Of a stretch of 64,000 nt of DNA, positions 1-64,000 are shown one piece after another (position 1 is the first letter of the stretch; each line of letters opens with the position of its first letter). Both the position numbers and the translations under genes were made by a program. This stretch comes from Styela clava. Lineage: Eukaryota. The notes below the pieces were generated by a model. The model saw nothing but the letters and a program-made list of their open reading frames with translations. It did no database searches and was not told where the DNA came from. Location of the stretch: positions 7,812,001-7,876,000 of the forward strand of contig NC_135262.1 of NCBI RefSeq assembly GCF_964204865.1, in the 5' to 3' direction.

Positions 1-3000
1 ATTAAAGAGAAAGGACAACACTTAGACACGTTACTGCAAAGTTTAGTCGCTTCATGTGAACCATTGAAGCCTAAAGCAGGGTAAGAATTGTTATTTATCA
101 TCTCTTTGATCTCTGTGTTTATACTTAATTATATATTATCTATATAGAATTTGAGTTAATATGCGGCAAGAATACCCAATTCGCTCCTTCAAAAACTTTT
201 AAATATGAACTCAAAAGAGGTTTCAGATCTTTTTAATCGCGTTTGATTTCTGTAATACAAATTTCAATGCATTGAAAATGCAATTTACATTCAATAACTT
301 CAAATTAAAGTGCAAAGTTTTAAAATATACCTACCATATTTAATTAATGCTCACAAATATCAGCCTGAACAGAGTATATTCAATTTCTGAAAATAAGACT
401 CAAATTGAGTCTATGACCCAAGTTTTCCCAGTAGATGTATGTGTGCTAATTATATGTTGCTACACACACAGTTGGATATAGCAGTTGAAATAAACATGGC
501 TAGCATGCATAATTTTTGGTGGTAATATTCACAATCAGCCTTTGACTCCAGGTTGAAAGAAAAAAAAATTGTTTGTTGGAAAATTGATAAAAACTTTTGA
601 GTACGACCTCAGTTCCACCACTCAAGTTCATCAAGTTTTGATCTAGCGCTCGCAAGCTTTCTATAAATTGACTGTATGGAGCGCTTAGTCAATCTATTTT
701 TAAATCTGTAGAAAATTTTGGGTTCGATTGTCGCCAGTAAAACTCCGAAAATCCAATTCCTCGAGATTAATATTTTAACTGTGGCCAATCTGACCCCCGA
801 CTCACAGCCATGTTACATACTAATACTTGTTACTGAAATTTTTTTTTACACATCTCATATCTGAATTCAAAAAAATGTTTTCAAAACCTTTTGTCAACTT
901 CATGTTTTGCTTATTTGGGTTTCGTTATTGTTTAAATACGATATTGTGTTACTAACTATTTTGTATTTCAGAAAATATGAAATGCCAAGTGATGATCCTG
1001 TAGTTCTTATGGATCAAAAGGTATTTTTTAAATATTTATATTCATACATATGACTACTAGAAAAAAGAAAACTTGTGGAAAATGATACGCCATCCAATTA
1101 ATTTACCAAAACCAAAATTTATTTTAACTTTGTTTCAAGATCCACAATGAGATGTATGCTGATGGTGACTGGCGGATGGATCCATCTGAATTCTCTCTTC
1201 CGAAACCTGGAGTTCAGCCAGAGATTCCACTAGATGGAGTGTGTGACTATATTTTGTATTTATGTAAGTATTAATACAATAATGAAATGCTCAAATATAT
1301 GGAATTGATTTCAAATTGATATTTGTGGTTAAAGCTGCTTAAAGCCTATTAAATCCGAGCCCCACGGAATTCGAAATTTTATTTTTTATTTGGATATTGC
1401 ACTACTATGTTACTTAAAAATAAACCAGTCCGCCATATTTTCGACAACACCAATGCTCGCTTTCAACTGCGATAATAACGTTGCGCAAATTTACGAGGTG
1501 TCGTGACTAAATTTTGATTGAAGCATTTGAATTATCAGATAATAGATATTAGTGTTAATCTCATATGTTACCATCTGTGCCGTGCATAATGGCGGTGCTT
1601 TCTTGTTCATATTATTTATTATAGTAATACAATGAGCAATAAAGTGTCTTTAACTATTTTTATTGTCAATAATTTAAAAAATTTTCAATTTAGCTAAAAG
1701 AGTTTTCGAAGTTGATGATTGGGCTTTTCATCTCATGGTGGCGCTAAAGATGGTCGTGCACAATACTGTTGAACCTTTTGTTCGAAAGTACGTTCTGTAA
1801 ATACTGAATTCTTTTTTATGCTACTTTTCATACACCTTACACTCTTAACAAGGCCCTATATAAGCAGTCGGAGATAGTGTGTCTACCCAATTAATAACAC
1901 CCTGGGTGAGGTGCATGGGATTTGAACTTGAGAGTTTTAATCAAGTCCAATGCTTAACTTCAGATCGTTGTGTCGGAGAAGTTACAAATTTGTGATGATT
2001 GCAGAAAAATATGTCTAGTGGGAAATGATTATATTTTGAAATATTTAAAAATATAATTTGCTTACCTGTTCGAACTGTTCAGGTAATATTTTAGGTGGAA
2101 ACATTTTTTTGGTACTCAAATTTTCCTCAAATATTTTTAGTTTGATTCAAGGCAAAATCAACACTTATAAACAAGAGCATCATGTCATTGGTCTTATTCA
2201 TACTTTTGAAGATTTATTGTTTAATGCTTCAGAACCAAGGTATGAAAATTATTTTTACAAATACCCTTCTATGTGATTAACTTTTCATTAAGATCTCTAT
2301 ACATGTTATTCAAAGAAAGTTACTTTACAATGAACATCATATTTTATTAAGGGTAACATGTTTAACATGATGGAATAATTTGAGTCACAATTTAGGATTT
2401 TTTCATATTTATCTGGGAGGAGAGGAAATTTGATAAAACAGCTTACGGTAATCGTCATAGGGCAAGCCATGGCCTCTACCCAATGCTGGCTGTATGTATG
2501 GTGTATCACAATATGGTGTATTACAACACATAAATAATAACTTATTCCATTCTGCATTCAGAACAGACAAGGATAAAATGGAAAGAAGAAATTCAACTTT
2601 TGCTGAATTAAAAGATTTCATTCCAAGTAAGTTTGGTAATGATTTTTTTACTCAGATTCCTTCGCATTTTGTTTGAATTTCTGTGATATCTTTCATTTAA
2701 CAAATTGTGCAAATGCATCTCTGAATAAACATCGCAATAGATTAGTATTCAGGCCATTAACGCAGTCAGCAGGGTGCATAATCGTAATAGGTGTCGTCTA
2801 TACTAATCCACAAGCGACATAAGTCTCGAAACTACAAATTAAATTATTTAAAATGCATGGTTTGGACAAAACAGTATAAATAACGAATGTAAATTGATAA
2901 GAACCGAATGCAAATTGTCGATTTTAATCATGCATTGCGCCTTGACCGTATTGTTTCAATTCCAGCCTGATCCATGTTAAGCATCCTGGCTGTGCCCCGA

Positions 3001-3788
3001 TTCAATTTAACGTGTTTACTGAGGTTTCATAATTTTTCTTCTTTTTCCATTGTAAGAGGGGAAATCTAGCCACTATGATTCTGGATATGAATCCATCCAT
3101 ATTTTTACACAAACAGATCAGCTTACTCCTTACTTACCATTGCCGATGCAGCATTCTACAGTGATTTAACGAAGAATGGTTGTTTTGAAATCTCTTATTA
3201 GTCGTTGGATCTTCATGTTCATATCATTGATCATTAATTACTCTTTTGAATGCATTTTCAGAACATTTTGCGAATTTTGTGGGAAAGGAAAAACATGAAA
3301 CCGGATGTGATAAAGTTTTCAGTTTGTTACAGATGCCCAAATTAAATAAACAGGTAATCAATTATCACATACAATACAAATTAGTGAAACATTTCTATAC
3401 CGGTCATATTGCCAAATAAATTTGCTGTTGTAGTAGTACTGGTAAAATATTTTGCCTTGGCTGACCATTCTAGCTTATAACAGGATAGCATGTTAGCTTG
3501 GGAGATTCTCTAATTTGATTGTTTGATTATTCCGTTGGCTGTCATTGGCATCATAAATTTCATAACCAATAGGGTTATGGAGTTGTAGAAAAGTTCTACC
3601 AGACTGAAAGATCTTATTTCTGAATTCTTGGAAATGCGCCAACCACCCCACCAATGTGCCTAGTTATTGACGATCTGAACTTCGACTTCTAATTATATTT
3701 TCAGCTTGGATATCTTCTTCTTGATGCATTCTTGCTCGAATTATTTCCTGAGTTAGTAACTGATGACATTTCACCTTCAAAAAAATGA
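1..3788 (+). CDS. SNX14: Sorting nexin-14-like, 3' part (Nexin_C region); gene begins upstream of the window. Exons approx. 1-80, 972-1020, 1140-1263, 1694-1787, 2141-2239, 2562-2626, 3262-3353, 3705-3788
   Basis: GT-AG spliced reading gives IKEKGQHLDTLLQSLVASCE...LDGVCDYILYL...HHVIGLIHTFEDLLF...GCDKVFSLLQMPKLNKQ/LGYLLLDAFLLELFPEL...*. The KEKGQHL and LNKQLxYxLLDxxLxELFPEL motifs match SNX13/14 C-termini. Stop TGA at 3786-3788. Confidence 0.85.
1329..1653. mobile_element. Possible TTAA-flanked non-autonomous DNA transposon (Kolobok-like) in an SNX14 intron
   Basis: Ends ttaaagctgctt ... aagtgtctttaa form an imperfect inverted repeat bounded by TTAA. Confidence 0.3.
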
Positions 3789-5387
3789 TTACCACACACT
3801 GTAACACCACCATCAGAATACCTTGCTTACTTTCAAACATGTTTCAGGATTGCTGCACTACTTTGAAATTGGCTTTTATACTCCGGGTTTGGATTTGGAT
3901 TATTCAGAATATTCATAGGAATTATTGTTTGTAAAAAATAATTGTAAGACTTGAATCCACTCGTTCATACTTCCTTCTCCAAAATTATGGGCTATTTTTG
4001 TCCAACTTATTTTCACATTGGTTACTTCAATTTAGTCCCATTTTAACTCTAGTGCAGTAGTAGAACTTGAGTTTTTTTTGAGACTTAAAAATCTTATCTT
4101 CTCATTGGTAAGGCTTCTGCATTTATACGAGTCGAGGAAATAATCTACGTTCATCACTATTTTGCTGTGCTTTATCGAAATATATTTTGATTAGCCAAGA
4201 ATAGTCAAACTACTACTAATAGTTCTCATTGTGCTGTGTGAATGGTAATAGTCACTAGTGACCCTCTCAATCAGCCAGTCCCAGTATGCAGTTGTCACCA
4301 TCTATGCTTATGTTGTATTGGAAGTCTTTTCTGAAATATCGTACTGTGTTGTTTAGTTATTAATGAATTTAGGTATGTCCTGAATATTTAGAGTTTTTGT
4401 TTTGCTTTTACGTTATTGAGATTGCTATCATGTGCAATATATCACTGTCTATTTCTGTTAAAATTATATAAGTATATGTTGTTGGTTATGTTTGTATTAG
4501 AATAGTTATACAGATCGAAAAAAAGTTTATGGAAATGCATGTGTTTACTTTATTTAGCGGACTTCAAGGTTGGGTAGTTTAAGGTTGTGATTTGGTTTTA
4601 AAATATGCGCCCTAGTGTGTGTTTCGAAAAGCAAACGGGTAGATATGCTTGAGAGTCCGGCCTTGGGTCGCTGGAACCTATGCGACGGCATCACTCCGAT
4701 GGCAGGCACTGATGCTAAGACTAATATATTTTTTGTCTCTCCGTGCGAGCTATGTCCCGAACGGTTCGTTTCACATAGCGCTGGGACGCTCTGTGTTTCT
4801 GTAGCTGTGATGTTTAACAAGAGGTATTCTGCGTAAAAAAAACATTTTATCGTCGCCAAACGGTGATTTCGAAGTGCACCCACAGTGCTGTATCATGGCC
4901 TTTAGAGGCCCAAAGCACTCAATACTTTGATGCCCTGTATATAAAATATAATAATAGGAATGTAACAAGTGTTCTGTGTTACTTGAAATTAAAGTAAGTT
5001 TCAGTTTTCACTACTGATTGAAGACCAAATTATGATTAATTTACATATTTTTTAAAAGTATTTCTCATGCTTACGAACAATTTATAGAGGTTTAAGATGA
5101 TATTTGAGAGAGAAAAACAAGCAAAATTTATTCCAGCCTGGCCAATATAGAGGTCTATATCATCTGACCAATCATTTCATTAAACACTGAGACACTATTA
5201 AAACTTGGCTATGAAAATTACTGTGATCTCCCCTTTTCCTTGGTCCCCCAGCACGTGCCTGTTTTGCCTAATGGTTAATTCAGCCCTGCCTACAACATCT
5301 TTGCTTTATACGTCCACAAATCAGTCAGCATAATAAGCTAGACCAAATAAAGTTAGTGTCGCGTTGTAACCCAAACAGTAATGTTAC

Positions 5388-5558
5388 AAAGCGTCAGTAA
5401 TGAAGGTTTTAAGTAGCATTTCATCTTAACTGCAATACTGTCAAAAAGCGTCAGTCGTTAGATGTTTAAATGCATTTCATGGTAACCCCAGTACTGTCGA
5501 AAAGCGTCAGTCGTTAAATGTTTAAATGGCATTTCATCATATCTCCGATACTGTAGAA
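5388..5558. repeat. Tandem repeat, about 57-bp unit x3
   Basis: aaagcgtcagt...tttaa.t.gcatttcat...tactgt recurs at about 5388, 5445 and 5501. Confidence 0.8.
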
Positions 5559-5925
5559 ATCGCTAGCAGCACACCAATTGTACTTAGTTATTTTTTATGT
5601 CCTCACTTTAATATTATGAAGTTATCAGTATCCATACTTGTATGGCGGACGCTACGACTGTCCGTACGTAAGTTTATTCTTGACACGGGCACACTACGAT
5701 CCGCGGGCCAAATCCGGTCGGATGGTTATTTTAATCTGGCCCGCTTGATGCTGCCACGATCAAACTAAAACCAAATTTTGGTCCCCCAGGGTGCACGGCA
5801 AAACCTAATAATTTATCATAAAGCGACTTCGATTACATACTTCCCTTTTAAAATAAAATTCTCCGATCAGGCTTCACCGCAGTTTCATTGCCTGAATAGG
5901 TTATTTGCGATCGCAGGGTGTATTC

Positions 5926-6320
5926 CAGGGGTTCCCAAACCAGGGGTCGCGACCCCAAATTGGGTCGGAGTGATAAGTAGGTAGAGTCGCAAACAGGTCA
6001 TGGGGTCGCTGAGGTATGATAGAAGATGGATGTACAAAACATCTGAGATTTGACAAACCATGTTAAATTTAGCAGTTTGTACCATGTCTTACTGTAAAAC
6101 AGGACCATAGGCATCGCTCTATGCTTATTCTATAGAAAATGTAGGCGCTTGTTTGGTTTTAGCTTATTTTACTACCACCACATGACCAAACTCAAAAGTT
6201 CAGTGAAACAAGCTCTAAAGTTCCATGAAAAATATATATATATATATATTGACCTGGGGTCGCACTGGAAACTTGAAAGATGTATTTGGGGTCGTCCCCA
6301 AAAAAGCTTGGGAACCCCTG
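5926..6320. mobile_element. hAT-like MITE
   Basis: TIR caggggttcccaa ... ttgggaacccctg, subterminal ggggtcgc motifs, and a flanking direct repeat gtattc (5920-5925 and 6321-6326). Confidence 0.8.
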
Positions 6321-6869
6321 GTATTCACTTTCTTGTGCGTGAATTGTTTGATCACAATGGAATTTGAAATCTACCAATCAAAGTATTTAGACGGTACCTG
6401 TAGAGTTGACGGACCGTTTCACTAGAGTGCGAGATAACCTTCGTTATCGTATTATTGACGCAAAAGCGCATTTGTAAATTCCTAATGCCCAAAATACAAA
6501 AATATACGACAGATACGTTGGCTTTGGCTTTAGCAAGAAAGCCTTTCAATGCTAGTTCAATTTGCCGCGACTTATCTGTGCGAATCTGGTTCTTCTGATC
6601 TTGTTACGATCAAAACAAAATCTAGAAACCGTCTTGATGTTGGCAATGACATTCCTCTGGCTATATCAAAAACGGTGTCTAGTATAAGGAACCTCGTCAG
6701 ACCAATGACATTAAATGTTTAATGTCATTGTCAGACAGTCCCAAGCGCAATATTCCCATTGGTTGTATACTAAAAAGCTTTTAGTTTCTTGTCTGGGGTT
6801 TGCTTTTGCGTTTCATGAAAGGTCGTAAAAACTTAATACAATCCAACACGTTTAGTTTTTTGGAATGGC

Positions 6870-7276
6870 GAACAGGGGGGGGGGGGGGGGGGCACGAGTG
6901 CAAAAAGGCGCCGGAAGGGAGTCACGAGCCATAAAAAGTGGAGAACCACTGCTCTATGCTATAACATGGACGGTTTTCAATCGGGGACCTTTGACTTTCT
7001 AAGGGGGCCACAGGGCAGTTAGAAGGGGGCCACAATACTAGGAGCATAACTGATTATTAGTTTTTCTTTACAAAAAAACTCATTCTTCCCATTTTAGTTG
7101 CTTGATAAGATTATTTCCCAGGGTGTTTACTCGTAGCTGAGCATGAATTGTTTGAACACAACATGATTTGGAATCTGACAACTCTATAAATTTTACTAGA
7201 ATGATAGATAGGGGGGGCATGATTGCTAAAAGCTTCAGGAAGGGGGCCACGAGCGACGAAAGGTTGGAAACCCCTG
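6870..7276. mobile_element. Adjacent hAT-like MITE remnants
   Basis: Typical right ends aaaaagtggagaaccactg (~6950) and aaaggttggaaacccctg (7276), with repeated gggggccac subterminal motifs. Left ends are degenerate. Confidence 0.55.
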
Positions 7277-8249
7277 TATTAGACTCTATACTATTATCAT
7301 GACTATTACTTCGTATAAATTTGATGAAGGATATAGTTTGATATTTATATTATCTCCGGATCGAAAATTGTTGATTAATATAACGTTATAACTTCTCATA
7401 CCGGTAATAACGACATAAAACCATGGCAAGGCAAGAGACGTCGCGGTTTGTCCATGGTAGGAGCCGCTATGTAGTTGTAAGATCTGCGCATCAATTTCCG
7501 AGGAATGATTTGTTCTTGTAACAGCTATCATCGTTTACAACTAATAGTAAATGCTTTTAACTTGATGCGTCTGATTTTGAAGACATATTCCAATCGTTTC
7601 GCAAAAGAATAATTATGTCTCGCTTTTTTAGATAAAAATGCATGACTCAGATATAAGAAAAGCTTATATATATTGCTTGTTTCATACCTGTTGAGTGTTT
7701 TTTATTATAAATAAACCTGGTAGAAATCACTCGCTATTGCGTACAACTGTGTGAGTTCATCATCAAACTGACTAATCACTGCGACGAAGTATCTCTATGA
7801 GAATGAAGTATCTCTATACGTCGCGTGTAACGTTGATATATTTGTCTACACAGTGAGTAATCGATTCCAAAACAAAACTAAAAACATAGATGACACAACA
7901 ATATTGACGTTAATATAAAACCAACTACTTACTATACATATAGTGACACATGTTGGCATCAGCTATATTAAACAAATGTATCAACTCGTGTTCGTAATGA
8001 TTAATTAGTATTCTGAAATACAAGATAAGCTTTGTTCCAATCACATGAGTAACAAACATCACTCACGACAAGCCGAACGTATTGTTTATTAAATGATTTA
8101 TACATGTCGTGTACATTTTATGAAGCAATCACGCACATGCATCAAAGCATTACGAGACCAAGTCGCAATATAGCAAGTTAACACCCGTTTCAAAATCGAT
8201 ATTCATCGCTTGGGAAGATTCAGTTAGGAGAGCTGATCGACCTGTCAAA

Positions 8250-11200
8250 ATGTCTACAGCCGAAACGGGATTCTACTCTGAAATTCCAGATAATCCGAGT
8301 AAAAGTAACGCTTTGCCAGCGAATGACAGTATTTATGAAACGCCATGCGTTCAACAGAAAAAGCTTGAAGGTATTTTGACTTTTAGTTTATAACGGGTAT
8401 CATTCGTTTCCGACGTAGCTGCTTTTCCAACTAATGGAAAAATACCATTATTCCATGTCACATTTGCCTTGTGAGAAATTTATCACGAATCATGAAATTT
8501 TCCGGAAATCTGGACATAATTGACTTCATTCCAAAATCCTGTGAACATTCGGTTGAAGTTTGAATTCTGATATCATTCCAGATACTAAAGACACAACAGT
8601 AAGGGGAGGACTGATTGCTCTGGCAATATTTTTAGCAATGGTTATTGGACTTGTTGTTTTTGGTCTTGTGATTATCATACAGGTTAGAAAAATGATTATT
8701 CTATCAATATTGTACCAAAAAGTCTTTAGAATCTATTTCATCAACAGCGTAACAAGCGAATTTTGTCAAAACATTCGGAATTCACAATACATAACGAGTC
8801 GATAACAAAACCTTAGAACATTTAAAACGTCACAGAAGGGCTTGCTGTCTATCCTGTTCTATTTTGAATAAACGACAAAGCTATTTACCCAAAACCCATA
8901 CGCCAAAAATATTTGATTAATGAAACTACAAATCAAATCTCCTTTCTTCCCGAATGTTGTGGGAAATTGTGTATAAACAATGGGGTTGACTTTAAAAATG
9001 CACTAATGGATATAAACTTTCGAGAACTTATTTGAGAAAATCTTCAAAAGAAAAAAACTTTCGACATGAATAGACCTAATTTATTGTCTTTATGGAAGTG
9101 ATTCTGGATTAACCGACAATTATTGCCTCAAATCCATTGTAGGTAGCGAGTTAAATAATTCAATGCTCTTAATAATTATTCTTATACTGAACTGAATTTC
9201 GGTGATTTGAAAACCGAAACAATACAATTTCTCTGATTCCTGAAACTACGTACGAACACTAAAACAATTTGATTATATCAACAGCTCCAGGGTGAGATGA
9301 GAATTATGAAAGAGCAACTGGAACATCAGGAAAACCAATCATTTGCTAGGTTGAAATCACTAGAAGAAAATGGTAATGTTGAGATAATAAACATTGGTTA
9401 CAAGAAAAACAACAAACTACGGCCCTGAAAATAAATTCTTTTACAATGTGATTAGGATTGTTATTGTGAATAGTTTTGTTAGCGATCGCTATCCCAGTAA
9501 CAAACAGCACGATGTCTTATATTCTATAATCCTAATATAGTCCAGATACATGTATATGTTATCAATCGTATATATGTTCTATTCTACATCTGAAGATAGT
9601 CATTACTTATCGATTTTAATCGGTAAGTATGTTGATAGGTATTTGTCTGTCTGTTTGTTTGTCTGTCTGTCTGTTAGATGCATGCGATATCTCACGAAAG
9701 CGAGATTGAATCTGCTCCAGATTTTGGATGTGCATTCATCATATGTCGTACCAGAAGCCTATTGATTTTGGATGAATTATGTAGTATAATTAGCGAGTTA
9801 TTAATTAATTAGTGATGGGACACAAGGTGTCACTATGGAGTAAGAGCGCTGTTCTGGGATCCCCTAACTTTCGATCGATAAGTCTTCGATCTCTGACCGA
9901 TATTCTCGTTATTTGATTGGCGTTGCGTATAGTCAGTAATATTTGCTTACATGATCAGACAAAGAGTAAATCTACATTGCAGGTCAATGAACGACATACT
10001 TGTACTTTTTACAGCCTCACAAATTATTTACTCAAACCTTGATGAACAGCAAATCCAAATAAACCAATCGGTTGAAGATATTTCAAGTTTAAATATTTTT
10101 TATGAAAATCTGGCGATGAGAGTGATACAAGGTAGGGTATAATATTGAATCGAAGCTTTTTCACAATGTTAACTGTAGATTGAGTTCCTATTATCGTACA
10201 AAAATTAATCTAATTTTCACGCATGATAGTTCAAAGCAAAAGTCTTCATTTAATAGTGTTTATGTCTTCCCATGCTTTTTCATTATTTGACGCTCCTGAA
10301 GTAGGAGTACCAATTTGGAGGTAACTAATTTTGTCCGCCTATTTTACATCAATTTGGGTAAAGGGACTGAAACCACGGACAGGGGGTATATTCACTTGGC
10401 TAACACAGACAGTCCCCAACTCGTAATAGAACTAATACAAGGAAAATCGGAATAAAATTATGGCCTAACCCTAACTGAGTACGCGTATTTCGTTTCGCGT
10501 ATTTTATTTCCAACGAAAACTGAATCACTGCTACAATGTGACGAAATATTGCAACTATTTTACAGACTCAGAGGAAGTTAATTCCAAACTTACTGAAGTG
10601 CAGATCAGTCTAATTCAATCTATTGACGATATATCGAGCGTGAATCGTTCTCAACAACAATTGATGAAATTAGTTATTCAAGGTAGGTTAATGAATCAAA
10701 ATTACCCAACGTATAATAAATTACAATAATCGGTATCACTGCTGTGACGTACAGAGATGGCCAATTCGAATTTAATATATTTCGAATATCGCGACCTTCC
10801 TATATCATATCGTTTTTTGTGTTCATAAGAATACCGAATATCGCGCACACATTTTAGCGTCGCCGTCCACGTTTTGATTGAAATCATTTTACGATTCCTT
10901 TTTTTTCCCATCGTAATCGAAGACAGACTTGTGCCGTCCGGCAATAAATTACAATCGACATGTAAGGATTTCAATAAGCGCCGACAAGAAGTGCTTACAA
11001 TACGTCGGGGATGTTTTTAATTGAAAATATTTTACTATTATTATCGTATATTCCAACTTAGTCGAGAAAGTTCGTGCAAACTGTGTCGGAATTATTCTTC
11101 ACTTTCGATAGTGACTGAACATAACGGGAAATTTTTCATTCCTTTGCATTTACAGCGTATTAAATAACTCTTAAATTTTATTTAGTATCGCGTATCTTAC

Positions 11201-14200
11201 GTCATCCAGACGCCGCTGATGATATTATATAGTTCAGTTTAAGTTGGCGGTATTAATTTATAAGCACAAATAAAAGCATAACGACGGTCATGAAAGATTT
11301 TTAAATCAGCGCTGAGTCGACGAACTAAACCAGATTTCGGACTTACTTCTTGTCATTGGCGGATGGAAATTTGGGAATCGGGTTCACTTACCGTATTTCC
11401 CGGCGAATAAGTCTACCCGGTAAATAAGACGAGGCCCGCTTTTAAGCCTGAAAAATGAGTTTTTGGATATAACCTGCCAAAAAGGCGGGGTAGTAAAATC
11501 GCATCAACATCGGAATCTCAAATTACAAGCCAAGGCTTTTGAGCGGTCGCCGCGTTTGCGCATTGGTTAAAATAGCCTATAATGACTTTTTCTTGGAGTG
11601 GAATTCAAACTGTCTTTCAATGCGTCCACCATATAAGAACATTACCCATCTAAAATAACAATGCCGATTTATTTAAACTAACCTGATGATTACGTGGGGG
11701 ATGCTATCGCCGAAGGTATTTTATGGTCCGCATTGAATAAAAAGGCGACAAAAAAATGTAAATTATCATACTCGCCTAAAAGTACGACCCCCCCCCCCCC
11801 CCCCCCCCCCCCGGGGCAAAAAAAAAAATCGGGCCAAAAATTTGGGTCTAGAAAAGCGACTTATTTGCCGGGAAATACAGTATTTGGTTAAAACGATGAT
11901 CTCTTAATAACATCGGAGATACGAGCCAAACAAAATTTAAAACCCGTGCGTAAGTCATACAAATGATTCTTGTGTAGAGGGATAATTATGGCGGAATTTA
12001 GCTCAACGATGCCGGCGGACGAAATAACACTCACGCTGACGATAAACAGTTGGAATTTATAACAAAAAGTAAGCGTGTCAAAAAGTGTATGCTGTTAAGA
12101 ACTGTGATTTTTCATTATAATATAAACCATTTTACTGGTCGCATAGTTGCTCTTTTCTTAGATCAAGAAAACTACTAATTTCAATCTTATCACACATTCC
12201 TTTTGTATTTATAGCTGCTTTGAGTTGATAATATTATTAAGCTTTAATTCCTATGCCCTATTATTAAACTTAATTCCTGTGTCAATTGATTTTAGAAAAG
12301 TGAATAAAATATTTGCGGTATTTTAGAATGTATTCGGAATTCCACATTTGAAAATATTTTTCGAAATAGTCACGTATACACGGTTATGACCATCCCTGGT
12401 GATGTAATACTACGATCTTGTTTCAGACTCAGAGGCATTCAACTCCAAATTTGATGAACAGCAGATCCAATTAAATCAATGTATTGACGATGTGTCAAGC
12501 CTGAATAGTTCCCACCAACAATTCATGAAATCAGTTATACAAGGTAATATAAGCATTGAATCCGTGAGTTTTTTAAAATATATTACACTAAATACGAATG
12601 GTGCATATATGGTAGTTAATAAGTTACATGTTTGCTTCATCGCGTTAACACCTTTACAATGCACAACTATTTTTCAATCTGTAACTCCAATTTCAAAATT
12701 CGGTAAAATTCGACATTGTGACATTTTTGAAGCTGTATATATCTTCTAGATCAGGGTTTTTCAGACTCCCGTGTAGAGATTGACTGTTATTTACGGAGCC
12801 TTACAATAAATTTACAAAAATAAAAATACAATGTTACTTAGCAATTAAAATTCCCGAGTATATCAAAATCACTTTAATTAATGACTCAGATGTATATGCA
12901 TTTTATTCAAAAAGTACACTTGACAAACATTTTGCCAAATTATAGTGTCGAAACGTGGCAACAAGGCGGTAATTCAAATATGACATTATCTGGGCCATGT
13001 TGCCAAATTTCTAAGCTATCGTTCTCAAATTTATTAATATTGCCGATATTTTTTTTTCGGACATCCAAGTCAGTATTTTAATAAGTGAACGAATATCTCT
13101 CTGGGTTTCACTCATCGATACCTTGATCTCCACATGGAGCACTTTAAGAGCCTATGCTCTCTACCACAGGTTCTCCGAAGAATTGTAAAACTGTAAATCG
13201 TGAATATGCGAAAATTAGTAACACCACCGGTGGAGTCTTTGATATATATCCGGAACTCGGAGACAACCCGGTCGAGGTTTACTGCGATCTTGTGACTGAC
13301 GGAGGCGGATGGATCGTAAGTTATATTAATCTAATTTTTATTTATAATTACTCTCACAAAGCAAAACAATTATTTTTTTTCTTTTAAAGCACTTTGTTGA
13401 AATTCCGAAACTCTTAGAGAGAGATAAATCGTCAAGTTGTGTGACCGTTTAAATAAATTATGAAAATAAACTTATTGATAACTGATGCTGATAATCAAAA
13501 TTATGTATCCAAGGTCTTTCAGAGACGAATGGATGGAACAGAAGATTTCTACAGAGGGTGGAACGACTATGTTAATGGATTTGGGGAAAGAGATAAAGAA
13601 ATGTGGTTAGGTGAGGTGCTTCCAGTGAGGAGGCTGTTATCATGTCACTCAAAATTCGGGCTGGGCATTTCGAATCGAATAGTAAATTATTCGAATCGGT
13701 GCAGAGCAATATTTCAAATCGCCGCCATTTTTTTTTGCTAATGGTCGAGGTAAATTTCTCGTTTATTTATTGAAGCCATAATTTTTCAATGTAATTCTGA
13801 CATATAACTCTTTTCCGTAGTGAGTTATTGATGAAAACGTGTTTTTTTATTGTGTGTGAATGCTCATCAATCTGTCTGAGGGATGTATGTAAGTTGTCAG
13901 TAATTTATGTGCCTGGGGGTCGAATACAATAGGAAAGTTACATACAATTTTATATCTCCCAAGTATTCGATTCGAATCAATTCGAAAAAAATATTCGACT
14001 CAATTCTGAAATCATCAGATATTCGAAAATGCCCAGCCCTACCAAAATTTACAATGTAACATAGCAACAAATTATTCTTCACTTGTCCATAGATAATCAG
14101 GCGAGCCAACTAACAAACGATGATCGAAATTTCCGTACTAAATTATTCTTCGCATTTATCGTGAAATAGAAACCCGGTAAAAACACAGCTTTCTCATTGG

Positions 14201-15488
14201 AGAAATCGATATTAACTGGAAAATTATACATCAATACCTGTAAATGTCGACTTCCAGTAAGACATGCTTCTGATTGGTGAGATTCAAATGCGCGACTTAA
14301 TGAAATCAGGGTTCGAATGCTTTATATTTCCAATGCTCAATATATTAAACACCTTAAATTCATTTCAAACGTTTTTATATATATTTTTACAATATTACGG
14401 GGTTTTACGATTGCTGAAGTCCAAATAAAAATAACAACCCGCTTGAATTGTGTACAATGCAACCAGTAATGCAACTGTTTACATTCTCCATATACAGGCC
14501 TGGAAAAAATCCATCAACTAACCAAAGACGAAAGTTTCGAACTAAGGATAAATTTGGAAGATTTCAATGGAACCACTTCTTATGCAAATTACAGGTATAA
14601 TATGTTAATAATAAAAACTATTATGAGGAGACAATGATTACATGTGACTCCAAACTATTAAAATAAGGGTTATATGTGTTCCATGAAGGGGGGTTGAGCC
14701 ATAATTTTATTACGAATTTCCATAATTTAGTTCTATTACGAGAATTGTTTGTGTTAGTCAAGTGAATATACCCCCATAGGCTTCCGTCCCGTTACACAAC
14801 TTCATGTAAAGTAGGCGAAAAGAATAAGTTACCACCATATTGAAATAATGAAAATTCCCATTTATAACGATATAAGTCATTAGTCACTGTGATATTTGTC
14901 GTTCATTTATTCCACAATATTATTCATCCATGGGCAGTTGGAGGTTTCTCTACCTTCACAAAATTACGGATATTGTTTGTGATGTCCCGAAATATGTGAA
15001 TACAGTTGTTTAAATAAATATCTTATTTGTAATTTGGAATATCTTAACATTTGGAATTAAAAAGCAACTCAAACAAAAACGTTCATTCTTATTAACGATA
15101 TAGATTTCAATCGAAATATTTTAATAAAATGCCAGCAAAATTATCAAATAGGATTTGATACTTCTTTTTCAGAAATTTCTCCATCGCATCTGCAAGCGAA
15201 AACTATACATTGTTAGTTGGAGAGTATAATGGAACATCCGGAGATTCACTAGCGCCTCATAATAGTATGCGGTTTTCTACAAAAGATTCTGATAATGAAA
15301 GGTGGTTATCGCGCAGCTGTGCGGAAGAGCTCAGAGGAGGTTGGTGGTACAATGATTGTCAATACTCAAATTTGAACGGCGTCTACTATCAAGATGGGAG
15401 GAACGATACTAAATCGGTTAATTGGTTTGGCTTCAGAAAATATCAAGCCCTGAAGTTTACAGAGATGATGTTCAGAAAAAATGAATAA
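8250..15488 (+). CDS. Type II transmembrane fibrinogen-related domain (FReD) protein, FIBCD1/ficolin-like. Exons approx. 8250-8370, 8582-8682, 9285-9372, 10015-10131, 10566-10682, 12427-12543, 13170-13315, 13514-13610, 14498-14594, 15173-15488
   Basis: Short cytoplasmic N-terminus, TM segment [26 protein letters not shown], coiled-coil neck, then FReD motifs [40 protein letters not shown] and [15 protein letters not shown]. Splice phases are consistent. Confidence 0.9.
9602..9910 (+). mobile_element. Helentron-associated (DINE-1/HINE-like) non-autonomous element, copy 1
   Basis: Subterminal IR acttatcgat ... atcgataagt, internal (GTCT/GTTT)n microsatellite, short 3' hairpin and TT end. An inverted copy lies at 41953-42237. 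Confidence 0.65.
10293..10490 (+). mobile_element. Member of a dispersed MITE family with CTCC-nn-AAGTA termini and cctaaccctaac motifs
   Basis: The core gggactgaaacc...tatattcacttggctaacacagaca...ctcgtaatagaactaa...ggaaaatcggaataaaattatggcc is shared with 14660-14845 (reverse), 26687-26915, 34085-34220 and 47569-47730. Confidence 0.75.
11391..11880. mobile_element. Tc1/mariner-pogo (Tigger-like) MITE
   Basis: TIR ccgtatttcccggcgaataagtc ... gacttatttgccgggaaatacag, flanked by TA on both sides. Confidence 0.85.
13657..14041. mobile_element. hAT-like MITE (TAGGGCTG type), copy 1
   Basis: gggctgggcatttcgaat ... attcgaaaatgcccagcccta, near-TSD tcaaaatt/ccaaaatt. An inverted copy lies at 16118-16501. 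Confidence 0.75.
14660..14845 (-). mobile_element. Degenerate inverted copy of the CTCC-AAGTA MITE family
   Basis: Reverse complement of the core seen at 10293-10490. Confidence 0.65.
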
Positions 15489-16117
15489 TCAAACTTAAAT
15501 AACCATTAGGGAATACGAAAATTTCAATTTGCTATTTCATTGCAATATTTGAATAACAAAAATTTATCGATCCTTTTGAAAAATCCAGTCACTCAAAAGG
15601 CCATGATTTCATGTTAAAAATTCTTTTTCTTTGTTTATCTACTTACAAAGTAATGAGATTCAGCATTATTTTTCCATGACTGCTTATTTGATTACTCTTC
15701 AAACGTTTATTGGAGTTGTTTTGACTATACTGTAATGAAGATTGTAGTTTACATTTTTCACCGCATGCCCTATCGTAAGAGAGTTTATTTGTTATATTAT
15801 ATCTGATTACTATATTTCGTACACAATTAAAGTTTCTTGCAGTCAGTTTACACCTTCATTCATTGTTTCAAGATTCATTTTTAGTTTCGAAATCTTTCTC
15901 CTATCATCATTAAATTTTAAATGTTTGTAAGTTTCCTTTTCTTACTTTTATTCCTTACTTACAAGTTTTAAGTTGATTTTAATTTTATATTATTATTCAT
16001 TGATGAACAACATGTATTATTTGGAGGGACACCGATAAATGAATGCGTTCTTAAATATTGTCGTTGTGTGTGCGATTGTTCTTTGAACAAAATTTTTTTT
16101 ACATCACAACTGGTGAC

Positions 16118-16501
16118 TAGGGCTGGGCATTTTTGAATACCTGATGATTTCAGAATCAAATCAAATATTTTTTTTGAATAGAATCTCGAATACTTGGAAG
16201 ATATATAATTGTATGTAATTTTCTTTCTATTGGGTCCCCCAGACACATAAATCACTGGAAACGTAAAATATATCACTCAGACAGAATGCTGAGCGTTCAC
16301 ACACAATAAAAAACACGTTTTCATCAATAACTCAATACAGAAAAACTCATATGTAAAAATTTCGTTGAAAAAATATTGCTTTTAATAAAAAAAATTAGAA
16401 ATTTACCTCGACCATTGGCGGAAAAGAAAAAAAAACAAGATGGCGGTGATTCGAAATTTCGCTCTGAACCGATTCGAAAAATTTACTAATGATTTACCCT
16501 A
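16118..16501. mobile_element. hAT-like MITE (TAGGGCTG type), copy 2, inverted relative to 13657-14041
   Basis: Starts tagggctgggcatttt. The interior is the reverse complement of copy 1 (aaaaaacacgttttcatcaataactca, gaaatttacctcgaccatt). Confidence 0.75.
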
Positions 16502-16580
16502 CTGATGACCCATTTTTAACTTTTGAAGAGTATCTTACTTTAATTTTGGTTTTCTTATCTTAAACTGGAGGTTTTGAGTA

Positions 16581-17554
16581 GGGGAAAGTGGGGCACGTTG
16601 GGACATGGGGCACAGTGGAAAATCAGCTCTCACACTGATACTATATCCGCAATCCTGTCCGCGGTTCGATGTTTCAATCCGCCCTTTGGTGAGTTACAAC
16701 GTCCCCGCGAACGGACAACGGAAGGGTAGTGCGGCGCAAGCTATGAAGTGAAATTGGTTTTGGAAGGTTGAAACTAAAATTTCACCGTTCCAGTTTTTTC
16801 TTTTTTCTACATTGGACTTTCCAACATGACAAACCACCGTCTGATATTTTTCAGCTTTAGTCCACTGTAGAATATTCATAACGTTGGCGAGTGGATGTGC
16901 CTTCCAGATTTCGCTGTGGGATAGTCTGAAAATATTTGTTGCCTATGAGGAACAATGGACCGGGGCACAGTGGGACTTGCCCTACAGTGCACAATTCGAC
17001 ATTGTTTGATACAATAAGTGCTTAGAGACCTAGATATGCGGTATATTAAGTGTAATATTATGGTTTCTTTTGACCCATGGCCCAATATGGAATATATTCG
17101 AGAATCAATAATATTTCCAGATTTAGATTCGAGGGAAGAAATAATCAAATTTGTTTGCGAAACTTTTTGTCTGATATCTTAACTATTTCAGTTGAACATT
17201 GATTTTAAAAATATTAAAGCTTCAAATTTGAAGTCTCCCTGTTCTTTAGACGATTATGCTGATTAATTGCTTATTTTTAAGGGCATACTTCGTTGAATTT
17301 TGACGGACTGACCCATGGGGCCCCAGGGTCTGTCCGAATGTGCCCCACAAGTGGGGTACAGTGGGACACTTGACAGAGGTTTTTCAAAGCATTTTAGTAG
17401 TAAGATGTGTGTCGCAAGAAAATTTCTTATTCGCTGAATGTAAACTACATTTACCCCTCTATGCATTAGTCCCGCCAACTTAAGGGAATATGCAGAATTA
17501 AAGGCTCAAAATATGCAAAAGAAAAAAAGTGTCCCAACCTTCCCCACTTTCCCC
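16581..17554. mobile_element. TA-flanked non-autonomous DNA transposon (Tc1/mariner-pogo-like), 974 bp
   Basis: TIR ggggaaagtggggcacgttgggaca ... tgtcccaaccttccccactttcccc with TA on both flanks. The internal motif gggg(c/t)acagtgg(g/a)a is repeated. No transposase ORF. Confidence 0.85.
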
Positions 17555-19357
17555 TACTGTTATTCCACTGATTAGATGACATGTTCAGCACAAAAACGTT
17601 GCAATTGTTTCAAAGTCCCCCTTCTCGAGAATCCCACTAGTATAATTAAGAATAAACAGAATTTAATACCTGACGCTTTACCGAAAAAAAAACGCACGGT
17701 AAACACTATCCTGTTCAGGGCCCGATCATGCCTTTTGCCGTTTTAAAGAACCTAATCACTTTTGGTGTCCTATGTATAAGAGGTAATAATAATATACAGT
17801 ATAATAATGAAACTAGTGTTCCATGTTATCTGAAATTAAATATGCAGTTTCAGAATTCAATACTGATTTTAGGCCAAATTTAGGGTAATTTGCATGCTAT
17901 TTTTTGAAAATAATTCTCATTTCTATAAACATTTATAGAGAATTAAGATGATAACCTACTTAAGGAAGAAGAACAAGCCAAATTTATTTTGACCGGAACA
18001 ATATTGAACTCCGAGTCGTCAGACCAACACTAATTATTTTACACTGGAGGGCCATTGAAAACTCGATTATGGAAATTTTTGTGATGCCCCCTTCCCTTGG
18101 TGCCCTAAGCACGTGATTATTTTGCTCAATGGTAAATCATCCCTGTGAATCGTGTTATATTTCGCGATCAAAATGCACAGCCAGAAAATAACGTGCCGGT
18201 AACTATTGTTCATGTCGTTAACGAGGATGGATTACGATGCATTGGTCTGGTGGGTTTCCTTTTAAAAACGTTCTGGTTACTATCAAGTTTAGATAAAATT
18301 AGTCAACACACTTGGGGACTGCCAGCATTACGATTTCAAAGAGGCCTTTACGTACCTCTCCGGTTTACCAGCATTACGATTTTAACAAGTTTGTTTAGGT
18401 TAGAAATAGTTACAATTTCGTTTCTGGTTATGCTACCGGTATTGAATCAAGATACTGTACTATGAAGGTTTTTACGTACCTCTTCGGTAACGGATGGGTA
18501 ATTTCCAAGAACTCGAATTGGCGAGACAACTTGAGAATTGAATCAAGCGGAAAGAAGAAAAATTAACCTCCTTGCCGAATTTTTGCGCTTTGTCTTCTTA
18601 TCACTTGGCGAGATTGTTAAACTTTATATCGGCATTTGTTTCTACGCACATTTGGTTATGTTTGAGTGAATTTGTTTCTATATAATACTTTTTGTATCGC
18701 AGTTGAGTATCTACCTATTTGCAGTTAACTATTTCACGAAACTTCATAACGGTACTGTTAGTAAATATTCGTAACCTAATGTAATTTTATACTGCGAGCT
18801 GATCTGGTGATATCCCCAGGCTAAAAATAATGTGCTCAAACCAGAAAGATGTGAAAAGCGACGGAGATATAGGTTCAAGTTTAAAGTAAAGAATCAAAAT
18901 TATTTAGAAACTTATTTTTTGAAATTTCTCACACAATGTACAAAGTTGTATTCATCGCGAGAGAGAGGGAGAGAGTGTGTGTGTGGAATGGGAAGACAGG
19001 GGCATGCTTGAGCTAAGGTATTTTTGTTTTGGAAACTCACTTTACTCGAGTGGTCCAATGTACTGTACCCAGTGGTCTTGGATTTGCGAGTTGACTAATC
19101 GTCAATAATTATTCTAGCAATGAGACTGCAATTGAAAGCTAAAATCTGAAACAGAAACGCATTGTTAATTACATCGCTGCACCGACCATTACAGCACGAG
19201 TCGACTAAATCAGGCAATTTTATTTTAGTAAATTTCTGGACGAGTATGTCAAAAACCGTCGGCAGTAGTTATATTTGAATATTGATAACTGTCCATTGTT
19301 GACCAATTGTTTTTTCATATTTCCAGTAAAAAATAATTGTTAAAATAATAAATAACC

Positions 19358-22300
19358 ATGGCGGAGAACTCTGGTTACGTGAACGATGAAACACAAGTTA
19401 CGTCTTTCACTAATGAGAAAAACACTAACGGCACGGAAAAGAAAAAAGACAATGCTTACGAAAATGACGAGGTTGGAAGTGGAACTGACGTTCAAGTGGA
19501 CATCTCAGAACAAAACCACACTGGTCCTTATGCTGGTATATATAATATGAGTTCTTAACTTTGCATGTTTTTCTTTCTGCACTATTTGTCTTACTTGTAT
19601 AGCAGTATAGGCATGGTTTCAATCCAATCCTTTCAGATACTGTAATATAACAAACATTGCTAGAATATACGATAGGTGTAATAACAATATATAACACTCA
19701 GTATTATTTTAAAATTTTCATTTGTTGCAAAGTCCACACAATCGAATTGAATTATTCCTAGAAACAGAGAATATGAGAATACAAACTATAACCTTATTAT
19801 ATGATGTATACGCTTTGGCTGCATCTCCGATACACCGATGAAGTTTTTGGTATACCTGCAGAACGGGAATTTACAACCGTCGAATAATTAACTTCCCCGT
19901 CGGCATTAACTTAATATTTCTTTTCCAAACGATATTTTTAACCGACTTCATCTATGTAGAGCTTGCCATGTCATTTTCCACTTACGATTTATCTCCGGGA
20001 AAGTTTCATTTTTCCATCGACCCTTTTGATGTTGTCATGAGCGAACATTTATTATATTTTTTATTTACATAGGAATGCCAAAAGAAGTTCTTTTGAAATA
20101 CTCGCGGCAAAAAAGATTTCTTTGGGCTCGACACATTTTAACAGGAATGGTCATTCTGATTATCTTCATCTTGCTGGCTTTGGTGATCACAATTATCGCC
20201 ATATCGCCCCCGTGTTTACAGTTTTGGCAAACAAGTCCGATTTATCACATCTACCCCAAGTCATTCAGAAGTGCTGATGACAGTAACGGCAATGGAGATT
20301 TTAAAGGTGAGTTAAGTATACTATGTATATAATCTATTAGAGACCATCAATGTAATGTACTCGATTAAGATTGCATGTCTTGTGTGAGATGTTTTTGAAA
20401 TCGAACATGCTTCTCATGTAACAGTCTCATTTGTTATGTACCGAGCGCCCCCTTCTACAAACGGGTATATCTTGCTTTGAGCTTCTTTAATTTGTATTTG
20501 AAATCAATTTGCCAAATATGCTCGCTAATAAATTCAATTTCGTAGTTTACCTAATTTTTTTAAAAATCCTTCTTTATGACGTCAGTGAAAACAATATGGC
20601 CTCACAATGCAATCCCCAATCTTCATTATTACTAGGGATGGCGGAAGCGAGTGTGAATTCGATTACAGAATCGATTCTCCGCGGAATCGACTGGAATTGA
20701 TTCTCCGCTCTTGCATTGGAATCGATTCTTGAGGTTAAAATTTGGATTGGAAACTATGTGTAACGTTTAATGGCAAGTTCTTCACATATATGTATAAACT
20801 GCTTTACTGCTATGCTGAGTTGCTACGACGTCGCAAATTTCACTATTTATGAATATATGTATTTATCACTAGAAGGCTTTTACGTTTATTTCTTTCAAAA
20901 ATCTCTGTGGGTTCCGAGGGATTCGTTTTTTTGTGCGATTTTGTCTACAGTGACAGATTGAATACCCATACTACTTAGTTTTGGCTTTCTTGTTCTTCCA
21001 CATATTTGAACATAGACCTCGTGTTTGATTTCATATAGCATTAAGTGGGTATGCTTTCTCGGGAAGATATGTCGAGGAATCTAGATTCGGAATCGAAAAT
21101 TTAGGAATCGGATAAGAATCGAATACTTGTAAGTAGTCATACTTAGCATCCTTAATTATGACACTACAGTGGATATTCCTGTTAGGTAACGAACAAAATA
21201 GCTATCGTATCGGCAAATAGTTGTGCTGTATATCTACCTATTCCTACGCCTGATTGTATTCATTAATCGTATCGTTTGATGCATTTTTATTCTTGAAAAA
21301 ATATCCAAATTGTCTATAGTGCTGGAAGTCACTAGAATATAATTTAAACCTTCGATTTAACGTTTGTTCATTCAATCTATCCGCAGGTGTCATCGAAAAG
21401 TTGGATTATGTTCAAACTGATCTTGGCATAAATGTTATTGCTGTCAGTTCTGTTTACGAATCTCCCCAATTTGACAACGGATACGACGTTTCTGACTTCA
21501 AAAATGTTGATTCAATTTTTGGAACAATGAAAGATATGGAAAGCTTCATCGTGGAAGTTCATGACAGAGGTAAGGGGGGAAGAAGAATATATTCTTCGAG
21601 TGTGTTAGAATTGCATTTTTTCAAGGCGGTTAGCACACCGGTGATCATAGTTCTGACCGGGCAATCCCTTCGAAGCTAATATTTTTGAAATAAATATTTA
21701 TAATTTTAAAATTATTATTCTGCATATATTAGGCATGAAAATTGTCGTGGATTTTATACCAAATCATTCAAGCGACATGCATGAATGGTTTCTTGCCAGC
21801 TCAAATACGACTCATCCACAACACGAAAAATATAAGGATTATTACGTTTGGGTAAACGGATCCAGTGAGACTGATGTGCCAAATAATTGGGTAATTAGCA
21901 ATTAATAATTTGCAAATTTTGAACTATGAAACTATTATTTGTTTCTGGGACATGAGTTAAACGGCCTACCATCGACAATTAAGTTTCGGTGTTGCAAATA
22001 TTGTTGACAATGCTAACCGCAATCAAAAACATTTGGTCTAATGTCGAATTCCGAATACATTTATAATTGATAAATTGTAATTAATTACTTATCTGACTAT
22101 ATGATGTCGATATCACTTATGCTGATAATTAACGAATTAAAATAACAAAAGTTATTCCCAATATATTCGGAACGTATTCGAATTACATCTTGATCTATAC
22201 TGGAATATATGTCGATAGTATAATAAAAAATTATCATAAAAAATTATCAAGAACTTTATGTAATAAGTTATACAACAAAAATCGATTTTCTTTATCAGAG

Positions 22301-25300
22301 GAGTGAGTATGGCAATGAATCTGCTTGGACTTGGAATCAACAACGTCAGCAATTTTACTACCACAGTTTTTCTAGCAGACAACCCGATCTCAATTTAAGA
22401 AATGAGGACGTTAGAAACGAATTGAAGGTTGGATTAAGCTTAAATCAGTAAAAAAAGAGTCAGTTTTGAAATTATCAAACTTAACTCTGTCTTTTCCACA
22501 TCGCTTTTTAAAGAGTCCGTGAGGTTGAAAAATTACTCTGACTCAATGAAGCGTTGCTAACTCAAGTATTATCTTTCCCAGCGAGACGGAGTTTTTAAAT
22601 TTTTAATTATGAAAGTGAATGGCTTTCAAAGTACTTTACCAAGTATGGAGTTACGCACAGTCAAGCATGACAAAATTGCTTTCTACATTTGGCCCGAGTC
22701 TGTCTCCACATTGAAAGTAGAATTATGAGAATCAAGAAATAAAAACTCGAAAATTCTAGTTTATATAGCCTATTGGCATACAGTTCTACGCTATCCAATC
22801 GTTAAAGTCAGCTAATCTGTTTCGATAAAGTTGATGTAGAATTATGCGATGCGTATTGCGATGCACCCTTTCATTCAGTAATCGTTTGACAATTTTCTAG
22901 TAATACCATAAATATAGGATATTTTTATAATTTGTTGTTTTCTTTCCTCGTCATAGAGTGGTAATTTCGACTGGTTCATTTTAGGACATTCTCCGATTTT
23001 GGTTAGAAAAGGGAATTGATGGTTTTCGTTGCCTTGGAGTAGAGTATTTGTTTGAAGCAGAACATCTACGAGATAATCCCGTTATTGACGTTACAAAGCC
23101 AGTGAGTATAATTTAAAAATATTACGCTATAACGCGATTACGTATGGTTCAGGTTTCAGGGTAGTGAATCTGGCACACTACGGCTGGTACAAACCAGTAA
23201 AGTACCATTCCCAATTGAGCACACCTTATTGTCTGGAAATCTATTGAAAGTGAATGAGTTTTGTCATTCAAGAAAAAAAGGATGCTGAAAATATGGCTAA
23301 CTTTCAACTCAACTATTTTGATATTGTGCTATTACAAATTTTATCTATTCAATATAAAAGTATATATTTTTAGAAAATAATCTTTAGAGTCGATCAGTAG
23401 GAGTACACATTTGTATTTCAGATGTCTAGAGAAAATCTGTATCCAGATTACACGCAAAATTACAAAGGAAGTCATGATTTAGTTGCTGATTGGAGAGAAC
23501 TGTTGGATCAATACAGCACTGAGCCAGGAGTCTACAGGTGAGAATTTCTTTTATAATATTTAGCGATTGTTTGACGCACGTTTTTGGAAATTTTGATTTT
23601 GTAATATTATAAAAAAGAAAATATATAATAACCACGTGAAAAATAATAAATAAAATCATTTCGTTTTGTAAGATTTTTGGAAACCCAATTTGAAGGCGAT
23701 GACTCCACTTCGATAAGGTATTATGGTACTGAACAAACAAGAGAAGCAGATTTTCCTATGAACAGTCAATTCCTCAAAACCAGTGGAAAGGAATGGAACG
23801 GCAAAAATATTAGAAATAAGATAATGAAATGGATGAGTGCTATGCCTGAAGGAAAGTGGCCAAACTGGGTGGTAGGTCTTGAGATATCACCTTAATTCTA
23901 TTTTTCGATTGCCATTTCATACTTTCCTCGGTATGCATACCGAGAATGTCCTACTCCTAATGATAAGATTAAAGATCAGAATATCAGAAATTATAATACT
24001 GAATCCACAAAACAGGTCATCCAGAGAATATAAAAAAATTTCGGCCCTGGTGCCACTCTTGACTCTTAGTACGTGAATGCACTCTGCAATAGAATTTTCT
24101 CGATTGTGACTGTCAGCATGTTTGTGATATAATAGCATACTATGCTTGACGTCGTGCAGTAACTTTTTGAGCTTTTTAATGAAAAGTTACACACCTTTGT
24201 GCCGATTTATTCTCTAAGTAAACAATCTTGGTTGTGTGGGCCAGGGAGGAGATCTGCGAACCAGCATTATCAACAAAGATATCTTACAGTAGATTCAGAT
24301 TTATTATTATTATATGATTGATGTCATGACTGTGTTTTACAGTTGAGCAATCCCGAAAGTTCACGAGTCGCATCAAGAACGGATGTTGAATTAACTCGAT
24401 GTATTGGTATGATGTACATGAGTCTACCTGGAACTGCTGCTGTTTATTATGGAGATGAAATAGGAATGACTGATATAACTCTCGCATCATCAACAGAGGT
24501 TAGACTACTTTGATTTTTTGTTCCTTTTTTGCATTTAAATATCAGAGTTATGCAATATAGTTTATGATTATCTTTTTGTAGGATCGTCGCAATGCTGCTC
24601 GTTCTCCGATGCAATGGACATCTGGTGACAACGCAGGGTTTTGCAAAAAATGTACATCATGGCTTCCAATTAATGACAATTATATGAATGGAATAAATGT
24701 TGAGGTATGCATTGAAATAATTGTCATTTATGCAAAAATTGTGATTTTTGAACATAAAATTTAGACAGTATCAATTGTTCTTCAAACTCCAAATACGGTT
24801 GCAGGGGAAATATTTATAACTCGAGTTTTTTTTTTGATTTGCATAACTAAATTCCTTTTTATCATTTTTTCTTTTAGAATCAAACAAGCCAATCTCTTTC
24901 CCTCTTGGCAATGTACAAGAAGTTAATTTCTCTAAGAAGTGACATCCTATTTCAAAGAGGATATTTCTGCATGCTACAAACGAACACTGATGTGCTGGTG
25001 TAAGTTGAGTTTGTAGTTGAGTGCAAGTTATAGCTAACACTTCCATTGAATATTCATAGACACATTATATTTTTTATTTAGGTATGTTAGAGAGCTTTCC
25101 GGCTTAACTTCAATGATGATTTTAGTAAATTTCGGCGATACATTCGGAGGTGGAATGAATCTTCCGTCTTTTTATTCTAATCTGCCATCTAGCGGACGAG
25201 TCGAGTTATACACCAGCGACGACGACAATTTCAAAGTTGGCAACACAATCTCGTTTGAAAACCTCAATTTGCCCCCAAAATCGGGAGTGATCGTGAGCTA

Positions 25301-25406
25301 TAATGAGCATTTTATGTTCAACGAAAGATCAGATATGATTGGAAGTTGTTTTATCAATTCAAAGGTGTGCTACAACACGGCTCTTCAGGTTGTCCAGACA
25401 TGTTAG
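19358..25406 (+). CDS. SLC3A1: SLC3A1/rBAT-like heavy chain, paralogue A (GH13 fold, catalytic residues lost). Exons approx. 19358-19535, 20073-20306, 21387-21569, 21733-21890, 22299-22427, 22985-23101, 23422-23537, 23673-23871, 24343-24498, 24582-24704, 24878-24999, 25082-25406
   Basis: PYAGMPKEVLL, a TM helix, ISPPCLQFWQ (conserved juxtamembrane Cys), DNGYDVSDF, DFIPNH, QPDLNLRN, YYGDEIGM, RSPMQW and the C-terminal SCFINSKVCY...TC* are all rBAT-like. Confidence 0.9.
20633..21154. mobile_element. hAT-like MITE (TAGGGATG type)
   Basis: tagggatg ... catcctta termini, subterminal gaatcg repeats, 8-bp near-TSD attattac/attatgac. Confidence 0.7.
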
Positions 25407-26189
25407 TCACAAAGTTACTTTTATAAGTGTGAACACAACATAACTAATATATAATTTGAAGCCTAAATAGCTATTAATCCATGTCTAATTAGTTTTACAC
25501 CAACTACAACGACCTAAGGTAGTGCATGAATTCATTTATTCCCAATTTTCAATGCTTCTTTCGATCAGACCTTTCGTTTAACAATTTTAATCATCGAAAT
25601 TGTCACAACTTTGACTATTTGTATTGCTTATGATTTCATTTAGCTGAAATTGAAAATAAAGTAATTTGAGAACTACATACCGTATTCTTTCTTATTTTTG
25701 CAACTTGGTTCATTTTATCAGATGCTTCGAGACGCATATATTTGGAAAAGTCAGAAGTAAGGCGTAATGCATTTCAATTTTGTAATGCGTGATGTAATAA
25801 TTCATATCGTTGGCAAGTTGCGAAACAGAGGGAGATTTTTTCCATTACTTTTTCAAGTCGTTCAGTGATGAATTCCCTTATGTACTGCAGATGCAGATAC
25901 ACGATGGATATCCCTGGCTTATTATAGCTACAACATGTTGTTTTTAATAGTAAAGAACAAAAAATGCACTGGCTGATATAATTGATTTTATTTCGTGGTA
26001 TATTTCAATAGAACATCATTAATTACGAAATAGGTGTTTTGAGTACACTACATAGGATTACATCACATATTTATGAACTACAATGGGTGTATAATATCTA
26101 TATACGCCTAATGACTTCAATCAAAAAATATAACAATTTGTCAATGAATAAATTACAGCATGATACATTTCAGCTTACTATTTAAACAT

Positions 26190-33539
<7,350 letters not shown>

Positions 33540-34084
33540 GATTTTAAACTTGTCAGTCGTATCAAAAATATCTGAAAAGCTATCTGAAATGTTTTGTTAT
33601 GTTATAAAAGCATTTCAAAGAAGTAAAATCGCGTTAAATTTTGTAATACATATGGCTATTCTTCTAATTTTTATTTCTCATCTAGATTTGTGTGTATAGA
33701 GTCCTCTTTCTAATCTGCGTATAAAGAACTCACCGGCTTTACTTTATTTTCAATCATTCATGAATGCGCTTGCCGATTTACGAAGAAAGCAAACATCCGA
33801 GGATTTAATGTTTGCAAACTTCATTGAACGAGAAGTGATTTGGCGCAAACAAAGGACGTACCTGGTGCGGCAATGCTTTGTGTGTTATTGAACAATATAA
33901 AATGGATTAAACTTCATGTGATCCCGAATATTTATTGCATTTATTAAATATTCATTCATGATGTGTTATGTATTACTAACACCATCCAACTGTAGGCTAT
34001 ATTGGTTAGAGCGTTGAACTCAAAATTAGATTGGCATCGTAGGATAAAGATCAATGTGGATGCAATAAATTGGGCAAACAAACC

Positions 34085-34220
34085 GTCGTGTAAAGGGACT
34101 GAAACCTATGGGCAGTGTGTATAACACAGACAGTTCCCGAATTCGTAATAGAACTAAAATAAGGAAAATCGGAATAAAATTATGGCCAAACCCTAACCTG
34201 GTACACACACTACGGGAGTA
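34085..34220 (+). mobile_element. Partial copy of the CTCC-AAGTA MITE family
   Basis: gggactgaaacctatgggca...aacacagacagttcccgaattcgtaatagaactaaaataaggaaaatcggaataaaattatggccaaaccctaacctggtacac. Confidence 0.7.
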
Positions 34221-35179
34221 CCGAAACGTTATCAGTGGGTGAACTGTTCACGGTAACAGTTTTCTTTTTACAATATCAATACCAGCTGTTTTCGTGTTCA
34301 CGACTGATGACGTAAAAGACGACTAAATTTGGAACATCGGAATAGAAATAGTATTAGGTTAGCCATAACAAGCGAATTGTGTACATAGGCGATCACTTTT
34401 AGTCCTGAATTATGTCATTAGTCATTTTATCAATATGAGTGTTAAGCACGCGATGTTTTCAATTGGAACAAATTTTCAAACAAATATTTGTCGGGGATGA
34501 ATAAAAGCTATGCGATATGAAGCGATGCAGGCATCAGTTTTACTATAAATTTACATCGTTGTCCTTGCTACTCCTTGCTTTAGGAATAATAATTAAAAAG
34601 GTATCGTATACAATCTTTTCAAAAGACTCTGAAGTATACAACACCATCGGTGAACAAAAAACCTTCATTAATTGTAAGCTGAAATTAATACTCAACACTA
34701 AATTTAAAATATGTCCAAGAAAAAAAAACAATGCGATTTTGTGTTCGCCTCTTGTATTATAAGTAATAGTTGTTAATTATCATATTTGATACAAACCCCC
34801 AAAATGCCAATGTATTTTCCTACATATTTTTAAGAACAAGAAAAACTTCGCTCTAACTGAGACACACCATCACGGAAATAGAGCCAAGTTTAGAGGTTTT
34901 GTTCAAAAATATGAAAGCACTCGGGTCTTATTAAAGATATTGTCAATTTTATTATTTTATTTTAAAGTTTCGTTGTATTATTAAATATTACTTTATTTTA
35001 ATTCCCGAGGGTCTCGAATATATTTGGCCTTGCCAAGTGTGTCCCAATGAAAACAGTTTGAAGAACACTGGACGATCTTTCCACGGGAACGATTCTACAC
35101 CTGCTAGTTCTCATACGTTCAATTATAGCTATGACGCAGATAATTCGTAAACTTACGCCAGCGTGGAGTTGCTAAAATG

Positions 35180-35187
35180 TATATAAA
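35180..35187 (+). promoter_or_regulatory. Candidate TATA box of trypsin gene A
   Basis: TATATAAA about 70 bp upstream of the ATG at 35254. Confidence 0.5.
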
Positions 35188-35253
35188 CCACCTGATATTG
35201 CAATGAAAATCATTATTTCGAACTCTGTATTAGAAAACGAAATTAAAAGAACC

Positions 35254-37589
35254 ATGAAGCTCTTCATTGCCTTTTTACTCACACTTGGTGGTAAGTGTCT
35301 AAATTTTAATGACGATTTCTGATTTTATAACGTTCTTCACTAACTGGCAAATGCAGAACTATTCTTCCTATCCGAATCTAATATAATGCTTGACATGACA
35401 GAGATACCTGCATGTCAAAACTGCACGATATCAACATCACAATGACGTTATACCATTCGATGACGTCATTTCTTAAAATTTCGAACTCTCGACATTTGAT
35501 AATAAGAATGTAAATCTCTCGAGCTCACAATGATGAATTTTTTCCACTCAATTAGTTGAAGGGTCAATTTTGAGTTAGTTTTTTATTGTTGTTGAATATT
35601 GGTTATAACGGTTCTCAAAGTTGCCAACAACGATAATATCAATATTTCTGGAATGAAAAAGCAGAAACCTGGGTTCACGTAGTTTCTTCAATGATACTTT
35701 ACCGTTACATGAGCCATGTTAATTGCTTTTAGTGGCAAATGCTGACAAGATTGTGGGGGGATCAGAAGTGGGTGGCCCCATTTCCTATCAAGTAAGAATT
35801 GCTTATGATACGGGAGGCATTCGATGCGGAGGAACTCTGATATCCAACCAATGGGTGTTGAGCGCCGCCCACTGCAAAGGACTCCTGTAAGTTGTCCTTT
35901 TTTTACTGTGAAAATACATTTATTGATTGCGGTGATCTCACGACTTGATAAATTTTTGTTGTCCATGACGTGAAAAGTCGCGTCTCCCCTTACCTTATGA
36001 AACAAGTTATTTTAATTTATCGGTGTTTGGAGTTCCCAGAACGCTACTACTTCTAATTTTTGATAGCTTCGGGATTCGATATTTTATTCTAAATTTTCTT
36101 ATTTTTATATTCAACTGGCGCACTCAATTCTCGTAACATTCGGCTTGAATTTGGGGCAATATTAGTCATATAAACATCGTTACCTTGGTATATGAAGCGA
36201 TTTTCTGCGTTACGCATTACAATAAAAATCCAGAATTAAGCTGAGGTGATTTAGGATACAATAACGTGCCGTAAATATATAATTAAAAAAATTCAGACAA
36301 ACCTGGGAGAGCTGGGTTCTTCATTTCGGCTACTACAATCCTACAACGATAGGTGTCACTCGCACAGTCATTCAACAAACCTGGAATCCGGATTACAACT
36401 CGCAAACTGTAGATAACGACGTTATGGTATTGAAAATAGATTCTGCTGTTGACTTGTCAAACCCGAGCGTTGTGTACTACGCTCTTCTTCCAGAACAATC
36501 CAGTTCCCTCACCAGTCCTGCAATCGGTAGTCCATGCAAAGTGAGCGGTTGGGGAACAACAAAAGCTGACGGAGGTAAGTGCGATTTCATGATTTTTACT
36601 TCCATTCAAATAAAAAAAATTCTGATTACTGCATTTCTCATAAAAACGTTTGCCTTAAATTAAAGCTTCTTCGAATGCAAATGAATAGTACATAGGATTG
36701 ATTGTTTAGAATAACTTCATGTTTACTTGCTTTGTTATAGACACATCACCAAATTTACTTGAGGTTACCGTGTACGTTGTCAGCAATGAGGATTGTAGCA
36801 ATAAATACTCCAGATACGGCGGTGTGACTTCCGGAATGATGTGCTTGGCCGACAGCGGCAAAGATGCCTGCCAGGTAAAACTAATTTAATATTTCTGATG
36901 CTTAGTAATGGTTTAAACGTATATCCGAAGTCTGTGTGTGCAATATGTTTTGCTGTTCGAGGTAAAAAAAAAGGCATCTGAATCACAAGCGCTCAGGAAG
37001 GCTTTTGATGTATAGCAATTATAACATACCAAAGTATCTGACCAATTTTTGAATCGAAACATAAGGGTTCGATTTAACTTCATCAAATAATTGAATATAT
37101 AAAATATTATATATTGAATGACCTCTTGCATTAAAAAATCCTGCAAAATATCATTCAGACCAGAACTGTTTTCAAAGCGTCGTTTTTCGAGGAATTCAAA
37201 ACATCTCACATTCCTCCAAACTTTGATCCAGACAAAACTTTTCATTTATTCACGCGCAGTATTTTTTTTAAATTAGTATTTTTGTATTACATTCTGGATA
37301 AGATAACTGGTAAGTATGAAATAGTGGCCGAATTTACTTTTTGGTTTAAGGGTATGTCAAACTGTTTGCGGATTAACTATTATATTTGTTGAATCAGTAT
37401 TCATTATTATTATATTTCAACCAATAGGGTGATTCTGGTGGACCGGCGTTTTGTGGAGGCAGACTGGAGGGAATCGTCTCTTGGGGAGTTGGATGTGCTG
37501 ATAGTCGTTATCCCGGCGTATACACTCGTGTCTCCAAGTATGTCGACTGGATCTTGCAGCAAACTGGACCATTGCCAACTGCATACTAA
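35254..37589 (+). CDS. Trypsin(ogen) A, secreted S1A serine protease. Exons approx. 35254-35290, 35733-35886, 36297-36574, 36741-36874, 37428-37589
   Basis: Signal peptide [16 protein letters not shown], then DK/IVGG; SAAHC (His), DNDVMVL (Asp), GKDACQGDSGGP (S1 Asp and catalytic Ser), [15 protein letters not shown]. Confidence 0.92.
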
Positions 37590-38747
37590 AACGAGTTTTC
37601 CAGCACCGTTTTAATTGGTTTATTTTCAATTGAAAACTAATAAGATTGTATACCAATAAAAGTTAATTTAATAAACTCGAATATGAAAAATATAATGCCT
37701 CTGATGCTCTTGAATGGGGTTACATAGAGAACAAGAAAGCAATGCTCAAATGCAAGAAATACTTAAGTCCAACGACGAACCGTCGTACCGGTGGTTTATG
37801 CGACTTCCATTGTAATCCGTTACCCAATCTCTATCAAAAAACGTTTAGTTTGCTATGTAATTGCGTCATTATTGACAAACATAAAGTCTCCCCCCTGGAA
37901 CGAGCATAGAATTCTCGGACAACTTTTTTTACGATTTGTCTTTCTAATTCATCTGGACGGGATCCGTGCTTTCGAAAATAGCTCTTCTATTTGGTATGCA
38001 TATTCAAATTTTCACGGGGATCACTTCAAACATGGATTATCGAATACGGGTGTACGCAAAACTTTTTTTGTCATATTTAATAACATAAATAGTTCTGATA
38101 ACAATTTTTAATAAAAATGAGTGGAAACAATACTGCAGTTTGTCGACGGGGCATTGCAACATCACGACTGCGTGATGAAAAACTGCGTACCAGTATTGGG
38201 TAGAGGTTCAAAAAGCCCGAGTCGCAAGTCACGTGTCATCCCAGTCAAATTCGAGTTCGATTTCGAGTCGAATCATTGGGCTACGTCTTACTAGCGATTA
38301 ATTGAGTGTGAGTCCGAGTCATTTTATTGAGATTACTCCAGTCACGTCGAGTCTTTGATAAATTTAGTGTATTTTGAGAAAATTCTGCGTTCTCCTATTC
38401 AAACATCATGTTCTCGCGATCGTGACCTCTGAGGAACGCGACTGATAATAAAATACTGGTGTTTAGTAACTAAGTGCGTAGCTTGTGGGGCTGAACAGAA
38501 TCGTTAATTTTCAGAACGTAAGTTAACAATAGTTAGGGTACGGGTTATTTAACCTATTACTAAACTTGGCGTGTGGAATCTGCAGTCTATATAAGAATGA
38601 TATACATTATTGACGCTACATTATCGCGAAATACCAAGAAATTAGAAGCTAAAATTGATGGATGATTTCCAAAACATTCACCCATGGTAAAATTAAAAAG
38701 CTTGCTGTAAAGTTTACAATTAAAAAAATTAGGCCGACGGTTTACGA

Positions 38748-39184
38748 CAGGATTCAGCAACCTTTTGCCGCTCTCGGGCCAAAATTGAGGGTTGCAAGTC
38801 ATTAGCGGGCCGCACATATTTTTTGAAAGTTGAAAACCAAACGGATAATACTTTTTATAATAAAAATCAACAGTGATACATCTCTCGAATAGAATTTAGA
38901 TTTATTTCCTCATTGCATCTCAAAATATTCCATTTGAATATTTTCTGCGCCATTGGACCCTTTGCACTTAGCATCAACTTTTCTGCGTTTTGTTGCCATT
39001 TGTCTAATTATAATTAAATTATAGGCTCATTAAACGAGTAATTGTGAATTATGTACTTGTTTGGTTATAATATAATTCAGTCTAAGGAATATAATCGTCA
39101 AAACGGGTGTTATAATACTTATAATTCAGTGAAGCGTCGCGGGCCGGATTATATTACTCCAAGGCCGTAGGTTGCCGACCCCTG
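38748..39184. mobile_element. hAT (Charlie-like) MITE
   Basis: caggattcagcaacc ... ggttgccgacccctg with a perfect 8-bp TSD gtttacga (38740-38747 and 39185-39192); gcgggccg subterminal motifs. Confidence 0.88.
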
Positions 39185-39945
39185 GTTTACGATATTTAAC
39201 GGGTAACGAAAACTCCATGCGTTCCACAAGGCCTGTCCGCTTGTTTGTCGACAGTTGGTAGACAAATTTCCAACCGACAGTCGCCGATGTAAGACAGAGA
39301 TTACTATGACGACCAATTTAGTCGCAATTTCGACCCTAGGTTGTGCGTCATCTTGGGAATAATACCTCCGGAGCGCCGCCCAACCTACTAAAACACAAGG
39401 CCTGTGATGACGAACAGCTCTGACCCACGTGTCACCCGTAGTATTTTTAGGTGCCCCGAATTACGACAAAGATAAAATAATATTTAAGCGGATCATAATC
39501 CAATCTGACGAGAAGATGCAACAACAAGTTTCTCAAAGATTAATTAAACCATTCAGCAAAAATGTTTGCCATTACTGCACTAGGCCATCGAGTTCACATA
39601 ATATAGCCTACTTAAATATACCTTTTTTGTTTGCCTGAAGTATTTGTTGTACTCAAATTAATTGACGTCACGGTGTTTTTGTTTGGTTATATACTGTATA
39701 TAGATTATGTAATTCTAACTATGTTTGGCAAAAATTTGTATTTTTGTCTTACATATATCAACATATGTCAATTCTCATGCTACAAACATCCATTTGCGTC
39801 ACAAAAGATAAATTCCATTTCGGCCCTTGGTTGGCATATTTGTGGATGTTATCTTAATTTCTAGCAGCTTAGTGTAGTCGACTGCGCGCTTGCTTTTAAT
39901 AATTTTTTGCAATAGATCATTACGTTGCATTGCAGAAGTATAGTC

Positions 39946-42821
39946 ATGAAAATTTTTGCTGTGTTTATGTTCTTAATTTCAGGTAGGAAATATATTTTTC
40001 AAATAGCGTTGTTTTTCACCGATTACAGTTCCAAAATGTAGTTTACTCATAATTAGATCACTTCAGCTCTTTTGAGAATATTTTTCTGTAAAAGTGTTAC
40101 CACGGAATGCTGCTGTATAAATTCATATTACTTTCTTTTTAGCCACTCATGCTGACAAGATTGTTGGGGGGACAGACGCGAGAGGACCAATCTCATACCA
40201 AGTACGACTCCAGTATGAGACAGGTAGCATTCGATGTGGGGGAACACTTATCCATCAAAATTGGGTTATGTCTGCTGCCCATTGTCAAGGAAGGTAATTG
40301 ACAATATTTATTCATCTTACGTAGTCAGTTCTGCAAGAGCCCACAAATTAAACAAACATTTAATCTGAAATGCGAGTCGCTCGTTTGTATGTACATTTTT
40401 TTTATGCGAATACAAGCATTATAAATGCAGATTTCTGGATGCCGTTTAAGTAGTCTGTGTGCTTCATATCCTATGTTTTATTTTGGATGGAAAAATATGA
40501 AAATGAAATACAAAAAGTTGAAAACGCAAATTATGATAAACAAATAACTTATGAAAAGATTTGTAAAGTCTACGGAAAGAGAAATCTATAAAGGCAACTG
40601 GAATAACAATTTTATGTTTTTCTGAAGTCGATTTTTATCACGGTGAAAGAAAGTTGTGGTATTTTATAATAAATATGTGTGGTATATTGAAAGTATATCT
40701 CCGGATTTTCAAAATCGCAGAGGTTTGATTATTAGAAAAAAAATAAAGGTAATGAACACACACATTATTCCGGATTATCAGAATACACGCTTGTTAACGA
40801 CAGCAAAAGATTTAGGTATCTTTAATGTTTTACTGAATAATCCACGTCAATAACGATATATTTTACTTTTTCGTACAATTTTTATTCAATAGACCAAACG
40901 AATGGAGTACTTGGAAGTTAGCATTTGGTTATTACGACGGGCTTCATGAAGGAGTTCATATACATGAAATAGCAGATCAAATTGCCCATCCAGAATACAA
41001 CTCCGGTACTACCGACAATGACGTTATGGTACTGAAAACGCACGGAACCGTTTTACTTTCCAATTCTGTTCAAGTCGCTGCCCTTCCTATGCACTATGAA
41101 GGACTTGACCTACCTGAATACGGATCTCCTTGCATTGTTAGTGGATGGGGAACTACCTCATCAGGAGGAAGTGAGTAAGAGTTTTTGCTTCATGCACATA
41201 ATGTAGTGAATCGTAAAAATACACCCAATAATGTATTTCGGTATTTCCACTGTTTTTTTTTATCATATAATTTAAAAAAAAACTCGACTCAACAACATTG
41301 AACCTTGTTAAAATAAGTATAAATTAAATGTGTGGTTTTCCAGTTCTTATTTATACCCTCGAATCAATACTACGCGAAATTAAAGTCTTTCAATGAAATG
41401 TATATAAAGGGATAAAATATTTATAACTTTTCAATTAATAATTCTATATTGTTACAGCTGTGTCAAAATATCTACAAGAGGTGACCGTATACGTCGTTCC
41501 AAATGCGGAATGTAACATTCCTTACACCGGCTCAATTACGACTGGAATGATGTGCCTTGAAGCTCCCGGAAAAGATTCGTGTCAGGTTTATATAAAATAT
41601 TTATCGATTTGATTTGTAAATTACGGTGTCTCCAAAATGTCGTGTCCCACGTGTACGTGTCCCACTTGTACCACGTGTCCTACTTGTTCCACGTGTCCCA
41701 CTGTACCACGTGGTACAAGAGGGATAAGTGGGACACGTGGGACAAGTGGGCAAGTATGACACGTGGGACAAGTGGGACACGACATTTTGGAGACACCCTG
41801 AAAATTATATAATATACACTAATATTTGTAATAAGGAGGTATTCTAAATATCACGTTCCAATATTGCCAATATTTTCATATCTTTTTGAAATAATCAGAG
41901 TATAGTTATTGATCCACTCATACATTGGCAATACAGATCGAATAAACATTTCAACGAGATAGCGATCAGAGACCGCCAACTTATCGATCTAGCGGCGTAT
42001 ATCTTTCGCTTTGGCTTAATAGCGACACCGCGTGTCCCATCACTAATTAATCAATAACTCGCCAATTATACGACCTAATTCATCCAAAATCGATAGGCTT
42101 CCGAGATATGATGAATGCACATGTAAAAATTGGAGCAGATTCAACTTCGCCTTCGTGGGATATTGCGTGTATCTAACAGACACACAAACAAACAGACAAA
42201 TACCTATCAACGTACAAGATCAAGATCGATAAGTAATCACAGGCTTGAACGGCGCAACTATACAGCGGCACGAAAAATACCAATTAAAAACAAAATAGCA
42301 ACACTCAAATATATGGACACCACGCCTGAATGAATAATATGGTCATCACAACGTCATAATTACTTCTGATCAAATGTTATGAGAATTGTGCCGAGATTCT
42401 GATAGAGTTATACTCAAGAGTTCATCAAAAATATATTGAAAATCCGAAATCTATTGGCCCGCTGGTTCCAATAAAAAACTACAACAATTTAGCAAAAACA
42501 CCGATACGAGCCAAACGCAAGGTTACTTGGCCAAGTCTAAACAAAGCGCAATATCCTCGCTGTTTACTTTTAATTAATATTTGAGTGACGTCGCGTTAGT
42601 AACGCATAAGATGGCATTCTCTTTCCGCCACACACGATATACTGACAGACTTTATTTAAATTTTACAGGGAGATTCTGGCGGCCCAGCTTTATGTGGCAA
42701 CACTGTTTCCGGTATTGTATCTTGGGGAATTGGATGTGCGTTAGACAGATTTCCTGGGGTATACACGCGTGTATCTCGCTACGTGAACTGGATTGTGGAA
42801 AATACAGATATTACAATGTAG
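39946..42821 (+). CDS. Trypsin(ogen) B, tandem paralogue. Exons approx. 39946-39982, 40143-40293, 40893-41170, 41458-41585, 42669-42821
   Basis: [22 protein letters not shown]; SAAHC; DNDVMVL; GKDSCQGDSGGP; [15 protein letters not shown]. Same intron positions as trypsin A. Confidence 0.92.
41625..41797. mobile_element. Foldback MITE made of inverted arrays of 9-10-bp subrepeats
   Basis: ggtgtctccaaaatgtcgtgtcccac ... gtgggacacgacattttggagacacc, with internal (gtgtcccac/ttgtcccac)n mirrored by (gtgggacac/gtgggacaa)n. Confidence 0.85.
41953..42237 (-). mobile_element. Helentron-associated (DINE-1/HINE-like) element, copy 2
   Basis: Reverse complement of 9602-9910 (gtgtcccatcactaattaat, ggagcagattcaa, acaaacaaacagacaaatacctatcaac, atcgataagtaat). 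Confidence 0.7.
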
Positions 42822-43194
42822 TTTGCTTCAAGTTTTGTTTCAGTGTAATAAAACACTCATTAGATGTATACTAATTTTGTCATTTATTGGGGATATAGCA
42901 ACACTGAAATTTTGAGATTAAAAGCAATTTTTCCAAAGTTATCAGATAACTTATTTAAATTAATCCAGTTTTGGACGTGATGGCTATGTGCGCTCCGGGA
43001 TTTGTTTCTATGATTGTTCAAACTCGGGTATACATCGATCTTGATTGCTGATGTAAATGAGGTAGATGTCAGAGAACATAACAATTCACATATTATACAA
43101 ACCAATTCAAATCTACTTCAGCATAACATTAGTGGACATACCGATCATTTCAATATTATGTTGTTTTTGACACAGAATAGGTCACCTAGTGGAA

Positions 43195-43640
43195 ATCTTG
43201 AAAAAACGCTTTTATCTTTGATTACCGGACCAATTTATTCAAAATTGTCATTGGTTGAAGATGGAATTTTTCTCTAGAAGGGTATTACTTTTATTCATTT
43301 CAAATATTTCTGTTAGCTCTGTGGTATTAGTTTTTGTTTGCTATGACGTCAGCGAACGTTCTGCGGACGCATATGCTGGCACTCCTCCTCATGTTCTTTT
43401 GATCACTGCGCGGTGACTGTGAAACAAGAAACAACTCGTAACTGTCTCGTAAAGGCGGGGCTTGCAATCACTGTTATAACTGATGTCTTTGCTTGTCTTG
43501 GAATCGGTAAACGTGTCTATATATTTGAGCATAGCCCTCCTGTGTTGTTGTTGTTATTCTTTGTCACAGAAAAAAAAGCTTTTTTCTTCGATTACTGGAC
43601 CAATCGCTTTAAAAGTTTCCGTGCTTTAAGATTAAATCGT
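43195..43640 (+). repeat. Dispersed repeat fragments shared with 46535-46830
   Basis: gaagg.tattacttttattcattt.aaatatttctgttagctctgtg...tttttgtttgctatgacgtca and ttttc.cttcga.tactggaccaat.gcttt occur at both loci. Confidence 0.7.
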
Positions 43641-43685
43641 GTTAACACTATAATAAGACCAAGAAGCGCATTAATGACCTACAAC

Positions 43686-43858
43686 CAGTAGTGGGATTCA
43701 GCGGTTCGCACCGGTTCTATAGAATCGTCTTACAGAATTAAAATGTTATGAGATCAGCGAACCGGTTAGCATTACATGACTTTTTGTAACAGAACCGCCT
43801 CAAAATTCGAAATTTGTATGATGGAACCGGCTGACAAAAAATTTGAATCCCTCCACTG
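43686..43858. mobile_element. hAT-like MITE
   Basis: cagtagtgggattca ... tgaatccctccactg with a perfect 8-bp TSD cctacaac; (g)aaccgg(tt) subterminal motifs. Confidence 0.88.
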
Positions 43859-44832
43859 CCTACAACCTGATGCAAAATTACGCTGATGATTTTTCAGCAC
43901 TACTACTTAAAATACCTCACGAACGAAGTTCACTTTATGTGAGTGGTCAACGCGAAAAATTCTCCAAAATAAGATAGAATAAAATTAATAACAAAAGTGC
44001 TTCCATGATAACCCACCTATAACGCAAACAGTGTATACAAAAAACGATCTTGCAGACGAGGTAGGCTTAGAAAATCACGTGTATTCCTATTATTGTTAGC
44101 AAAGGTTTCTACGTACTGATGTATGAATTTGTAATTCGTGATAACCTTTTTGACTTTGTGCGATAAAACGGCAATTTCGTTACCTATTATCTCATTTTTC
44201 CGCCCTGCAATTTTCGTCTTGAATTACATTCATTACAATTTAGTATGCGAGATAAAGTCAGGAAGCGATATTATTTTGACTGAAGTACTTTTGGCGGTTT
44301 ATGGTAGTGGCAGGATTTATAGAGGACTTTGAGGTTGAAAATTTGTTAAAACCAACGTTTGTTACGGAATAATCATCAACGTGTGGTGATAAAAAATCAT
44401 TTTCGGGGAGTTTGTCGCCAAAATTGAGTGCCAAAAATAACAGTATCGGAAATGCCATCACAATCATTTTAAGTTTAATTCGAGTATTCCCTTTTCAAGA
44501 ACTTTCTCTTTGTTTTCGAATTGTTTTAGGTCTCGTAATAACTGTTGTCGACTGACATTTTAATCGCTTATTTGTGGTGCACGTTCTAGCTTTATTCAAA
44601 GGTTCGGATAAGAAATTGCTTTGCGTAAATTTGCCTATAAAATTATTTCGGTTCGTAATCCTTTTTCGAGGCGTCAAATGACGACTAATAAGAACCCTTA
44701 TTTATCGACTGAACGATAATCGCATCCCTATCACAGATCGGAGCCATCCCACAATTTAAATAGTAGCAGAGAAATGAGGTAGTACCCGGTTAGTGTTACT
44801 GAAACTGTAGACCGCAATTTGATGTTTAATTG

Positions 44833-45075
44833 GATTATTTGTACAAAGCCCTCGCCACTTATGCAAAAAAATAAAATTTGAAACAAACACCGCCACGTTT
44901 TTTAAAAATTAGTACTTCTCTAGTTAGGATTAGAGTTGAGAATGATTTGAAAGTTTGAATTTCCAACGCATTATGCATTCCTATCTCTAACCCAAACCCT
45001 TAACTGGATAATTACTAACTTTCTTATTTTGAGCGTTGGCGGGGTGTTTATGGCAGGGGCTTTGTACGAAAGATC
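44833..45075. mobile_element. MITE-like inverted-repeat element
   Basis: gattatttgtacaaagccctcgcca ... tggcaggggctttgtacgaaagatc, with degenerate ttaggg/ccctaa-like motifs inside. Confidence 0.6.
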
Positions 45076-45593
45076 ATTTTAATTTTTCTTTATTTTACCT
45101 GTCAGGTATGAAATTTAAGCTTCAACTATTTTTTTATGGCATACTCTTTTACTGAAACATTTCTTACTACCATTGGCTAATAACGTTCATTTATTTGCAG
45201 TAAGTGGCTTTCTGACTTCTTGAAAATGGTTGCGTTATATCATAATAATAATAAATTACTTACTTAAATTAGTATGAAGTATTATTAATGTAACGCCTAC
45301 TAAGCTTGCATGCTTGACATCTTCAGATTAGAACAAATGAAATGCGGTATGGGGGCGGTTTTTGCACATGTACGTGGTCAGTATAGCGTAGCGTTCGCGG
45401 ACGGATTCATTTGCTTTTTTAGATCGAAAGTTGTCCTTTTTGGTGGCTTCTAAACCAGGATTTTACTTTCAAACTATATATACATACATGTTGAATATAA
45501 ATTTTGACTTCCAAACTAAAAGTACGCATAGTTGAATCAATAACTTCTGGTTATTGTTGTTTTATCCAGATGTTTTATGGAATGATATATAAT

Positions 45594-48500
45594 ATGAGGC
45601 TGTTAGAAATACACTCAAACTATCTTGCTGTGATTGTGTTTGCTCAGATTCTATACGTCATGATCGAAGTTGGAGCTCAACATCAAAAAGTTTGGTCCGG
45701 TAACTACTAATTACATATTTGAATAAGTTTGATTGTGGGTATAGGCCAGTTTGTATACTTTAAAGAGAAAAGAAGTTCAATGTTTTATAATTTCGGTTTC
45801 TATTCGACGTTGATACTTTAATAGAAACTGCCTATTGACATGCTGTATTGCTGTGGAAGGGACTGTATTATGCAACTGTCGAACTGTGTATTACTATAAA
45901 AAATTTACTTGCAGATGAAGAAGAAACCGTTGAATTCTGGAATAAAAAAGCCCAAGATGATCTGGCCTTGGCTCTACAGAGAAATGAATTCTATGACGGG
46001 GTGGCACAGAACGTCATATTGTTTCTTGGTAACAAATATAACTAACTCGATTTCGGAAAAATAGTGCAAAGCTTCGCGATCTTCAAGTTTTTTTTTATAA
46101 ACATTTTGTCGCTAAAATTGTGTATATAAATCATAATAAAAATTTATATATGTACTGTATTCCGATTCGAAATTTCAATGTCGCTTTTCAATTTAGGCGA
46201 CGGAATGGGAATACCAACTATTACAGCTGGTCGAATTTTGAAAGGCCAGCTGAATGGCCAACTTGGGGAAGAATATGAACTTTCCATAGACAAATTTCCA
46301 AACGTAGGTTTATCCAAGGTATGTGTTAGCTTTACTAGTCATTTGTATCCGAAGTCTTGCCAGTTACTACGATTTAACTCGGAACCGTTATGCAGGCACG
46401 AGGGTATTGTTGCGTAAACAAGTGTTTGTATTCAAAACAGTAGTGGTTTGTCCATATTTGTTTTGCCGAAATAAAATACGATACTCGACAAGGCATTATT
46501 GGACACGTAGTGAACATAACGATCGTTTCAAAATTTTGTTGTTATTGTTATTTGTCTCCATCATTTTTAAAAAAATCGCTTTTCTCTTCGAATACTGGAC
46601 CAATTGCTTTGAAATTTTCAGTGGTTGAAGATAAAATTTTTCCCCAGAAGGCTATTACTTTTATTCATTTTAAATATTTCTGTTAGCTCTGTGAGATTTG
46701 TTTTTGTTTGCTATGACGTCATTAAACGAACTGCGGACATCGGACGCCATTTTGTGTCCTACTGTACTGCTTCGCTTGGTGTGAATATATTTGTAGACTG
46801 TGATCTGACGGTACGGTAAACCGTACTGTACTGCGAACAGACGTGTTGGGCGTAGCTCTCTTGTTAGTCATCATAAACACGTTGGATACTAGATACATTT
46901 TTTCCGCGTGGCATGTTTTTCTACGTAAATTCCGTAACATATCCTTTTTTTAAATGCAATTCATTCAATATTGCATTATTGTGTTCGGCTTACTTGGACT
47001 ACATGTATTATAGTGAAAATTGGTTTGCAGCCTGGCGCACATAATCCTGGTATTAAAAGCGCCATTACTTATAATAATAATATATGCACACATGGTAAAG
47101 ACACTTCATTCGACTATAAACAAAAGGCCCAACTGCGCTCTTAGTCGTATCGAAACCACAAATTGACGTCCTCAAATGCCAGCTAAACTATATACGCTAT
47201 GCCATCTTGTACAAAAACATACAACTGTATGTTTCAGTAACTATTCTACAGATTTACATTCATTTTTGTGTTCATTTCTTATTAGATCAGAGTCTGCAAC
47301 TTCACTTTTGAGTGAGTTTGCTTGCTTGATGTTTGTTTTACTTCTAATTTGTATTTTTAGACTTACTCAATAGATAGACAAACTACGGACTCCGCCGCGA
47401 CTGCGACGGCTTTTTTGTGTGGTATCAAATCTACCTGGGGAACTCTTGGTTTAGCCGGGAAAGCAAGAATGGGTGTTTGTGAGTCTGCAACAGGACAAGA
47501 AGTAAATTCAATCCTAATAGATGCGTACAATCAAGGTTTGTTGCTTTGTTGAATTTTAATTCTCGGCGCTCCAGAAGTTTGTGTACCAATATGGAGGTAA
47601 CTAACTTTGTTCGCCTACTTTACATCAAGTTGTGCTGGGGACTGAAACCTATGGGCAAGGGGTATATTCACTTAGCTAACACAGACAATCCCCGAACTCG
47701 TAATAAAACTAAAATAAGGAAAATCGGAACGCCAGCCAGCTCACTATATATATCCAATGTTTATTTCACTCACCTGAGATAAGTAGGCATGGCATCCTTT
47801 GCTAAATTTGTTCAAGTCAAGTTCCCAACTGCGTTGAATTTCCAACCGCATAAGTAGAGGATTTACGGACTAAAGAGACCTCGTAACCAGTTGAAACGCT
47901 ACCATTAGAAATACTGTATACAAGCTTTGTTATATATCTTGGAATGGCAAAAACCTTATCGTTGTAACTGTGCAACTTGAGTGCAAGTGTTGGCACGTTT
48001 TGATGACTACTCCTGTATCATAAACTAATTAGTACACGTATTTCATTCAACATTTGATTGCTGCATTTCCAGGAAAGTCTACCGGCATTGTTACAACCAC
48101 GCACCTCGTACACGCTACTCCAGCGGGTGCGTATGCTCATACGCCAGAACGAAACTGGTACAGTGACGCACAGTTGACGCAAAATGCGATCGACGGAGGT
48201 TGTACAGATATAGCCAAACAGTTCTATGAAAACTCTCATCAGATTACGGTATGTGAAGTAACAGGTGCAATGTTTTAGAATACTAATATTCGACCTGTTC
48301 ATTTTTATATCGAGATTGCCTTCCGGAACTTAAAACCTAAATAGGTTTAATATACTTCCATATGCAGGTTGCTCTTGGTGGTGGTAGGAAATATTTTCGG
48401 CCGAATAATATGCCTGATGTCGGGTATCCACAACATAACGGAACACGGCTTGATGGGAGAAATTTTGTGGAGGAATGGCTAGGAGACGCTGGTTCAGAAA

Positions 48501-51500
48501 GTAGAAGTTTTGTTTGGAATAAGCAACAGCTTGAAAAAGTGCAACCAGATTCAACGGACAGATTGTGGGGTAGGTAACGTTCCCCCAATATATCCTATAG
48601 GTATCAATAAATCATTTATTTTGGTTCTCTGACATAAACAATACAAAAAGTAAACAGACAAACAAAATGCAGAAATACCTGGGAGCTGGGAGACGGGCAT
48701 AACTTAAAAAATGTTAAAAAGTGTACAATGTACGTGCCCGCCCACCAAAAAGAACAAAACAAACATAGAAAGATTGTAGGGCACTCCTGAAGTATGCGCA
48801 CCAAGATGTCGTATAACCTGAACCTTAACCTGGTACACAACCAGATTTCAGGTTGTGCGCCATCTTGTTGTGCATACTTCAGGAGGTCCGATTGTAGAGT
48901 TGAAATGTGTCGAGCTTTAAAGATTCGCTCATCCCGGAAAACCTCGCTGAAACTGCTACACTTGAAGGCTTGATTTATGACAAATTTCCTTTGCTGTACG
49001 AACAACTTGGTATGGATGGTTGTCGATTCAGATTAAATTGTCAGTCAGATTAAATTAAGCGAATGTGTCAGATACAAACATACGTTTGAGCCTACTTCAT
49101 AAATTCAAGTAGGAGCGAGCTTGTAGTTTTCGATCTATCCCATCTTGCACTTAAAACTGACTTTATTTTGAACCTTGAACCAATAAATTAGCCTATGGTG
49201 ATAATAACGTTGTCATTTGTTAGCCCAATGCCTAATTCCATGGAGATTAGAAAAGTCTCGATAAGTGAATAGACAATTTTTTTATAAATTCCCAAAATTT
49301 AAAACTGTTTGCAGGCATGTTCCAGCCGAGTCATATGAATTTCGAAATCGATCGCAATTCAACAAACGAGCCGAGTATTTCTGAGATGGTGGAGAAGGCT
49401 ATCCAAATACTAGGCAAAAATCCAAATGGATATTTCTTGCTTGTAGAAGGGGGGCGAATCGGTATGTGTGTTGGAATTTTTCATTCCACCTCATCCCATA
49501 TTTAAAAAAAATATACTTTTTCATTTTTTTGTGTAGATCACGGTCACCACGACAGCAGCGCCATTGAGGTTCTACACGATATGGTTGCATTTGACGACGC
49601 AGTCGACAAAGCAACAGAAATGACTTCAGAATTGGATACTTTGATTGTCGTGACGGCAGATCATAGTCATACAATGAGTTTAGGAGGTTATGCTTTACGA
49701 GGAACCTCTGTTTTTGGTATGTATACATTTCGTGTGTCTAAAGTACAGAGATCAAGTTAATGTGTAATATTGAGTGTCCCGTTTCTTATATTTGCTGCTT
49801 AATTTCAGCTACAAGGTGTCGCTGACTAGATGACTCTATGAGTCTTTTCGCGACTCCGCGTAGAGTTCGCATTATTTGAGACCGCACGTAGAGTTCGCAT
49901 TATTTGAGACCTATATTATGAATTCCTATTCTACAGCTGTGAAACATGGAGTGGCGGAAAAAGTTCCGATTGCTCGAGATAAGAGAAAAGCTGTCAACAT
50001 GGCCATACCCAGACCTCATTGTTTACAAATGAAGTTCGAAAGAAATCATCCGGATGTGTTGGAAAAGGGACTGCGAGCGACAGCGAAAAATATTGTACTA
50101 AAAGGCGTTACAACTAAGCAAATCGTTAGTATAGCAGTAAGACCGTACCATACAGTCGATGTCACATGCCGCACTAGAGCAGAGATACTAACACTGGATA
50201 AATACCTGAAACAGCAAAATATAGCTGGATTTAAATGGTTTTTATACGTTGAAGAAAATACAACAGTGAATATATCATGGATTCCAGGGCATATTAAAAA
50301 ACAGCAACTTCGTTCTACATTGTTAGAATTTGTAAAAGAGTTGGATTCTGACATCCAGGAAGCAAAGGATGAAGATGGCATTTTAAATGGATGGATGTAT
50401 GTATCAGTGCCTACAAACCAAATTCAGCAACATCCCATACCAAGTTTCATCTATGTAGAAGGGTGCATGATATCTGTTAAATATCGCGGGCAGCAACAAA
50501 CATGTATGAAGTGTAATGAAGTTGGACACTTTAAATTCGAATGCCCAAAGCAAAATAGATTTATAAACCCTTTGAAAAAGCAAGACAGATTCACCGACAA
50601 ACAAACATTGATAAGAATAAATGATAAAACACAAAGTGAAGGATTGACCACTGATTACAATGATGAAAATGCAGTCAAGCGTGACCACCATAACAATGCT
50701 GATAACAGTACTCCAAGTGTTTTCACTTTAGCAGATTTTATGCCAACTACAGACGAACCTAATTCAAATGATGACAAAAGTGCTGGGTCGAACGATCGTG
50801 ACTTGGAGACTTCAAATACACCAATGGAGGTCAATGAACAATCTGGAGTTAAAAGATGTAGATCGCCTGATCAGAAAAAACATTTGGCAAATATTAGGCC
50901 AAGACTGGATAGCGTAAACGACATTGATATACCAAAATGTATTGTATGCGAAGACCAACTTGAAATAATGGACGACAACGCTAAAGAAGCTATCTGCTAC
51001 AACTGTGAAATCAGGTATGCCACTTACACCTTGTTGTAATGGTATTGGTGAAATATTGGAAAATGATGTTGCTAGGTGTACCACTTGTGAAAATTTATTT
51101 CTGAAGTGTTGTTGCTCTGCTTTGAACACCCTACCAGTGGAGAATGGTTTCGATAAATGCCATAGCGTAGGCTGTGGTAGCTACATAATGCATTGTCCTT
51201 GTGGTAGCGTTTCGTATACCGATGAATCTTTAGAATGCAGATGTGGAAATACTCTAAATGGCTGATATTAAATTGAAAATAGCCTCTTTAAATACAGGAG
51301 GTATACGAGAATATTCAAAAAGACGAGAAATTTTTTTGTTATTGAAGAAGAAGGGATTTAATCTTGTCTTCCTACAAGAAACACATAGCAAACAGAATGA
51401 CGAGAAACAATGGCTGAGAGAATGGGGTGGTTCTGGAATTTTTTGTAATTACTCGACCAATTCAAGAGGTTTGTGTATTCTATTCGGAAACAATATTTCA

Positions 51501-54500
51501 TTCTCACTGCACACTCAACATAATGATCCTCAAGGAAGATTTCTCGTGGCCGACATAACTATCGGTGTTGAAAGACTTATTCTGGCAAATATGTATGGAC
51601 CAAATAACGATAATCCTAATTGTTTTTTGGAACTACTTCATACTCTTGAGAGCCAACAGAGCCAGCAATTCATAGTTGGAGGTGACTTCAATGTAGTCCT
51701 TGACAGTAAAATGGATAAAGTGGGCGGCCGAATAAACCATAAAAATAATAAATCAGGACAGATGTTGCATAATATTATGGAAGAACTGAATTTACAAGAT
51801 TCCTTTAGAGTAATAAATCCAAGCAAGAAAGCATACTCCCATTTTCATAAACAATCAAAAACTGCCACCCGAATTGATATGGTGCTAATTTCTCAACATT
51901 TATTGCAATATCAGTGCAAAGCCGATATTATACCTTGTGTTTTGTCTGACCATTCTATAGCATCGTTAATGATTGATATCAATCCTGTCCCCAGAGGTAC
52001 CGGATACTGGAAGCTGAACACTTCCTTGTTAAATGATGAGAAATATGTTACTCAAATTAGACAAGTAATCCAAAATACCATAATGGACCACAGCATGGAA
52101 TACGTTGATCCAAATTTTATGTGGGATACAATGAAATTAATAATTCGTGGGGAATCAATAGCCTATGCAAGTAGGAGAAAAAAGCTGTGTGAAAAAAAGA
52201 TGAAAGATCTTGAAATATTAATATCTTCGCTAGAAACCAAGTATGCCAGTCACCAATCTGATGACAATATGCAACAACTGGAAATTGCAAAGCAGTCTCT
52301 AAATGAATTGTTGAAGCAAAAAACTCGTGGCTACCTGATTAGAAGTAAAATTAAATGGGCTGAAGAAGGGGAACATAATACAAAATATTTTTTCGGTCTT
52401 GAAAAGAGGCATAAACAAAGGACATCTATTGCACAACTGTATGAAAATGATAGAATAATCTCAGATCAAGAACAAATATTGAAATGTATCAAATTATTTT
52501 ATACAGAATTATACTCGGAAACATCATCACATAATGTTGATATAGAAGAAATATTGCAAGGGATCGATATACCACACATGGAACCTGAAGTTTCAGACCT
52601 ATGTCCTGGTGTTATCACAGAAGGTGCTTGTTTCGAGGCTTTGAAATCCATGAAATCTGACAAAACACCCGGGCTTGATGGTCTTCCAGCAGAGTTTTAT
52701 AAGGTGTTTTGGAAGGATATCAAACATCTTTTGATGGCTAGCTACAATCATTCATTTTGTAAAGGGACTTTAAGCAAAACACAGAAAAGAGGATTAATAA
52801 CTCTTCTTCCTAAGAAAGGACAAACTGAACATTGTATAAGCAATTATCGCCCAATAACTTTATTAAACGTGGACTATAAAATACTGAGCAAAACATTAAC
52901 AAACCAAATGAGTAATGTAATCAACGAAATTGTTGATCTTGATCAAACTGGATTTATTAAGGGGAGGAATATAGGGGATAATATTCGACTGATTTGTGAT
53001 GTGATTGACATAACCGTTGCTGAATCATTGCCTGGGGCTTTAATTTTCCTTGATATACAAAAAGCATATGATAGTGTGAAATGGGATTTCTTGTTCAAAA
53101 TTCTTCATATATTTGGATTTGATCTTAAATTCATAAAATGGGTTAAAATCCTTTACAATGATATACAGTGTTGTGTTACAAACAATGGTCATATTTCAAA
53201 TGATTTTGTAGTCCATAGAGGCCTAAGGCAAGGTGATTCTTTCAGTTGTCTTACATTTTTACTGGTAATTGAAATTTTTGCAAACATGGTCAGGCAAAAC
53301 CCAAAAATTGAACCCATAAAATGGAGGGATATTTCTATAAAAATTTCTATGCTTGCTGATGATGTGACAGTAATGACCAATGGATCAAAATCTAGTATTG
53401 ATGCCCTTTTTCAAACTTCAAACATTTTTGGGATTATATCTGGGTGCAAAATTAATATAGCAAAATGTCAAGCAATGTATATTGGCACTAAGATTGGAAC
53501 CTCCCCGATTAGTAGTGAATATGGTCTGAATTGGAACGATGAAATTAAAATATTGGGTGTTATTCTGTCAAACAAAATGGAGGGTATATACAGCAAAAAT
53601 TTTCCTCAAATATTAGATAAAGTCAAAAAGCTACTTCAGGTGTGGAAAACAAGAAATTTGACGTTTTTGGGAAGGGTTTGCATTATTAAGTCTCTCATTC
53701 TACCCCAGATATTATACCATGCAACTGTTTTACCAATCGATGTTTCTGAAAATTTTTTGACTGAATTGAATAGAAATATATATGTTTTTATATGGGGTTC
53801 AACTTGGGAGCGGATCAAACGAAATACATTGATTGGCCCCAAAGAAAAGGGAGGTGTTGATATGTGTTACGTTGTAAACGTACGTTTGTCGTATATTTTG
53901 CCACTGTATGCAGTGCATCGTGCTCTGCCTTGCATCCAATCATTGTAGACTCATTATTACCCTTTGTTTGTAGCGTAAATTAGTATTATTATCTATTGTC
54001 TGGTTTAGCGTTTTCCTTTCGGTCATTTGCATCACGTATTCGTCGTGTAAAGAGTCGCAGATATTTGTCTGTATTGTGGACTGTTTATTTATTTGTTATA
54101 TATTGTAATTGTATTAGCCTCCCGGATCGGAAAACGTTTGGTGAGAAATTTGCCTTTTGTTGTTGTTATATGCTTTGACTTATGTTAATCAATTTTGTTT
54201 TATTTTATTTAAGAAAACCGCCGTTCTTTGCCAAGAATATAAAGAAGTGATTTATGCACGTGTCTTGTTTGTGGACAAAGGGGCTGAGAGTGGCGCGTTC
54301 GATACGTTTTCATTGTGTCTCGTCGATATAGATTCCGGGCTATCAAAAGACGTGACATAAAAGTTTTCAAACGTGCTTCAAAATTCAAACGATTTCAAGT
54401 CCCCAAACATAATTTGTGAAGTTTTCAATGATATTAACGTTAATACCAAAATTCTCAAGTTTTCAACCAAAGGGTTTCAAACATTAATTCGGGTTCTCGA

Positions 54501-57500
54501 TAATGGCAACCGGTGGTAGGTCGGATGACCAACATCAGGCAATGATTAGCAATGCTCCTGGCAGTTTTAATGAATTTAAAACTCATCTAGATGTTTGCAG
54601 GAGTTCCAGTGACGTTAGCGACGTGGGTTCTTCAGCGTCATCGACTTTCTCCGTCCGGAATGCAAGAGTGAAGTTGGAGCTGGCACGCCTAAAGGCCCGT
54701 CAAGAAGAAGAACTCTCAGCTTTAGAAGACGACTTGCGTAAGCTTCGGACAAGACACGCTTTACAGGCTGCTGAAACAGAATCAAAGGTTTGGGAAATGA
54801 GCGATGACAAATTTTTGCGGTGGGTAACAGTAGATAGAATTAGGCACGACAATAGCGTGAAAACCCGTGATTTCCCACCTAAATCCCAGCTCATTGATAA
54901 CGGTCGTGAAAATACTCCACGACGTTTGCCTACACACACAGCTGATAGTAGCTCAGCTAATCCTGTGCCTCCACGTTTGAACCATGCTTTACATCGCAGA
55001 ACTGTCGATCTACCCAAACCGGAAATTGCAAAATTTTCAGGTGATCCAATGGAATATTATTCCTTTATCCGCAACTTTAAGGCCCATGTTACAGATCTTG
55101 TAGATGATGATAACGTACGTCTCAGTTATTTGTTACAGCTGTGCCAGGGCGAAGCGAAAAATGCCATTGATCATTGCTCAATGATGGAACCGAGTCGCGG
55201 ATATCGCGAAGCTATGAGAGAGCTGAAGAATGAATATGGTAAAGATCATGTCATTTCCCGCACCTGTTTGGACAGGTTGAAGCGTGGTCCGAAGTTGAAC
55301 TTTGACGACGCGAAAGGTATGCAAGCGTATGCGCGTCTGATGCGGAAATGTGGCTTAGTTCTTGGAGAAATCAGTGAGTACGACAATCTTAATAATTTTG
55401 ACAATTTGCTGGCCATTGTTAAACGATTGCCACCAGAGTCGCAAAACGCTTGGGATTTCAAAGTGGCAACAATTTTAGAAACGGAGGATCGTGAAGCTAG
55501 TTACAACGACCTCTCTAAATTTGTCACCGAGCAAGCTAATGTTTCAAGATCAGACTTTCGTTTTGCCCGAAGAGATAGAAGGCAATCAAATTATTATGAA
55601 AATTCTAAGGCGAAAGGTAGTGCTTTTGCTATTTCTGCTAGTGGTTCAAATTGGCACTGCCCGTGTTGTAATTTCTCTCACGAATTATTCAACTGTAAGA
55701 AATTTAAAGTCCTTTCATGGTACGAACGATATAACGTGGCTAGACGGAATCAGTTGTGCTTCAAATGCTTAAGACGAGGGCATATGTTTAGACAGTGCAC
55801 CCAGAATGAAAGTTGCCCCATTCACGATTGTAAGTATCCGTTCCATCATGTTTTGTTGCATCGCGATTTCGAGACACCTACACGGCGAGATGGTATTAGT
55901 AAACAGATTTGTTCCGTCGGTACCTCGATGAACCATGCGGATCACGACGTTCACGCTAATAAATTGGCGCCCGCAAAGCAACAAGGGAACACCGGTGTTT
56001 ACATGAATATCGTCCCGGTGACAGTAACTGCTGGCAACAGGGCTTTTGATACATACGCTCTTTTGGACTGTGCTTCTACAACCACCATGTGTAGTGTGAA
56101 ATTGATGAACAAATTAAATCTAACCGGGGTGCCTATAGATGTTACATTGCAAACTGTTGGTAATCGCCCCAAATGTGTTAAAGCAAAGAAGTTGTCCCCT
56201 CTACTCGTTAAAGAAATTGACGGACATGACGATTGCATTGAATTGCCCAATGTATTGTGCGTGAGTAACTTGCCCATAAAGCCCAATAAGCTACCCTCGC
56301 GCAGTTCCTTGCGTAAGCTATCCTATTTGTCTGATATCGACTTTCCTCGAATACACGACGGTGAAGTGACTTTGCTGATAGGAGCGGATGTTCCCGAAGT
56401 GTTTGTGTGGGAGGAATTTAGAAAGGGTCGGAGTCAACAGCCGATTGCGGTGAAAACCCCTCTGGGTTGGTCTCTTATGGGTCCGTCTCTGACCGTCTAT
56501 GAAAACACTTCCATTAATTTCGTTGATACAAATCCTTTGGCGTCGCAGATTGAGCGACTTTGGCGTACGGATTTTGCTGACGTCCCCAGTATTTGTGACA
56601 CTAAAACTTCAAAACTTCCCGCGAAGATAGAATAGCGCGTAGTTGCATGGAAGACAAACTCAAATTTGTTGATGGACATTACGAACTACCTTTATTGTGG
56701 AAAACCAATCATCGCGAGTTACCATGTAATCAGAAAGTGGCGGAGAATCGCCTTCGTCAGTTACAGCGACGTCTTTTCAAAGATGACACATTGCACCAAA
56801 AATATATTCAGACATTGAATGATTATGTTGATAAAGGATACGCTCGTATAGCTGACAGTCCTAGGTCGCCGAACATCTATCCAACAAAATGGTTATTGCC
56901 ACATCATCCTGTGATAAACCCAAAGAGCCAGACGACTTCATTGACGCATTGAGACGCTTTACTGGACGCAGAGGTCGTCCTGTTCACATATATTGCGACA
57001 ATGGAAGCAATTTTGTAGGTGCTTGTCGCGAATTGAAAGAATCAATTAGCAAATGGAACGAGCAAAGTATTGCAAACCATCTGCGTCAACGTGACGTAGA
57101 ATTTAACTTTAATCCTCCATACGCCAGTCATACGGGTGGCGTTTTTGAAAGAATGATTAAATCAACTAAACGAATTCTATCTGTATTGTTGACAGGTCAA
57201 TCGATTACTCATGAGAAGTTGGAGACACTACTAGTTGAAGTGGAATCGATACTGAATTCCAGACCGATAACTCCAGTGATAATGGACCACTCAGCTGATG
57301 AACCGTTGACGCCCAACCATCTACTACTTGTTGTTTCGTCACCAAATGTATCACCAGGTGTATTCACGAAGCGTGATTGCTACGTTCGACAGCGATGGCG
57401 CCAGGTACAATATCTGGCAGATGAATTCTGGCGTCGATGGATAAAAGAGTACCTGCCAACAATAACACGAAGGTCGAAATGGACGAAAGGACGTGATAAC

Positions 57501-60500
57501 TTCAAAGTCGACGATATGGTTCTGCTAGTTGATGAATCGATTCCTCGCGGTCGATGGACTGTTGGAAGGGTTATAAATACCTTCCCAGACAAACATGGAC
57601 TCGTCCGCTCAGTGTTGGTGAGAACCGGCACGAATGTTGTCAGACGACCCATTACTAAACTATGTCGATTTCTAGAAGACCAAAAATAGTCCATCGAATT
57701 ATTGTTTCATTTACAACGTTTAATTTTTTTTTTAGAATATATTCCCTGGGTCATATATTCGGGTGGGGGTATGTTACGTTGTAAACGTACGTTTGTCGTA
57801 TATTTTGCCACTGTATGCAGTGCATCGTGCTCTGCCTTGCATCCAATCATTGTAGACTCATTATTACCCTTTGTTTGTAGCGTAAATTAGTATTATTATC
57901 TATTGTCTGGTTTAGCGTTTTCCTTTCGGTCATTTGCATCACGTATTCGTCGTGTAAAGAGTCGCAGATATTTGTCTGTATTGTGGACTGTTTATTTATT
58001 TGTTATATATTGTAATTGTATTAGCCTCCCGGATCGGAAAACGTTTGGTGAGAAATTTGCCTTTTGTTGTTGTTATATGCTTTGACTTATGTTAATCAAT
58101 TTTGTTTTATTTTATTTAAGAAAACCGCCGTTCTTTGCCAAGAATATAAAGAAGTGATTTATGCACGTGTCTTGTTTGTGGACAAAGGGGCTGAGAGTGG
58201 CGCGTTCGATACGTTTTCATTGTGTCTCGTCGATATAGATTCCGGGCTATCAAAAGACGTGACAATATGATAGATATAAAAAATTTTATTGTTGCCCAAA
58301 AAATTAAATTCATTCAAACACTCTTGAATGAGGAAGTTAATCCAGTGTGGAAATTGATTGAGATGGAAGTGCTTAGCCAATACTGTTTTCAAGCATTGCT
58401 TGAAGGAAAATTGAGCTCAAATTCATATGTTCTGAAGCATTTACCTTTAACATCCATACGAAATGTATTTAAAAACTGGTATTTCTGTAAAAATGTGCTT
58501 TTTGATTGGAAAATGTCAAATTTTGATCAACCTATATGGTACAACAAAAGTATTTCTTATGCCAGAAAACAATTTTTTATAAAGTCTTGGTATGATCATG
58601 GTATAAAAGCTGTAAGACATTTAGCAAATGTGGGTAATTTGTTTACTTATAGAGAGTTGACTGAAAAATATGGCATGCAATATAGTGATGAAGAGTATGT
58701 GAATTATTATCGCATCACTGGAGTTCTACCCGATTATTGGTTATGCAATATTGGAAACTGTGTTGATTTTAGTGTAATAAGTGACACTGAAGAGAATGTA
58801 TGTCATTTTATTTCTGAAACATTCGAATCAGGAAAAGTAAATAAAAGCATCTATAAAAAGTTGAACCTTATCAAATTTATATCCCCTGATAAATCAAGAA
58901 AAAAATGGACAGATCTTTTGTATTTAGAGAGTGATTTTAATTGGAATAAATTGTATATGGATATCTTTTATTGTACTATTGAAACTAAATTGCAATCTTT
59001 TCATGTAAAGCTATTTCATGGTGCCATAGTACTAAACGATAGATTGTATAAATTTAAACTTGTTTCATCAGAGTTATGTGATTTCTGTCATTCGAATGTT
59101 GAAACTACTGACCATTTCTTCTATGATTGTATAGTTGTCCAACAGTTTTGGGAATTTCTGAACATGTGGATATATTCAAAAACAGGGATTAATTTTAACT
59201 TTTCAAAAAAAGATTGCATGTTGGGATATGTTTGCCAATTCTATAACAAATTGTGTAATTGTATACTTCTTACTGCCCGGTTTTATCTATATCGTTGTAA
59301 GATACAGAAAAAGAAACCACTGTTCTATGTTTTTACCTCATATCTTCATGAAGTGAGGGAAATTGAGCGGTTCATTGCACATAAAAATGGCAAAATAAAG
59401 AAACATTATCAAAAATGGAAAATTTTAGGATATACACACAATAATTGATTATTTTTATATGATGAATTGTGATTATGTAGTTTCTATGAATATTGATTAA
59501 TAATGCTGTAGATATTGTAGATGTATCGATTAACTGTGTTTTATATAATAATAAATATATATAAAAAAAAAAAAAAAAAAAAAAAAAAGACTCCGCGTCA
59601 ACTGCAACAAGCCGATATCCATTTGACATTTTGTTACATTATGTTATTTATTCATTTTTCATATCGCGTATTGTTTTTTGCATGACGAAAATAAATATCT
59701 GAATCTGAATCTGAGATCAATTAAACAAACCAGATAGAATTGCGGATAAAGATGGGAATCTCATCAGTCGACTTTACTGAAATCAAAACTCAAGTCAAAA
59801 CTATTGACTTCGTCAAATTTTCTTGTTTTCGCTCTTGCTGATAATGTAAAAAAAAATTTCAATTGTATACAATCTACAAAACTAGTACCGTTTACTAGTA
59901 TTCTTTGCTCTCAGTTCGCCGACGTGGGTATAATAATTATATTGGCTGTCAATTTGCGGAATACAGAAATAATAGTTGATTAAAATAAAAATGTGGATTG
60001 TCATCGCAGATCATGTATCTCAACGAGTTATTTTCTTACATTTCAGAGTTTTACCAATTTGAATAAATCAGCGATTCGCTACGTTTCTTGGTCGATCTAC
60101 AAAGAATGATTCGAAACCTTACTAATATCCTCGTTTTGGGGTTGAAAAATCCAAGCCATTGCAATATCGAAAATATCTTATTTATGTCAGGTTTAGCAGA
60201 CCAGATTGAAGTGGAAATGATAGACACAAAGCCAGCTACTTCGATTTTGTATGGCGATGGCCCAGGTTACTTAGGAGAAGGAACCCTGAATGTTGTTCAA
60301 ATAAATCCAAACGAAAAATTTGAGCGGGAGAATATTACACTTGTCGACACAGGTAAGATCAGTTCAAATTTAGATGAAGTTTAGTAATAACGGTGGCAGA
60401 GAATTCCCATCTAACAGATTAAAGATTTATCAAACGTACTTCGACTTTCTCTGAGGTTGTATAAAAGCTGCTAATCACCTGCTTTACTGGTAAACATTAC

Positions 60501-61715
60501 CGATCTATTCGCTGAAAAAATAGATATTTATAAACCAGAAAAATCCATCACAAGCCACGCAAAAATTCATGCCTTATAAAGTAGGAAATCAGTCAATTTA
60601 GCAGTTAATGCAACGTTTATTATTTCAGCCGGAAGGACATACCGGCAGCAATCCGCGGTTCCCAGAACTTCAGAGTCGCATGCAGGAGACGATGTTCCTA
60701 TTTATGCCAGAGGACCAATGGCTCATCTTTTTCACGGAGTTCACGAACAGAATTATATTGCACACGTGATGAGGTAATTTGTATTGGTATTAAAATGAAA
60801 TTGGAATTATGAATAAAATATCGATGATGAAATATTGTATATCTTATCTGATCAATAGACAGAATATAATATGATAAAATTATAATTTTATAATTCTGTT
60901 CAATCACATTGAAAACTTTTATACGAGTTGCTTTGCAGTTATTTTCTCTTAAGAATACTTTAAATCAGGGGTCCTAGCATTGTGTTGTTTTTAGAGACTT
61001 GAATCGTTGGATGATTAGCTCAAACCAATATAGCTAACTATTCGAAGCCTAAATTTCTGGTTCATGTTGAGCTAAACATACAGCGGCAACATCGATAACA
61101 TTTAGGCAAATCGAAGGGTTCATTCGATACCTTCAGAAATAAAAAACATCAATATCTTTAAATATATTCCTCACAAACGATGAACTATAGTACAATCTCT
61201 TACTTGAACGGAGACTCGGAGAGAGAGTTATGTATATTTAGGATCTTTTCAGATTCCCTCCATTTATAATATTACAAATTGCAAAAATTTATACGCAATG
61301 GACAGAACCATTCTCCGAGACCCTACTCCCACTGCCAAAATGAGAATATGGACAACTATTGAGTGACGTAATATACAGATTCATAATTCAGTTAATTTGT
61401 CACCTTGCGATTGAAAAATTTACTTTAAAGGGATACTGTAGATAAGAAGCCTCAAGAAATCAGACCATTCAGATATATTATGAAACAGTATACTTTTTCT
61501 TCAGATATGCTTCCTGCCTGGATGCTGACAAAGCTCATTGTGCTCCGAAAACCGACGGAACCGGACCTTACGTTCATTTTCTTTCGTTGAATCTAACAAA
61601 ATTGCAAGCTCGCTTCGCTCTATACTTTATGTTTGCGTTGTTGATTTGCTCCGCTTTAGTTTTGATTTTCCTAACTTATTTGTTTTTGGCAAGGAAATTC
61701 AGAAATCGAAAATAG
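45594..61715 (+). CDS. Alkaline phosphatase. Exons approx. 45594-45699, 45914-46028, 46198-46318, 47361-47535, 48073-48248, 48368-48572, 49315-49461, 49537-49716, 60191-60352, 60629-60772, 61505-61715 (alternative in-frame ATG at 45570)
   Basis: [23 protein letters not shown] (catalytic Ser), [44 protein letters not shown] and [11 protein letters not shown]. The C-terminus is hydrophobic and followed by RKFRNRK*. Confidence 0.92.
46535..46830 (+). repeat. Dispersed repeat in an ALP intron, related to 43195-43640
   Basis: Shares long near-identical blocks with 43195-43640. Confidence 0.7.
47569..47730 (+). mobile_element. Partial copy of the CTCC-AAGTA MITE family
   Basis: ctccagaagtttgtgtaccaatatggaggtaactaac... 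is collinear with 10293-10455. Confidence 0.75.
48784..48885. mobile_element. 102-bp palindromic mini-member of the CTCC-AAGTA MITE family
   Basis: ctcctgaagtatgcgcaccaagatg ... catcttgttgtgcatacttcaggag. Confidence 0.8.
49918..51265 (+). CDS. LINE ORF1 (CCHC zinc knuckle, Cys-rich C-terminus) with an apparent +1 frameshift near 51015-51025
   Basis: [22 protein letters not shown] knuckle. The CxxC pattern at the end of ORF 49876-51039 continues in ORF 51005-51265, whose stop overlaps the ORF2 ATG (ATGGCTGA). Confidence 0.8.
51258..53864 (+). CDS. LINE ORF2, 5' segment (APE endonuclease and reverse transcriptase)
   Basis: SLNTGG, FLQETH, GGDFN, RIDM, SDH; [39 protein letters not shown]. Interrupted after GGVDM. 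Confidence 0.93.
53865..54357 (+). repeat. 5' LTR (493 bp)
   Basis: tgttacgttg...gacgtgaca; appears identical to 57772-58264. Confidence 0.95.
54503..56635 (+). CDS. BEL/Pao Gag and aspartic protease
   Basis: [13 protein letters not shown], three Cys/His knuckles ([43 protein letters not shown]), [17 protein letters not shown] and [10 protein letters not shown]. Confidence 0.9.
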   Translation: MATGGRSDDQHQAMISNAPGSFNEFKTHLDVCRSSSDVSDVGSSASSTFSVRNARVKLELARLKARQEEELSALEDDLRKLRTRHALQAAETESKVWEMSDDKFLRWVTVDRIRHDNSVKTRDFPPKSQLIDNGRENTPRRLPTHTADSSSANPVPPRLNHALHRRTVDLPKPEIAKFSGDPMEYYSFIRNFKAHVTDLVDDDNVRLSYLLQLCQGEAKNAIDHCSMMEPSRGYREAMRELKNEYGKDHVISRTCLDRLKRGPKLNFDDAKGMQAYARLMRKCGLVLGEISEYDNLNNFDNLLAIVKRLPPESQNAWDFKVATILETEDREASYNDLSKFVTEQANVSRSDFRFARRDRRQSNYYENSKAKGSAFAISASGSNWHCPCCNFSHELFNCKKFKVLSWYERYNVARRNQLCFKCLRRGHMFRQCTQNESCPIHDCKYPFHHVLLHRDFETPTRRDGISKQICSVGTSMNHADHDVHANKLAPAKQQGNTGVYMNIVPVTVTAGNRAFDTYALLDCASTTTMCSVKLMNKLNLTGVPIDVTLQTVGNRPKCVKAKKLSPLLVKEIDGHDDCIELPNVLCVSNLPIKPNKLPSRSSLRKLSYLSDIDFPRIHDGEVTLLIGADVPEVFVWEEFRKGRSQQPIAVKTPLGWSLMGPSLTVYENTSINFVDTNPLASQIERLWRTDFADVPSICDTKTSKLPAKIE
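56619..57689 (+). pseudogene. Disrupted BEL/Pao pol: pre-RT segment fused out of frame to the C-terminal half of integrase
   Basis: GHYELPLLW...[10 protein letters not shown] jumps directly to [15 protein letters not shown]...DNGSNF...GGVFERMI...LNSRP...LTPNHLL...[10 protein letters not shown]...RPITKLC. RT, RNase H and the integrase N-terminus are absent. Confidence 0.88.
57772..58264 (+). repeat. 3' LTR (493 bp)
   Basis: Direct repeat of the 5' LTR; ORF-track peptides from both copies are identical. Confidence 0.95.
58270..59448 (+). CDS. LINE ORF2, 3' segment (zf-RVT-type C-terminal zinc finger)
   Basis: Continues in frame from 53864 (GGVDM/IDIKNF); QPIWYNK; [18 protein letters not shown]; ends YQKWKI...*. 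Confidence 0.92.
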   Translation: MDIKNFIVAQKIKFIQTLLNEEVNPVWKLIEMEVLSQYCFQALLEGKLSSNSYVLKHLPLTSIRNVFKNWYFCKNVLFDWKMSNFDQPIWYNKSISYARKQFFIKSWYDHGIKAVRHLANVGNLFTYRELTEKYGMQYSDEEYVNYYRITGVLPDYWLCNIGNCVDFSVISDTEENVCHFISETFESGKVNKSIYKKLNLIKFISPDKSRKKWTDLLYLESDFNWNKLYMDIFYCTIETKLQSFHVKLFHGAIVLNDRLYKFKLVSSELCDFCHSNVETTDHFFYDCIVVQQFWEFLNMWIYSKTGINFNFSKKDCMLGYVCQFYNKLCNCILLTARFYLYRCKIQKKKPLFYVFTSYLHEVREIERFIAHKNGKIKKHYQKWKILGYTHNN

Positions 61716-62767
61716 ATTACATATTCTGTATTTACTCTTTCGAAAACCCTTGGTCATACGATGAATCAAGTATTCCTTGCATCGGGGACTAAAAATGAAG
61801 TTCAATTCCATGATGATCTTTAGAAATATGAATAAGAATATATTATGAGTAATGCAAAGGATCATTTTCAATTTTTTGCAATCATGACCTGTATTGGAAA
61901 CCACAAAATGAATCACGGAATTTTCTGTTTGAAGTTTTGATTCGAACGTTGAAATAATCGAATCATTTTTGATTATATTTAACCAGCCCTAACAATTTAG
62001 TCGAATGTGCTCTTATCATCTGTTCTCTGCGTTAAAAATAACTAGGTACATTCAAATCATATTAACCCAGCACGTTTGACTAAATGCTCTCAATGTAATT
62101 TGTGTGAGTGAGGAACAAGAAAATATAACAGGAAATCGTTCATTTTTTCATTTACCGAATAAGGAAAAATGAAAAAATTGGTGAATTGAGACGCGATAAA
62201 CCAGTAACGGTTATCGAGCAACTTCACCTACGATGGAGTCAAACAATAAATCATACTGATGAAAAAGCCTGAAGTTATAGGTGGAGACAACATTTATCGC
62301 ATTTTGCTACTATTGGGATCGTGCTTAAACAAAAACGGCTTTTCAAATTTCACGGCGTCTGGAGCCGAATTATAGAAGTGTTGAAGGTTTCTCCCGAAGT
62401 GAGGAGTCTCGCAAAAATATACAATCTTGAATCAGAGATTTGTGTATTGTATTGTGCCATGATGACGAGTTTTCTATATCCAATATTTTTATTTAAAATA
62501 TAATTTTTGTACATTTAACTGAAACAGCATCAGTGCTGTACTCTCTTCTAGTCTACCGTGACCGGTCGAGGGACCGATATGTGCCTCTTGTGGACTGGAT
62601 TGGGTACCACCGACGTCAGTATAATTTAGAGTTGAATATATAAAAGGTGAGGTTTGCTATGAACTGAATTTGACAGGCGCGACACGACCCAGAATAAAAC
62701 TGTCCAGGTTAACTGCTTAACGTGAGCTAAATATTAATTGAACTAACGGAATATCATACCCGAACTA

Positions 62768-62874
62768 ATGAAAACAAGAGGACATAACGACAATGTAACA
62801 CCCACGAACACCACACCTGATTTGAAGAGAAGAGCAGGAAGTTTGACCATACCCTGCGTCGATATCGGCAAACC
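62768..62874 (+). CDS. Possible first coding exon of a downstream gene
   Basis: GACGTCA (62612) and TATATAAAA (62637) upstream; open frame MKTRGHND...LKRRAGSLTIPCVDIGKP ending at a GT donor (gtaacg). No recognisable family. Confidence 0.25.
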
Positions 62875-64000
62875 GTAACGTTATACTTTCGAAGTATCTC
62901 AAAAAGCTATTCAATATACTTTTACTAAATTGATAAATTTATAGGATAGGACTTGACGTAAAACATATATATGAATCTTTTTCATGATAATTAATTTTTT
63001 TTGGCAAATTCGATTCTATAATTTATTGATTGGATAAAATAAATGGTTGCATCATTATTCTTTGCAGTTCAATGCGCTTAAAGAAGGAAAATTGTGAGCG
63101 TGTCATTTTGAATATAAATGTGAAAAAGATTCGAACTTGTATTTAGTATGAAAAATGTGAGATATCGATTTATTTTAAATGAAGGCGCGAACTCTCATAT
63201 CCTGTGCATGATAAGGATCATCATAATTATTACTTTAGGGCTAGGCGCTAGAGCAGTGTTTTCCAATTTTTTTTTTATCCACGTACCATTTCGAGGTTTT
63301 ATGCAGCGCTCGCGTACCACCTACATAAAATTTTTGAGACTTTTTGTGCCGCTCTTCTCTAACATAAATTATTATCCAAATCTCAACTAAGAGAAAACTG
63401 TAAGGTAAACTTTTTTAATTTATTAAATGTTGTAAAGAAGCTTCCATCAATGATTAAGACAATTTATGTTTTAGTATGAAAATCGTTGTAGCACGGAATT
63501 TTGAATTTAAGTCAGTTAAGCGACAAATCTTACGTCACAATGGTCAATGTTTGTTGGTGTGTTGGCGGTATTACAGCTGATTACGGTTAGGTAATCTCAG
63601 TTACTGCGCGATATTTGTAAAGTCAGAATGGGAAAAAAGAATACGCATTTACCAGTCATGAGAATAAACCTGTGCGCTTGATCTGTCATAAGCTACTAAG
63701 TCAGAATAAAGTCAGAAATGTCAAATGGCACCATGAAACGAATCATGAAAACTTCTTACGAAACTACCCTCGTATTCTATAAAGGGTAAGGTAAATCTCG
63801 TAAAGCTATAAGGAAACACAAATAGAATGAGCTCAAATTGTTATTAAAAAGACAGCGGAAATTTATGTTATCATTTGGCAAGGAATCTGATACAACAACT
63901 GAAGCTAGTTTTGTTATAGCATAGAATATTGCTTGCGCTAAACACCCATACTCTAACTCCGATTTCGTAAAAAAAGTTTAACAAATGAACATGTGACAGA

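What the first reader, a model, noticed from the sequence alone, without database searches (positions are those of the whole stretch)
49748..59724. Three-tier nested retroelement stack inside one alkaline phosphatase intron
Seen: a BEL/Pao element (TSD ATATG) interrupts LINE ORF2. Removing it restores GGVDM-IDIKNF and a continuous 1261-codon ORF2. The LINE has a perfect 10-bp TSD and poly(A) tail. Removing the LINE as well shrinks the 10,474-bp intron to about 737 bp and rejoins a short element ending AATAAA-(ATCTGA)3. The insertion order can therefore be read directly, and the two inner events look very recent.
Basis: seen in the sequence. Interest (0 to 1): 0.7.

Follow-up and report, generated by a model that had tools for sequence, protein, structure and literature searches.

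The report
Polymorphic triple retrotransposon stack in intron
Three jumping genes sit one inside another in an intron of an alkaline phosphatase gene, and a sequenced sample also carries a version of the intron with none of them, so all three likely landed recently on one chromosome copy; this is a clean but ordinary case of nested insertion.

Summary
The nest is real. A BEL/Pao LTR element (53865-58264, LTRs 493/493 identical, target duplication ATATG) splits ORF2 of an L1-clade LINE (49862-59588, duplication GACTCCGCGT, A26 tail). That LINE splits a 220-bp outer element with its own duplication (GAGATCAA). Uninterrupted siblings in the genome confirm each empty site.

(2) The LINE also has a 101-bp frameshifting deletion in ORF1. 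(3) The LTR element lacks about 2.23 kb including reverse transcriptase, a deletion shared by 8 other loci, so it likely moved in trans. (4) Contigs from two runs of one sample join the flanks over a single GAGATCAA. The alternative allele therefore lacks all three elements (509-bp intron, not 737), and the whole 9,965-bp stack is polymorphic.

The host gene model is intact. Splicing across the filled intron was not tested. Best reading: three ordinary sequential insertions on one haplotype. Nested elements are a known kind, and other young LTR copies here are also interrupted. No earlier scan note that I saw describes this stack on other DNA. Interest is low.

The parts
45594..61715 (+). Host alkaline phosphatase gene model, 11 exons (45594-45699, 45915-46028, 46197-46318, 47361-47535, 48073-48248, 48368-48569, 49315-49461, 49537-49716, 60191-60352, 60629-60773, 61505-61715), about 579 aa; first exon predicted only
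   Evidence: PF00245 exon hits. All 10 introns GT..AG and frame open for the 576 codons sliced; three more codons and TAG read. Last two introns spliced in contigs of run X5, guessed RNA.
49717..60190 (+). Intron 8, 10,474 bp; 509 bp without the stack; the other nine introns are 75-1042 bp
49748..49755 (+). Left copy of the outer target-site duplication GAGATCAA
   Evidence: an X1 contig ends at 49755
49756..49861 (+). Outer element, 5' part: 3' UTR of a 5'-truncated CR1/L2-group LINE; its last 10 bases are the LINE's left duplication
49862..49883 (+). 22-nt duplicate of the middle LINE's own 5' sequence at the junction, absent from sibling L046
49918..51039 (+). Middle LINE ORF1 (CCHC knuckle), cut to 374 aa by a 101-bp deletion near 51015 between imperfect 8-nt repeats
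51258..53864 (+). Middle LINE ORF2, 5' piece (AP endonuclease and RT)
53865..54357 (+). 5' LTR of the BEL/Pao element (493 bp)
54488..57689 (+). BEL/Pao coding region in three frames (DUF1759 ... DUF5641); about 2.23 kb holding RT and Peptidase_A17 is missing near 56931
57772..58264 (+). 3' LTR, identical to the 5' LTR, preceded by a G-rich polypurine tract
58265..59448 (+). Right ATATG copy, then middle LINE ORF2 3' piece (zf-RVT)
59563..59598 (+). A26 tail and right copy of the LINE duplication GACTCCGCGT
59599..59712 (+). Outer element, 3' part, ending AATAAA and a short ATCTGA repeat
59713..59720 (+). Right copy of the outer duplication; empty-allele contigs join here to 49747

Best explanation
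Three retroelements from three young families sit nested in intron 8 of an intact alkaline phosphatase gene, an allele without any of them exists in a sequenced sample, and they likely inserted one after another on a single haplotype. Shown: the nesting order, three target-site duplications, uninterrupted siblings for each layer, and the empty allele. Inferred: (1) a CR1/L2-group LINE was reverse-transcribed at a nick and stopped after 220 nt, leaving an 8-bp duplication; (2) an L1-clade LINE inserted into that stub by target-primed reverse transcription, with template switches giving the 22-nt 5' duplicate and probably the 101-bp ORF1 deletion; (3) an RT-less BEL/Pao derivative, mobilised in trans by longer family members, integrated into the LINE's ORF2 with a 5-bp duplication. 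The stack likely persists because it is intronic and both splice sites are untouched, and because later hits into a dead stub cost little. Its effect on host splicing is untested.
For: Duplications at all three levels match single copies in siblings. Relative ages fit the order: the outer stub differs by 2/220 from its closest siblings, and both changes are unique in a genome pattern search; the LINE differs by 4 substitutions in about 5.27 kb from L046 (Fisher p = 0.02 against the stub); the LTRs differ by 0/493. The RT deletion junction is exact in 8 of 15 other loci checked; four of those have distinct 5-bp duplications and near-identical LTRs; 3 loci carry the extra 2228-2232 nt and a fourth continues into it. 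Empty allele: a 1275-nt X2 contig aligns 59713-60076 without differences and continues upstream into 49718-49747; X1 shows the same 22-nt loose end. The 3' intron flank is single-copy in the assembly. The LINE/outer 3' junction string occurs once in the genome. Two other young LTR copies (LTRs 0 and 1 mismatch) carry later 2.2-2.5 kb insertions.
Against: For these particular families the chance of such hits is small: about 0.4-1.4% for a young LINE landing in the outer family and about 0.15% for an LTR copy landing in the young LINEs (rough, assumed copy numbers, post hoc). 0 of 70 other fetched records held two of the three families. All three elements face the same way as the host gene. No listed read or contig bridges the two inner junction pairs; the only filled-allele contig listed at a junction is 56 nt at the outer 3' end, under the tool's 31-letters-per-side bar. 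X1 and X2 are one sample, possibly the assembly's source.
Confidence: 0.85

Rival explanations
1. Co-mobilisation: the nest was built at another locus inside a CR1/L2-group LINE's 3' UTR and was copied here as one roughly 10-kb, 5'-truncated retrocopy by that LINE's machinery.
For: It would explain three rare events on one polymorphic haplotype, the common orientation, and the fact that only a fully empty and a fully filled allele were seen.
Against: No donor in the assembly: the 3' junction string is unique, the LINE 5' motif occurs only here and in L046, and other LTR copies have other duplications. The transcript would have to read through the LINE's poly(A) signal and two LTRs (inference). 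Only one informative sample was seen, so missing intermediates mean little.
Confidence: 0.05
2. A true insertion hot spot: the first insertion or this intron's chromatin attracts further integrations, so the nest is not chance.
For: Low family-wise chance figures. In human, TEs insert about 4-fold more into existing TEs, with positional hot spots (PMC2836564, abstract only).
Against: Siblings of the middle LINE share no target sequence and none sits in the outer family. LTR-family duplications differ. One case cannot show a bias.
Confidence: 0.07
3. Assembly chimera of repeat copies, or an empty allele made by deletion between the outer duplications rather than being ancestral.
For: Inner junctions are not bridged by any listed record. 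The ancestral state was not checked in an outgroup: run X9 (organism B) had no cover on the unique flank.
Against: A mis-join would not create three correct duplications. X1 contigs break exactly at 49755, 59713 and 51016, where two forms should diverge. Precise deletion through an 8-bp repeat is rare (own knowledge).
Confidence: 0.03

Closest known systems
Nested retroposon insertions (transpositions in transpositions, TinT; PMC3014933, abstract and outline read; human nested TEs, PMC2836564, abstract and outline read)
   Same: Element-in-element insertions whose order is read from interruption and target duplications.
   Different: Here three families from three groups are all young, and the whole stack is absent from another allele; the papers' abstracts deal with reference-genome nests in primates.
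BEL/Pao LTR retrotransposons (PMC3118150, passages read)
   Same: TG..CA LTRs, 5-bp duplication, DUF1759 and DUF5641 in the window copy, RT then Peptidase_A17 then integrase in a longer sibling.
   Different: This copy belongs to an amplified RT-less deletion sub-family, and no TGG-type primer site follows the 5' LTR, unlike the tRNA-Tyr site of the BEL/Pao element Achilles (PMC4580426, passages read). Superfamily not determined.
L1 clade, diverse L1/Tx1 group (PMC5203782, passages read); nearest named hit is Ciona intestinalis Pol-like protein Q76IK4, 43% over the RT region
   Same: CCHC-knuckle ORF1; APE-RT-zf-RVT ORF2 of 1261 aa; poly(A) tail; 10-14 bp duplications.
   Different: No target-sequence specificity among the copies seen; ORF1 has an extra Cys-rich C-terminal part that this copy has lost.
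CR1/L2-group LINEs (clade label recalled, from no call)
   Same: APE-RT ORF2 of 989 aa without zf-RVT, short tandem-repeat tail, variable 5' truncation, hundreds of candidate copies.
   Different: Only 220 nt of an 867-nt 3' UTR is present here; the clade (CR1, L2, Crack, Daphne) was not resolved.

Membership tests
BEL/Pao LTR retrotransposon | Two LTRs bounded by TG..CA, short target duplication, polypurine tract | tested here: met
   493-bp identical LTRs, ATATG, G-rich tract
BEL/Pao LTR retrotransposon | Pao-type domains, with RT before integrase | tested here: met
   Window: PF03564 and PF18701. Longer sibling: RVT_1 (below cut-off), PF05380 E 3e-46, integrase H2C2, rve (below cut-off), in that order.
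BEL/Pao LTR retrotransposon | tRNA primer-binding site next to the 5' LTR | tested here: inconclusive
   First TGG is 146 nt downstream; 0 of 13 other loci with this end start with TGG; the genome's tRNA set was not compared.
Autonomous BEL/Pao element | Own reverse transcriptase | tested here: not met
   About 2.23 kb with RT absent and the coding region in three frames
BEL/Pao superfamily (Sinbad, Suzu, Flow, Tas etc.) | Placement on a pol tree with reference elements | not tested
   No named references were fetched
L1 clade LINE | APE-RT-zinc-finger ORF2 closest to L1 ORF2p | tested here: met
   Pfam; 345 bits to human L1 ORF2p against 57 to R2
L1 clade LINE | Poly(A) tail and variable-length target duplication | tested here: met
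   A26 and 10 bp here; duplications of 10-14 bp found at 5 other distinct loci (6 of the 16 records scanned)
Tx1 subgroup | Type I ORF1 with CCHC knuckle | tested here: inconclusive
   zf-CCHC 20.7 bits against cut-off 20.8; motif visible; consistent with PMC5203782 passages
Tx1 subgroup | Sequence-specific target (typical of many Tx1 elements; recalled) | tested here: not met
   Flanks of the young copies share no motif by eye
Tx1 subgroup | RT phylogeny with reference Tx1 elements | not tested
   No tree built
SINE (outer element) | Short non-coding unit with a tRNA or pol III head and a fixed 5' end | tested here: not met
   Siblings extend upstream into a 989-aa APE-RT ORF2 with staggered 5' ends; no tRNA in the window
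CR1/L2-group LINE (outer element) | APE-RT ORF2 without C-terminal zinc finger, tandem-repeat tail, 5' truncation | tested here: met
   only about 75 bits to L1 ORF2p or R2
CR1/L2-group LINE (outer element) | Clade placement by RT tree | not tested
   No references fetched

The most novel reading that the evidence does not exclude
The 9,965-bp stack is not chance: either a fresh LINE stub becomes a germ-line landing pad that draws two unrelated retroelements within the lifetime of one segregating allele, or the whole composite moved as a single 10-kb retrocopy.
Probability: 0.12. Interest if true: 0.5.

Novelty: new member of a known kind. Interest (0 to 1): 0.2.

Why it matters
As it stands it is a tidy marker. 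It shows that a CR1/L2-group LINE, an L1-clade LINE and an RT-less BEL/Pao derivative were all mobile in this animal within the age of one segregating allele. It also gives a natural filled/empty allele pair in which allele-specific RNA could test what a 20-fold intron expansion with sense-strand poly(A) signals does to a gene. It would matter more only if genome-wide counts showed that young insertions attract further ones, or that the composite moved as a unit.

Tried and rejected
Outer element as a SINE: rejected.

ORF1 deletion as a spliced-out intron: the lost 101 bp has GT..AG-like ends, but splicing would leave C at the junction where the window has G; a switch between the imperfect 8-nt repeats fits exactly.

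Spliced-leader tag at the middle LINE's 5' end (lead from note e1-8661607): the 21-nt motif occurs only twice here and once in L046, with no array. The genome's leader sequence itself was not compared.

Target specificity of the middle LINE: none seen. No duplication was found for L046 within about 1.2 kb upstream.

Self-priming hairpin to explain the missing TGG primer site: fold z = 0.58, 139 of 200 shuffles as good; longest leader-LTR complement 7 nt. No support.

Donor composite: none found.

Expression: no RNA holder listed on record. X5 is only guessed to be RNA; its contig has just 6 letters before exon 9, so it says nothing on the large intron, and its genotype is unknown. X16 raw reads were too thin (depth about 1 or less on unique flanks), and one search was swamped by two high-copy intronic repeats. 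X9 had no cover on the unique 3' flank.

Literature: seven searches were answered. None of the listings showed a report of this locus or of BEL/Pao primer sites without TGG; this is not proof of absence. No supplements were read.

Full report
Observation. Two 493-bp LTRs (53865-54357, 57772-58264) are identical and flanked by ATATG. Without that element the LINE ORF2 runs 1261 codons from 51258 through GGVDM-IDIKNF. This does not rest on my join alone: locus L046 on another contig is a natural copy with a 1261-aa ORF2, differing by 4 substitutions outside one deletion, and 7 of 7 other loci with the junction anchor show the empty site. The LINE spans 49862-59588 with a 26-A tail and GACTCCGCGT on both sides, a 10-mer found only twice in the window. 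The intron is 10,474 bp, or 737 bp without the two inner elements.

Host gene. PF00245 hits map a gene across the window and six further loci in the genome. An 11-exon model has GT..AG at all ten introns and an open frame of about 579 aa (576 codons, the last three and the stop read). The catalytic and metal-binding motifs expected from my own knowledge of the family are present. Other introns are 75-1042 bp. Contigs of run X5, guessed to be RNA, splice the last two introns. The host is likely a sea squirt: two of the few named hits of ORF2 are ascidian proteins and unchecked earlier notes say so.

Outer layer. The 3' half has 306 first-look candidates in the genome, 40 scored, most at 93-98%. 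The siblings join both halves over one GACTCCGCGT in 12 of 14 cases. Their 5' ends are staggered, and the longer ones run into a 989-aa APE-RT ORF2 and an ORF1. The outer element is thus the last 220 nt of an 867-nt 3' UTR of a young LINE, far from L1 (about 75 bits against 345 for the middle LINE). I label it CR1/L2 group from recalled features, without a tree. It has its own duplication GAGATCAA (49748-49755, 59713-59720).

Middle layer. This is an L1-clade LINE with a CCHC-knuckle ORF1. It has 9 matches at 99-100% including this one, mostly 5'-truncated. The window copy was not intact apart from the LTR element. It lacks 101 bp of ORF1 that L046 and two older copies keep; the deletion lies between imperfect 8-nt repeats and ends ORF1 at 374 aa. 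It also starts with a 22-nt duplicate of its own 5' sequence. Both look like template switches during reverse transcription (inference). Flanks of the siblings share no target motif.

Inner layer. DUF1759 and DUF5641 mark it as BEL/Pao. It is 4,400 bp; three longer loci hold 2228-2232 nt more at one point, and the frame across that stretch in one of them carries RT and Peptidase_A17. The deletion junction is exact in 8 of 15 other loci checked; the other 7 are longer forms or do not cover the point. Four full 4.4-kb siblings have different 5-bp duplications and LTRs with 0-1 substitutions, one pair with 3 gaps. The deleted form is therefore a sub-family that spread without its own RT. The nearest sibling differs by 4 substitutions and 1 gap.

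Empty allele. In one search an X1 contig ended at 49755, the last base of the outer duplication, which predicted a second allele. In one search a 1275-nt X2 contig aligns 59713-60076 with no differences and continues for at least 255 letters upstream; the 30 shown equal 49718-49747. X1 shows the same 22-letter loose end, plus a 56-nt contig for the filled junction. The flank is single-copy in the assembly. So the sample holds an allele with a 509-bp intron and none of the 9,965-bp stack. The two haplotypes differ at 4 sites in 59713-60800. X1 and X2 are one sample, possibly the assembly's source; whether it is one animal is not given. No listed record bridges the inner junctions.

Timing and mechanism. 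Divergence follows the nesting order: 2/220 for the stub, both changes unique in the genome search; about 0.08% for the LINE (p = 0.02 against the stub); 0/493 between LTRs (upper bound about 0.6%). The simplest account is three sequential insertions on one haplotype. Family-wise chance is low (rough), and 0 of 70 other fetched records held two of these families. But the figure is post hoc over many possible family pairs, and at least 2 of 18 distinct LTR-family loci examined carry later insertions, one with still identical LTRs. Co-mobilisation as one unit found no donor but is not excluded without intermediate alleles.

Comparison with the known. Nested retroposons and reading their order are established (PMC3014933 and PMC2836564; abstracts and outlines seen). 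BEL/Pao elements are widespread in animals (PMC3118150, passages), and CCHC-type ORF1 is described for sea-squirt and Tx1-like L1s (PMC5203782, passages). PMC554778 and PMC13524379 (passages) gave nothing on BEL/Pao primer sites; PMC4580426 (passages) shows a tRNA-Tyr site in one. No supplements were read, and they could hold primer-site tables.

Verdict: real, well supported, a new member of a known kind; interest 0.2.

Noticed in passing
window 54358-54503; 13 other loci: The BEL/Pao family has no TGG-type primer site after the 5' LTR: 12 loci read TAAAAG and 1 reads TAACAG, and the TA mirrors the TA before the 3' LTR. The primer is unknown; a self-priming hairpin got no support.
   Followed up: partly
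L012-L015, L017-L019, L074 and the window: The RT-less 4.4-kb form outnumbers the longer form among the loci checked (9 against 4); L012 shares the window's three-frame layout.
   Followed up: partly
L074:1574-3756 and L066:3236-5708: Non-coding elements with terminal inverted repeats (2.18 kb, hAT-like ends by recall, 8-bp duplication; 2.47 kb) inserted into very young LTR copies.
   Followed up: partly
window 47565-47729 and 48783-48889: Two very high-copy short repeats in other introns of the same gene, the second a 39-bp-arm hairpin; a copy of the outer LINE family (L026) appears to sit in a relative of the first.
   Followed up: no
window about 36280-37590 and 40120-42820: Exons of at least two tandem trypsin-like serine protease genes upstream of the phosphatase gene (GDSGGP and SAAHC motifs).
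   Followed up: no
L046:1139-2647: The undeleted ORF1 ends in a long Cys-rich region (many CxxC pairs) with no Pfam match.
   Followed up: no
L047/L048 and L051/L052: Two pairs of middle-LINE copies share identical flanks 43 kb and 15 kb apart, so they are segmental duplicates or assembly duplicates rather than separate insertions.
   Followed up: no
L081:3507-4802 and L049: An outer-family copy has an inverted 5' segment, and a middle-family copy may have one too, as in twin priming.
   Followed up: no
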